A DNA stretch of 63,878 nt, counting the filler, from Octopus bimaculoides (lineage: Eukaryota): the NCBI RefSeq assembly GCF_001194135.2. It is 7 parts of 7 records of this genome, joined end to end, with 100 filler letters (N's around TTAATTAATTAA, not from the genome) between each part and the next. Parts side by side here need not be neighbours in the genome. Positions count along the whole stretch, not along the records: positions 44,986 to 50,928 come from NC_068995.1; 6 more parts are not named here. One strand, written 5' to 3'. Both the position numbers and the translations under genes were made by a program. The notes beneath the pieces were generated by a model. It did no database searches. It had not been told where the DNA came from and was given only the letters and a program-made list of their open reading frames with translations. This document shows, one piece after another, positions 1-63,878 of the stretch. The stretch's first letter is position 1. Each line of letters starts with the position of its first letter.

Positions 1-61
1 TATATATATATATATATATATGTATGTGTATAGAATAGCATGAAAACTTATATCAACAATC

Positions 62-1110
62 AAAGCGATGTAGAGGAGGACTGGGTCATTGAGAAAATCA
101 AGCACAACCTAAAAGTGTTCTACTTGTTTACCAATAAACAAAGGGACAACTGTTTTGCCCATCATCCCACTGATTGATGATAACAACATTCCACATAACG
201 ATGCCAAAGAAATGGCATAATTTCTGTTGGAACAATACTGCCCTGTCTTCTGAAGGTAGTATAATTGAAAGCAAACCCCAAAATATTATCTCCGGCATAA
301 CTTTCGACATCCAATGTATTAATATAGCGATAAATGAAATTGTACATAATTTTGCGTTAGGTTCCGGTAAAACCTGTGCTAGCGTCCTAATGGTATGCCC
401 ACATCTTCGAAGAAGGTTGGTATACTAAATACTTAGTCTATATGTCCAAGCATTCCTTCTCCTAATCTGTCAGAGAAGCAAGTCTCAAAAGAGAAGCAAG
501 TCACTTGCAGTTAGTTACTTATTGTCTTTGATGTAGCGGAGGCTACTTAACACAGCTCCGACATCATGTGGACGACATCCTAAAAGTTTTATGTTTTGCA
601 GCAATGAAAATCAATACCTGTCACGCCATCTGATTAATTGATTGATTGATTGACTAATTAATTGAAGCGGCATGGCAGGCATTGATTTCTCGGACTGCTT
701 CAAAACACTCAGACACGATTCTGTGCAACGCTATCGTGAATGTTATTTCATTTGCTTAATGTGAAAAAAATACAGTGACAGTATTTCCCAACCGATCTTT
801 TCATCGAGCTTAAAAATCGGCCTAGGCCTGAACTCATATTATTTGCCTTAAATGCAATATACAGTACATAAATACATTGTGACATCACTATTTTGCCTCA
901 ACCAGGTGTGCTTCATTTAACACTGTCCAGAAATAAATCAAGTGAAAAATCAACTATAACCTTCAAGCGGTACCTGAACAGCCTCCTCCGAGGAACTTCA
1001 GATAAAGTACTTGTACCTTCGGTCAAAAACACCTCCGTTCAAGAGTTGGCTATCGTGACATAAAACACGATTGAAATGTGATCTAAAGGAGTTTACTAGG
1101 AGGCGCTATT
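62..1110 (+). mobile_element. Heavily degraded CR1-like LINE remnant with internal deletions
   Basis: Broken-frame peptides KIKHNLKVFYLFTNK, PIIPLIDDNNIPHNDAKEMA*, ITFDIQCINIAINEI and FKRYLNSLLRGTSD resemble the pre-RT and C-terminal segments of CR1-type ORF2. Confidence 0.5.
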
Positions 1111-1532
1111 AAGTTAAACATATATGGGTTTTTCAAAGTTTGCCTCTGTTTATGAGTGTGGGTCTAAATGTGTAGATGTGTGTATGAATGTGAGTGCGTG
1201 GAAGTGTGGAAGTGTGTTTGTGTGTGTGCGTGCGTGCGTGTTTGTAAGTCTGAGCGTTTGTATGTATATTCATTGAAGCCGGACATGCTGAATTATATAA
1301 AATGGCTATAATATACTGACAATGCACATACACACCCACATGTATTTGCATATATGTATAAGAATATATATAGATATTCACGTAAAATGTATAATTATAT
1401 ATGTACACATACATATCAAGGTACGTGTGTGTGTATGCATGCATGCATGTATTCATGTAGATGTAAAGGATGTATACATACATACATATACATACATTTA
1501 TACTAATACCTGTACTTGATCTGTTGTCTATA

Positions 1533-1745
1533 TGACGGAGCGCTGAAAAGTTCCTGGCTTTAAAGGTGTTGCGAAAGGCCTGGCTGGAGGGCCAACCTTT
1601 CGAGTTCTTTACAGAGCTTAGAAAAAAATGAACGACCGCTACAATGTGTGAATTTGAGAAGGAAATATGTTGAATAAAATCATAATTAACGGCTCCTCTT
1701 GTATTTTCTTTACTCTAAAGCATGGAACTACTCAGCACCCCTTCG
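1533..1745 (+). mobile_element. Mariner-derived MITE
   Basis: Imperfect TIRs (TGACGGAGCGCTGAAAAGTTCCTGGCTTTA / TAAAGCATGGAACTACTCAGCACCCCTTCG) flanked by TA at 1531-32 and 1746-47. The interior keeps a mariner C-terminal-like remnant (CVNLRRKYVE*). A second copy is at 53648..53864. Confidence 0.8.
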
Positions 1746-2351
1746 TACATTTTTCAGTAGGTCTGTTTGTATGTATTCTTTATTTCATTTTATTTTAGTG
1801 AAGAAATTTTCCTTATCAATGCTATTGCTTTGCTGTAATTTTATCTTTTCAGACTCTGATAGATTGTCAACGCTCAACCTCATAACAATTCCATGCGGAT
1901 TAGATAAGGAAGTATACATATATATTTATGCATATGCCTACCGAGATTCCTCTTCTTTTATTCTCCTCAGATACCACCTATGATAACTGTCATTTATCTT
2001 CGTATCACATTAACAGACATCCTGGTGTTAGTAACTGAAATAGTCAGGAAAACTGATGTACAGGATATCTGAGTTTATAACGGAGAAGAGTAGCAGTAGA
2101 GACAAAAGAAATTTAATGGTAAATATAAAATGAGATAACAGAATCCATACTGTGAAGCAAAAGATTTTAAAAGGAAAATAGGAATATAATAAGAGTTTCG
2201 ATTAGTTTGCACCAGTCTCTAAGGATTTGTATAGGTTGCCTTTAAGTATGATATCAGTAAAAGTGTTATTCATCACTTGAGCAAGGTAGAAAAATTTAAT
2301 AATTCTTGCTATGAAAAATGGAAAGAAATATTCGTGGCGTGAGCGCCTTAA

Positions 2352-2576
2352 CCCTTTAGCATTCAGATTACTCTGTCAAATATAATTCTTACTTATACAC
2401 ATTGTTTTGAATCAATCATGAATTGTGTCATAGCATTCAGATTTCAATGATATGATTGTTTATTTTTGAATAACGATGTAGGGTAGGTGTGAGAAGCTGG
2501 ATCTGGCCAGTTTGAACAAAAGAAAAACAGATAGAATATTATTGGGCCAGATATGGCCGGTTTGAATACTAAACGG
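2352..2576. mobile_element. piggyBac-type MITE
   Basis: TTAA at 2348-2351 and 2577-2580; TIRs CCCTTTAGCATTCAGA / TTTGAATACTAAACGG. Confidence 0.75.
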
Positions 2577-3403
2577 TTAAGATGTATTTCTGCTCCTGTA
2601 TCCTATCAAGAACGAAAATAGATTTAATATGTAAATACAGTTGCCGGTGTAAGGCCGATAACAGCTAGGGGCAGTCATACATCTTCACAAACACGCTTAG
2701 GCCTGAGTAAATCTTTCTTCTTGAAAATACTAGCTGTTGTTCATGCAAGTCTTACCTCTCCACGCCACCGATATTGCCCATGGGAAAAGCTGGGCCGATA
2801 CAGCTTCACATCAGAGTCGTTGCAAGCATTTCCGTCTGATGCCAATCTACTGCAGGCATAGATCGGTATTTATTTTTACTGATCTCAAGAGCGTAGGAAG
2901 TTGACCTCAGCGGCATCTGAACTCAGAGCACAGAAAATCAGAACAAACCCCAAAAGGGGTTTTATCCAATGCTCTGACAATTCGGCCAAAGCACTAATTT
3001 AAAAGCTGGTGTATTATCTAAACAGCTATTCAAGAATACACAAAATATTAGCCACACTCGCTGGGGAAAATCAGGAAGCCTTTTCGTGGTCGTTTGCTTT
3101 GCTAGAAATAGCAATCAAATCTTCTTGAAAATATATTGCCTAAAAAGCGGAGAAGATGCCTTAAATAATGTAATACAAAGTACACTGTGTCTGAAGTAAA
3201 ATATGGAATGGTCACGGTTGAAACACCTTTAATCATAAGTCAACGGTATAAGAGATCTCCTGGGGTCAAACAACAACAACAACAACGACAATTACTCCGG
3301 CTCGTAAGTTACTTTTATAAAAACAACTCTACATAAGCAACTAGAAGGTGATTAATTGGCAGTTAAACTAAAAACAAATAATTTAAATGTTTACGGAAAA
3401 ATT

Positions 3404-3818
3404 TGTGTGGCTGTGTGGTAAGTGGCTTACTTACCAACCACATGGTTCCAGGTTCAGCCCCACTGCGTGGTATCTTGGGCAAGTGTCTTCTACTATAGCC
3501 TCGGGCTGACCAAAGCCTTGTGAGTGGATTTGGTAGACGGAAACTGAAAGAAGCCCGTCGTATATATGTATGTATATGTATGTGTATGTGTGTGTATATG
3601 CTTGTGTGTCTATGTTTGTTCCCCCCCCCTCAACATCGCTTGACAACCGATGCTGGTGTGTTTACATTCCCGTAACTTAGCGGTTCGGCAAAAGAGACCG
3701 ATAGAATAAGTACTAGGCTTACAAAGAATAAGTCCTAGAGTCGATTTGCTCGACTAAAGGCGGTGCTCCAGCATGGCCACAGTCAAATGACTGAAACAAG
3801 TAAAAGTGTAAAAGAGAG
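3404..3818 (+). mobile_element. Full-length tRNA-derived SINE with CORE-like centre and internal TA/TG microsatellite
   Basis: A-box-like TGGCTGTGTGGTAAG, B-box-like GGTTCAGCCCC, CORE-like TCTTGGGCAAGTG, internal (TA/TG)n at about 3562-3615, and a 3' tail ending GACTGAAACAAGTAAAAG. Homologous minus-strand copies at 13589-13740 and 50489-50820. Confidence 0.85.
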
Positions 3819-5835
3819 TATTCGTGTGATTTTCTTTTGGTTCCATTGTGAAACCATTGTGTTGCGTGTATACCTGTAATGACAAAGGCAGTATACTCTT
3901 GATATTAAACATGTCGAATACAGTACTGAATTGATTCTTAATTACGATTTCTTTGAAGTATTATCGAAGTATTACTGAAAATACTACAGCTTTCAGTTAC
4001 AGAGATGGAAATCGATTCCTTACAACTCAGTTGTTTTAAAAAAACAATATAGTAGGAAGATTAGAAAATTTAACAAAAAAAAAAAAATTATAAAAGTTGC
4101 GCAATATTCTTTACATTAAACTTGTTAGTCTAAGATAACTTGATCTTGACAATTTGTTAGTGCCTCTGCTATATAGATGATAGGTTACTATTTGTTTCCC
4201 ACCAAACTTATTTCCAGATTACGCAAAAACTTTCGTACGGTATTTGAATTTTGAATGGTATTTCAAACTTGTATAGAATTTAACGTTACTCAATATCTGA
4301 ATATTTAACGGGTTACTGAAGAATTATTATGTCTACCTAGGAACCTTTGAAAAAGAAAATACATTTGGCAGACATTTAAATTATATATTTCATGATATGT
4401 GATATAAAGAGCATATCTCAAGTTACTTTGCGGTTAACTAAACATGTATCCAAGAAATTATTCTCTTCACTAAGCATTTAGTTAATTGTTTGTTCCGTCA
4501 GCAGCTAGAAGTTGTTGAAACATGGGTTCATTGCCTGGAGAGGCATCAATTTATCTATAGGAGAATTTATGAACAACCCAAGTCTGCGTGTCTACAAATT
4601 TACTGAAGGTAATTATTTCAGGAGAATGAACCTTGTTAACATTTTTTAAATGTAAATTTCAAGCTATACTTGCTCCATCTATTGAACAAAATATTTAAAT
4701 CTTACATTTCAACAGAATGCAGAATATAAGCCAAATAATTTTAAAACTCATGTCAAGTTGAGTGAAAACTCGTTTAAAATATCAAATCATGCAGCGAAAA
4801 TCACTGCAAAGAAATGTAGAAACTAATTAGAAAATATAAACGTTATACTATTGCCATAAAAATATGGCAGACTTTTGTCAATACTCTTGTATTTGCTTCC
4901 TTAGTTATCTTAAACGTAATACTGACAATCTATTGGGAAAATACCTAAATATTTACAAGAAATGCTTTGTTCAGAATTACTTTATTTCTATTTTGTTGAT
5001 ACATTACAATGAAGCACGATCTTCTAGTATAATGATTTGTATTTTGAGCTGAATAGCTTGTATGGAACCTTACAAACAGTTCGTCTTATGCTCTATATTC
5101 CCGTGAACCTAACGCACATAAAACGATTAAAATATGATAAAAGAGACTCCAATTTAACTTTTGAAACATCGACTAGAATTTTTCAGCGTTGAACTATAAT
5201 TATAGAGGCAATATTTTTACAAATTTTATTTGACGAGGTAAACCCATTTTTTTAATGAATTCGTGTGATTTGTTATCTGTAGAATTAACCCATATTATCT
5301 AGCTTGATATCTGAACTGTCGTGATAAGTTGTCATTTTAAAAATGATATTTTGAAAACTATTTTTGTAGCTGTTTTATCTGGCATACATTCTTATAGAAA
5401 TATCTTCAGAAATATTTTAATGTCATATGTCATTATTATGATGGACTTCGTGTGTGATTAAAAGAAAATTATCTGAATCGATGTCACTAGTATAACTTTA
5501 CTAAATAAAATTCACTATCTTTCACAAAAATAATTAAATGGATTTTTTTATAAACTTCAGGGATTTGTAGAATAAGTATTTTATTTTGGTTTCAGTAATA
5601 TTAAGAAGATGGTAAACAAATTTATCTCAGGAAGGATGTTCATCTGATACTGAGATAACAATTCCAGAATCCCTCACATCTACGTCAGCTAGAATAGATA
5701 AAGGCCTACAAAAAGAACAACCTGCAGTTGGTTTGTACGTACAAACAATTAATTAACTATCTAACTATCTTGCTAATTTGGTTGTACTAAAAAAAAGTAA
5801 CCGTTTTTCTTGTATTTGTTCTTTGAAGTAAAATT

Positions 5836-6048
5836 CGTTTCTAATCTAGACACAAGGCCCGAAATTTTGGGAGGGGGGGCAGTCGATTAGATCGACACTA
5901 GTACGCAACTGGCACTTAATTTATCGATCCCGAAAAGATGAAAGGCAAAGTCGACCTCGGCGGATTTTGAACTCGGAACGTAGCGGCAGACGAAATACCG
6001 CTAAGCATTTCGCCCGGCGTGCTAACGTTTCTGCCAGCTCACCGTCTT
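5836..6048 (-). mobile_element. tRNA-derived SINE (abundant family with GCCTTTCATC...GGGATCGATAAA central domain) with 16-bp TSD
   Basis: A box TGGCAGAAACGTTAG and B box GAGTTCAAAATCC; flanked by TCTTTGAAGTAAAATT at 5820-5835 and 6049-6064. The central domain resembles the MetaSINE domain (recall). Confidence 0.9.
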
Positions 6049-6070
6049 TCTTTGAAGTAAAATTAAAATA

Positions 6071-6634
6071 TGTGGTGCATTCCAGAAGCGTTGAACATTT
6101 TTTGCTTTAAGAAAGGCAATTATAACTGTCCTAGAATATTGTAATTTTAATATATTATTATTAAACATTGAATAAGCTGACCTGCCATCTTTTGTTATTC
6201 CATATTGAGGGAGACAACTGTAACAGTACTTTGAACGTAACCTACTAAATACTGCTTGTCACAGCCTGCTAAACACTGGTTGTCACAATTCCATCCTGGT
6301 AAGAAACTACTTGACAGAGACGGGCGTCAAAACTGTTCCTCACCCTCTCTGCAGTCCAGACATTACTCCCTATGATTTTTGGTTGTTGTCCGATCCGAAG
6401 GAGAACCGCAGGAGCATTCGCTCTGAAGGCATAGAGAAGATGGAGGTTGTGACAAGGATCCTGGACGCCTTTACTTTGCAGGACTTCCATGGGACCTTCA
6501 CAAAGTGGCTGGAGCACTACAAAAAGTGCATTGAAGTCAGAGGATTCTACTTTTAAGATGAGAGTTTTGTTCTTATTTGAAATTAATAAACGTCTCTTCT
6601 GAAAGACTCAAAACTTCTGGAATGCACCTCAACG
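6071..6634 (+). mobile_element. Internally deleted mariner (Tc1/mariner) transposon
   Basis: TIR core GGTGCATTCCAGAAG at 6074-6088 and its reverse complement at 6614-6628, with TA flanks. Transposase C-terminus VKTVPHPLCSPDITPYDFW (YSPDLAP-D motif) through KCIEVRGFYF* at 6311-6556. Confidence 0.9.
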
Positions 6635-8961
6635 TATCATATGGTTCAACAAATAAAAAACACAGATACCCCAAAAAGAGACGCCCAAGAGGAATAATAG
6701 ATGCTCCAAAAGCGGTTCTTAATCTAAGATCTCATATTCAAGAAACTATTTCATAAACACTATTAGATGTACAATTCACTCATATTCGAGATGGCTCAGG
6801 ATGGACTTATAAGTTCTACTGACCCCCACCAAAACTACATGCATCTTTGAGGAGTTCTGGTCGATAGCGGATGCGGTAACAACTGCAACAGGGTTAGTGT
6901 GCAGGGCAGTTGTTACGCATGTTGCAGTGAAACACAAGTAGATAGATTCCCATTTGAGGAACTAATTAGAAGACAGACAGAAAGATAGTAAGAGGAAAAG
7001 TGAGAGAGGGGGAGTGAGTGTGTCGGAGGAGAGGAGGCAGCTGAGCGTACCAGAACAAGCAAAAACAAAAGCGGGCCTTGAAGGTAACTGTTTTAACAGC
7101 AGCGCTAACCGGAGCTCCGAAAACAACGAAACGAGATCGACTTTGGTAGCCAAAGATGTTTAGTACGACCCCATCATCTTTCGAACGGGAAGAAAATTGA
7201 GGTAGGAGAACGATGACAGGCATTTGAAGAGGGTAGCTAATATTGTGAATCCAAAAATTATAATTAAATATAATTACGCCAGTAAAGACGAAACAATAAC
7301 ATTAATTTAATTAATTTTCAAAATCTGGAATTCATAACATGTATGTATGTATGTATGTATGTATGTATGTATGTCTCTTCTAGTTTTTAATTATTATAAA
7401 TCTTCCATTGAGGAGGAAGCCAGTTTTCCGCAAAGATACAAGGCTCCATCTTTGGGATGTACTTAACACAGACAAATTATGTATGTATGTATGTATTGAA
7501 CACTCGAAAGCAATTAATGACTAGAAGTTTCTTACCAACAAAAATTCAGTTGAATATCTGTTGAAAGGCAAACGTCCCAGAATTCCATAATACTTCAATA
7601 TATCACCTTATAGGGAGGTAGCAATCTCACTTGGATGATAAGCAGAAATGTGGCGAGTAAATATATTTCAATAACACTGTTATACGTTTCCATAATTGTT
7701 GTTATTGTTATTTTTAATCATTTACATAGAACACTGTGTGTTTGGAAGTTAACAGTAAGAAAACATAAAAACTGTTTTCCTAGTGGAGATAATGGTAATT
7801 AGCCTAAACAGCTGCAGGTTTCTGTGGCAGACACACTTTGAAATGTTTGCTTAATTTACGTGGCTTTGCAATAGAAAAAGCTTGTCTAAGTCTTTCAAAT
7901 CTTAATTTAAAGCAAAAATAGAATTAGATTACATATTCAAATTAGTTTTCATTCATTCTTAATCACAGATACAGATGTAAAATATTATTTTCGTGTTTAG
8001 AATATGTATGTATGTACATTGTACATGCATCTGTCTATCTATGCATGTGTGTATATATATATATATATATATATNNNNNNNNNNNNNNNNNNNNNNNNNN
8101 NNNNNNNNNNNNNNNNNNNNNNNNNNNNNNNNNNNNNNNNNNNNNNNNNNNNNNNNNNNNNNNNNNNNNNNNNNNNNNNNNNNNNNNNNNNNNNNNNNNN
8201 NNNNNNNNNNNNNNNNNNNNNNNNNNNNNNNNNNNNNNNNNNNNNNNNNNNNNNNNNNNNNNNNNNNNNNNNNNNNNNNNNNNNNNNNNNNNNNNNNNNN
8301 NNNNNNNNNNNNNNNNNNNNNNNNNNNNNNNNNNNNNNNNNNNNNNNNNNNNNNNNNNNNNNNNNNNNNNNNNNNNNNNNNNNNNNNNNNNNNNNNNNNN
8401 NNNNNNNNNNNNNNNNNNNNNNNNNNNNNNNNNNNNNNNNNNNNNNNNNNNNNNNNNNNNNNNNNNNNNNNNNNNNNNNNNNNNNNNNNNNNNNNNNNNN
8501 NNNNNNNNNNNNNNNNNNNNNNNNNNNNNNNNNNNNNNNNNNNNNNNNNNNNNNNNNNNNNNNNNNNNNNNNNNNNNNNNNNNNNNNNNNNNNNNNNNNN
8601 NNNNNNNNNNNNNNNNNNNNNNNNNNNNNNNNNNNNNNNNNNNNNNNNNNNNNNNNNNNNNNNNNNNNNNNNNNNNNNNNNNNNNNNNNNNNNNNNNNNN
8701 NNNNNNNNNNNNNNNNNNNNNNNNNNNNNNNNNNNNNNNNNNNNNNNNNNNNNNNNNNNNNNNNNNNNNNNNNNNNNNNNNNNNNNNNNNNNNNNNNNNN
8801 NNNNNNNNNNNNNNNNNNNNNNNNNNNNNNNNNNNNNNNNNNNNNNNNNNNNNNNNNNNNNNNNNNNNNNNNNNNNNNNNNNNNNNNNNNNNNNNNNNNN
8901 NNNNNNNNNNNNNNNNNNNNNNNNNNNNNNNNNNNNNNNNNNNNNNNNNNNNNNNNNNNNN

Positions 8962-9000
<39 letters not shown>

Positions 9001-9433
9001 GTGTGTGTGTGTGTGTGCGTGTAACTATATTCTTTTTATATTCTTGTTTTCTCGTCTAGACTTCAAATACTGGATAAAACCAGCCAGCATTCATTACAAT
9101 GCTGCTCTTTCATAATTATCAAAGCTGGAATGGAAAAATAAATAACGTATAGAGATTATGGAAATACTGATATCTTTTTAATGTATAAAAAGAAAAAGAA
9201 CCCTATTTTTCAGTTTGAGAAAAGATTACAAAAATACCTTGAAACAGTTTACTCCTCCTCCTTCCCCTCCTCCTCCACTTCCTCCTCCTTCTTCTTCTTC
9301 TTCTTCTTCTTTGAGTTAATGTTACGAAAAACTGATTAAAGAATAATGACACATTTTAGAAAAATAGATATTCTATAATGAAACTGTTTTTGTTAGTAAT
9401 TCATAGCAACATGCAATAATGATTTCAAATTTT

Positions 9434-9610
9434 GGCACAAGGCCAGCAATTTGGGAACCGAAGATAAGTCGATTACATCGACCCCAGTGTTGAACTGGTG
9501 CTCATTTTATCGATCCCGAAAGGATGAAAGGCAAAATCGACCCTGGTGGAAAGTGAACTCGGAACGTGAAGACGGACGAAATACAGTAAAGCATTTTGGC
9601 CCGCATGTTA
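9434..9610 (-). mobile_element. tRNA-derived SINE copy
   Basis: Homologous to the 5836-6048 family (ATCGATCCCGAAAGGATGAAAGGC, GAACTCGGAACG). Confidence 0.8.
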
Positions 9611-11225
9611 TAGTAACATGTAATAATGATCTTTTACGTCTATTACTTTATGTAATTTTTACCACTTTCAACAACAGTTCAGCCTTTTTCGTTTCTTTCT
9701 GACATTACTGATGCATTTAAAATCAGATAGGCTGAAACTTTTTGAAGCTAAATAAATGCGGGTTAGAAAAGAAGCTTCAATTTTTGTGACTTTCTCATGA
9801 AAAAAGGACTTTTAACTCGTCTTCTCACATCGATTGATATACGTTAAACCTGTGAAAATTTGAAGAACGTCGTTATGAAAGTACAACCGAGTTTAGTTGT
9901 TTTTACCTGTAAAACAAATATTTCTTGTATGACTAGGGAATCGTTTTAGAATACCGAATCATAACACATCATTTGAGAATGGGTTATGAATACTCACCCT
10001 GAAATACTTGAAAATATAAATATTAATTCGTGCCATGAAATACTTGAAAATAAAGTCGATTAGAAAATAGGAAATCTTATACGTATGCTTCAAATTCTAT
10101 GATTAAAGTTTTTTTTTTTTTCTCTAATGGTTTAAACAAAGGAAGTACAGCTGTGCCTATGACCCTGTTCAAAGGCTTCTGTCAAGTTGGAAAGGAAAGG
10201 AGGTAGATTCCACTAAACGCACCCAAGGACACCCAGTGCTCAGTTCAGCATGGTTTCATATTATCGCCCTTTGATCACAGTTCATGTGTTTACCTCACTA
10301 AGCGTTCACTTTCTTAAGGAAGAAGCAGATCTCTGCCACTGAATTTTACCTTTTGTTTATAACCATTGGTGATAATTATGATTATAGTTTTAGCTGCAAA
10401 TTATTTTGACGCTAACATTTTGTTATGTTAAATCGATTATAACTATATTAGTACTGATAAATAACTAAATGAAGTTAAAGAACTGTATATCAATTATCAT
10501 TCGTTTGCAAGAAACCGCCCAACACTGAGACTGCTGAAATTCATGAATGTCTCGGTTATAATTTTATTTCTGGAAATTTAAATAGAGTCTTTTTACGACA
10601 TTATGAAATCATTATATATACTTGGTTTACCTTCAATTTGAATATCATTTGTATTAATCAGATAGTAGCATCTTCAATACTATTAATGTATTCATTCGTT
10701 TACTTCCATATTTTCAACACCATTTGAATGGTATTTCACAAATTTCCAAATTTTACTCTATTGAGTTTATTTACTTTTCTTTTTTTTTTTTTGTATAGCT
10801 CACTAGTCACTATAACCCATTTTATATTCATTTAAAAGATCCTTGATCAAAAGCACTAAGTATTATTATAAATATAAATATTATTAAGAGAAAGTCTCAA
10901 CTTGTTTTGGAATATATTGCCAAGATAAGGCGATGAGCTGGCAGAATCGTTAGCTCGCCGGGAAGTTAAACGAAGTTTGACTACAACTAACAAAGCAAAG
11001 ATTGTAGTCACTTCGGTATTAGTTTCACCTTGATAACTTGAGATATACGCCCTACCTTAATTCCATAAGATTAGATGTTTTTAAAATTATATAACTACTT
11101 CGGGTCAGTATACTGAATTCAAGCCATTTTTATTCAAATTTATTAATTTTCATGAAATGTATAAACGATTAAAACAGACCTCCTTCTATAAATAAATCTC
11201 TTCTGATAATACGGTAAAATTTAAG

Positions 11226-11634
11226 CACATGGCCAGCAATTTTGGAATGAGGGAGTTACATCAACCCAGTACTTGACTGGTGTTGTATTTTTTTAATCCT
11301 GGAAGGAAGAAAGGAGAAAATTGTCCTCGGTGGGATTTGAACGTAAAGAATCGGAAGAAACAATTCTGTCCGTTCATCGTCTTTCGAGAAACGATTCTGT
11401 CCATTCATGACAGTATATTGGATTCAAATTTTAGCACAAGAGCAGCAATTTCGGAAGAGAGGGTAAGTCGATTACACCGATCCCTGCGCTTCACTAGTAC
11501 TAATTTTATCAACTGTCAAAGGATGAAAGGTAATGTCAACCTCGGTTGAATTTGAACTGAGAATGTAAAGGCAGACGAAATGCCTCTAAGCATTTTGCCC
11601 GTCGTGCTAACGCTTCTGCCAGTTCGCCGCCTTC
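11226..11634 (-). mobile_element. Two tandem tRNA-derived SINE copies
   Basis: Two head-to-tail homologues (about 11226-11400 and 11430-11634); the second has an intact head AAGGCGGCGAACTGGCAGAAGCGTTAG. Confidence 0.75.
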
Positions 11635-11960
11635 ATGGCGGTATATTAATAAAAACATTTGTATGTCAATCGAGACTGTTTTATCAAATAGGTTCATCCC
11701 TACGTTATTGAATATAACAATTATGAATGCGAGGCAACCATAAACATATTTTAGGATCAAGAAAGAAATTTCATTTTATATGGGATTTCAAGTTATGGTG
11801 ATTAACTGCTAGAATGGTTATAAAATATCTTTCGGCGTTTGTTCTCGCTCTTTGCATTATGAATTCAAATCCGAACAAGGTTAACTTTTCATTTCCTTCT
11901 TCCGGTGTCGATAAAGTAAAATCATACTTTATGATATCGACTGCGGAAATACTGGGTCGC

Positions 11961-12056
<96 letters not shown>

Positions 12057-12066
12057 AATGATGATG

Positions 12067-12133
<67 letters not shown>

Positions 12134-12134
12134 T
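11961..12134. repeat. Compound trinucleotide microsatellite (AAT)n(GAT)n(AAT)n
   Basis: Directly visible. Confidence 0.98.
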
Positions 12135-13588
12135 AACTTAGTGCTTGGATATTTAATATTGACTAACAGAAATATATGGTGAGAAAGGAGCAATATTAAT
12201 CATTGACCAAACTTTATTCCCCTTCATTCATTCCTTTCTTTGACACAATTCTTCTCCAATCATGTAATCAAAATATAATTTATTCTTACGTAAGACTTTC
12301 AGATTTTACGCCATTTTACACGTAGTAGACTATTGCTATTTAGGCACTATAATACAACATACCGTGATGAAAATGAAAACAGGAAACATGTTACAGGCCA
12401 CACATTATTTTCTGTTTCATTTATAAACATGGTGTCTATAACTACATATGTTTGTGTTTATAAGGTAATTCGGATAATGCTATATCCAAAGAAATATGAA
12501 AGTTTTACAGCTACTTCTTCAGATGATGAAGATATAAACCCGGTCTCATCACATGCAGACAAACTTCGAGCTATGATGTACTGGTTCTTCGTTACGCTGG
12601 CAACACCTCCTACTTCCTTCACCGTCAGTTATCATTTAAATAACCGAGGCGTTTTTATTTTTTGTTGCTCTTCCTCATCCTTGTTAGGTAAAGCGGCGCC
12701 CTATGAATATAATGTAGTGTCTTATGTAAACAATACAGCACTTGGGGAACACACCCTACCTAGCATACGGTGCTGCAATTATAATTAGAGGAAGGTTCAG
12801 AAGGTAGGTGAAGAGATTTGCCGGAACATATTCAAAAACTCAGCGCGCACACATATCTGTTAACCTATCTCTCTCACTCACACTCCCCTCTCTATCTCCC
12901 TTCACTCATTCACTCTTGCTTCACACTCTCTTATTCTCTTCACATATATAATGTCTACCTGTCTCCCAACATACCTATCTGCCTATGTATCTATCTAGCT
13001 AGCTAGCCAGGTAGCAAGCTATCTGTCTGTCTGTCTATCTATATATCTACCTATCTATCTATCTATCTATCTATCTATTCATCTATCTATCCCCCTATTT
13101 GTCTGTCTATCTATCTATCTAACTGTCTATCTGTCGATCTGTCTATTCACCTATCGATACACACACACATATATATATATATATATATCCATACACACAC
13201 TGACACACATACACACACATACGCACACATACACACACATACATACATACACGCACATCGGATAAGTTAGACGTGTCCTACTTCCATGATATTTCAAGTA
13301 GTTTAGAGCAACATCGATGTTTGAGCGTTCGTGTGTGTGTTGCGTGCGTGCATGAATGAATAGATATATATGTATGCATGCATGTAAATATGAATGCACA
13401 TGCACCATCATAAGCTTAGTGAGGTAAGGGAAGACAAGTCGGTACAGAGTAAGATGGCGCTTTAAATATCTGTACATGTGACAAATAGTTACGTATGCTG
13501 AAATATTAGAAGAGGCGTTTTGGTTAAAACTGTCAACAATGACGGTTGTAATCCACGAGAGAGTAAATATATATATATATATATATAT

Positions 13589-13740
13589 TCTTTTATTATT
13601 TTACTTGTTCCAGTCATTTGACTGTGGTCATGTAGGAACAACGCTTTTAGTCGAACAAATCGACCCCAGGACTTATTCTTTGTAAGCCTAGTCTCTTTTG
13701 CCGAACTACTAAGTTACGGGGACAAACATAGGCACACACA
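13589..13740 (-). mobile_element. 3' half of CORE-like SINE
   Basis: Reverse complement of the 3650-3818 tail of the SINE at 3404. Confidence 0.8.
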
Positions 13741-14007
13741 CACAAATATGTACATACCGAAATTGCAAAGATAATCTGGAACTCGACTGAGAATAGAAAA
13801 CTCCGAATGACCCGTCCTTGTTTTCCTTGTATCGTCTGTCTGGATGTTTTGCGTTCTTGTCCCATTTTTGTATTTTTTATATATATATAAATATATAGCG
13901 GCGTACGTACACTTTGGTCTCTTACATATATATACATACATATATATATACATACATACATATNNNNNNNNNNNNNNNNNNNNNNNNNNNNNNNNNNNNN
14001 NNNNNNN

Positions 14008-14019
14008 TTAATTAATTAA
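14008..14019. other. Assembly spacer TTAATTAATTAA inside a fixed 100-bp gap (six occurrences)
   Basis: N44-TTAATTAATTAA-N44 at 14008, 44930, 50973, 54678, 57725 and 60044. Confidence 0.95.
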
Positions 14020-14337
14020 NNNNNNNNNNNNNNNNNNNNNNNNNNNNNNNNNNNNNNNNNNNNTATATATATATGATAAAGTGGAAACCGCAACATGGCT
14101 GTTGATTTTGAGATCGTGGCTTCGATTGCCGGTCCAGCAGGTACTTCTCTTCTCGTTGTTCCCACTCACTCAGCTATAAAGTACTAGCAATTGTAGTTTA
14201 ACCCTGCGGTACCCTCGTGTCCCATTCACAGTTGCGTTATAGTGACTGTGGTGCACTCTCGGGCTGGTAAGACCCTGACATAATGTTCTTGTAGGCTCAT
14301 CAAAGAGCTTTTCATCTAATATATGTGTATTTATGTG

Positions 14338-14414
<77 letters not shown>

Positions 14415-15014
14415 ATACAAATGAGGTTTAAAATTAATGGCAGCTATTTCGGCTGAACTTTATTGATGTATTGGATATTCAATGCTGTTTGTTGCATATG
14501 CCATCATCAATGTTTTACCTGACATGGTTATACCTGTTTGAAATTTTGCCTGAAGATGATGTGTTCTTTTTTATTCCTACGTCGCACTAGAAACCAACCC
14601 TGAGTCGGATCTACGGTTATAACTTGATTTGGCCCTTACATATCTACATACCTGTAGTATCCTGACAAAATATAATACCTTCATGGTTGTTTAACTCACT
14701 GTGAACCATATTTTATTTTACCTAGCCAATTCTGGTGTCCTACATGTTGATAGGTCTAGATTCTAATGAAGCCTATAACTAATTTATACATACATACATA
14801 CATACATACATACATACATACATACATACATACATACATACATACATACATGCTTACAAGCATGCATACAAAAATATCCTATTGGTGATGTTGAAATTCC
14901 AATGAAGGAGCTGTGGATCTAGGTTAGAAACCGATTCTTTCTCTATAGGCAAGAAATCTTGAAATAAACTGAATAATGACATACATACATATGTATACAC
15001 TATATAGAGATATA

Positions 15015-15084
<70 letters not shown>

Positions 15085-15943
15085 AAAGAGGGAGAGAGAG
15101 TGGCAGTTATATACCTATATACAATCACGCGCTCTCACAAATATACCCACATACACAAAGACAAACACAAGCAGTAGCTGCCATGTGCCTTCTTCCAACA
15201 ATATCCAGCTGTATTATCCAGCTCTTTATAGATACGTTAAGCGCTTTCAAGTAATCATACATTCACAAACTTGTGCATACATTTTTATATGCACTCTCAC
15301 ACACACGCAGACGCACTTAATGTTTCATATATTATCATTGCCACATGTAGCCTTCTGTAGATAGTTTATATCTGCAATCTGAAATCAAATTGGCGGACAA
15401 GTTATGCAGCTGGTGGAACAAAAAGGGTTGTTTTTTGTTTTACTTTTGTTTTGTTTCTCATATATCCTCTAAATACTTATGTTTATAGTTTAATATTAAT
15501 TATAGTAGATGCCATAAACAGCAATTTGAGGCGGAACATGCCTCACATCCGCTGATAGGGCGAAAACCATATATTTTTATCTTGTTTAATATCACTTTTG
15601 TATACTTAGTTTTGTATTTTACCAGTATTTTGAACATAGAAAGTTTATTATGTAGTACACACCAATGAACAACACAACCTCTCACGTAGTCATGGATAGT
15701 GTGCGATCCACTTATCACGTGCGGTCAATTTGGCTTATTATATGACAACACTTGAATATGATCCGACTAAAGCACATACAATAATTTAATAGATTTTTTT
15801 TTCTTTTAGTTTGATTTATCATGAGCAATATTTCAATTTCGTTCTGCTGGTCAAAAAAATTGTTGACTATGCAGAGTCTAAAGGATAAAATATAGTAACT
15901 AATGTACTAGTAAATGGTAAGATTCCTGATGGTAAGGACAATA

Positions 15944-16167
15944 TAGCAATCTCTCGCCATATCACGGTTCACCTATCGCGGTTTCTTATTTAAGCTTACA
16001 TCGATTCCTCCGTGGGGTTGTTATGCATTTATACTAAAACAAATATAAACAAATTATGAAAATAATAAAAATATATATATATAATACAGTACTATTTCTA
16101 CTTCGCAGATTTTCACCTATCGCGGTAGGGTTTGGAACGTAACACCCGGACAGTCGAAGGATTATTG
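15944..16167. mobile_element. pogo/Tigger-type MITE
   Basis: TA flanks; degenerate CAGTAATCCCTCG-type termini (TAGCAATCTCTCG / CGAAGGATTATTG); internal repeated TTCACCTATCGCGG. Confidence 0.65.
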
Positions 16168-16708
16168 TATAACGTACCAAGGTTGTTGGCAGAGTAATAA
16201 ATTACGTTTAAATGAATCATCATCATCCCATCCCCACCACCACCACCATCACCATCGCAACCATCACCACCTCCACCATCATCATCCTCTCCAACCACCA
16301 CGACCACGACCATTATCATCATCATCATTACCGCCACCACTACCATTATTATTTTCATCATCAACCTCATTACTGCAGTCGTCATGATTTACATTATCAG
16401 TCGATTACACTTGCACCAACGAGATGACCCGCGCGTGTCACATTATCCTGTTCATGGTTCAAATCATCGGTGTTCTAAATCAACCAGCAGTCACGACTCC
16501 ACTGTTCGTTTACTGTCAGTGTCGTAATCATTTCCATCGTAGTTTTGGAAGGACACCTATAGTTCAACATCCTATGATAACTTAAATGTAGAAAAATCTG
16601 AACGTCTTAAGCACCCCCAATAAGTTATTGTTGTCCTGCTATTATCTCTTAAAACGAAACATAATGTAATGGAGATATTGTTCCAGATTATTATCTTAGA
16701 CCTTACAA

Positions 16709-17107
16709 AAGCAGGGAACTGGCAGAATAATTAGCATGCGGAATAAGATGCTTGACGGTATTTTTTCAGGCTTTACATTCTGGGTTCAAATTTTGACGAA
16801 GTCGACTTTGCCCCTCATTCTTTCGGAGTCGATAAATAATCACCAGTTGAGCAATAGGATCGATGTAATCGGCTAGCTCATTACACAAAAATTTCAGGCC
16901 TTGTGTCTATAGTAGAAAAGATTATTATTAAAGGCGGTGAGGTGGCAGAATCGTTAGCACGTCGGAAAAATGTTTAGCGACATTTCCTCTGTGAGTCAAC
17001 TTTACCTTTCATCCTTTCAGCGTCGATAAAATAAATACCAGTTAAGCTCTAGGCTCAATGAAATCGACTATCTCCTCCCCGGAATTTTAGGCCTTGTGCC
17101 TATAGTT
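16709..17107 (+). mobile_element. Two tandem tRNA-derived SINE copies separated by an (ATT)n tail
   Basis: Heads at about 16709 and 16931, each with A/B boxes and AGGCCTTGTG(T/C)CTATAG tail. Confidence 0.85.
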
Positions 17108-17697
17108 CAATAGATTGTCCTACGATTCGCTCTTATTTTCATCTTATTAACGCCTTGTAAACATAATTAGACAGATGTTCAAAACTTGTTTGTGAACACA
17201 GTTTAATCCTCCTCGTGAATTTTTATTAAATATCAAAATATCAAGAGCAATAAGAATTCCTCATTATCAAAATCAATCTTTATTCATTATCTTTTATCTT
17301 CTAGTTTGGAAATGGGGAAAATGAAAGTGCTTCGCTCGTATTTCCTTTTAACAGCATTAAACCATGTGTAGCCGAAAATAACAAAGCCATTAAAGGATTT
17401 TAAGTCACTATCATGTAACTCTGTGTGTGTGTGTGTATGTTTGTGCATGTGTGTGTGTGTGTGTGCGTGTATGTGTGTGTGTGTGTGGTAAATGTAATGT
17501 AATTTTCTAGATATTTATTGGTTGTGATATATATGTTACATCGAGCGTTACTTTTGAATTTACAAAAGGAAACAGCACACACATACACAAACACACATAC
17601 ACATACACATACACGTACGCACACACGTACGCACATACACACACGTGCACTCACACCCGCATAAATATATGTGTATGTCTGCATATAATTAAGTATA

Positions 17698-17783
17698 GAA
17701 GAAGAAGAAGAAGAAGAAGAAGAAGAAGAAGAAGAAGAAGAAGAAGAAGAAGAAGAAGAAGAAGAAGAAGAAGAAGAAGAAGA
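17698..17783. repeat. (GAA)n microsatellite
   Basis: Directly visible; a second array is at 41824-41896. Confidence 0.98.
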
Positions 17784-18404
17784 TCAGCAACAACCGAAGA
17801 CCTTCATATTCATGTTGTGTGCACAAAGCAAGTTAAACATGGCTGTAAACGTCCCTTTCGAAGACTAATATCAATAATCAATAAACCTCTTGACTTGGAA
17901 GCCAATAAAAGCAAAGGTATACTTCTACGAGACTTTGGTCAGTTCTCATAGAGGGTCTTCGCTTCACCTTTATCGCAGTAGATCAAAGAAGATATAATGT
18001 CGATATCTGATACCTAACAGCTATTGCTCTTTGCAAAAATGAATGGTGTTATCGGTCTTTTACTACAAATATTCAGAATTCTATGGTGGTTTGCACGATT
18101 TATTGAGGTACTTGTTTTATTTTTTAATCAGTGTTAAAGTCAGTGGGGGAAGGCAGCGCGATTGGCCATTTGTAGGGCAACCAAGTTTTGTAGGAGAGTG
18201 GGTGGGAACTATCCTTAAACCGGAGACATGATCCGAACTCTAGCAACAACAGAGTGGGTTTTGATAAAGGTTCTCAAGGTGTCCGGTGATCGTGTTAAGC
18301 CGGATGACGGATTAAGACTACGAGTCATTTAGGCTATGGTGGATATTCATCTCAAAACTCAAACAGCTGAAACAAATAACGCAATGTGTCGGATGTCCAA
18401 ACAA

Positions 18405-18545
18405 CTGTATTGGGTTGGTAATACATTTTATCGACCCCGAAAAGGTGAAAGCCAGTGTTGACTTCGATAAGATTTGAACTCAGAACGTAGGTGTCGGATT
18501 AAATACCACGAGGAATTCTATCCGATTTCTCATGCCTCTAACGTT
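18405..18545 (-). mobile_element. Degraded tRNA-derived SINE
   Basis: TTTTATCGACCCCGAAAAGGTGAAAG...GATTTGAACTCAGAACG. Confidence 0.7.
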
Positions 18546-18729
18546 TCTTCACCAGAAAGTAATCAACTTCTCAGTTCGATTAATAAATCTGTAAAATCTT
18601 AATTTCCTACTAATTTTCATTCCTTTATATTCAGCTTCCACTCGGCCAGATTTGACCAGCAGCCATAGTTGCTATACAGGGCTTGAAGTAATAGATTGCA
18701 ATAGATTGCAATAGACTGCACTCTACAAT

Positions 18730-18769
<40 letters not shown>

Positions 18770-18941
18770 TTGAACTGGTAATAAGTTTGTATTTATACAT
18801 ATCACTGCTTTGCGTTGTCGATGAGTTTATGGTGAGTCGTTTATTGTGAGCCGCCGATTAGCGAAAACTGTTATTGCACAAAGGCGAGAATATCATAGAG
18901 AGACACTCTCATGTCATCTCACTTCGCACCCTATCCGGTTT

Positions 18942-18989
18942 CTGTGTCTGAAGAGGAAACAACCACTCCGAAATGCATGCATCACACAG
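18942..18989 (+). ncRNA. Type I minimal hammerhead ribozyme (PLE/retrozyme type)
   Basis: CTGTGT (stem I) - CTGAAGA - GGA aacaaccac TCC (stem II) - GAAA - palindromic TGCATGCA (stem III) - TC - ACACAG (stem I). All core nucleotides present; predicted cleavage after C18983. Confidence 0.85.
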
Positions 18990-19175
18990 TCTGGTTAGAT
19001 GAGCTATGCGATGATTTGGTGTATTTACACCCATCTGTCTACAGCGACAAATTTTCTCTATAACAAAACACAGAGAATGGCTTTCTTACGGGTTCGAATA
19101 TGCCTCACGCATATTTGAACTGGTAACAAGTTTGTATTTATACTCTTCACTACTTAGTGCTGCTACCCTGTATAT

Positions 19176-19235
<60 letters not shown>

Positions 19236-19607
19236 ATGCGTGCGCGTGTACATGTATGTATGTATGTATGTATGTATAGATAGATAGATAGATAGAGAGA
19301 TAGATAGATAGAGAGATAGATAGATAGATAGGCTTAAAACAATCTTATATCATACATTTTGTGGTCATTTTAAAGAAATTGATCTATGCTGCTATCCCTC
19401 CTAAATAACAATTTCAAATTAGGTGGATAGAGAAGATTGGTAAAACCTTATAGTTTTACTGTTGTACTACTGCTACTACTGTTGTTTATTTGTTGTTGTT
19501 TCTAAATGTTGTTTAATTCAAAGTCGGCTCTGAACGAAGAGACCTACGATAAAAAGCTTTTCAGCCATAACCATCTCATTTTGTTTTTTAGTATCTAGCA
19601 CTACAAT

Positions 19608-19758
19608 AAGGCAGTGAGCTGCTAATATCGTTAGCAGGCAGGACAAAATGCCTTTCATCATTTCAGGGTCGATAAAGTAAGTACCGATTGAGCACTGGAG
19701 TCGATACAATTGACTTACGCCCTCCCCCAAAATTGCGGCCTTGTTCCCAAAATTTGAA
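19608..19758 (+). mobile_element. tRNA-derived SINE copy (internally deleted)
   Basis: AAGGCAGTGAGCTG...GCCTTTCATCATTTCAGGGTCGATAAA...GCGGCCTTGTTCC. Confidence 0.75.
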
Positions 19759-20191
19759 AGCTATATCTAGAACAACAATTTCGAACGTTGTCATTTTTCA
19801 ATATGAACCATTATACGAAAACAAAATGAAGTTGTAGATGAAGGAATCTTCAGGATTAAAGGACTTTAAAGAACTTCACAACTTCATAATGTTATTTCTT
19901 GTAATAGATTCTGTACATCCTAAATACCGATGATGCCTGTGGTTGTGACATTTCCTAAAATTACTGTGAAACCGGATATGATTTTCCAAAGAATTTGTCT
20001 ACGCTGGCAATTTCTCATTAGACATCCGCGATTTGGTTGGTTCTATTTTGTTTGGCAGGACAGCTGAAACATATCACACCACAAATAAGAATCACTACAT
20101 AACCCATCATGTTTGTGTATGCATATGTATATGCATATATGTGTGTGTATGTGTGTGTGCGTGCGTATGTGTGTGTGCGTGTGTACGTACA

Positions 20192-20254
<63 letters not shown>

Positions 20255-21254
20255 ATAACTGATATTTTGGATTTATCAATTCGTTTTGCGAAATTCCTGA
20301 TGTGAAATCGTGTGTTGAAACAGATATTGTTGTACTTCGGGATAGTCATTTTATTTATTATAATTTTTTTTTCTTGCTAAATATACACACTCACTAATAA
20401 CTTGGACTAATAGGTATAAGTCAATTAGTGTGTTTAAGTTTTGAGTAGTGTGTTTAAGTTTGTGCTACCTGTTGTTAACCGCAATCGTGGCATATTTCCA
20501 TTGGATCTACTTCAGAAACTCCGCAGTGTCAGTTGGGGTAATTATATAAGTAAGTAACGAGATGGATTTGCTATTAAACTTTATTCTCTACAACTTTTCT
20601 ACCCTTCCTGCTATTGTCCCTTATGCTATGGGACTCAGTTCAACAGGTTGTGTTGCATCCATTTTGCAGTCTGGGTTTTATCAGGTACATCCATATATAA
20701 AGCTGTGTCTCACTAAATATCTTGAGTGTCGGCTTCCATGTTGTAATATGCCAGCATAGTTAGGGAATGAAAGAAATGCAAACAAGACTGCAGAAACGCA
20801 AAAATTCAAATATGGACATGGAAATCTTGCGTCCCTGTTTAGATAAAATGGCCTAATCAGCTTTCGCTTTCATAACTGCTTAGAGGGAAAAGAAAGTAGA
20901 AGAAAAGAGCGAAGAAAGAAAAAATAGGAAAAACAGGAAAACATATTTTGTACAGCCACACATACATATCCTACACACGTTGATACATACACTCTCACAC
21001 ACATACGTCCACTCGCACACTTTCAGTCTCGCGATCCTGTTAGCTGCTAGAGGGCGGTAGGGGTTCGCTCCCTGCTGGCAATGTATTGTATATAAAGGGT
21101 GCAGAGTGTCGCACAGATAACCAGCTGGCGAAGAATCTGCATGGGGTTAAATTAGTAGTAACATTCAACAGCTACTTTGATGTGGCGACTAGCTTTACTG
21201 TTTGGTATAGTAACTGCACAATCTCTTCTTGAGATTTTACAACTAGCTATTTTG

Positions 21255-21298
<44 letters not shown>

Positions 21299-21302
<4 letters not shown>

Positions 21303-21610
21303 CAAAATGAGATAAAAAAATCCAAGGTTATGAAAGATTTCAGAACATTTATAAAGAGAAGGTCTTACAGCTGTTTCCGGGATATTTTATATATCCCTTC
21401 ATCAGAGACGATGCGAGAAAATGGATAAGCAATAGTTATTAGAAAGAAGATATGAAAAACAGAGTGAAGTGGAGGAAAGAAAGCAGAAGTGAGATACGTA
21501 AGGATATTGTATCTGCAGTTCCATAATTTGAGCAGAATGGTGTATATATAAGTTTTCTGTACCTTCTGAAATCTTTCATAGCCTTGGATTTTTTTATCTC
21601 ATTCTGTTAA
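21299..21610 (-). mobile_element. Short non-autonomous element with 47-bp inverted termini carrying a hammerhead ribozyme (PLE-derived)
   Basis: 21299-21345 and 21564-21610 are reverse complements with 2 mismatches, with TTAA at both outer ends; hammerhead at 21362-21409. Confidence 0.75.
21362..21409 (-). ncRNA. Type I hammerhead ribozyme motif
   Basis: Minus strand: GTCT - CTGATGA - a GGGATAT ataaa ATATCCC g - GAAA - palindromic CAGCTG - TA - AGAC. The extra A/G flanking stem II is non-canonical. Confidence 0.7.
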
Positions 21611-22169
21611 TATTTTTATATATATGCATACTAATATATAACCTACGTTGGACTCCTCATTCGTATCATTATTGAACCTGGAGCTTAACTATGGTCTATC
21701 CATAGCACTTACTCAGCATTACCTGACACCTTTGGGTCTTCTTGACACCATTACCTCTCATAACCTATATATATATATATATATATTACAGGCATAAACA
21801 CAGATATACATATACGTACACGCGCTCACAGCTACATATACCTTCTTACACACACGGGCACGCACACACACATGCAGGCACACGCGCGCACCTACGTATA
21901 CATATGCAACACCCACACATACAAATACATGCGCATACGTATATCTGTAAACGCACACATACACACACACACACACACACGTATGTACTTATGTACTTAT
22001 GCGCCCGTCCCTCAAGCCTGCTAGTATTTGCTAGTTCTATGCAGCTGCATTGTAAGGTTACACATCTAAATACAAGTAGCGTTCTCATTCGATCTTTCCT
22101 TGATATAGGTTCCATGGCTGCAATTCACGTGGTTTTAACTCGAGGGTGGAAATAATCCTTGTCGATGTT

Positions 22170-23010
22170 ATGGTTTGTATCGGTTAGGTGTGGTTACGTT
22201 GTAGTGTGTGAACGTGTATTTGGCTGTATGCATCTGGGTAGTCGTTCTGTAAATCTGTTTATAATCCGCCCCTTTGTTAATAATATTCACAGTGACTCCT
22301 CAGAACATAGCTGGCATTTCCGGGATAGTGTACTATAGGGACTCGCGTGTCTAATTATTAACCTGGTCAGGTCGTATTTTGCCTCCTCTTTCTAGAGTCG
22401 CCAGACGAAATTGGCCAGTGATGTTGCATGCCGTTTAAGGATTTTTCGAAAGCTGGCGATGTGGTTACAATACTGATTTTCGAAAATATCGGCCGATGCA
22501 CCGATATATACGGTGCACTTGTACATCACGGTGCACTTGTACATCACATTTCGGGTCTGGAATTGGTTGTCCAGGGGACATTTCGATCGGTTCCTGCATG
22601 AGTATAGTAGGTAAGTATTTTTGTTTGCATGTGTGCAGCCAGTACCAGTTCAATCGGGTTTTTTTATATTCGTGCTCGTGGTTAGTCTATTATTATTTTT
22701 GTTATTTATGGGTGTGTTTATGTTGTTTGAGTTGTTGTGGCTGTCATGTGTTAGTTAGTGTAGTTGTTGCGGTTGTTTTTTCTCGGTTGGTTAGTATTAT
22801 TTTTCGAATCATTGTTAGCCTGATGCGTTATGTAGTTGGTATTTGCATTGTCTCAAGAGTTGTTACATGTATCACGATCAATTTTTGAGAGCCTATTTTC
22901 AGTGGTGTTAGCACGCTGTCTTAGTTTTCGACTATTAATCCTATGAAAGTGGTACTTTATATTTGATAAGTTTGCATATGACAGTTTTACAGCGTGCTGG
23001 TTCAATCGTT
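22170..23010 (-). mobile_element. Penelope-like element remnant (GIY-YIG endonuclease region)
   Basis: Minus-strand translation VYIGASADIFENQYCNHIASFR, then HATSLANFVWRL and ASPYSTLSRKCQLCSEESL. An 18-bp tandem duplication at 22511-22546 lies just upstream of YIG. Confidence 0.8.
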
Positions 23011-23371
23011 TGCTGTACGCGCCGTTTTTAAAGAAGCAGCGATCGAGTGAAGCGTAGAATTTTTTCGCGATCCTGGATGAGATGTTGGAGTCCCACCTGA
23101 GTTAAAACTTCATGAACAGCAACCATGGAACCCATGCCAAAGAGGGACGGCATGCGAACGCTACATTTATTTAGACTTGTAACCTTACAATGCAGCTGCG
23201 TATAAGTAAAATGTGCCAACAAATACTAGCAGGCTTGAGGGGCGAGCGGCGAAGTGGAGTTGCATAGATCTAAACGGGAACACAGGTTTGTGTATATGTG
23301 TGTGTAAGTACATACGTGTGTGCATGTATAGATATATGTATATATGAGTGTGCCTCTGTGTGTGTGTGTGT

Positions 23372-23406
<35 letters not shown>

Positions 23407-24012
23407 TATAAGCATGTATGTGTATGTGTGGGTGTCACACATATATATGTGTAGGTGTGTGTATGTGCCTGCGTGTGTGTGTGTGTATGTGCCTGCGGGC
23501 GTGTGTGTATGCTCGTGTTTGTAGGAAGGTATATGTAGATGTGAGCGTATATATATATATATATATATATATAGCTGTGTGTATGTATGTAAACATATAT
23601 ATATACGTATAGACAAGTGTGCGAGCGGGCGTATGTGTGTGTTGTGTGAGTGCATGTATCAACGTGTGTAGGATATAAATGTGTGTGTGTGTTTCTGTCT
23701 GTGTGTAAGAGTGTACGTATATATATATATGTGTGTATGTACACAAAAATGTTTGACTAACTATTCGTTTTCCTATTTTTCCTATTTTTCTTTCTTCTTT
23801 CGTTTCTTCTTTCATTTTCTTTTCCCCTTAAAACAAGTTACGAAAGTGAATGAAAACTGATTAAGTCATTTTATCTAAACAGGAATGCAAGGTTTCCACG
23901 TTCAGATTAGAACTTTTGCGTTTCTGCAGTCCTGTTTGCATTTTTGTTTTCATTCTCTAACTAGACGGGCATATTACAACATGACAGCTGATACTCAGGA
24001 TCTTTAGTGAGG

Positions 24013-24121
24013 TAACTTTATATAGATATACCTGATGAGACCCAGACAGCAAAATGGATACAACACATGTTGAACAGAGTCCCACACATAAGGGAAAATA
24101 GAAGGACAGGTCGAAAAGTTG
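24013..24121 (+). ncRNA. Degenerate hammerhead ribozyme with extended stem II
   Basis: TAACTT|TA-TATA..ATAC-CTGATGA(24032-38)-GACC...GGTC-GAAA(24113-16)-AGTTG, followed by AATAAA. The first stem I pair is a mismatch. An inverted, more decayed partner lies near 20590-20700. Confidence 0.5.
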
Positions 24122-24164
24122 TACAGAATAAAGTTTAATACCAGCTCTAACTTCTTGTTACTCG

Positions 24165-24207
<43 letters not shown>

Positions 24208-24577
24208 CCCTTCTTGTTTATTTCACTGTCTCGTTTTCCTGTGTTTTCTGTTTGCCACATCACAAATTTCATTTAATTTGTTTTCGCGGTAAGAGCTGTT
24301 CTAACAATGCGTCCTGCTCTAACTCTTCGAAACGCTTAGTTTAGAATAGGGGCAGCTGATGAAGGAAATGTTCTCTATGTGGCCTGTTTGTTTTCTGTGC
24401 TCTGTTTATGTTCTGTTTTTCATTTTGTCCACGTTTCTTTTGTGACGTCCTGTACCCAGATATGCATCTATATATACATGTAGATGTAGGTATGTACATA
24501 CATGTACGTATATATGCATATCCTCACATATTATTTGTATTATTATATGATCGAACGCACGCGTCCTTATATATATG

Positions 24578-24627
<50 letters not shown>

Positions 24628-24863
24628 AACAAAGGTTGAGTCGTATTTCATCCTTTACTTTGTGGGGTTCCAAAGGTCGATTTCTAATAAAAATTCTTCA
24701 TATTACATTGTTAGTTTACTGTTGTAAGAATTTTTCGAATATGAAAATGCTACAAGTATATGGTGTGTTATGAGCATTTATAGAATACATATCCATAGAA
24801 GCTCAACAAACAATTAAAGATAGAGAAGAAAAGGTGTTAAAAGTTTAAAAAGAATTTAATCCA

Positions 24864-24961
24864 TGCATACGATCGTTTCGCACAGTAATGTTAACATGTG
24901 AATAACATGGTAAAAAAATTAGAAAGTGATTTAAATGCATATTACTGTTCTCCTCAGTGCG
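24864..24961 (-). ncRNA. Type I hammerhead ribozyme motif with long stem II
   Basis: Minus strand: CGCA - CTGAGGA - GAACAGTAAT...ATTACTGTGC (9/10 pairs) - GAAA - palindromic CGATCG - TA - TGCA. Predicted cleavage between 24868 and 24867. Confidence 0.75.
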
Positions 24962-25180
24962 AAAAAAGAATACATCAAAAACATTATATTGTTACAGAAC
25001 ACTGGATGGAGTGAATGTCACATAATATATTCGGATATACATAATATCCTTATGAAAAATAAAATCATGCTAAGATAATGTTATTGAGGTTAGTTGTGTA
25101 TGAACTAAAACTGATGTTATATATTGTTAAACACATGCATATTGATGTGTATATGTGTGTACATGTGTGTATATGTACAC

Positions 25181-25257
<77 letters not shown>

Positions 25258-26560
25258 TATGTATTTTATTGCATATAATAACATCTCTCTTTCATATGTG
25301 TGGGTAATTATAACTAAATTCTAATTTATAATGATACCTATATAATAACTTATAATGATACCTATATATTATTTCTGCCCATATCCTTACACATGTATAG
25401 TATCATCATCACCGTACGGTACCACATCTGCCACATCCACCCTCGTTTCAAAATATGATAACCACTAAGCCAGGTGCCTTCATCTGCTCTAAGAGTCCTA
25501 GGATTCGATACAGTAATGCAAAAAAGTACTCTCTCTTGTGTTTATATCCAGAAGTTTAAGGCGGTTTTTCTAACCACGTTCTGTTCATAGTGACTATCTT
25601 TTGAAATATTGTACACTGTATGAGACAGAAAGTGATCAAAAGCAAAGAATAAAAGATAAGCAGCCAAGAAGTCGACGGTTCTTATATAGTGTCTGGCATT
25701 CTGTTATTTCAGTAGCAATGCATTGCTACTTAAATAACAGAATACCAAACACCTCAAACACCTCTTAACCCTCAAACATACAATCTATCCACTCATAAAA
25801 AGATAGCACAGAAAGCGGCAAAGGCTCGCCGCTATATTCTTGAATCTCTAAATTGACGCGTAGTTCGTAAGTTTACTGTACCAAATTCAACACTTAACCT
25901 TGTGCCTGTAGAAAATAGGAAACCCATTTCAGTGAAATCGTGAAGGCCAGCTCTTCAGCTGTGCTCCAACAACTAACAAGGTCATTTGACTAAGTAGTCA
26001 TTATCTTTTCTGACCTTCTGTTTAGTTTCATAAATTACAAGTATTACAATCTGCAATATAAATTTATGACTTCTCTGTTGCAGTAACAATTTAGTCAAAT
26101 CCTGAATACTGGTCTTATGTACCAATATTTTCCCTGGCTTTCCCTTTCATGTGAGTGTATTGTTGTATAAAGCCTTTGTTCATTCATGCATGCACGTAGT
26201 AACCACCACTGAAAAAGAGCCGAATCCATACACAACCTACCAGCCTTTCTGAGGATCACCAGGATTGTGTATTTTCCTAAACTCTTGTCTACGAAACAGA
26301 TTGGCAAAATAGGCTGAAAGGGATCTATAATACTGCATTGTATAATGATGCATACATGCAAGCGCGCATGCACACACATACACACACACGCACACAAACA
26401 AACAAACATACATACATACATACATACATACATACATACATACATACGTGCATACATACATACATACACGTTGCAATTCAGTAGCATCACGAAATATGAA
26501 ATGTCTTTTTCGAGGTTCAACGAATGTAGCCGAGATACCTCATAAAAAAGAAAGACTTAT

Positions 26561-26592
<32 letters not shown>

Positions 26593-26616
26593 TGTATGTA
26601 TATAGATACATGATAT

Positions 26617-26760
<144 letters not shown>

Positions 26761-27509
26761 ACACATCGATTCTCCCTGGTTACAATATCTTTTCTATTCG
26801 TATACTATCCTATATTATACTTTTTCTTTTGTATGTAAATCTTCCAATTTTCAGTGTAGACACAAATATGTAGATGTAAATTTACTTTCATACATATTCC
26901 TCTATCAAACTCCAACTCTTTCTGATAAGATGAAAGGATGAACAAATCGTCTACATAGAACTCTTTACCATCCAAGAATTTCAAGCTATACATAGTCGCA
27001 CTGTATAATTAACCATAATTATAAGGTATGGATTGCATTGGAAGTTTTCTTACCTTATAATTCTTCGCATTTCGGATTTCTAATTGAAACATTTAGACTG
27101 ATTTCTTTTTAGGATTTCTTTTGTAGCAATACCTGGTTCTTGCACTTTTCCTTGTTTGTGTCTCAAAATTGTAGTAAGCTAATATTTCCGATACAGCTCC
27201 ACTTGTCAATTGGTCCATTCCGCTTAATACTTTCTTCATAGATTTTTTTTCTCTCTCAGCAAAATTGATAACGCTTATTCACGATGTCTTCTCTAGATTC
27301 ATTGTAACGACGCAGAAAGGAAACCAATGACTCAGTTTTTGACAACGCAACATGGCTGCTTAGTAGAGCCGAGCAAACCGCCACGCGCGAGCGAATGTGA
27401 CTTGGTGACATATATCACGCTTTCGCCACTTGTGCGATGTAGTTACGAACAAACATGGACAATTTCTCGAAACCCCCTCTACATCTCGTTCAATGGTACA
27501 TCTAAGAGG

Positions 27510-27678
27510 TGACCGCAGGATGGAGAGAGGACTGCTCTAGCACCTGATTGGAATAGACTGGGACAACATAAAAATGAAGTGCCTTGCTCAAGAACACAAT
27601 GCATTACCCAGTCCAAGAACAGAACCCGCGATTTTATGGTCAAGAATCTAACACTCCTAACTACAAAGTCATTCGCCT
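27510..27678 (-). mobile_element. Degraded CORE-like SINE
   Basis: AAGTGCCTTGCTCAAGAACACAA (reverse complement of the CORE-like TTGAGCAAGGCACTT) with a tRNA-like head remnant. Confidence 0.55.
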
Positions 27679-28189
27679 TTGCGTTGTTGCTTCTATTTTA
27701 TTATATTGTGATTTCCTTTACATTGTTTTCTACATAGATTACGCAGTTTTCCTAATGATGAATGGAAAAGACTAGCAGAAGGTATGGTTCAGTCCCTCTC
27801 ACCCGTTTTAGTCTTTATTTCGCTAAGTACAACAAAATCTGTATCTGTATATGTGTCTATGACAGAGTAAGCTTAGAACGAGATGAAGCAGGTCCAACAG
27901 CTCCGGATTCTCGGATGAAGATTCACTGGAAATAAGATTTTTGCGGGTTGTCTCCTCCTGCATTTAAATAAACTGTTCATTATTTTTCTTCATTTTAATG
28001 TCAACAACTTTCATCTCTCCTTGTCTCTTGCTTCCCTTCTCTCTTCCCCCTGTAAAATACATCTGCATTTAATATTTCTTCTCACTGCTTTATAACACGG
28101 TCTCATATACGCTGTTTAGAATTTTATCCTTGTAGCATTTTTTATTTCTTATTAGATTTTGTATATTTTTGGTTTGGTTTTTAATTATA

Positions 28190-28345
28190 TTCATGGTGAA
28201 TTGGCGGACTCGTTAGAATGTCGAATAGAATACCCTACGGCTTCCACCCCGCTCTGGGTTCGAATTCTACTGAAGCTAACTTTACTTTTCATCCTCTCGG
28301 AGTCGATAAAATAAAGTACTGGTCAAGGACGGAAGTCGATTGTAT
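28190..28345 (+). mobile_element. tRNA-derived SINE copy
   Basis: GGTGAATTGGCGGACTCGTTAG...GGGTTCGAATTC...TTTCATCCTCTCGGAGTCGATAAA. Confidence 0.75.
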
Positions 28346-29818
28346 TTATTCCGGTTCGTTGCATTTTAATTCAAATTCTGCCGGGGAGCAAATGTTCTGA
28401 GCTAACCAGGGTTCAAACTTGATCGTCGAGAGTGCTCCTTCTCAGTATGTATGAACTTTTATTCTGAATTTACTTAGGGAAGGAGAGAAATATCTCAAGA
28501 GAATGACACACCAAAATATCACTGGTAATATTCCTATTATCCAAATGGTGCATGTTGGCTAGTTGAACAGTTACAAACTGTCATGGACAACTATTCCTTA
28601 CAGCTAGTATTTATCAAGCCATTTCATCACCATATATTTATGCTTTAAAAAAATAAATGTACATGCATATTTAAACCTATATAAAATACATATGCATACT
28701 ACATAAAGTCCAATATGTGCATATGTACACATGCATGTTTATGTATGTAGGAGCCTTCGTGTGTAAGTCTGTAAACCAAATTATCAACCTGTATTTCTCT
28801 TCGTTACATCTCAAAGCTAAACTGATTCGCCCAATATCTAATCGTAAACGAAGCATATAAAAATGTCAAAACAATTTAGCGAACCAATCGACAGGAACAA
28901 ATTCTTCCTTTTTTTTCAAAATCGTATAGTAATTTGGCTACAGATATAATTCATCATACCATACTTTTATTTATTTATTTATTTATTTATTGTGATGATG
29001 TAGAATGGAAACCGGAGAGAGAAGTATAATTTCTCAAGCGCCAAACAAGGCCAATGCCTGTATATGTATGTGGTCTTGTCAGTCTCTTGAGAGATATAAG
29101 ATCTATGCAGTTTGTACACAGACTTAGACATAGTTTGTATCGTGTTCAATACTATATGTCAATGCGCAGCCATACATGTATATGTATGAATCTACACACT
29201 AACATAGTGTGCATTGTATTGAGTAACATATGTCCACGTGGAAAGACAAACATGAGTACATGAATGTCTGTACAACCTCTATATACTTAATACAGTGAGT
29301 ATTGTAAAAGAAAACCGTATGTCTCTATTTAAAGACACATGAGTGTACAATGTGTGGTGGTGGTGGTGGGACAGCGGTTATTTGTTTTTCTTGATATTCT
29401 TTTCGTAGGTTTGTAATGTCTAATGTAAGTTCTGCTGCACAGTATTTGGGATGGATAGCTTTTTTTTCCTTTTTGTAACTGTAGCGTTATATTTGTATAT
29501 ATTTGTGTTTGTTTATACAATGTGTATTCATGTGTTTAAATATGGAATATCATGTAAAGTGGAGAAATTGTGTGCACATGTTTGTATGTGCGTGTGTGTG
29601 TGTGTATGTGTGTGTATGGTGTGTGCGTGCGTGCGTGTGTGTGTGTGTGCGTGCGTTTATGCGTGAGTGTGTAGCCACATATCTATGTCTTGTGTGTATA
29701 CATGACAATGTATATGTCACGCAAGCTGTGAATTCGACCATTCTTTTACCAGAAGATAAATTTATGAATGTATGATTTTGTTTCCTTCTATTTTTTCATT
29801 TTGCTTGCTTGTGTGTGT

Positions 29819-29862
<44 letters not shown>

Positions 29863-30377
29863 CAGAGAGAGGGGGAAATCCAGTGAGTGTATGAAGACTT
29901 GTCTTTACTTGAATTTTTTGCAAGAGCGAATACTTAAAATGGCCGTATTCAGTTTCTGGCATGGGTTTCACAATACTGTTATTTTATGTTCATTTATGTT
30001 GTTGTGTATCAGTGTGTGTGTGCGCCTTATATTATTGTGTGTTTGTTTTACCACGTGCTATATATTGGTTGGTTGGTTGGTGTGGTGTATAAGTGCTTTT
30101 TTTAATGTGTTGTATATTATTTTTTGTGTTTTATACATACTGAGTGTATATATCTATTATTGCCTGTCTGTGTTTTATAAATGTTGTGTGTGTATGTGCA
30201 TGTGTGAGTGTATGAGTGCATGTACGCAAGTTTGCATGTGTGTGTGTGTGTAACTGATAACATCTATTTTGATGCAAGAAAACTAATATTCCAGCAAATA
30301 ATAATTGAAGACATTTTCTGAATTAGTAAAATTAAAGAAAAACGGTGCACTAAGACAAATAGGGAATAGTATTGTTA

Positions 30378-30990
30378 CTAGTAGTAGTTAGAGAGTCTTG
30401 CGATATTTCTTGCAGTATTTCTTCCAACTGTTTACGTTCTGAGTTCAAATCCCGTCGAGGTAAATTTTACCTTTCGCTCTTTCGGAACCGATAGAATAAA
30501 GTTTCAGCTAAGTACAGGAGCAATAGCACTAATTAACCTCCTCCCTTCAAAAGTGCTGGTCTTTTGCTTGATTAGAAACAAATATTTCTACTCGGATCTA
30601 AGAGCAGAGATTATGCAGAATCATTAGATCGTCGGACGAAATGCTTTGCAGTTTTTATATTCTAAGTTCAAATCATTCCGCAGACAACTATTCCTTTTCA
30701 CCCTTTGGGTTAATTAAGAAGTACCAGACAAACACTGAGTTTGATTTAATCAGTTAACACTTTCCCCTCACCAAATTTCAGGCCCCATGCTTATGATAGA
30801 AACTATCATTATCAGAGGTAATAAGAGCGGTGGTTTAGTAAATGTTTTTGAGCATCGAGCAAGATTCCTTATGGTATATGTTCTGAGTTCAAATCGCGTT
30901 TATAAAACGAAGTACCAGTCAAATATTGGACACGACGTAATCAACTTCCTCCTCCCTCAAAATTGCTGGCCTTGTACCAAAATTAGGAAA
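30378..30990 (+). mobile_element. Three tandem degraded tRNA-derived SINEs
   Basis: Three successive B boxes (GAGTTCAAAT at about 30441, 30665 and 30885), each followed by family body and tail, ending in an (ATC/ATT)n array at 31000-31095. Confidence 0.75.
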
Positions 30991-31015
30991 CAATTATCAT
31001 TGTCATCATCATCAT

Positions 31016-31094
<79 letters not shown>

Positions 31095-31139
31095 GCTGTT
31101 GTTATAAAAGTGATGCTAAGAGCCGAATATGCGAAGCAC

Positions 31140-31600
31140 AATATACCTATCATGGCTACCCGTCTGTTAAGGGTACAACAGGCACATACATTACAACCAT
31201 ATGTGCACGACATGGTGATCTCATATCAGGATAAATAGCGCATGACATTGCAGGTGGGGCTCAGTAAGAATTTTTTCAGGTTGAGTAGCCCATCTAACTC
31301 AAAAGGCCCCTGAATAAGGATTGTTTAAGGATGATGAATGAAACATGTTTCCAAGGGTGAATTATTCAAACCCTAGAGAATTCTTCTCAACACATAGCTA
31401 TGATGCTCCTCCACTACTCCTGCTCGTGATCAGAGATGCACATGTTGTCAGCAACTAAGGGACATGGTCAACTGATTAAGATCAAACAACTGACAAGCAA
31501 ATCTGTGGTACTGAGCAGAATATTTGCTGTAGCCTCTCTTTTGCACCAAGACAAAGCATGTACATGTTAACACTTCCAATCAGTTAAGAACACAAGCTGT
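31140..31600 (-). mobile_element. Unclassified interspersed repeat (copy 1)
   Basis: Homologous to 53213-53935 (GGTGATCTCATATC, GGTGAATTATTCAAAC, GCTATGATGCTC, CCAAGACAAA, TTCCAATCAGTTAAG). Orientation inferred from the (TAA)n-type tail. Confidence 0.75.
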
Positions 31601-32126
31601 GATATAATAATTGCCCTGCATATTGCACCTGAGCATTTGTTGTTGCTGTTGATTTGACTCAGGCTCGGTCTTATTCCTGACAGAATTTATGTGAGTAGTG
31701 CGTAACCTTAAGTATCCACTAGCTTTCAATAATCTTTCAAGTGCTTAGAACCCCACTGATAATTTTTCCTGTCCTTAAAGGCAAACTTTCTGTAGTAGCT
31801 CTACAGGACATTCTATTCCAGTCTCCTTCAACCATTTGTCTATATTTTTGCATACAGTTTCCAGAGTAAAATCTTTATAGTTTTCATAATTATTATTATA
31901 ATTATTATTATTATTATTTACTTTTAATCTGTATATTTGTTACAATCATTTGCTGAGACACACCCATAGGGCAAGTGAAGGAGAAGAGATGTTACATTTT
32001 GACTGAACGCTTAAGGGGGGAGGTGGTAGGGGCAGTAGCGAAATATCTCCATGTAATACAACACAGATATTTAAAGTGAGAGGGGTTATTCTAAAGATGT
32101 GAGCAGTATTACTGTTATTATTATTA

Positions 32127-32820
32127 TTGGCAAGGAAGTGCCGTCAGTTGGAGCTGCTCGAGATGTGCGCAGAGTGATGAAATCGTATTTGCACTCACTT
32201 GTCCAGTGCCCGACGATTTCTGACGCGTGGGTTTTATGTCGAGCACTTGCTGTTGCGTGTCGCCCGAATCCGGCTATCAGCCAAGTCTATTGTTAAGATT
32301 GCTCCTCCCACTTCCTTTGGTCGGAAAGGCCGGGCAGTTTTCATCTGCCTGGTGGCCATGGCGAAAGAGGTTGTGTGGTGGACAAGAGTGAATGGGCTGA
32401 AGACAGGTATTTTCCTCTTTGGCGAATCTCTAATCAACTTCTTCAGGTTTCACTTGAAGAGGCGTATCAGAGTGGAGAGGGAGGTGCTCTTTCTAGCAAA
32501 TTTATTGAAAGGTGGGTGAGAGTGGTGAGCATAGTTCGTGTGAACGGGCCTGCTCAGAGCATGCAATTTTGAGTGGAGTATGAGAGAGAGGAAACACTTA
32601 CCTAAGTGATCAGGCAAACCGTGATTTTCTGTGGGGTTTGCATGGTTTTTCCTTGCAAGTCTCCCCCCACACTAACCCTCTTGGGGAGCTGTAATTGTTT
32701 AATTTTATTGTTCAATTTTTGTTATTGTTTTATATGATTACACAGTAAACCCCTCCGTTTGTACCTTTGTATTTGCGTTCCTGTGTGTTCTATGTAGGCC
32801 CATGTGGCCAATAAAGAAAA
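32127..32820 (+). mobile_element. 5'-truncated Tx1/L1-clade LINE 3' end
   Basis: Frameshifted CCHC knuckle C-S-R-C...H-S-L-V-Q-C-P..W followed by VAMAKEVVWWTR; 3' UTR ends in AATAAAGAAAA at about 32809-32820. Confidence 0.7.
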
Positions 32821-32828
32821 CATTATTA

Positions 32829-34617
32829 TTTTTTTTTTTTTCTTCAAATTTTCTTCCATTTCTCGCCGAGTGTTTTCCGTACACCTAAGGCAGAAAAGCT
32901 CATTGTACGCATTCCTATATTACACACGCAAATTCAAAGGTAAAATACGTATTTAAAAAAATTAATAAATAAATAACTTCATGAATGGATGTTGTTTTCA
33001 CAGCGATAATGCTCTTCTCAATACCTGAATCGTTCCAGTTAACACGAATTTTTGCACTTCCTGTAGGGATGGTAATCTTGGTATCATTTTCAAATATGTT
33101 TCAGTGCCCTTTTTTATCATTTCTAGAGATCCTACAATCACTGGTACGGTAGTCGCCTTGAGATGCCACATTTTTTCAATTTCTATTAGCAAGTCTTTAT
33201 ATTTACTGATCTTGTCAAATTCTTTCGCCGCTATATTGTGATCGCCAGGAATACTCATGTCAATTAATAAACACACCTTTTTTGTCTGATCTTTTATAAT
33301 AATATCCGGTTTATTAGCTTTTATAGTTTTGCCAGTATGTACGGGGAAGTTCCAGAGAATCGACACATTTTCTCCCTCAGTCACAGCTTCAGGATGGTGT
33401 TTATACCATTTGTCAGCGGTTTTGATTTTATAATGCCGACATATTGTCCAGTGTAAATACTGGCCGACACTGTCATGTCTTGCTTTATATTCTACAGGTG
33501 CTAAGACTCTACTCCCTGAGATTNNNNNNNNNNNNNNNNNNNNNNNNNNNNNNNNNNNNNNNNNNNNNNNNNNNNNNNNNNNNNNNNNNNNNNNNNNNNN
33601 NNNNNNNNNNNNNNNNNNNNNNNNNNNNNNNNNNNNNNNNNNNNNNNNNNNNNNNNNNNNNNNNNNNNNNNNNNNNCGGCATTTTGGGTCAGCTCCATTT
33701 TTTATCACATTGGCCTGGTAGTTCCGGGTTAATAAGCTTTGGTCTTGAGCAGCTAATATGAAACCATCACTCTCTGCTTTTAGCCCTGAGCTTCGTATCC
33801 ATTGATGTGTGCGTTTCTGGTCGACATCAGCTTGTTTGCTACGAGCCACATACTTGCCATGCAGAGGTTTCTGTTCCCATCTGCTAGCTAATTTTTCATG
33901 TGCTTTTGTCTTTGCAATTAATTTTATTTTCTGATAGGTATCTAAGAGATCAGTAGCAAATTTTTTGCTCTCTTTCAGAATAGAGTGAAGTTTTTTCGGT
34001 CTTTCAAGTTCTTCTACAAGTTTTAGCATCCAATTGCTGGTTGTTTCTAGGTATTTGGCCAATCCAATTGTGGTGGTTTTGTAAGTAAGTTCAAGCTGGA
34101 CCAAGCCTCGACCTTCCTGAGCTCTTGTAAGATAAAGACGATCCACGTCTGCCTTTGGATGGTGCATCTTCTTACAAGTCAGTAGCTTGCGGATTTTTCT
34201 ATCCATTTTCATTATTTCACTGGTATTCCACATTGAAGCTATAAAGAACAACTGGGACTGCTAAGGAATTTATGGCTAACACCTTATTATATGCATTCAC
34301 CTCAGACTTCAGAACTGCTCGAACTCTTCTATAACATTCCTTCCTAACCTTCTCTTTCATGCTCAGACTTCAGAACTGCTCGAACTCTTCTATAACATTC
34401 CTTCCTAACCTTCTTTTCCATGCTTGCATGCTGGATACTAGAGCCTTCATTTATTCCTATGTATTTATAGGTTTGTTCTTGCTCAAGTTCCTTTATTCTT
34501 GTTTCGACATCTAATTCTATTGAACTTTATTTTACCAGTCTCCCTTTCTTAAAAGTGGCTTTGGCACACTTTTCAAGGCCAAACTCCATCCCGATATCGT
34601 CACTGAATCCTTTCACA

Positions 34618-34692
<75 letters not shown>

Positions 34693-35881
34693 GACGCCGC
34701 ACAGTATACAATATCGTGAAGGTGTTGATTGAAGATATTGTGTCTACCGGGGGCTTGTATTGTTTGTCAAGTCACAACAAGGACCTCGGATAGTCAGCGC
34801 TTATTTTCCTGTTGTCAATTTTGTAGCCATACCATGTTTTATTCAGTTCACCTGAGAGTGGTATCAGTGCTATGCAGAAAATTAGTGGTGAAAGTGAGTC
34901 ACCTTGGAAAATGCCACAGTTTATGCTAATATTGTTTGAGCGCAATACTCCATTAGAATGATATAATTGCAGCTTCGTGTTCCATAGTGACATATTATAC
35001 TTTAAAAAATCTGAAATCACAGGAGAAATTTTGAAAATGTCCAGCGATTTCAGAATCCACGAATGTGGTATGCTGTCAAAGGCTTTTTTATAATCAATCC
35101 ATGAAGAGCTGAGATTTCTGCGCTTGTTATGGCAGTTCTCAAGGATCATGCGATTAATTAAGAGCTGATCTTTGNNNNNNNNNNNNNNNNNNNNNNNNNN
35201 NNNNNNNNNNNNNNNNNNNNNNNNNNNNNNNNNNNNNNNNNNNNNNNNNNNNNNNNNNNNNNNNNNNNNNNNNNNNNNNNNNNNNNNNNNNNNNNNNNNN
35301 NNNNNNNNNNNNNNNNNNNNNNNNNNNNNNNNNNNNNNNNNNNNNNNNNNNNNNNNNNNNNNNNNNNNNNNNNNNNNNNNNNNNNNNNNNNNNNNNNNNN
35401 NNNNNNNNNNNNNNNNNNNNNNNNNNNNNNNNNNNNNNNNNNNNNNNNNNNNNNNNNNNNNNNNNNNNNNNNNNNNNNNNNNNNNNNNNNNNNNNNNNNN
35501 NNNNNNNNNNNNNNNNNNNNNNNNNNNNNNNNNNNNNNNNNNNNNNNNNNNNNNNNNNNNNNNNNNNNNNNNNNNNNNNNNNNNNNNNNNNNNNNNNNNN
35601 NNNNNNNNNNNNNNNNNNNNNNNNNNNNNNNNNNNNNNNNNNNNNNNNNNNNNNNNNNNNNNNNNNNNNNNNNNNNNNNNNNNNNNNNNNNNNNNNNNNN
35701 NNNNNNNNNNNNNNNNNNNNNNNNNNNNNNNNNNNNNNNNNNNNNNNNNNNNNNNNNNNNNNNNNNNNNNNNNNNNNNNNNNNNNNNNNNNNNNNNNNNN
35801 NNNNNNNNNNNNNNNNNNNNNNNTCTTCCCATACCTGTTCTTGTAGATTTTTGTAGGCATCTTGGGTGCGTTTGATCCAGT

Positions 35882-35885
<4 letters not shown>
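32829..35885 (-). mobile_element. R4/Dong-clade non-LTR retrotransposon (RT plus restriction-like endonuclease), 5'-truncated and disrupted
   Basis: RT motifs WIDYKKAFDSIPHSW, GIFQGDSLSPLIFC and DIGMEFGLEKC; thumb region KADVDRLY..R..GRGL; RHD after the CCHC region; RLE NKPDIII...LIDMSIP. Poly(A) then (AAT)n at the 3' end. Two N gaps inside. Confidence 0.9.
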
Positions 35886-35931
<46 letters not shown>

Positions 35932-35975
35932 GTTGTTGTTGTTGTTGTTGTTGTTGTCGTCGTTGTTGTTGTTTT

Positions 35976-36590
35976 ACTTCTCAAAGCGCTTGGGCTTGTT
36001 TGCTCTGGTTGATTCTGTGAGAGCGGACAGCAGCCTGTTGTCAGAGGTCTCACAGCGTATCTTTCTGCACCTTATAAACTTTGATATTTGGTTGTTAATT
36101 ATCGTGGGAGACATTCAACATCCAAGTACCAATGTCGATATCCTAGCTGTTCTAAGCAGAGCAGTCTTTTGGGTTTGCTCTGTCAATTCCGATTTCTTTG
36201 ACATATTTCTCGAACTTCTTGTTGGTGCTCCGAATGCCACTACAACTACTGGTATGACATACACTCTCCTCATAGTTCACATTCTTGCAAATTCATCTTT
36301 TAGTAATCTGTACTTTTCAATCTTTTCTAGTTCTTTGTCACTTATGTGCGCATCCCCAGTTATTGCAACATCTATAATCTTGGTTTCTTTTTTCCTCTTT
36401 CTACAACAATATCTGGTCTCCGAACAGCAATTAGAAAGTCACATTGGATTGTATCTGGTCTTCCAACAGCAATAGAGAGTCATATTGGATTGTAAAATCC
36501 CACAGTAACTTATATTCTGTGTTCTCAGTGTCTACTCCTGGTTCATGTTCGTATTGCCCATACAGTGATTTCATTTTCCAATTGTTTATT
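35976..36590 (-). mobile_element. Second R4/Dong 3' fragment (RLE domain)
   Basis: Broken-frame KLLWDFTIQ, RPDIV, IIDVAITGD, EKIEKY and VIPVVV; tail runs into (AAC)n(AAT)n at 35883-35975. Confidence 0.8.
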
Positions 36591-36610
36591 CTTTTTCCTT
36601 CATTGTTATT

Positions 36611-37450
36611 AAGGCGGCGAGCTTGCAGAATCGTTAGCGCGCCAGGAAAAATACTTAACGGTATTTCGCCTGTCTTTTCGTTCTGAGTTCAAATTCCACC
36701 GAGATGGACTTTGCCTTTCATTCTTTCGGGGTCGATAAATTAAGTACCAGTGAAACACTAGTCCCTTCCCCCCAAATTTCAGGCTCGGTGCCTATAGTAG
36801 AAAGGACTATTACTATTATTATTAAAGCAGCCAGCTGGCAGAATCGTTAGAACACCGGGCGAAATGCTTAAAGGTATTTCGTCCGTCTTCACGTTCAGAT
36901 TTCAAATTCCGCTGGGGTAAATTTTGCCTTTCATCCTTTTGGGGTCGATTAAATAAGTATCAGTTGAGGATTGGGGTCGATGTAATCGACTATCCTTTTC
37001 CCCAAAATTTCAGACCTTGTGCCTACCGTAGAAATTATTATTATTGTTGNNNNNNNNNNAGCAGCCAGCTGGCAGAATCGTTAGAACACCGGGCGAAATG
37101 CTTAAAGGTATTTCGTCCGTCTTCACGTTCAGATTTCAAATTCCGCTGGGGTAAATTTTGCCTTTCATCCTTTTGGGGTCGATTAAATAAGTATCAGTTG
37201 AGGATTGGGGTCGATGTAATCGACTATCCTTTTCCCCAAAATTTCAGACCTTGTGCCTACCGTAGAAATTATTATTATTGTTGTTGTTGCTGTTAAGGTG
37301 ACGAGCTGGCAGAATCGTTAGCGCGCCGGACAAGATGATTTGCGGTATTTTGTTCTTGTTAGCGTTTTGAGTTCAAATTCCGCCAAGATCAATTTTTGCC
37401 TTTCATTCTTTTGGGGCCGATAAAATAAGTACAAGTTGAAATTGTTGACC
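36611..37450 (+). mobile_element. Tandem array of tRNA-derived SINEs (3 real copies plus 1 probable assembly duplicate)
   Basis: Heads at about 36611, 36826, 37060 and 37295, separated by (ATT/GTT)n. 36826-37049 is identical to 37060-37283 across a 10-N gap. Confidence 0.85.
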
Positions 37451-38085
37451 TTGTTCCAAAATTTTAAACCATTGTTATTATTCGTTCATTCATGTGTTCA
37501 GTCATTCGTTCATTCATTCATTCTTTATTTTATTTTTAAACAATAGCTCGTGGTTTGAGCGAGATTTATTTGTCTGCTATTTCAGCCTGCTCCAACGACG
37601 ACAACGATCGATCAATCCCCCAATGACATCATTGGCTGAATTTCTGTTTTCTTCGTTTATTTTAGAGGTAAATATTATTTCAGAAACCCTTATCTACATG
37701 ACGTTTCAATCAAAAGTAATAAAACTATATTAAGCAAATGAATACATAACTAAATGGTCTGACTAGTCTTCATTTGTTATTCAAGCGTTTAAACATTAAT
37801 TTCTTTATTAGCTATCGATAGTCGGAGCTAGGTCGTAATGAAGTATACATCTTTATGATGATGACATTTAAATATCAGAATTTTGGAATATAATGGTGAT
37901 GTGTTTACTTTTTTGTTGCTATGTGTTTGTGTGTGTGAGATGGTGAGGATGGAACAACCAGAAGAAATAGAATTCGATAAATGAGAATATTAATAAATAT
38001 CTATAAATCGACAAAGTCTTAAAATCGACAGAGGTTTGAAAATTACTATGCATGAAACTCTCGGTCATTTGCAACTCGCTGTTGA

Positions 38086-38117
<32 letters not shown>

Positions 38118-38165
38118 TATGTATCTATATGTATATATATGTATATAACTCTCTCTCTCTCTCTT

Positions 38166-38200
<35 letters not shown>

Positions 38201-38785
38201 NNNNNNNNNNNNNNNNNNNNNNNNNNNNNNNNNNNNNNNNNNNNNNNNNNNNNNNNNNNNNNNNNNNNNNNNNNNNNNNNNNNNNNNNNNNNNNNNNNNN
38301 NNNNNNNNNNNNNNNNNNNNNNNNNNNNNNNNNNNNNNNNNNNNNNNNNNNNNNNNNNNNNNNNNNNNNNNNNNNNNNNNNNNNNNNNNNNNNNNNNNNN
38401 NNNNNNNNNNNNNNNNNNNNNNNNNNNNNNNNNNNNNNNNNNNNNNNNNNNNNNNNNNNNNNNNNNNNNNNNNNNNNNNNNNNNNNNNNNNNNNATAAAA
38501 AGGAGGTATAAGAAATGAATATATTTATTAGGATTATGCCCGTTTCGCAGCCTTATTCATGCAGTGAAATAAACTATGCTTACATAATTTTATAAGATAT
38601 TTATTTTTTTATAGATTTCAGTTATTTTACCCACCTTATTTCCTCTTTTTATCCCTTCCTGTATTTTTTTTAACGTTAAGGATAATCAACTTCCTGAACT
38701 TCTATATAGCACTCGAATTGATATGAAACAACGTATGTTTATTTTTACTAACTAAATCAAGCTGGTTTCAGGCTCCCATACATTG

Positions 38786-38817
<32 letters not shown>

Positions 38818-39209
38818 AAGATTGTATAGAGTTGAATTGTTGGTGATTCTAATGATCTGATGAGCTAGCTTTCTTTATTTGTCTTGATTTGAAAATATGC
38901 AATTATGTATAATGTGTGACATGCATATTAATGCAAACATGTAAACGTTATTTATTCCACAGTGGAAGTTATTACGACAGGAAGAAGGCTACGAAACAGT
39001 CGTGATCCTAGGGATGAAAAGCGGTTAATTAAATATGTTCATCTTCCATAACTCGTGATATTTTCTGGCTTATGTGCTTCTCATGAAATAATTACATCGA
39101 TCGCATCTTCTGGGTTTTACTTTCAGCTGCATGGACTCTCTGATCGCCGAGTCCGTTATTGGGTCTTTCTGTGATAGCCACCCGATTCTCTAAATCCATA
39201 TTTTATACT

Positions 39210-39247
<38 letters not shown>

Positions 39248-41141
39248 AGTATAAAATTATATGTATTTCTTCTATCTTAATGAATAAAAATTCTTCGGAT
39301 AGAATAAATGGGTTAATAGAAACCAATGTAGCAAAGAACACAAAATAACTGTGGTGTAGTTCCTGTTTTTAAGGCAGGAACTCCTTGAAATTTTGGGTAT
39401 TTGAGTATATTTAAAAATTTAAAGAATGGAGAAGACGCATGTTATAATTGCATACTTTATTCCTATATACGAACCTTCGAGGATTAAGATAAAACTTGTA
39501 CATTTATTTGTAACATGGTCTTGGACTTTAGAATGTGAACAGTATTCTCAGCAGAATTTTGTCACAAGTGAAATGTTTTCCTCACTGTGGGCTTTGTGTG
39601 CCAACACAGATCGAACCGCAGTCCAAATGATGCCAACAGGCTACCAAAAATTGTATCTCGGTATGGTTTCACCTTGAGAGTTTTCCAAGCTGGAATTAAT
39701 TTAGTATAGGTACACGAATCAGTAGAGATTTAAATAAAGACGTGTGCAAATATTTTTAACTCGCTCCTGTGCAGAAGAACGCGACGGGCACCATAGGTTG
39801 ACTGAAGCAAAGAAAGACATGGTTCGATAATCAACAAATTATACTTTGCATAATTTTTACAATACTGTACAAAACTGTTCTTGTAGTTGTTACTGAGACC
39901 CCAATTCAAGTATGATCCTGAAGACCCTTGATCAAAGGCCTTCCAGTTCCGACCATCGCATCTTTTATTCATTTATCAATTTTTTCGACATAGAGTATCC
40001 TGAAATACATTATCCAGTACATCCACCCACTTTTTTTAAGACAGTAAGGTGGGATTTAAGGAAAATTTCATTGCTATATCTAGCGAGTCGACGACTGGGT
40101 AGCGGTTTCCTCGTTTCCTCGGACCGTTTGTGATGTTGTTGATAGTGTTTAGATCTAATTTCACCCTCACAGGGCATGCTTTCGATTTAAGACATTTCAG
40201 CCTTGGTCGTCCTATCATTTTCAGGGATTATGTACGCAGGGCAATATTATTTAATGTCTCCATTTCTTATGTAAAACAGTAATCTGGTTTTTGATGGAGA
40301 TTTGGCAGCTATTTCTAGCAAATCGAGCGACCACGTAAACCCTTCTTCTTTGGGCGTGACTTTCTTGTTAGTATAACACAGCTGGATAATCGTTGAATGA
40401 GATTTAATCATGCAGCATGCCATATGACACCATTTTATCACATCATATTACAGTATACCATATGTAGCTGGCTTCACATCACTTACAGAATATATATATA
40501 TATATATATAGCATCATACTACATATGTATATAACACACCATACATCTAACCGCTTTACTGATTACTGCTTTACAGGAAGCAGAAGCTCTGGATATATCA
40601 AAACATGTTATGTGTAGCACTTAGAAGAGTTAAGTTCTATAATGAACCAAATGAGGTTCCATGTAGTCATTCGATTTACTAGAAATAAGAGTCATAATTC
40701 CCTCAACTCATACCCTAGTGCAGAGGTTGCCTACCAGTATTACCTACACTTTCTGGTTGGAATGGAGTGCGAGATGGGTGGCAAAGAGAGCAAATATATA
40801 TCTTATTAGAATAAAATTATTAAACAACTTTTTTAAATAACTTTATCGTATTAAACACTTCAAAACCTTATTATTCTACATTATGTTGATGTAACCCTTA
40901 AGAGACTACGGCCAAGAACTGTGTCCCCATTCCTTTTGTAAACGTATTTATGTAAATCTGGATTCAGCTGTCTTTTTACAATCAGCACAAAATCTAGGAA
41001 TTGTTTGTATCCGCTGGCAGACTTGCGGATTCAAGTTTTGATAAAATCATGAGTCTAGAGCAAAATAGCCACTGAATTTTAAGTCTACAATCGTGATTGA
41101 TTTTATTAATTACAGTTTTCTTTTTTATTATTGTTCAATTT

Positions 41142-41359
41142 ACAAGGCGGTAAGCTGGCAGAAACGTTAGCACGCCGGACGAAATGCTTAGTGGTATTTC
41201 GTCTGTCTTTACGTTCTGAGTTCAAATTCCGCCGAGGCCGACTTTGCCTTTCATCCTTTTGGGGTCGATAAATTAAGTACCAGTTGCGTACTGAGGTTGA
41301 TCTTATTGACTGCTCTCCTCCACCAAAGTTTCAGGCCTTGTGCCTAGAGTAGAAAAGAA
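41142..41359 (+). mobile_element. Well-preserved tRNA-derived SINE with 16-bp TSD
   Basis: TATTATTGTTCAATTT at 41126-41141 and 41360-41375; intact A and B boxes. Confidence 0.9.
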
Positions 41360-41644
41360 TATTATTGTTCAATTTTCATTTTATGTGCTAAATCAAAAAC
41401 ATACTACAACATTCAAAAAGGGAGCATGTATGCATTTGCTCGATCAACAAGAAATAGCAGCCAAATAACCCTCGGATTGCCGTCTTAAAAAGGTGATGAA
41501 TATAGATTAATCAATGAAGTCCTTGATATAGAAAAAAACTGAATTGTCACGGTTGGAACATTTTTGATCAAAGGTCTGCTCGATCTTGAATTAAATAACA
41601 ACGACAGCAGTAGTAACAGCAGCAGCAGCAATCGCAGCAGCAGC

Positions 41645-41675
<31 letters not shown>

Positions 41676-42009
41676 TCATTACACTGTATAACAGAGTTTA
41701 CATTCTTATCCTAGATACAACTAAAGCATGTTATAGTGACGTTGGAATTGACACAATGTGACCAGTACGATAACTTTCGCTTATCAAGACTTCACGTCTC
41801 TAGAGGGGGAAGGGAGGGGAGGGGAAGAAGAAGAAGAAGAAGAAGAAGAAGAAGAAGAAGAAGAAGAAGAAGAAGAAGAAGAAGAAGAAGAAGAAGCTGT
41901 TGTTGTTTTTGTTGTTGTTTTGTACAGTGTTTTTCACAGCCCCAAATTTACATAAAAATCCAATTGATATATTCCTCGTCACAACATTATGAATTGTTTC
42001 TTATCTTGT

Positions 42010-42400
42010 AAGGACTGAAGTGGCCAGACAGTAAAACATGATGTGATCTGTCTTTTGTAACAATATTGCATACGTTGAACACACAGCGGATTCACAATAT
42101 TTCCATCGATGCAGATTAGCCGCCGTTCAATCATGCTCTGACCTCAGATTATTTACATTTGTTCACTACTTTCTGGTCAGACGATGAAAAAGGGACAATG
42201 GTTCAGGGGAGACCTCAACTAAGTCATCACTGCTGCCAAAGAACATCCTCAAATCGTTGTGATGATGCAGTGGCTAAAGTACCTCAAAAACCTTGAAGGC
42301 AAAGTCAGTTAAGCTTAAATCATTCTGCAGATGGAAAGAAGGCAGACAACTAAGCTTGATCCAAACTCGATACCTTTATAAGGATGTCATTTTTACTCTC
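42010..42400 (+). mobile_element. Possible RTE-clade LINE C-terminal remnant
   Basis: GSGGRPQLSHHCCQRT resembles the RTE GRPQLRYKDxCKR motif; otherwise highly decayed. Confidence 0.3.
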
Positions 42401-42754
42401 GGATCTAAGCTTTTAAGGAACCTGGGACAGATAAACGTAATTGAATAATATTTAAAACAATCAAAGGAAGGCAAGAGCGGCAACTCAAAATCCGGTGTGT
42501 AATATGTACCTACTCAAGCGAGACTGGCCGAAACTACTCAATAAGTTTTCTATCTTTGATACAGATGACACATTTTGTGGGAAGTTCATAATTCATTTTA
42601 TCGATCACAATATCTGATTGATACATATTTCATTGACTCCATAGGAGCGAAAAGCCAAACTCCGAGTGTAAATGTATATCGCTAAATACTGAAAAAACAT
42701 TTAACTCGGCTCTATTATTATATAAGTTGTTTCAAGTTGTGGTAAAAAGGCTTG

Positions 42755-43130
42755 CAACGATGGTTGATAGTGGATTACATCAATTTCATTACATGACTGG
42801 TACTTTATTTTATCGGCGATGAAAAGCAAAGATAAAGTCAGCAGGATTTGATCTCATGACGTAAAGCACCGGAAGAAATGTTTAGCATTTGCTTGACGCG
42901 CTAACGGTCATACTAGCTCGCCGCCTCACAGCCCTATTCAGTAATCCTGTTTACTTTAAGTACAAGGCATGAAACTTTGCGAGATAGGCTAGACGATTAC
43001 ATCGACCCCAGTGGTCAACTCATATCTATTTAATTGACCCCCCCCCAAGGGATATAAGGTAATTTGAGCTCAGAACGTAAAGACGAAATGCCGCTAACGA
43101 TGAGCTAACGGTTCTACCAGTTCGCCTCCT
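42755..43130 (-). mobile_element. Two tandem degraded tRNA-derived SINEs
   Basis: Two family homologues ending GCTCGCCGCCT (about 42926) and GTTCGCCT (about 43127). Confidence 0.7.
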
Positions 43131-44153
43131 ATTCAATAACAACATTCTAGTGTGTTAGAGGTCGTATTGATACCGATCTGTTTAAAACGCTAATTAGATA
43201 GTAATGTACGACTCTCTTCTACTCTGGAAGGTGGTTGTGTTCAACATTACAACCCCACATTTACCTTCATAGCTTATCTGTTTTTTTCTCGTCAAAACGA
43301 AATATGATAAAAAAAACAAAGCAAAGTATAAAAAAAAACATTGTCGGGACAAGATACTAATCTTTTATAGACTTAAGTTCGTTGATAAGTCTTTATCTAT
43401 TTGTCAAATATTCAGGATGATAAAGACACCGGTAAATGGGAAAAAAACACGAATTTTACCACCAGGATCGTCATGCTCGCGCAGATACTTTAATTGTCGA
43501 GTATTTATTTGCCTCTCGAAAAGTGAAGAGAGAATACAGTTTGAATTTAAAACTAATTTCCTTAGTATTGTCCATGTATACTTGATGACCGTCAAACTGA
43601 CCAACCAGTAATACTATCTCTACTGGCACAACTATAGCCTCACTATTATCATAACTGTTTGCAATATTAAATAATAATATGATCAACATCTAACCACAAA
43701 GACCACAATCAGCAACTCCGACACTGCTATCAATAGCGATTAAAATACTCAGTTATTATTCATTGTGAGAAGAGGAATAATTATGTTTCGACGGAAAGTT
43801 TTTGACAGACGTTGCAATAAGTCAGATGCAAATGTAAATATAACTTTTCTTTTATCAGAAATATGTTTATTGTAACACAGGATGTAAGACATACACAACG
43901 AAACGCGGGTACACACACATACACACATGCAAATGCATGCGCGCACACATACAGAGAGAGAAAGATAGAGAGACAGACAAAGTGTTATCTGAAGTAAACT
44001 AACTAGATTTGTTGAACTCGATGATACAATTGAAAAAGCAATTTACAACAAATTTATGACTTAATGCCAAACAGTTACAAATACAATATATTGTACCATA
44101 TTTTTGATACAGCATGTATATAATCCATAAGCATTGCACGAATATGTATAGCT

Positions 44154-44211
<58 letters not shown>

Positions 44212-44477
44212 GTGTGTGTGTGTGCGTGTATGTGTGTGGTGTGTGTACGTGTGTGTGTGTGCGTGTGTGTTTAATCCAATGACAAACAGATCGCTTTCAC
44301 TTCACTTTCCAAGAATTTATTTGACAACGCAGTTTGTCCTCTTAGATTTATCTTCTGAGACTCGGCAACACCACTTCACTTTTGAGGAAACTTCCTATAT
44401 ATATATAACGATTTATTAACTTTGGCGCAACATAATTCTTTGAGAGAAATATAGTCAATACAATTCAGCATTGAACA

Positions 44478-44830
44478 TGTCCGCTATATATTTTATCGGC
44501 CTCGGAACGATGAAAGATAAAGCTGTCCTTGATGGATTTCCAACACCGAATCTACAAAGACGCGACAAAATACTGGAACTTACTTTTTCTACTGTCCTAC
44601 TGGCTCTGCCACTCACCACTTACCACACTAACTTTCCTCTGTTGCTCTACATATGATCCCAAACACTTCATAAACAGCAAGTTGGCAATATCGTTAGAGT
44701 TAGAATAGAATGTCTCGTAGTGTCCGTTCTGGTTCTCTTTCCACTGAGTTCAAATCCCAACTAGATCCAACTTCGCATTTCGTTCTGTCGGGGTTGGTAA
44801 ATAAAAAAACCATTGAAGTACTAAAAAAGA
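44478..44830. mobile_element. Divergent pair of degraded tRNA-derived SINEs
   Basis: Minus copy about 44478-44612; plus copy about 44676-44830 (GAGTTCAAATCCC, GGGGTTGGTAAATAA). Confidence 0.6.
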
Positions 44831-44985
44831 TTCTTCGTCTCCCACTCGCTTGCAAGCATACACACACACACGCACACACACACACNNNNNNNNNNNNNNN
44901 NNNNNNNNNNNNNNNNNNNNNNNNNNNNNTTAATTAATTAANNNNNNNNNNNNNNNNNNNNNNNNNNNNNNNNNNNNNNNNNNNN

Positions 44986-45380
44986 GATGAGTTCTTCCCT
45001 TCCTTAAGTTCCCTCCAATGTTCGTTTGCCCGCTCCCCTATGCTCCTTGCTGTTTCGTCTACATATGTCGTTGTCTTATTTCTGCATCGTCCCTCTGTAC
45101 ATCTTATACTATAGACCACATTTCTGGTTTTGCAGTTCGTTTGTGGGCTAAATCTACATACGATACAGTTCCTATCAATGCAGGGGGTTCTACTGAAAGG
45201 GTATGTTCTACTGATAAGGGATTTAATAGGGTTGCCTGGCCTTTCAACAACCTTAATTCTTAGTTTAAGTTTGTCTAGGGCCCTTCTAAAGCGGTACGCC
45301 AGTTCGCCTCTAGGGGTGGTGTCGACGAACATGACGCTCTGGTACTTGAGGCTATCGTACCATGAGCTTACCTTCCCTAT
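44986..45380 (-). mobile_element. Penelope-like element GIY-YIG endonuclease fragment with Cys-rich linker
   Basis: PCIDRNCIVC...NCKTRNVVYSIRC...YVDETARSIGERANEH (VVY / YxGET / R / H pattern). The Cys-rich RT-EN linker is as described for Neptune-type PLEs. Truncated by an N gap. Confidence 0.85.
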
Positions 45381-47115
45381 TATTTAAACCAATAATAATA
45401 TGAACATAGTATAATACAATACATAGATAAACAAATGGAATTAAATACTACATACGTTAACAAAATTTAATTAAACACAAAAAACACACACACACACACA
45501 CATATGAACAAATAAATAAATAAAAACAAATACAAACGAACACGTATTAACAGAGTATATAGGTGATACAGACACTCTCCATACACACATGCACTTACAA
45601 AAGACACAGACACATTGAAAGACACGCATGCGTAGACACATACAATACGAATACAAAATACAAAATGGCTGATATTTAGCAAGGTGAGACCCACATAAGA
45701 AGGAAGGAAACANNNNNNNNNNNNNNNNNNNNNNNNNNNNNNNNNNNNNNNNNNNNNNNNNNNNNNNNNNNNNNNNNNNNNNNNNNNNNNNNNNNNNNNN
45801 NNNNNNNNNNNNNNNNNNNNNNNNNNNNNNNNNNNNNNNNNNNNNNNNNNNNNNNNNNNNNNNNNNNNNNNNNNNNNNNNNNNNNNNNNNNNNNNNNNNN
45901 NNNNNNNNNNNNNNNNNNNNNNNNNNNNNNNNNNNNNNNNNNNNNNNNNNNNNNNNNNNNNNNNNNNNNNNNNNNNNNNNNNNNNNNNNNNNNNNNNNNN
46001 NNNNNNNNNNNNNNNNNNNNNNNNNNNNNNNNNNNNNNNNNNNNNNNNNNNNNNNNNNNNNNNNNNNNNNNNNNNNNNATATATATATATATATATATAT
46101 ATAGTTAAGTATTTGCATAGATATACGTTGCCTGTGAAAATGCACGTACTCATGTTTGCGCTTGTGTTTTGAAGTTCGGAATCTAAAAAATATTTTGTTA
46201 TCTTTGTCTTGTAATGATATATTTAACCTTAGTTGTATAAATATATCGCTTCTATTTAGAAGTACACTACCCTTACTCTTTACTTTGTACATTTTGCAGA
46301 CTTACATTTAAGTTTTCATGTTACACCTCTTATTATATCGTGAATGCTATCGAATTTATTTCATAAAACCACGCTGCCTTGCTTTTATTTTCTCTAGTCT
46401 ATAAACATTTTCAAGCTATGTGTGTATATGTATTCGCATAAAAGAAATTTCTGCTCTGTATCGCGGTTTTTAATGTCTAATCATAGGATACACATTCTGT
46501 CTCCGTCTCTCAGTATGTCCATCTGTCTGTCAATCTGTCTGTTCCTCACCTCTCTCTCACTCACTCTGTATTTCAATCAGATTCTATAATCCCCCTCAGA
46601 CAAATAAATTCAAAACTACTGATGAGAAATCAAAACCAGATAGGCTGCCATTCTCCCATCTGTGAACATATTAGCATATTTATTGAGCGTAAACATACGT
46701 AATTATTTAGATATTATCTATGTATTCGTATAATTATATAAGTAACTTATACACATCGTTCATTGTATATATTCATAAACAGATAATTCATATTCTAAAA
46801 TAATAATCGTTATTTATGCTTTGTTTTCCCAATGATTAGATGATAAAGTTAATACATTAGTAACAATATACCATGTAACAGCTTAAGTGATTATTAATGC
46901 TAATATATTTGTGTTACATTTTCGAATCAGTATTAGCAGATTACCTCTCGGCTCCAAAATAAATGTTTTGAAATTTGTCTCTAGAGGCTCTCAAGAGCGG
47001 AGAACTGCATTTGGCTTTGTTTACTTCAATTAGTTGTTAATATTTCATTCCCTACTCTTATGAAACATAACAATTTCGTGTAATTTCATCAATAACCCTT
47101 CCTCACGTTCAATAT

Positions 47116-47306
47116 ATGAATGCACTCGACTGCACTGATTCACACATCAGTCTACGCACGCACACACTCGCATACAGACACACAAGCACACGCATATATG
47201 AATACATACATAAGTATATATGTGCATGTCAAACATTCGATACACACACACATATATGCTTATATGAGTGCATTCACATATGCATATGTCTATATATATA
47301 TATCTA

Positions 47307-47388
<82 letters not shown>

Positions 47389-47472
47389 CACACATATACA
47401 GATATAGATATAGATACACACACACATACACACACAATCCCAAACACACACACACACACATATATATATATA
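47116..47472. repeat. CA/TA microsatellite block upstream of the receptor gene
   Basis: Directly visible; near-pure (TA)n at about 47290-47385. Confidence 0.95.
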
Positions 47473-48144
47473 TGGTAAAGTATTACTGACGCAATTAAAA
47501 TTTTCTTTACATTATTAATGCTGTTATTGATATTTGTGTAATTTCATCCGGGGATTGTCGTCATTGTTTCTCCTGCAGCAACTGTTGTTTAAATATTCAT
47601 CTTTAGTGTTTCTCGGTTATAAATGCATTGAGTTTTATAGCACATGACTGCATTCCAAGCATTGACATTTTGCATGATTTTAGCCACCGAATCACCGATC
47701 TGATCTAGCTAGATGTGTTATCACATTATTTAGAATCATATGTTTGAAAGAATTCTCTTCTTGATTTTCACACGAAAACATCGTCCTACGGCTTCACGCG
47801 GATAAAGACAGCTAGAAGACCAAAACAATAATTATAACATTCATTGAAATATCTAATGCGAAACCCAACCTGTTAACTGACAGCAATAAAACCTCAACCA
47901 ACATATTTTTGTGGAAGTTTTAAAATGTGACGTTGACAAATCGCTTGCGACTCTACATCTTGCAAATTCCTCATCATACACAGAACTCAAATATATAATG
48001 ACAAAGTGGACAGCACAAAACTTTTCGTGAAGGTATTAGAATTTTCATATTTTTCAGTAAAATTGGCATTCTGTGAAGTTTATTAATTTGTATTTTATAT
48101 GCAGATTTTGGCTTTTTCTCTATCGTATGATAAAAGTCTAATAT

Positions 48145-48250
48145 GTAAGTTAGCAATCTATCCTGGCAATATTTTCTTTTATCGACTTCTATTACTAAAA
48201 ATTAACGAGGAAGTAATAAAACACCGACCAAATGAAATTTTACTTTTTAG
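48145..48250 (+). other. Putative 106-nt 5'-UTR intron of the receptor gene
   Basis: GTAAGT donor consensus at 48145-48150; T-rich acceptor TTTTACTTTTTAG ending at 48250; CTAAA/TTAAC branch-like motifs at about 48195-48205. Splicing would remove ATG 48232 and leave ATG 48265 as the first ATG. Confidence 0.4.
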
Positions 48251-49464
48251 AAGTAATCTACACAATGATATTTGTGATATATCTTGTTTTTATTCTGATT
48301 TCGAGTATACCGATAGTAAAGTCTACCCCTACGTATGGCGATGAAAGGCTATTAAGAGAAAAATTGTTAACTAATTATAGTAAAAGTATAAGACCAGTTA
48401 TTAATTTGACCAAAGTAGTTGATGTAACTGCTTTACTGTACCTTCAAACACTTTATGATTTGGACTTTGTAAATAACTTTATAATGGCACGCTACTATTT
48501 GGGATTAATATGGATCGATGAAAAGTTGACTTGGAATCCGTTGGACTATAACAATATTACGAGTATATATCTACCCAAAGATAAGATATGGACGCCACCT
48601 ATTAAAATGTGCAATTCAATGGACAAATCAGAAGAAAACGATGGTGTAGGTGAATTAATGCTTACTTATACGGGTTGGATTAACATGTGGTCATTCAGAT
48701 TACTGCACACTTATTGTCAAATCAACGCTTACACCTATCCATTTGATGAACATACGTGCGAAATTTATCTGTGTGTCGCTTTGCATACTATTAACCATAC
48801 CAGAATAAAGGAACTCATATACGAAGATTCAAAGTTTACACAAAACTATAAGTGGGATATAAATGTCTCTGGTAAAGTGAATGGTACTGACGAATTATTC
48901 AGTTACGCATTTGCACCGATGTACTTACGACGTAAACTTACCGTAGGAATCATAGCTATGCTTATTCCAACAGTAATGATGACTATTTTAACTATTTTTG
49001 TTTTCCTTCTACCTCCTGAATCGGGGGAAAAAGTTTCTCTGGCGACTACAATATTTTTATCAAACGTCTTGTACCTTGTCCAGATCGATAAAACTACTCC
49101 AACAAATACAAAATATCCTTCACTTCTAATGTTATATTTAATGTTATTGTCAATGTTAAGTGGAATCGCTACACTTGGTTCTGTGGTTATAAGTAAGTTG
49201 TATGTAATTCAGTCACCTTCCTTGAGAAAATCGAACCCGTCAGATCAAAATATGAATAAATCTCATACTAATAAAGTTGCAGATATTTCAACAATTTCCA
49301 AGGTACAATCAGATTTGCCGATTAGAGAGAAGCCAAACGAGAAACGAATATATTGCATATCCGACTATATACGGCTCGATGACATATTTCTAAAATTAAG
49401 CATTGCTACATCTGTAATAATCTCAATGATATTTACATGTTTGTTGTTTATTCCACTTGAATAA
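48232..49464 (+). CDS. CRT1: Intronless divergent Cys-loop pentameric ligand-gated ion channel subunit; cephalopod chemotactile receptor (CRT1-like). Likely true start is Met12 at 48265
   Basis: 410-aa uninterrupted ORF. It has a signal peptide (MIFVIYLVFILISSIPIVKS|TPT), an N-terminal helix plus IRPV motif, W-x-D-x-x-L-x-W and WTPP. The Cys-loop is C162-x13-C176 (CQINAYTYPFDEHTC) with YPFD, followed by four hydrophobic helices with PPESGEK before M2. Loop-C vicinal Cys-Cys is absent. Six extracellular N-glycosylation sequons (N48, N58, N108, N188, N211, N217). The CRT1 name comes from recall of the published O. bimaculoides protein and should be confirmed by BLAST. Confidence 0.9.
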   Translation: MKFYFLEVIYTMIFVIYLVFILISSIPIVKSTPTYGDERLLREKLLTNYSKSIRPVINLTKVVDVTALLYLQTLYDLDFVNNFIMARYYLGLIWIDEKLTWNPLDYNNITSIYLPKDKIWTPPIKMCNSMDKSEENDGVGELMLTYTGWINMWSFRLLHTYCQINAYTYPFDEHTCEIYLCVALHTINHTRIKELIYEDSKFTQNYKWDINVSGKVNGTDELFSYAFAPMYLRRKLTVGIIAMLIPTVMMTILTIFVFLLPPESGEKVSLATTIFLSNVLYLVQIDKTTPTNTKYPSLLMLYLMLLSMLSGIATLGSVVISKLYVIQSPSLRKSNPSDQNMNKSHTNKVADISTISKVQSDLPIREKPNEKRIYCISDYIRLDDIFLKLSIATSVIISMIFTCLLFIPLE

Positions 49465-49670
49465 AAATATGAATGTGAAATTACACGACAGTTTACTAAA
49501 ATCGCTGTGAATTTGAATGTGCTTAGCAGAAAGGAAAAGAAATTTGCGATATGGAAGATCAAACATTATTTATTACTTGTATTTTTTGTCTTCTACTTTA
49601 GTATTGATACATGTTCATTGAAAGATATATGTGAAAAAATAAAAACACAAGTTCAACTGAATCCCTATAT

Positions 49671-49803
<133 letters not shown>

Positions 49804-50488
49804 AGCAATGTTAAATCTCTGAACGAGGTATTAACAGTAACTGCACGACAAGGTGAAGTATATTTGCCACTTAAATGTGGCTGAACCCTAAGGGTGGATG
49901 TTACTGTTGCTGTTATATATANNNNNNNNNNNNNNNNNNNNNNNNNNNNNNNNNNNNNNNNNNNNNNNNNNNNNNNNNNNNNNNNNNNNNNNNNNNNNNN
50001 NNNNNNNNNNNNNNNNNNNNNNNNNNNNNNNNNNNNNNNNNNNNNNNNNNNNNNNNNNNNNNNNNNNNNNNNNNNNNNNNNNNNNNNNNNNNNNNNNNNN
50101 NNNNNNNNNNNNNNNNNNNNNNNNNNNNNNNNNNNNNNNNNNNNNNNNNNNNNNNNTGTATATGTGTACAAATCTACGTATATGTAAGCATGTATAATTG
50201 TGTATGTATTTGTATAAAACCATATATATATATATATACATATATATATGTGTATGTGTATACACTCAGACATGTATATGTATATGTGTGTGTGTGTGTC
50301 CGTGTGTGCGTGTGTATAGATATATAAACAGGAGTAGCCCAGCTATTTCTCCGCTGATTGAAAAATATAGAACAACCTTAATCGATTTTCGAAATATATT
50401 AGCTTCTCATCAAAGGTGTCTACATGAATTTGATGAATCCCAGAGAAGCAACTTGCCAACCTGTTTATATACTCAACAATTATAGAGT

Positions 50489-50819
50489 GTCTTTTGCCGA
50501 ACTGCTAGGTTACAGGGATGTAAATACACCAACATCGGTTTCCAGGTGACGTAGGGTGAGAAATACAGACACGCAAACACACACACACACACACACACAT
50601 ACACACACACACAGAGGCACACATACGCACACACACACACATATATATGTATATACCACGGGCTTTTGTCATTTTCCGTCTATCAAATCCATTCCCAAGG
50701 CTATGGTCCGCCCGAGGCGAAAGCAGAGGACACATGGCCAAGTTGCCACGCAGTGGAACTGAACCCGAAAATCATATGGTTGGGGAGCAAGCTACTTACC
50801 ACCCAGCCACTCCTGCGCC

Positions 50820-50820
<1 letters not shown>
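50489..50820 (-). mobile_element. CORE-like SINE copy with internal microsatellite
   Basis: Reverse complement of the 3404-3700 SINE (AGCTACTTACCAC, TTCCGTCTATCAAATCC, TCTTTTGCCGAAC). Confidence 0.85.
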
Positions 50821-50867
<47 letters not shown>

Positions 50868-51028
50868 TAGATAGATAGATATATATATATAGATACTTAA
50901 GTATGTAAGCATGTTAATATCACATTACNNNNNNNNNNNNNNNNNNNNNNNNNNNNNNNNNNNNNNNNNNNNTTAATTAATTAANNNNNNNNNNNNNNNN
51001 NNNNNNNNNNNNNNNNNNNNNNNNNNNN

Positions 51029-51099
<71 letters not shown>

Positions 51100-51605
51100 T
51101 GTATGTGAATGTGTGTGTCTCTGCAGCCAAAGCAATATTTCATTGTTTGTAACAAATGAATTTGTATATGTAAAACAAAGTATATAGTACATAACTTGTT
51201 CTATCTCTATTACTGATAATGATGGTGGTGGTGGCAATGGTGGTCGTGGCGGTGACTTTGGTAGTAGTAGTGGTGGTGGTTGTGACAATGATGACGACGA
51301 CGATGATGATGTTGATGATGGTGATGAAAATTTTGATAATAATACTGATAGAGGTAAAGTGATGGTGATAATTATGATAATAATGATGATGATGATGATG
51401 ATGACATTTATACATGCCTCAAAGGTCGTACAGATTCAGTCATTAGAATACACTGCAACACATGCAAATAAATGAACATATAAAATAATGATGATGATGG
51501 AGGTGGTGAAGTTGATGATGATGATGATGATGATGATAGGAACTGAAAGAAAAAAGAATGACAATGGATGTAGAAAAGAATATGACACGAAAAAAAATCA
51601 CAGTG

Positions 51606-51644
<39 letters not shown>

Positions 51645-53212
51645 GTATGCACACACAGATGTGTACATACATGCACATACATATACATACATATTAGCAT
51701 ACATATTTATACATAAAAATATATGCCCGAATTCTGTAAAACTGCCGGCCTCAAAGATCTGTTCTAATAATATCTGTGTGTTCCACCACAGACTAAGAGT
51801 GTGTACAATATTACTTTATTAGTGCCAACGAAGTTTTTACCTCTTCTATTCCTTATTTATTTTCATCAAGTTTTTTTTTTTTTATTATTATTTTCCTGAA
51901 ATGATCTCTAAAATTTTCATCAGATCTGGTAAACAACACTTTTTTCTAATATGAGGATAAATCCAAAATGTGTAACTGAAAAAAAAAAAAAAAGAAAAAA
52001 AGAAAAAACAAATTGTTGTTTTTATTTTATTTTTGTTGTTTATTTATATTTTTTGTAATTACTTTATTGTGAACGGGGTCAAAGTTGACATGTATCAAAA
52101 ATAAAATGCTTTTTTTATAAAGAATTACAGATTACATGTAAACAATCTATAACCACTGCTCCATTAGGTGTGACATCATTGAGTATCTGTAGAGTAATAG
52201 TCTAGAAAATCTACTATTTCAATCCAAAAGAGAGATTAGCTGATATCCACTCTGAAAATTCAGTAAGTATACAGAATAGTAAAAATATACAAGATGTTCT
52301 TAAAATTCAACATGTAAGGTAGAAACATCTGGCCCAGAGTTGCAACACATGACTCAACAAAGCTTGGGTGGGAGCTTTGTCATCTACATTAGTGTGTGGC
52401 CCCAGACATCTCTGGTAAAAATGTCGAAAGGTTGAAATACCTGAAGAGCTGCTTCACTGCCTGATGAGATGTCGACTTCTACATTCAAGATGGAAACAGC
52501 AGCACACAAGTGTTTGTTCTAAAATTCTAATGATGGACACTTCATTTCATTGTTAGAAACCTTAAAATGAATTTTTTAAAAAATGATTGATGCATACATG
52601 TTTATTTAGAAAATGCCAATTCAGTTATCCATTTTTGTTTTTTGGCTTATCTCTTTCTGCCACACCATAGGAATTTGGAAGAAAGCCGTGGCTGTGCTAA
52701 GAGAGTTGGATAAGAATTATGAGGTAGAATAAACAGACAGATGGATAGATAGGCAAGTAGATAGATAGATGGAAGATTGACAAAGTGAGAGCAGCAACCT
52801 GCATGGGAAAAAGCACTCAAGCAAGCAGAAGGTGAAATATAAGGAAGTTTTGAAGAAAAGTGAAAGTAAAAAATGGCATGAATAAGAAAGGAGCAGTGCA
52901 AAAAAGAAAGACTGAACCCTGCATTACAGCGTGTAAACTAGAATACAATCAAAAGAGGTACAATAATCAAAGTAAGAGTTGTAAAAGGTGAACGAATAAT
53001 AGAGAGATAGCATTCCAGAGGGTGAACAAATGACAGAGATAGGGTGAGAGAAATTCACCTTCAATTAAATTTTGTGTGTGCGTGTGTGTGATAAGTTATT
53101 TTAAAACAATAACTGCTAAGCGGTTACTAATGATGTGCATACACTAAGTTACAAATAGTGTGAAGATTAAATTTTTTTCTATTGGCTACTTCTCCTCCTC
53201 CTTTATCTTCTT

Positions 53213-53935
53213 ATTATTGAGTGAGAGAGCAGCTATCGAAATATCACTAGGGCACAAGCTGAAGTCTAATATACCCATCGTGACTACACGTTTGATAAGG
53301 GTACACCAAGCACATGCATCGCAATGATATGTATGCGATATGGAGATCTCATATCAAGATAAACCGTGTATGACCTTGCAGGCAGGGCCCAATTAGAATT
53401 TTCTTCAGGTCAAGTATTCCAGCCTATTTAAAAGGACCCTATTTCTCATGTCTCCAGGGGTGAATTATTCAAACCTCAAAGAATCTCTGTCAACACATGG
53501 CTATGATGCTCCCCCACTACTACTTGTAACTAGTGTTGCACATATCAGCAGCCATGAATATGCTCAGTTGGTTTTGGTCAAGCAATTCTGCAATATTGAG
53601 TAAAAAATTTGTTATAGCCGATCTTTTACACCAAGACAAAACATGTACAAGGGGGTTCCAACAAGTTTCTGGTTTTGAGTAAAAGAAAATACATGAGGAA
53701 CAATTAATTATGATTTTACTCAACATATTCCCCTCTCAGATTCACACACTTAGTGCAGTGGTCCTTCAGGTTTTTTTAAGCCCTGTAAAAGAACTTGGAA
53801 GCTGGGTCTGCAACAAGGCCTTTCATGATACCCTTAAAGCCAGGAATTTTTCAGCCTCTCCTCATACATGCTAACATTTCCAATCAGTTAAGGTCACAAG
53901 CCATGAGAACCACTGCCTGGTATTGTGTGAGGACA
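53213..53935 (-). mobile_element. Unclassified interspersed repeat (copy 2) interrupted by a mariner MITE
   Basis: Homologous to 31140-31600, with a 217-bp insertion at 53648-53864. Confidence 0.75.
53648..53864 (-). mobile_element. Mariner-derived MITE (same family as 1533-1745)
   Basis: Reverse-complement homology (CTCAACATATTCCCCTCTCAGATTCACACA; TAAAGCCAGGAATTTTTCAGC); TA at 53646-47 and 53865-66. Confidence 0.85.
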
Positions 53936-53980
53936 TTTATTATCATCATCATTAACATCATCATCATCATCATTATTATA

Positions 53981-54020
<40 letters not shown>

Positions 54021-54022
<2 letters not shown>

Positions 54023-54325
54023 TTTTGTACATCTCAGAGACTAGATGTTAAGCAGCCTGGGCATTTCAGTTTGGGAGCAGTCAGCAACAAGTTGACAATG
54101 GCCACTCTACTTGCTTCCTTTCTTGTTCCTTACATAGACAAAGCTTTCCTTAAAATCCTTACTGCATGATTTGTAACCTCGCATCAATTCCAGTTCTACT
54201 TATATAGTCCTTGAAACTGTCTGATATGCATCCCAATGCTCTGATCACCACTGGAATCAGTAGAATCTACTTCATCCTCTGCAACTTTCCAATCTCCTCC
54301 TTCAGTGGTTCATACTTTGCGATTA
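54021..54325 (-). mobile_element. R4/Dong 3' fragment
   Basis: KIIAKYEPLKEEIGKLQRMK*ILLIPVVIRALGCIS; tail runs into (TAA)n at about 53980-54020. Confidence 0.75.
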
Positions 54326-54341
54326 TTTTTATTATTATTAT

Positions 54342-54633
54342 TCAGTAGTTTTATTTTTATAACGTGCTTTCACTTCACTACCGAGCGCAGCTCTGTGCGC
54401 CTTGGGTATGTGCTGTGGTTTGCTGTGGTGCTCTTATGTTTACTGTATTGAAAGTGTTTTGCGTAGGATGTGTGCAGTACCCAGTAGTGCAATTTTCTGT
54501 ATGTTATATATATTTGTAAGTCCTGCTATTTTTGTTATGTATTTGTCTGAATATTTTTTTATTATACCTAAGGCACCTACTATGATAGGAATTGTTTCTG
54601 TTTTTAGATTCCACATTCGAGTTATCTCTATTT
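54342..54633 (-). mobile_element. R4/Dong 3' fragment
   Basis: EITRMWNLKTETIPIIVGALGIIKK...IQKIALLGTAHILRKTLSIQ*; short (TAA)n tail at 54327-54341. Truncated by a gap. Confidence 0.85.
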
Positions 54634-55439
54634 NNNNNNNNNNNNNNNNNNNNNNNNNNNNNNNNNNNNNNNNNNNNTTAATTAATTAANNNNNNNNNNN
54701 NNNNNNNNNNNNNNNNNNNNNNNNNNNNNNNNNTATATATATATATATATATATGTTTTTAATTTTTTAAAAGAAAGCTATATACAACACAAGTTATAAG
54801 AAATGATACAAGTTGATAAGTTGCAGTTTTTCTATAAAATTCAGTATTTTACGCTTAGGACTCCTTTTTCGGGAAATCTTCGGAAAAATAGTGTCGTCAG
54901 TACAAACCACCGACATTTAATATTTCTTATAATTTGCATTGTTTCGGTTTTAATAAAAAAAACATTAGAAAATATTTATACACCAAACACAGAAAAACAC
55001 AGACATGTATATAAAATAAAAGTATACAATTGTAAAAGAAGAATGAATTAATAAATGAAATCAGTGACCAAGTATTTCACATACATAAATTATTTGTTAA
55101 ATAAGAAAGGGTAAATAAGATTTGTTATACATTTTAGATGACTATTTGTTGAATAAAGGCAATATTTGATAAAATGATTGTTTACACAAATAATGTGCAG
55201 ATTGGTCCATGGGAAGTAACTCTTAACTGATCATGCGTAGACAGGTTGATTACCGTTCATAACATGTTTAAGTACACAATACTGTCACCTTTGATTGTGA
55301 TTCTGTTATACGTACTTTGATCTCTTCATTTAAATGTCTATTTTTTCATTTTCTTTCTTTCTTTTTTTTTGTTCTTAGTAGACCTTACTATTAGTGACTG
55401 GTTTTATACTTTGCGCATTATTTGTATCACACACACACA

Positions 55440-55500
<61 letters not shown>

Positions 55501-55879
55501 ACACACACACGCACGCAAACACATATACACACACGCACACACACATACACACACGCACACAAACAAATCCATATTTAGAAGTCTCCTGAAAAATATTCCT
55601 ATACAGATATCTAAATTCTCGTCCTCTGAACAGATCTTCCGGAATGACATCCAATATTATAACGAGGCACTGGTTTGAACCAACTTTACGGACATATCAA
55701 ACACCACTCCGTTACTTCTCTTAAGTCATCAATTCGTTAACCCTCTCCCCTTAAGTCATCCATTCGTAACCCTACCGAGCTGCACATCAGAGCACCCTCC
55801 AACGCCGAGTGTTTGTGGCACTGGTCCTGATATTACTAAACGCGTTGCCGGGTTACTGTGGTCTGTCGTGAAGACGGTG

Positions 55880-56300
55880 TAGCCGGATATAGGGCTAGCC
55901 ATTTCAGCACCATCGCTGCTGGCGATTGGGATGATAGCCGAACTGGAGGCCACATTAATAGAACATGCGCTATTAGGTTGCTTTTACCACCAGCGTTGAT
56001 GGTAACCCCATCAGAAAAGGACACGCCAAACACCAGGAAGCTCCACACTCCAGTGACCCGATTAGTCCCCGTAGGCACAAGACTAGTCGTGCTTACTCTA
56101 GGTGTGTTATATAACCTACCTTTCAGTAGTTCGGTGAAAATTTCCATAGCTAGGGATTTTGTGTATAAATCCTTAGCAGAAACTTCTCAATCCAGCAGAG
56201 ATTCTACCAGATATTTAATTAGAACACGGTCAAGCCGTCATAGTCCGCCTCTCCAAACCTAGGGTCCATAACGCTACATCCAATAGAATGAAATTGAATG
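55880..56300 (+). mobile_element. Possible Ty3/gypsy integrase remnant
   Basis: DSRTGGHINRTCAIRL, LVPVG...LGVLYNLPFSS and IARDFVYK resemble, in order, the integrase HHCC GGH motif, the IPVG..DILGPLP segment and VIGDYFTK. Confidence 0.35.
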
Positions 56301-58186
56301 GTGTGCTGTGTGGGCCTCCGCACCCAAATTAAAGCATCTAACCGTGCCGGGGGTGGGGCGGATGTAAGGGCTCCGATGATATGGCCGGTCTGTCCATCTG
56401 TCCATCTGTCTGTCTGNNNNNNNNNNNNNNNNNNNNNNNNNNNNNNNNNNNNNNNNNNNNNNNNNNNNNNNNNNNNNNNNNNNNNNNNNNNNNNNNNNNN
56501 NNNNNNNNNNNNNNNNNNNNNNNNNNNNNNNNNNNNNNNNNNNNNNNNNNNNNNNNNNNNNNNNNNNNNNNNNNNNNNNNNNNNNNNNNNNNNNNNNNNN
56601 NNNNNNNNNNNNNNNNNNNNNNNNNNNNNNNNNNNNNNNNNNNNNNNNNNNNNNNNNNNNNNNNNNNNNNNNNNNNNNNNNNNNNNNNNNNNNNNNNNNN
56701 NNNNNNNNNNNNNNNNNNNNNNNNNNNNNNNNNNNNNNNNNNNNNNNNNNNNNNNNNNNNNNNNNNNNNNNNNNNNNNNNNNNNNNNNNNNNNNNNNNNN
56801 NNNNNNNNNNNNNNNNNNNNNNNNNNNNNNNNNNNNNNNNNNNNNNNNNNNNNNNNNNNNNNNNNNNNNNNNNNNNNNNNNNNNNNNNNNNNNNNNNNNN
56901 NNNNNNNNNNNNNNNNNNNNNNNNNNNNNNNNNNNNNNNNNNNNNNNNNNNNNNNNNNNNNNNNNNNNNNNNNNNNNNNNNNNNNNNNNNNNNNNNNNNN
57001 NNNNNNNNNNNNNNNNNNNNNNNNNNNNNNNNNNNNNNNNNNNNNNNNNNNNNNNNNNNNNNNNNNNNNNNNNNNNNNNNNNNNNNNNNNNNNNNNNNNN
57101 NNNNNNNNNNNNNNNNNNNNNNNNNNNNNGGGCGTGTATGTGCGTGTGTGTATGCGTTGTGTATGCGTGTGTGTATGCGAGTGTGAGTGAGTGTGAGTGA
57201 GTGCGCACTTGTATAGTCAATTTTAAGTACAAAGCTGATGTAGAAAATATTAAAAGACGCCCGCTGATAGAAGGAGTTTTTCGTCTTTTTATATAATTAA
57301 TTTGCTTAAATCATTATTTATTATAAATGATTTCGTTTAATTGTTTCAATTTTAGTTTAAATTACAGTAATTATTTTATTCTCCGCCTCTAAATTCTCCC
57401 ACCATCATCCCCACGTTTTATCTATACGTAGTCACTGATATAATTGATATTATATGAAAATACAAATTGCCACAGTAAAAACTAATAAATTATAATAAGA
57501 GACGAATTACCCCTCAAGCCTTCACCACATCACGCTACAAAAAAAAACCCCCAAAAAAACCACAAAACAAAAACACAAACAAGCAAACAAAACTATCATA
57601 ATCACAGTAACAAAAATATATGCAACAGCTATTTAGTCAAGGGTGTCTGTTATTGAGTGTGTATATATGAGAACTGTATANNNNNNNNNNNNNNNNNNNN
57701 NNNNNNNNNNNNNNNNNNNNNNNNTTAATTAATTAANNNNNNNNNNNNNNNNNNNNNNNNNNNNNNNNNNNNNNNNNNNNATATGTATGTATATATATAT
57801 ATATATTCATATATATGTATATATGTGTATATATATATATATACATATACATATGTATATATATATATCATATATATATTATATATTTATATACATATAT
57901 ATCTATATATATCTGTATATATTTGTATGTATGTATGTATATATATATATATATATATATATGTTTGTATGTATCTATGAAGCTTAGATGTAGTGCATTA
58001 TGTTGCAAACAAATACGCTACTATTTGCATGCTTTGAATCAGCCATCATTTCCCTAAAAGGTCTCAAAAGCATTTGCAGCGTGGAGGATATTAACCTCGC
58101 AATACCCGTCGATTGGTTTGTCAACAATACATCATGCATGAATTAATGGATCTCTTTCTCTCTCTGTCTCTGCTTTTCCCTCACTC

Positions 58187-58254
<68 letters not shown>

Positions 58255-58447
58255 ATACACATACACACACACACACAAAAACTCATATACGAAAGCATGC
58301 AAATAAGCATACGCATGCATGTTCTAAAGTCTCTCAGACGATATCAGACAACAATTCACATACTTAAACACACACACAACACAAATACACGCACGCACAC
58401 ACTCACACATACACATATGCGGACACGTGAACACAAACACACACTCT

Positions 58448-58479
<32 letters not shown>

Positions 58480-59053
58480 AACACACATATATACACACAT
58501 TTGTTACATTTGTTTTTCAGAATTTCAGTCAATGATTGCAACCATGCATATGTGTACAAAATACGTACATACATAAACATATATATATATGTATATATAT
58601 GTATATATATATATATATAATACATTTGTATTTACCATTTCGTTAATTCGTTTACAAACGAAGAGATAAATAAAGTATGCCGTGATACACATAGGAAAGG
58701 AAACAAAAAAAAATGAAAGACAGAAAGAACAGAAAAATACTGTTTGACATAACATAAATACATTTGCACGTTTCATGTTTCCTTCTCCGACTCTTTCTAT
58801 TTTGGGTCGTCTGCATCGGAATGTGACGAACTTTTCATTCTATTTCTCTTTTTTATTTCCGCTTATCGCTTTTACTTCTTTCTCGTATAGTAATATTTTT
58901 CTCTACCTATTTCTCCCACTCTCACTTCCGGTTCGAATGAATGCTTCACTTTCTGCATTTACGCCTTGTCATAAGAAGTTACTATTCTCGTTCTTTCACT
59001 TCCGGTCAAAAAAATGGAGGCGACATGCGCGCAAACACATATACATGTATGTG

Positions 59054-59084
<31 letters not shown>

Positions 59085-59398
59085 NNNNNNNNNNNNNNNN
59101 NNNNNNNNNNNNNNNNNNNNNNNNNNNNNNNNNNNNNNNNNNNNNNNNNNNNNNNNNNNNNNNNNNNNNNNNNNNNNNNNNNNNNNNNNNNNNNNNNNNN
59201 NNNNNNNNNNNNNNNNNNNNNNNNNNNNNNNNNNNNNNNNNNNNNNNNNNNNNNNNNNNNNNNNNNNNNNNNNNNNNNNNNNNNNNNNNNNNNNNNNNNN
59301 NNNNNNNNNNNNNNNNNNNNNNNNNNNNNNNNNNNNNNNNNNNNNNNNNNNNNNTATATATAATGTATATATGAATGTGTGTGTGTCATATATATCTA

Positions 59399-59436
<38 letters not shown>

Positions 59437-59968
59437 TGATCTCCATTTTACACTGATGCAAGAGGAAAGTGATATTTTACTATTTTACTTCCGGTTCGAT
59501 TTTAATGCATTTTCACTGCCATAACTCTTCACTTCCTCTTTGGAAACGTGACGTCATTGTAAGCTTTTTTTTAAATCTCTGCATCATTTTACTACATATT
59601 TGAATGTGAATCCATTTTAAAAAATAATCTTCTGTATTTTAACCTTACTTTCTGTCACGTGATGACATATTTTCTACAGCATTTTTTCTCTTTTTTGTTT
59701 TCATAATTCTATTTCCTGTCATAACAACAATTACGTTGAAGTCATCGACTGCTTAAAAAGTTGATTTAATTTTTAAACATAATTCTTATTGTCTTTCTTT
59801 CCGGTTAAATCTGTAATTTCCTGCAGCAATCTAACACATATCGTTATTTCCGACGTTCTTGTTGATGTTTCTTGTTTAATTGTTATTTTTGTAACTTCCT
59901 TTCAGGATCTGAACTACTTTAGAGCTTATACATACATACACACATGCATACATACATACATACATACA

Positions 59969-59999
<31 letters not shown>

Positions 60000-61295
60000 N
60001 NNNNNNNNNNNNNNNNNNNNNNNNNNNNNNNNNNNNNNNNNNNTTAATTAATTAANNNNNNNNNNNNNNNNNNNNNNNNNNNNNNNNNNNNNNNNNNNNT
60101 TATACTCTGCATAAAATAAACTGAAAGGCAGCCTGTTCTTATCGTGGCTGTTGAGTATACTAGAAATAGTACTAATTAAACATACAAAATATCCACCATT
60201 CTGATCACCTAATATTCTGCAAAGGGGAAAAATGCCCTCTGCAGTATATTAACAGACGAGGTTACCTGATAGCATCTAAAATAAACCGCGGAAAAAATAA
60301 CTCCGACTGGGTGGAGGGGGGGGGGCGAATTTCCGAGGTGCCATTTAAGCTGGGAACCTGGGGTCCACCAAAATTATTTCCAATTGGTTCATGCACCTCC
60401 TAAATCCATCCCTGTAGGTATGTGTATACACTCGCATACATATCTACAAATATTCGTGCACTGAACACTGATGCGTACGTACATGCATGTAAGTATGTTC
60501 TTGTTATTTAATTACGAAAAATACTTAAAAGTTATAAGAATAATCTAGTTTCCAACCTACAGCCCTAACAAATACCCGAAAATAAATTCTGTTTCAACAC
60601 ATCTTTAGTGACCATTAAATTGATAGGAAACATATATATCTTGAACACTTACTTGCACCTGCTGATTAGATTTCAGCGTTATTTGGGTTAACGAATGGAA
60701 ACTGTATATAGAAAATTTGACTCAGTTATCACAGAGCCTGTACATTTCCTGATAAAACACTCTTTTTTAACATATGAACACAAACATAGAACATTGAATA
60801 GATACTTCTGCCATCTTGCTAAAATTTCTTTCATTAAGTTAGCGCAGATATTTCTCCCGAAAAAGTCAATATTTATTTAGCAATTCACTGCAGAACCATT
60901 TGAGCGAACTGTTGTGGGGAAGAAAATAGAAAACATTTTTTTCTACGTTAATCGCGTTTCACCTTTCTTTCCAGTCACATTATGTCAATTACCATATATA
61001 AATAGAATATATATCACGCATGACATAAATTTTGAGATACAATTTTTTAAAGGAACATTAGCGTTCACTTACCATTATATATTTTATTTATTTCATTTTA
61101 ACGTACTTATTTCAACATAGCAATAGATTACAAACAACAATGGTTTCACAATAGGTCTTAGTAGTCTTTCATATTTCTTTCTACATTATACTATTTTTTT
61201 ATTCTGTCGTAAAATCCGTCTTATACCTCCCAAATAAGCGTGGTAATTGCTGCAGGCTTAACTATTCAAATCGAGGTAATACTTTAGTGGTCGAA

Positions 61296-61336
<41 letters not shown>

Positions 61337-62849
61337 GTCTGTGTGTCAGTATGTATATACGTGCATTTATGCATGTGCATTGAAATAATACGTATCTCTG
61401 CGTATATGTATGTGTAATAGATAGTAATCATGAAAGATTTCCTCCATAAAATTTGAACAAAACTACATCAGACTGTAACAAAAATGGCATAAATAATATT
61501 TTTGAAATCGACTTCGTATGTTTTCTGTTCTGTGTTGTTTTACTTTATATTTTTAACGTATATCTTTTGTGTGTTCTAAGTTGAAAATGACGTTAGGTTA
61601 TTGACAATGGAAAATATAAAAGATAAAATGTAGTTGGTCTTTGTGAAGATTCATTGCCTTCAAGGAAAACTTTGGATATTGTTACTCAGTCATTTATTTA
61701 TGTATATTTAAGTACATATATTCTAGAATGAGCTTTTAAGACGATTAAAGAGAAATGACTAGTTGAGTTGTAGTTACTTTTATTTTTTGATATACACAAA
61801 CATGAAGATAACAAAGAAGAAAAAAGAGAACATTAGATAACATAGTATATCTGTAATACTAAGTTAAATAAGATATTCCAAGTAATCCTGGGAAAGGTTA
61901 CCGTTATACGAATACCATAATTAATAACCATAAGAGCCACAAAGGAGCATATATTCTGTTTTCAAATAAACAATGCATTCCGGCAATAAATGGAAATAGG
62001 AAGAGCATTGATTAGTATTTTTAAGCAGTAGAGATATTGTATATGAATTGTCTTAGAAAATGTATCACCTCATTTTCATTTAACTGAATATATTGGATTT
62101 TTATTCAGAGTATTGACGGAAATAAGTAACTACTGTTAGACATTTTATGCTTTATTTCACATCGTCAACATTGGATTATTTTTGACAATTTATCTCACTC
62201 AAATAGTGTGAGGAACTGCTGTAGAACTGCCCCTGTATTGCAGTGAACGCTACTCTGCTATAGTCATCACGGTCGCTTCAAATTGTGATAAACTGCATTA
62301 CCAAGTATCCCCTAAGACGAATGGATATTCATAACATACCTGAGCCAGTTTCAAAAACGCAGTCTCCTCTTTGTAGAACTTGGAATTATTTCATTTCTCC
62401 GACGGCTGCTGACCATTTCCAGCAATAATATGGCATACACAATAGAATGCTTCTTGTTCATTTAGGGTGGTGCAGACTCGATGCTCACAGACATCTTTAT
62501 GAGCATCAAGATAAGTCTCAGCTACTACTGGCTGGCATTGTATCACTATAATAAGTGTCCTATTGTCTAGCCCATTGCCTGTTAACCCCTTCTCCTTGGC
62601 GTTACTCGCGCTACAATGATTGCCTCTCTCAGAAATGTGATGTATCTTACTTTTCTAGTCCCTATCTACTTTTCTTTTTCAGTTCTCGAAAGTCTTGTTT
62701 TCGTCTATTACCTGATCCCACCATAAAATCTATGTCAGATCATCTCCAGCACACAACTTCCTTATATTGTTTTTCTAGAAATTTCTCGTACCTTTCCCGC
62801 GGGTCTTGTGCAAAAGTACTTCTTTTCCAACGTCATATCTTTTTTATCG

Positions 62850-63800
62850 TTTCTTTTATGTTTTACTGGTTTTAGCCAGAGGCTGGAACCATGCTCAAGA
62901 ACCGCTTTTCAGTGTTTTGGAGGTCCCATTTTGGTTCTGTTTCTCGTGAAGACGTGAGTTTGACGAAGATGCTCTTCTTTGTAACACTTCCCTTGATGTG
63001 GGCTCATCTGGGATTTGCAAACGCTACCATTTCTATACCTTGCAGATCTCTTAGGTTCCTTGGTATGATGTTTAATAGCTGTGGTCCCCTTGAAACCCAA
63101 CCTGTTGCAGTACTGGGACCTTATCTTAAATGAAAAAGATGGTATCCTTGGTATTATGTAGTGCTGTCCAGCTCCGTTGTTTTTATAGCTTTTAATTTTA
63201 AAGTTAGGAGATCCTTGCAGGATCTTCCATATGCATATCGCTACATGTTTTGCTCGCCTTCTCTGCAGGGAGTACAGCTTTTGTTTTTGTAGCCTCTCGC
63301 AGTAGCTCATCTGTTTCACCGAGTTAATATTATTTGTGTAGTAGCACTGAATTGCCTCTGGTTCTGCCATCAAGTTGATGCTCTGCAGCGGCCATAGTTG
63401 GAGGCAGTGAGGAACATGTCTGAGAACAAGAATCTCCTGTAGGAGTAGTAAGATGATCTTATTTCTGGCTCTAAAAGATATAAAGAACCATCCAGCTACA
63501 CGCCTGCACAGTGTTGCCATACTGGCAATATGCACATGAAATGTTGCGCCATTACTCATGAAGATTCCAATGTCAGGCAGTGATTGTAACTTTAGGATTG
63601 CACTGTTCCCTGGTAGTCTGTTTGCGAGGGACACTAGAAACAGTACTGGTCCCAGTACAGTTCTCCGAGGAACTCCGTCGCGGATTAATTTCTCCCCAGG
63701 GAGAGCAACATTGGCTGAAACTGCTTGACTTGTGTCCTTTAAAAAGACGTGCAGCCACTCTCCCAGATTTTCAATGATGTCAAGTTCGCGTATCTAGTGA
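62850..63800 (-). mobile_element. CR1-like LINE, 3' portion of RT/ORF2 with internal deletion
   Basis: LGEWLHVFLKDTSQAV, DGVPRRTVLGPVLFL (GVPQG motif), DIGIFMS, AGWFFISFRAR and SYCERLQKQKLYSLQRRR...WKIL. The YADD region is missing. Confidence 0.85.
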
Positions 63801-63878
63801 AATATCACATATATATTATATATACAAAACGATCTTCTTACTTAGCAGATGCAATATATATATATATATATATATATA

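What the first reader, a model, noticed from the sequence alone, without database searches (positions are those of the whole stretch)
48232..49464. Octopus chemotactile ('taste-by-touch') receptor: an nAChR-derived channel repurposed for sensing
Seen: an intact single-exon Cys-loop receptor with no acetylcholine-binding signature, the only real gene in 64 kb. Established: octopus suckers express an expanded family of atypical nAChR-like genes that act as contact chemoreceptors for poorly soluble compounds such as terpenoids. Inference: this ORF belongs to that family and matches my recollection of CRT1. It is the standout biological system here. An automated annotator would call it a generic acetylcholine receptor subunit, but it is a published system and not a new one.
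Basis: partly seen in the sequence, partly recalled or inferred. Interest (0 to 1): 0.9.

Follow-up and report, generated by a model that had tools for sequence, protein, structure and literature searches.

The report
Octopus taste-by-touch receptor gene CRT1

Summary
The 410-codon ORF at 48232..49464 (+) is real and far beyond chance: about 6e-14 for an open frame this long, and shuffled sequence never exceeded 149 codons. It has the two Pfam domains of a Cys-loop ligand-gated channel. Residues 12-410 are 100% identical to PDB chains deposited as 'Chemotactile receptor CRT1' (9e6b and others). Residues 32-410 are identical to 8eis ('Octopus sensory receptor'). All 16 residues cited in CRT1 binding and mutagenesis work match at one fixed offset. 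The piece is base-for-base identical to chromosome record CM046615.1 of assembly GCA_001194135.2, and UniRef names the protein CRT1 of Octopus bimaculoides. Aligned to human nAChR alpha-6, the ACh-binding signature is missing: loop A Tyr->Cys127, loop B Trp->His185, loop C Tyr-x-Cys-Cys->Val-Asn-Gly-Thr and loop D Trp->Tyr89. The Cys-loop, the M2 -1' Glu and the 9' Leu are kept. A 60%-identical paralogue with an uninterrupted coding sequence lies 3.9 kb downstream. An older automated model does call this gene 'acetylcholine receptor subunit alpha-like'. Three small corrections apply. The published protein starts at the second ATG (48265). 'Single-exon' is shown only for the coding sequence. 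Later work adds microbial metabolites and progesterone to the terpenoid ligands. Novelty: already known. Interest is low.

The parts
48232..49464 (+). Complete open reading frame, 410 codons plus TAA, from the first ATG after the in-frame stop at 48217
   Evidence: A gene call with exactly this 410-aa product is on record for the chromosome.
48265..49464 (+). CRT1 coding sequence as published (start at Met12, 399 aa). This ATG has A at -3, and the paralogue's start aligns within one residue of it.
   Evidence: The PDB 9e6b chain and the UniRef CRT1 construct begin MIFVIYLV.... The paralogue alignment pairs CRT1 residue 13 with paralogue residue 3.
48265..48324 (+). Signal peptide (residues 12-31, or 1-31 if the first ATG is used). 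The mature chain starts at Thr32 (TPTYGDE...).
   Evidence: The deposited 8eis chain starts at residue 32. A hydrophobic stretch covers residues 1-33. Published residue numbering fits only an offset of 31.
48325..48933 (+). Extracellular ligand-binding domain (ORF residues 32-234). It holds the hydrophobic orthosteric pocket residues Y89, W153, F155, L184, S200, L222 and F223 (published numbering Y58, W122, F124, L153, S169, L191, F192) and the vestibule residue E135 (E104).
   Evidence: Pfam Neur_chan_LBD covers residues 41-191.
48715..48759 (+). Cys-loop, C162-QINAYTYPFDEHT-C176, with the YPFD motif kept
   Evidence: It aligns to the alpha-6 Cys-loop without gaps.
48874..48903 (+). Loop C remnant KVNGTDELFS. 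The Tyr-x-Cys-Cys of nAChR alpha subunits is replaced by Val216-Asn-Gly218-Thr219. E221, L222 and F223 are published ligand-contact or mutagenesis sites.
   Evidence: Alignment to human alpha-6; coordinates; residues.
48934..49209 (+). Transmembrane helices M1-M3 (ORF residues about 235-326)
   Evidence: Pfam Neur_chan_memb covers residues 243-348. Hydropathy runs cover 235-263 and 295-326.
49024..49092 (+). M2 pore-lining helix GEKVSLATTIFLSNVLYLVQIDK. The -1' Glu266 and 9' Leu276 are conserved. The 20' position is Lys287, with Asp286 at 19'.
   Evidence: Gapless alignment to alpha-6 M2; coordinates.
49210..49374 (+). Short M3-M4 intracellular loop (residues about 327-381)
   Evidence: Lies between the hydropathy runs. 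Its similarity to nAChRs is low.
49375..49461 (+). M4 helix and C-terminus (residues about 382-410)
   Evidence: Hydropathy run 382-410. Present in the solved CRT1 chains.
49303..49308 (+). Splice-donor-like GTACAA just after codon K357. An older automated gene model used it to skip M4.
48043..48057 (+). Splice-acceptor-like site TTTCATATTTTTCAG, 174 nt upstream of the first ATG. It may be the start of the coding exon. This is inference only.
   Evidence: The paralogue has a comparable acceptor 145 nt upstream of its ATG.
49638..49643 (+). AATAAA polyadenylation-signal-like hexamer, 174 nt after the stop. Inference only.

Best explanation
This is the Octopus bimaculoides gene for chemotactile receptor CRT1 ('chemotactile receptor for terpenes 1'). 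It encodes a subunit of a pentameric Cys-loop cation channel that descends from nicotinic acetylcholine receptors. Shown here: the identity, the domain layout, the loss of the ACh-binding residues, the retained cation-channel pore motifs, the uninterrupted coding sequence and the tandem paralogue. Taken from the literature: five subunits form a homomeric channel. Poorly soluble hydrophobic molecules bind in a greasy orthosteric pocket at the subunit interface under loop C, formed by Y58, W122, F124, L153, L191 and F192 in mature numbering. These ligands are terpenoids, diosgenin-like steroids, bacterial beta-carbolines, lumichrome and progesterone. Binding opens the pore, and cations including much Ca2+ (tuned by the E104 vestibule ring) enter sensory cells of the sucker epithelium. 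Ligand application evokes axial nerve cord activity and arm movement. The receptor does not respond to acetylcholine. Depolarisation of the sensory cell as the step linking channel opening to nerve activity is my inference.
For: Identity: residues 12-410 are 100% identical to 9e6b/9e6c/9e6d/9yi4 'Chemotactile receptor CRT1', and residues 32-410 to 8eis 'Octopus sensory receptor'. The protein shares a cluster with UniRef 'Chemotactile receptor CRT1, Octopus bimaculoides'. The piece has 0 mismatches to CM046615.1 of GCA_001194135.2. All 16 published residues match at offset 31, and the next best offset gives 5 of 16. Fold: Pfam LBD and TM domains, the Cys-loop and four hydrophobic segments. Loss of the ACh site and retention of the -1' Glu and 9' Leu come from the alpha-6 alignment. 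Closest non-self relatives are squid CRB1 (134 bits), then nAChR alpha-6 (114 bits). A tandem paralogue is 60% identical. Function from the literature: homomeric; activated by hydrophobic ligands, microbial H3C, norharmane and lumichrome; E104 tunes Ca2+ permeation; cryo-EM pocket residues. Progesterone has an EC50 of about 5.8 uM, and in situ signal is seen in the sensory epithelium of the arm suckers and the hectocotylus tip. No response to ACh; gated by terpenes; binds diosgenin. The family has up to 26 members in O. bimaculoides and diverged from nAChRs.
Against: Nothing in the sequence argues against it. Three caveats. All functional statements are taken from papers and were not tested here. 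The two founding papers and the companion paper are not held in the library, so I read them only through citing papers. The start codon (48232 or 48265), the transcript ends and any UTR intron are not established by the DNA alone.
Confidence: 0.97

Rival explanations
1. It is an ordinary neuronal or muscle nicotinic acetylcholine receptor subunit gated by ACh, as automated annotation names it.
For: Pfam domains and PDB hits to nAChR alpha and beta subunits and to 5-HT3A at 1e-25 to 1e-32. RefSeq names it 'acetylcholine receptor subunit alpha-like' and names the neighbour 'beta-type acr-2-like'.
Against: The vicinal Cys pair and the aromatic-box Tyr and Trp residues are replaced. The protein is identical to one reported not to respond to ACh. 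Its best non-self match is squid CRB1, not an nAChR.
Confidence: 0.01
2. The locus makes mainly a truncated, M4-less product, or a read-through transcript fused to the next gene, as in the older 361-aa model. On this reading the full-length ORF is not the main product.
For: XP_014786442.1 leaves the ORF at K357, at a canonical-looking AAG|GTACAA donor. It joins a CCTATTCAG| acceptor about 145 nt upstream of the paralogue's ATG.
Against: The cloned receptor that was expressed, recorded and solved includes M4 and equals the uninterrupted genomic ORF. A 410-aa gene call is on record for the newer assembly. A pentameric channel subunit without M4 would not be expected to fold (established knowledge of the family). 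The model was purely computational ('PREDICTED').
Confidence: 0.03
3. The terpenoid 'taste' role is secondary, and the main natural role of the receptor is sensing progesterone during mating and/or microbial metabolites on prey and eggs. This refines the reader's account and does not contradict it.
For: Progesterone is reported as the highest-affinity natural ligand, and CRT1 is expressed in the hectocotylus tip. Bacterial H3C, norharmane and lumichrome activate CRT1 and drive arm behaviour.
Against: Both sources were read here as preprints. The receptor is also expressed in ordinary arm suckers and responds to terpenoids and diosgenin, so the roles coexist.
Confidence: 0.5

Closest known systems
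Octopus bimaculoides chemotactile receptor CRT1 (PDB 8EIS, 9E6B, 9E6C, 9E6D, 9YI4). From my own recollection, not checked here, this is the CR518 of van Giesen et al. 2020.
   Same: Everything: 100% amino-acid identity over the whole published protein, same species and the same chromosome record.
   Different: Nothing in the mature protein. The genomic ORF offers an extra upstream in-frame ATG (11 more codons) that the published construct does not use.
Tandem paralogue XP_052829363.1, 3.9 kb downstream (L001 15164-16366)
   Same: Same strand, uninterrupted coding sequence, 400 aa, same two Pfam domains, 60% amino-acid and 73% nucleotide identity, and loop C also lacks the Cys pair.
   Different: Different residues at the ligand-pocket positions. 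No flanking DNA similarity. Which named CR it is was not determined.
Squid chemotactile receptor CRB1 (PDB 8EIZ)
   Same: Best non-self match (134 bits, E 6e-38). Same family of nAChR-derived sensory channels. Cys-loop and GEKV M2 motif conserved.
   Different: Similarity is distant: 134 bits against 882 for the identical CRT1 chain. It is reported to respond to bitter tastants such as denatonium rather than terpenes.
Canonical nicotinic acetylcholine receptor subunits (e.g. human alpha-6, Torpedo alpha) and 5-HT3A
   Same: Pentameric Cys-loop fold, Cys-loop, four TM helices, and a cation-type M2 with -1' Glu and 9' Leu.
   Different: Loop A Tyr->Cys, loop B Trp->His, loop C Tyr-x-Cys-Cys->Val-Asn-Gly-Thr and loop D Trp->Tyr. 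Short M3-M4 loop. Not gated by ACh. Sensory rather than synaptic role.
Alpo4, an orphan nAChR-like Cys-loop receptor of the annelid Alvinella pompejana
   Same: A lophotrochozoan nAChR-like channel that lacks the ligand signature motifs and binds a sterol derivative at the orthosteric site.
   Different: Its agonist is unknown and its sterol binding mode differs from CRT1's. It was not compared by sequence here.

Membership tests
Cys-loop pentameric ligand-gated ion channels | N-terminal ligand-binding domain followed by the channel transmembrane domain | tested here: met
   Pfam PF02931 at 109.6 bits (cut-off 26) and PF02932 at 46.7 bits (cut-off 28.1).
Cys-loop pentameric ligand-gated ion channels | Two Cys separated by 13 residues (the Cys-loop) with the aromatic-Pro-aromatic-Asp (F/Y-P-F-D) core | tested here: met
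   C162-QINAYTYPFDEHT-C176, aligned to the alpha-6 Cys-loop.
Cys-loop pentameric ligand-gated ion channels | Four transmembrane helices, with an M2 of cation-selective type (-1' Glu, 9' Leu) | tested here: met
   Hydropathy runs. Gapless M2 alignment with E266 and L276 conserved.
Canonical nAChR alpha subunit | Vicinal Cys-Cys at the tip of loop C | tested here: not met
   Gly218-Thr219 align to the alpha-6 CC. There are no adjacent Cys anywhere in the protein.
Canonical nAChR alpha subunit | Aromatic box for the quaternary ammonium: loop A Tyr, loop B Trp, two loop C Tyr, loop D Trp | tested here: not met
   Cys127, His185 (no Trp between residues 154 and 207), Val216, Phe223 and Tyr89 at the aligned positions. 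The alignment has a 2-residue gap next to loop B, so that assignment is good to about 2 residues.
Canonical nAChR alpha subunit | Gating by acetylcholine | not testable with these tools
   The literature reports no response to ACh.
Cephalopod chemotactile receptors (CRs), specifically CRT1 | Sequence identity with the characterised protein | tested here: met
   100% over 399 of 399 residues to 9e6b and 379 of 379 to 8eis. Same cluster as UniRef CRT1.
Cephalopod chemotactile receptors (CRs), specifically CRT1 | Hydrophobic orthosteric pocket residues (Y58, W122, F124, L153, L191, F192), H-bond donor S169 and vestibule E104 | tested here: met
   All are present at offset +31, with 16 of 16 cited residues matching.
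Cephalopod chemotactile receptors (CRs), specifically CRT1 | Species and genomic setting: O. bimaculoides, member of an expanded family with neighbouring paralogues | tested here: met
   Chromosome CM046615.1 of GCA_001194135.2, with a paralogue 3.9 kb downstream. The family size of up to 26 comes from the literature.
Cephalopod chemotactile receptors (CRs), specifically CRT1 | Expression in sucker sensory epithelium | not testable with these tools
   Published in situ hybridisation shows CRT1 in the sensory epithelium of arm suckers and the hectocotylus tip.
Cephalopod chemotactile receptors (CRs), specifically CRT1 | Activation by poorly soluble hydrophobic ligands | not testable with these tools
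   Published recordings and cryo-EM with terpenes, diosgenin, norharmane, H3C, lumichrome and progesterone.
Cephalopod chemotactile receptors (CRs), specifically CRT1 | Phylogenetic placement in the CR clade, apart from canonical nAChRs | not tested
   No tree was built, because the protein is itself the structural type member. Indirect support: its best non-self matches are a tandem CR-like paralogue (60%) and squid CRB1, ahead of any nAChR.

The most novel reading that the evidence does not exclude
The donor-like site inside CRT1 (49303) and the acceptor just upstream of the next paralogue might be joined in real transcripts. Tandem CR genes would then be co-transcribed, or would yield M4-less or chimeric isoforms. 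That could couple expression of neighbouring CRs and so influence which heteromers a sensory cell makes. The only evidence is one superseded computational gene model.
Probability: 0.07. Interest if true: 0.35.

Novelty: already known. Interest (0 to 1): 0.08.

Why it matters
CRT1 is a well-documented case of a neurotransmitter receptor turned into an environmental chemosensor. It links atomic structure, positive selection in the binding pocket, microbial and hormonal cues, and behaviour. That story is already published, with five solved-structure entries of this exact protein. Finding the gene again in the reference genome adds nothing new. It does show that the first-stage reader can recognise such a gene from raw sequence, and that generic annotation ('acetylcholine receptor subunit alpha-like') hides it.

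Tried and rejected
1. The founding papers (van Giesen 2020, Allard 2023, Kang 2023 and the 2023 primer) are not held. I took their content only through citing papers.
2. The truncated minus-strand ORF at the left edge of the piece gave no Pfam hit even at E 10 and only chance-level PDB hits.
3. Rfam and tRNA scans of the piece found nothing.
4. I looked for shared non-coding DNA between CRT1 and its tandem paralogue. Similarity stops at the coding sequence, and the 300-nt upstream regions align no better than shuffles, z = -1.4.
5. tblastn of CRT1 against the 21-kb locus found no further copies or fragments beyond the one paralogue.
6. I deliberately did not run the large homologue searches, structure prediction or fold search. 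An identical protein is already solved and characterised, so their results could not change the verdict.
7. The canonical nAChR reading was considered and rejected on the residue test.

Full report
**Observation**

The piece (44986-50928) holds one long open reading frame, 48232..49464 on the + strand, of 410 codons plus TAA. The piece is AT-rich (33% G+C over non-N bases), so stop codons are frequent. The per-codon stop probability is 0.071, and 410 open codons have a probability of about 6e-14. Two hundred shuffles gave longest open stretches with a mean of 93 and a maximum of 149 codons, against 414 observed. The next longest real stretch is 139 codons. The ORF is therefore real.

Pfam finds the ligand-binding domain (PF02931, 2e-31, residues 41-191) and the transmembrane region (PF02932, 6e-12, residues 243-348) of neurotransmitter-gated channels. 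Both score far above their curated cut-offs.

**Identity**

A sequence search of all PDB chains gives 100% identity over residues 12-410 to 9e6b_A, 'Chemotactile receptor CRT1' (the same sequence is in 9e6c, 9e6d and 9yi4). Residues 32-410 are 100% identical to 8eis_A, 'Octopus sensory receptor'. The next hits are far weaker:
- squid CRB1 (8eiz), 134 bits
- human nAChR alpha-6, 114 bits
- Torpedo alpha and 5-HT3A, about 108-113 bits

An exact look-up places the ORF in a cluster with the UniRef entry 'Chemotactile receptor CRT1, Octopus bimaculoides, TaxID 37653'. That entry is the M12-start protein plus a Ser linker and Strep tag, matching the expression construct described in the preprint.

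The ORF is encoded on one contig on record, chromosome CM046615.1 of GCA_001194135.2 at about 38.0 Mb. The whole piece matches that record with 0 mismatches and is bounded on both sides by assembly gaps.

As an independent check, I took 16 residues named in the CRT1 structural and mutagenesis work (Y58, W122, F124, F192, E104, S169, L153, L191, Y39, A152, C150, D168, E167, E190, L37, V151). All 16 match the window protein at an offset of +31, which is mature-chain numbering from Thr32. The best alternative offset matches 5 of 16.

**Anatomy**

- Signal peptide runs to residue 31.
- The extracellular domain covers residues 32-234 and contains the Cys-loop C162-QINAYTYPFDEHT-C176.
- M1-M3 cover about residues 235-326.
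- A short M3-M4 loop follows, then M4 at about 382-410.

In the HMMER alignment to human alpha-6 the ACh-binding positions are replaced:

| Position | nAChR residue | CRT1 residue |
|---|---|---|
| Loop A | Tyr | Cys127 |
| Loop B | Trp | His185 |
| Loop C | Tyr-x-Cys-Cys | Val216-Asn-Gly218-Thr219 |
| Loop C, second Tyr | Tyr | Phe223 |
| Loop D | Trp | Tyr89 |

There is no Trp between residues 154 and 207, so the loss of the loop B Trp holds whatever the local gap placement. M2 aligns without gaps and keeps the GEK motif (-1' Glu266) and the 9' Leu276. In established nAChR and 5-HT3 knowledge these mark a cation-selective, Leu-gated pore. The 20' Glu is replaced by Lys287, with Asp286 next to it.

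**Mechanism**

The mechanism below comes from the literature. It applies directly because the protein is identical.
- CRs diverged from nAChRs and form homo- and heteropentameric non-selective cation channels. [quoted passage not shown] O. bimaculoides has up to 26 CRs.
- CRT1 works as a homomer. It binds synthetic hydrophobic agonists and the bacterial metabolites H3C, norharmane and lumichrome in a flexible hydrophobic orthosteric pocket (Y58, W122, F124, F192, with S169 as an H-bond donor).
- Its E104 ring tunes Ca2+ permeation.
- The ligands drive axial-nerve activity and arm movement.
- CRT1 ('chemotactile receptor for terpenes 1') is also a progesterone receptor with an EC50 of about 5.8 uM. 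In situ hybridisation finds it in the sensory epithelium of arm suckers and the hectocotylus tip.
- It does not respond to ACh, is gated by terpenes and binds diosgenin.

The founding papers themselves are not held.

**Surroundings**

A second Cys-loop gene lies 3.9 kb downstream on the same strand, outside the piece at L001 15164-16366. It is 400 aa, has an uninterrupted coding sequence, and is 60% identical to CRT1 in protein and 73% in DNA. RefSeq names it 'acetylcholine receptor subunit beta-type acr-2-like'. Similarity between the two copies stops at the coding sequence, and the upstream 300 nt align no better than shuffles. No other copy or fragment exists in the 21-kb locus. The piece has no Rfam or tRNA hits. 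It contains several dinucleotide microsatellites and two internal N gaps.

1. The published protein begins at the second in-frame ATG (48265). That ATG has A at -3, while the first has C at -3, and it lines up with the paralogue's start. The mature protein is unaffected.
2. 'Single-exon' is shown only for the coding sequence. An acceptor-like site 174 nt upstream (48043-48057) resembles the acceptor 145 nt upstream of the paralogue's ATG, so a 5'-UTR intron is possible.
3. The ligand list has grown beyond terpenoids.

**Noted oddity**

The older automated model XP_014786442.1 ('acetylcholine receptor subunit alpha-like', 361 aa) leaves the ORF after K357, at AAG|GTACAA (49302|49303). It joins an acceptor just upstream of the paralogue, adding 15 residues and dropping M4. 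This is most likely a mis-model. A real read-through isoform is possible but unsupported.

**Verdict**

This is the reference-genome copy of a published, structurally solved receptor, so it is already known. It has low interest for discovery, although the biology itself is remarkable.

Noticed in passing
window 44986-45332 (-), cut by the left edge of the piece (an assembly gap): A 115-residue open stretch (MFVDTTPRGELAYRF...NVVYSIRC...TYVDETARSIGERANEHWRE) runs into the gap. By eye, and from memory only, the VVY...Y-x-x-ET...R...EH pattern preceded by a C-x2-C resembles the GIY-YIG endonuclease module of Penelope-like retroelements. Pfam gave no hit even at E 10, and PDB gave only chance-level hits.
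   Followed up: partly
window 49302|49303 and L001 15010-15063 (window-equivalent 53241-53294, outside the piece): The older RefSeq model XP_014786442.1 splices from a donor-like AAG|GTACAA inside CRT1 to a CCTATTCAG| acceptor about 145 nt upstream of the next paralogue's ATG. This gives a 361-aa product without M4. It is either a mis-model or a read-through transcript between tandem CR genes.
   Followed up: partly
L001 15164-16366 (+), 3.9 kb downstream of CRT1 and beyond the piece: Tandem paralogue with an uninterrupted coding sequence, 400 aa, 60% identical to CRT1, named 'acetylcholine receptor subunit beta-type acr-2-like' (XP_052829363.1). Similarity to CRT1 is confined to the coding sequence. 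I did not determine which named CR it is.
   Followed up: partly
window 48232 versus 48265: There are two in-frame ATGs 11 codons apart. One gene call on record uses the first (410 aa). The published construct and the old RefSeq model use the second, which has the better -3 A context and matches the paralogue's start.
   Followed up: partly
window 47291-47460, 49671-49794, 50565-50641, 50820-50895, 46079-46103: Dinucleotide microsatellites, (TA)n, (AC)n and (TG)n, flank the gene on both sides. They account for most of the other 'ORFs' in the mechanical list, which read as YIYIYI or CVCVCV runs.
   Followed up: yes
window 45713-46078 and 49922-50156; piece edges: Two internal runs of N (366 and 235 bases) are present in the public chromosome record too. 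The piece itself is the stretch between two larger assembly gaps (L001 5521-6754 and 12698-13828), so intergenic distances here are estimates.
   Followed up: yes
window 47992-47998, 48043-48057, 49638-49643: A TATA-like TATATAA lies 240 nt upstream of the first ATG, a strong acceptor-like site 174 nt upstream, and an AATAAA 174 nt after the stop. These are candidate transcript landmarks with no RNA evidence.
   Followed up: no

What the first reader, a model, noticed from the sequence alone, without database searches (positions are those of the whole stretch)
48589..48790. Loop A Tyr replaced by Cys and loop B Gly/Trp by Cys/Ala: candidate extra disulfide at the former agonist site
Aligning WTPPIKMCN to nAChR alpha W86-x-P-D-x-x-x-Y93-N puts C127 at Tyr93. 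Aligning C176-EIYL-C181-V-A183 to C142-xxxx-G147-S/T148-W149 puts C181 at Gly147 and Ala at the cation-pi Trp149. Both principal-face aromatics are therefore lost. The two new cysteines are the only extracellular Cys outside the Cys-loop and map to neighbouring loops, so a C127-C181 disulfide is a plausible inference.
Basis: partly seen in the sequence, partly recalled or inferred. Interest (0 to 1): 0.7.

Follow-up and report, generated by a model that had tools for sequence, protein, structure and literature searches.

The report
Paired cysteines in octopus receptor CRT1
The piece encodes the already published octopus touch-taste receptor CRT1. Its two extra extracellular cysteines are gained and lost strictly together across the receptor family, which fits a second disulfide in the ligand pocket, but the bond was not seen directly here.

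Summary
The ORF at 48232..49464 (+) is 100% identical to Octopus bimaculoides chemotactile receptor CRT1 (PDB 8EIS, 9E6B/C/D, 9YI4).
- C127 aligns with nAChR alpha Tyr93.
- C181 aligns with Gly147.
- A183 aligns with Trp149.
- P123 replaces the WxPD Asp89.
- C127 and C181 are the only ectodomain cysteines outside the Cys-loop (C162, C176).

In published mature numbering the pair is C96/C150.

About 53 CR-family sequences were examined: about 44 have both cysteines, 9 have neither, and none has only one. On a bootstrapped tree, the Cys/non-Cys changes at the two columns fall on the same 4 of 86 branches (chance about 2e-5). Among 190 other pLGIC domains the pair is absent, apart from one flatworm domain that carries both.

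A preprint reports that C150A is expressed but unresponsive to ligand, and treats C150 only as a ligand-contacting residue.

I could not measure the S-S distance. No coordinates are exposed by the tools, and the primary structure papers are not held.

Verdict: a loop A to beta7/loop B disulfide at the floor of the still-used orthosteric pocket is very likely (about 0.8). The protein and its structures are already known, so anyone with the PDB files can settle this in minutes.

The parts
48232..49464 (+). Single-exon CDS of chemotactile receptor CRT1, 410 aa from the first in-frame ATG, stop codon included. The deposited full-length chain starts at M12 (nt 48265). The mature protein starts at T32.
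   Evidence: ORF; 100% identity to 9e6b_A over aa 12-410 and to 8eis_A over aa 32-410. Pfam Neur_chan_LBD 2e-31 and Neur_chan_memb 6e-12.
48589..48615 (+). Loop A motif WTPPIKMCN (aa 120-128), the counterpart of nAChR alpha W86-x-P-D-x-x-x-Y93-N94.
48598..48600 (+). Codon CCT = P123, at the position of the WxPD Asp89. In nAChRs this Asp tethers loop A to the loop B backbone (my recollection of that literature).
   Evidence: The position is Asp in nearly all non-CR outgroups. It is not Asp in the cysteine-pair CRs, with one exception (P0182, Octopus sinensis).
48610..48612 (+). Codon TGC = C127 (mature C96), at the position of the loop A aromatic Tyr93.
48715..48759 (+). Canonical Cys-loop, C162-x13-C176 (mature C131-C145): CQINAYTYPFDEHTC.
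   Evidence: Both Cys are invariant in alignments A1-A3.
48772..48774 (+). Codon TGT = C181 (mature C150), at the end of strand beta7, at the position of nAChR Gly147. The C-x4-C spacing from C176 is kept in all cysteine-pair CRs.
   Evidence: C150A mutant expressed but unresponsive.
48778..48780 (+). Codon GCT = A183 (mature A152), at the position of the cation-pi Trp149 of loop B.
   Evidence: A152 is listed as a ligand-interaction residue under purifying selection in bioRxiv 10.1101/2025.10.28.685082.

Best explanation
C127 and C181 (mature C96 and C150) of octopus CRT1 form a second extracellular disulfide that is specific to the cephalopod chemotactile-receptor (CR) family.

What it does: it staples the end of the loop A strand to the end of strand beta7, just before loop B, at the floor or back wall of the orthosteric pocket.

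What it replaces: three elements that build the principal face of the acetylcholine site in nicotinic receptors, namely the Tyr93 ring, the Gly147 it packs on, and the Asp89-to-loop-B tether. Together with Trp149 becoming Ala, this turns an aromatic cation-binding box into the flat, rigid, hydrophobic groove that CRs use for poorly soluble ligands.

Shown here:
- identity with CRT1
- the residue mapping
- strict paired gain and loss of the two cysteines

Taken from a preprint: C150A gives an expressed but ligand-unresponsive channel.

Inferred: the covalent bond itself, and its role as a structural replacement for the Asp89/Tyr93 scaffold.
For: Identity and topology
- 100% identity to CRT1 structures 8EIS and 9E6B/C/D, 9YI4.
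- The AF2 model superposes on 8eis_A with TM 0.93 and rmsd 2.0 A.
- The model has a short strand at 124-126, immediately before C127. C181 lies at the end of strand 173-182.
- Loop A strand beta4 and beta7 are neighbours in the outer sheet of the pLGIC beta-sandwich. This is established family topology, from my own knowledge.

Mapping
- C127=Y93, C181=G147, P123=D89.

Co-variation
- Among 27 close CRs: 23 C/C, 4 neither, 0 single.
- Among 225 pLGIC ectodomains: 34 C/C, 190 neither, 1 artefactual single.
- Thirteen more CR-family sequences: 11 C/C, 2 neither, 0 single.
- Squid CRB1 (8eiz) has Tyr at both positions.

Phylogeny
- The CR clade has bootstrap 100, with C/C in both deep branches.
- Parsimony places the changes at the two columns on exactly the same 4 of 86 branches.
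- The sister groupings that define the paired events have bootstraps of 99-100.
- The chance of such coincidence is 4.7e-7 unweighted and about 2e-5 weighted by branch length.

Other
- The double-loss gene P0010 (Gly/Thr, 79% identical to its C/C sister P0005) is identical in five separate SRA assemblies, so it is real and intact.
- C150A is expressed but gives no response to progesterone or norharmane.
- One Macrostomum lignano pLGIC domain independently shows the same pattern, Cys at the Tyr93 position plus C-x4-C after the Cys-loop.
Against: - The bond was not observed. No coordinates of 8EIS or of the AF2 model are available through the tools, so the Sg-Sg distance is unknown here.
- The two preprints from the laboratories that solved the structures never use the words 'disulfide' or 'cysteine'. 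They list C150 simply among residues involved in ligand coordination.
- Loss of function in C150A is equally expected if the side chain only contacts ligand. Its neighbours V151A and L153F/M/N are also unresponsive.
- Strict co-variation proves functional coupling, not a covalent bond.
- The tree is a simple NJ tree. Some sequences are >90% identical cluster mates and are not independent.
Confidence: 0.8

Rival explanations
1. The two cysteines are neighbouring free thiols that line the hydrophobic pocket. They are co-conserved because both contact ligand, or together bind a metal ion, and no disulfide forms.
For: C150 is listed among ligand-coordinating residues and C150A abolishes responses. 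The accessible literature never mentions a disulfide.
Against: - Two ligand-contact residues have no reason to be lost only together. Here every one of 3-4 transitions is paired and no single-Cys CR exists.
- The replacements after loss vary widely (G/T, L/G, F/G, S/Y, H/Y, Y/Y). That fits release of a pairing constraint better than retention of a contact chemistry.
- Adjacent thiols in a secreted ectodomain exposed to sea water would be expected to oxidise (general protein chemistry).
Confidence: 0.1
2. The four ectodomain cysteines pair in a non-canonical way, for example C127-C176 with C162-C181, or shuffle between states as a redox switch. In that reading the simple C162-C176 plus C127-C181 pairing is wrong.
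For: C176 and C181 are only five residues apart on one strand, so C181 is spatially near the Cys-loop disulfide (sequence). Nothing measured here fixes the connectivity.
Against: - C162 and C176 are invariant in every pLGIC aligned, including the 190 domains and the 9 CRs that lack C127/C181. The canonical Cys-loop bond therefore does not depend on the extra pair.
- The AF2 model matches 8EIS at 2.0 A with a normal fold.
Confidence: 0.05
3. The co-occurrence is phylogenetic inertia. Both cysteines arose once in the CR ancestor and are merely inherited together, with no interaction between them.
For: Most C/C sequences are octopus paralogues from a recent expansion, so raw counts overstate the number of independent observations.
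Against: On a tree built without the two columns, changes at both columns coincide on the same 4 branches. The relevant nodes have 99-100% bootstrap, and the chance is about 2e-5. A flatworm domain shows the same pair independently.
Confidence: 0.05

Closest known systems
Octopus bimaculoides chemotactile receptor CRT1 (PDB 8EIS; 9E6B, 9E6C, 9E6D, 9YI4; UniProt A0A0L8FVQ9)
   Same: It is this protein: 100% identity over the whole deposited chains. The published work already shows a hydrophobic orthosteric pocket that has diverged from nAChRs. A C150A mutant, expressed but unresponsive to ligand, has also been reported.
   Different: Nothing differs in sequence. The window's ORF only extends 11 codons further upstream, to an earlier in-frame ATG. 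The C96-C150 pairing is not mentioned in any text I could read.
Squid bitter receptor CRB1 (PDB 8EIZ) and CRB-like decapodiform CRs
   Same: Same CR family and fold (E 6e-38; TM 0.81). The WxPD Asp and Trp149 are also lost.
   Different: Tyr occupies both positions in place of the two cysteines. Relatives P0059/P0197 have H/Y, and P0070/P0198 have Y/Y. Their sister P0062 keeps C/C.
Nicotinic acetylcholine receptor alpha subunits (for example Torpedo/human alpha1, alpha7)
   Same: Same superfamily, the same Cys-loop, and the same location of the orthosteric site at the loop A/B/C face.
   Different: nAChR alpha has Asp89, Tyr93, Gly147 and Trp149, plus a vicinal Cys192-Cys193 disulfide in loop C. 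CRT1 has Pro, Cys, Cys and Ala at the first four positions and no vicinal pair. The extra disulfide would lie in loop A/beta7, not in loop C.
Second ectodomain disulfides of other pLGICs (loop C disulfide of glycine receptors and GluCl; from my own knowledge, not tested here)
   Same: These are precedents for an additional structural disulfide in a pLGIC ligand-binding domain, close to the agonist site.
   Different: Those bonds bridge the two arms of loop C. The CR pair would bridge loop A to beta7/loop B, and it occupies former agonist-contact positions.

Membership tests
[quoted passage not shown] | Neur_chan_LBD ectodomain followed by the Neur_chan_memb transmembrane domain | tested here: met
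   Pfam PF02931 2e-31 and PF02932 6e-12, both above the gathering cut-off.
[quoted passage not shown] | Cys-loop: two cysteines separated by 13 residues, with the xPFD core | tested here: met
   C162-QINAYTYPFDEHT-C176. Invariant across alignments A1-A3.
[quoted passage not shown] | Beta-sandwich ectodomain plus four transmembrane helices | tested here: met
   AF2 model helices at 238-259, 265-288, 298-332 and 376-406. Foldseek TM 0.93 to 8eis_A.
Cephalopod chemotactile receptors (CR), CRT1 | Sequence identity with the characterised receptor | tested here: met
   100% identity to PDB chains named 'Chemotactile receptor CRT1' and 'Octopus sensory receptor'. UniRef name.
Cephalopod chemotactile receptors (CR), CRT1 | Placement inside the monophyletic CR clade, separate from canonical nAChRs | tested here: met
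   CR clade bootstrap 100/100.
Acetylcholine-binding (alpha-type) nicotinic subunit | Principal-face aromatic box: Tyr93 (loop A) and Trp149 (loop B) | tested here: not met
   Cys and Ala at these positions.
Acetylcholine-binding (alpha-type) nicotinic subunit | Vicinal Cys-Cys at the tip of loop C | tested here: not met
   No adjacent cysteines anywhere in the ORF. The loop C region is GKVNGTDELFSYAF.
Structural disulfide C127-C181 | Both cysteines in the oxidising (extracellular) compartment | tested here: met
   Both lie in the ligand-binding domain, upstream of M1.
Structural disulfide C127-C181 | The two cysteines are conserved, and lost, as a pair | tested here: met
   About 44 C/C, 9 neither and 0 single among CR-family sequences. 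Changes fall on the same 4 of 86 branches, chance about 2e-5.
Structural disulfide C127-C181 | Sg-Sg distance of about 2.05 A, with connecting density in the solved structure | not testable with these tools
   The structures exist (8EIS, 9E6B-D, 9YI4), but no coordinates are exposed. The primary papers are not held.
Structural disulfide C127-C181 | Chemical proof: linked peptide under non-reducing conditions and no free thiols | not testable with these tools
   This needs an experiment.

The most novel reading that the evidence does not exclude
The cysteine pair was present in the common ancestor of all cephalopod chemotactile receptors. It served as a covalent replacement for the nicotinic Asp89/Tyr93/Gly147 scaffold. 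It has since been exchanged as a unit several times, for example to Tyr/Tyr in the squid bitter receptor lineage and to Gly/Thr with Asp at the WxPD position in P0010. On this reading it acts as a two-residue switch between a flat hydrophobic pocket and a more aromatic or polar one. It might also make the pocket sensitive to reductants at the sucker surface. None of this is discussed in the literature I could read.
Probability: 0.3. Interest if true: 0.5.

Novelty: already known. Interest (0 to 1): 0.3.

Why it matters
CRs are a textbook case of a neurotransmitter receptor turned into a sensory receptor. If the disulfide is real, remodelling of the pocket was more than a loss of aromatic residues: a covalent brace was put in their place.

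That brace would have to be considered when interpreting the C150A loss of function. That mutant is currently read as a ligand-contact mutant.

It also bears on three further points:
- modelling or simulating the receptor with the correct bonded state
- engineering CR ligand selectivity
- explaining why squid CRB-type receptors, with Tyr/Tyr at these positions, prefer different ligands

The practical value is modest, because the solved structures can confirm or refute the bond at once.

Tried and rejected
1. Reading the primary papers. Allard et al. 2023 (DOI, PMC10228259, PMID), Kang et al. 2023 (PMC10262778), van Giesen et al. 2020 (PMC7605239) and the Current Biology primer (PMC11055638) are all not held.

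2. Full-text searches for 'chemotactile' with 'disulfide', 'disulphide' or 'cysteine' found nothing about a CR disulfide.

3. Getting the distance from an AlphaFold2 model. The tool returns only pLDDT and secondary structure, and no coordinate file appears in /data. Foldseek shows only that the model matches 8EIS.

4. Enlarging the CR sample with two profile searches of the 5.8-billion-sequence database added few new sequences. The full-scan representative search was more useful.

5. A first bootstrap script using Biopython's BLOSUM distance timed out. It was redone with a fast Kimura distance.

6. The single 'Cys only at 127' case (P0036, Mya arenaria) was rejected as an alignment artefact of a 12-residue insertion.

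7. The minus-strand ORF at the left edge of the piece has no Pfam match and was not pursued.

Full report
**What is in the window.** The usable piece (44986..50928) is AT-rich, microsatellite-laden animal DNA with two N gaps. Its only long ORF is 48232..49464 on the + strand: 410 aa with no interruption. A search of PDB sequences shows it is 100% identical to 'Chemotactile receptor CRT1' over aa 12-410 (9e6b_A; also 9E6C, 9E6D, 9YI4). It is also 100% identical to 'Octopus sensory receptor' over aa 32-410 (8eis_A). The next hit is squid CRB1 (8eiz, E 6e-38), followed by nicotinic and 5-HT3 receptors. Pfam finds Neur_chan_LBD and Neur_chan_memb. The locus is therefore the single-exon gene for Octopus bimaculoides CRT1, a protein with several solved structures.

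**Numbering.**
- The deposited full-length chain starts at M12.
- The mature protein starts at T32.
- Published numbering is therefore ORF minus 31.
- C127 = C96, C181 = C150, and the Cys-loop C162/C176 = C131/C145.

This is confirmed by the published pocket residues Y58, W122, F124 and F192, which fall on Y89, W153, F155 and F223 of the ORF.

**Checking the observation.** The coordinates and motifs are exact.
- WTPPIKMCN is aa 120-128.
- CEIYLCVA is aa 176-183.
- The cysteines are at 127, 162, 176, 181, 375 and 403.
- The last two lie in the cytoplasmic loop/M4 region according to the model's topology.
- C127 and C181 are thus the only ectodomain cysteines outside the Cys-loop.

HMMER alignment to Torpedo alpha in mature numbering gives W120=W86, P123=D89, C127=Y93, N128=N94, C176=C142 and C181=G147. 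A183=W149 holds in the ungapped alignment to human alpha1 and in the MAFFT alignment with canonical nAChRs, which read Y/G/W/D at the four columns. The Torpedo pairwise alignment opens a small gap at its fading end, so that one assignment is slightly softer.

**The co-conservation test.** Homologues came from three sources: the word-indexed database, a full HMMER scan of 1.84 billion representatives with a CR profile, and cluster look-ups.
- Among the 27 closest CRs, 23 have Cys at both columns, 4 have Cys at neither (G/T, S/Y, L/G, F/G) and none has just one.
- Across 225 HMM-aligned pLGIC ectodomains the counts are 34 both, 190 neither and 1 single.
- The single case is an insertion artefact in Mya arenaria P0036; MAFFT places His there.
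- Thirteen further CR-family sequences give 11 both, 2 neither and 0 single.
- Squid CRB1 has Tyr at both positions.

**The tree test.** I built an NJ tree from the alignment with the two focal columns removed.
- The CR clade is monophyletic (bootstrap 100).
- The cysteine pair is present in both of its deep branches. These include the very divergent octopus CRs that are only 26-30% identical to CRT1.
- Fitch parsimony places the Cys/non-Cys changes of the two columns on exactly the same four of 86 branches.
- Those branches are: the origin of the pair; P0010; the P0022/P0024/P0025 group; and the P0062 versus P0059/P0070 split.
- The defining sister groups have 99-100% bootstrap.
- Chance coincidence is 4.7e-7 unweighted and about 2e-5 when branches are drawn in proportion to their length.
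- The cleanest double loss is P0010, which is 79% identical to its C/C sister P0005. It is found identically in five independent SRA assemblies, so it is a real, intact gene.
- A Macrostomum lignano pLGIC domain independently carries Cys at the Tyr93 position together with C-x4-C after its Cys-loop.

**Structure.** An AlphaFold2 model built from alignment A1 has mean pLDDT 78. Blocks 121-130 and 171-190 score 77-89. The model superposes on 8eis_A with TM 0.93 and rmsd 2.0 A.
- C127 directly follows a short strand (124-126).
- C181 ends the long strand 173-182 (beta7).
- In the pLGIC fold, beta4/loop A and beta7 are neighbours in the outer sheet, and the loop A Asp89 contacts the loop B backbone.
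- An antiparallel register that brings residue 93 next to residue 147 agrees with that.

The last two points rest on my knowledge of the family, not on a measurement here. I could not obtain coordinates for the model or for the PDB entries, so the Sg-Sg distance, which is the decisive number, remains unmeasured.

**Literature.** The primary structure papers are not in the held library. Two preprints from the same groups are.
- The first describes the CRT1 orthosteric pocket as flexible and hydrophobic, diverged from nAChRs, with ligand contacts Y58, W122, F124 and F192.
- The second adds the progesterone complex. It calls L153 the back wall of a conserved inner pocket, finds A152 and L153 under purifying selection, and reports a mutant panel.
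- In that panel C150A is expressed but gives no response to progesterone or norharmane. The same is true of V151A.
- Neither preprint contains the words 'disulfide' or 'cysteine'.
- Full-text searches for chemotactile receptors together with disulfide found nothing relevant.

The pairing thus seems not to have been discussed in the texts I could read, although it would be visible to anyone who opens the deposited models.

**Mechanism.** My best explanation (confidence about 0.8) is a CR-specific disulfide C96-C150 that ties loop A to beta7/loop B at the floor of the orthosteric pocket.
- In nAChRs that region is organised by the Asp89-loop B tether and by the Tyr93 ring lying over Gly147 beneath Trp149.
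- In nearly all cysteine-pair CRs, Asp89, Tyr93, Gly147 and Trp149 are all replaced. Asp89 becomes Pro/Ser/Ala/Glu/Asn, with one exception (P0182 keeps Asp). Tyr93 and Gly147 become Cys. Trp149 becomes mostly Ala.
- A covalent link would keep loop B in place without the aromatic scaffold.
- It would also leave a flat, non-polar surface suited to steroids, terpenoids and beta-carbolines.
- P0010, which lost both cysteines, has Asp at the WxPD position where its sisters have Glu.
- The squid CRB lineage fills both positions with Tyr.

Both of the last two points suggest that something must occupy or brace this spot. These are inferences.

**Rivals.**
- Two free thiols acting as ligand or metal contacts (about 0.1). 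This is hard to reconcile with losses that are always paired and with the very varied replacements.
- Non-canonical or switching connectivity with the Cys-loop cysteines (about 0.05). This is unlikely because C162/C176 are invariant with or without the extra pair.
- Mere shared ancestry (about 0.05). This is contradicted by the coincident transitions.

**Verdict.** Two corrections apply: the site is the current orthosteric site, not a former one, and the published residue numbers are C96/C150. The gene, its structures, the loss of the nicotinic aromatic box and a C150A mutant are already published. I therefore rate the finding 'already known' and of modest interest (0.3). The added value is the evidence for strict paired evolution, and the point that the C150A phenotype may reflect a broken disulfide, not a lost ligand contact.

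Noticed in passing
window 48232-48267: The ORF begins at an in-frame ATG 11 codons upstream of the start used in the deposited full-length CRT1 chain (M12, nt 48265). Which ATG is used in vivo is not decided by the sequence. It shifts residue numbers by 11 relative to UniProt and by 31 relative to the mature protein.
   Followed up: partly
window 48598-48600 (P123): The Asp of the conserved WxPD loop A motif is Pro in CRT1, and non-Asp in nearly all cysteine-pair CRs seen. The exception is P0182 (Octopus sinensis), which keeps both cysteines and has Asp. P0010, which lost both cysteines, has Asp here while its two sisters have Glu. This may be compensation.
   Followed up: partly
P0079 residues 182-338 (Macrostomum lignano, UniRef A0A1I8GX25): A flatworm pLGIC domain inside a 1792-aa fused gene model carries Cys at the Tyr93 position (LLWQPDVAFCN) and C-x4-C after its Cys-loop (CHQRWC). 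This is the same pattern as CRs, apparently arisen independently. The domain is truncated just after.
   Followed up: no
window 44986-45332, minus strand: A Cys-rich ORF runs off the left edge of the piece (...CIDRNCIVCRFSPQTNCKTRNVVYSIRCTEGRC...YVDETARSIGERANEH...). It has no Pfam match at E<=0.01. The VVY...YVDET motif resembles a GIY-YIG nuclease core, as found in Penelope-like retroelements. That resemblance is from memory only.
   Followed up: partly
window 47290-47385, 49668-49800, 50560-50650, 50820-50890; N runs 45714-46078 and 49922-50156: Long (TA)n, (CA)n, (TG)n and (GA)n microsatellites and two assembly gaps flank the gene. This is typical of the octopus genome. The CRT1 coding region itself is free of repeats.
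   Followed up: no
P0070 and P0198 (ENA contig of 168,729 bp): Two CRB-like receptors, both Tyr/Tyr at the focal positions, are encoded on the same contig. This is consistent with tandem arrays of CR genes in decapodiform cephalopods.
   Followed up: no
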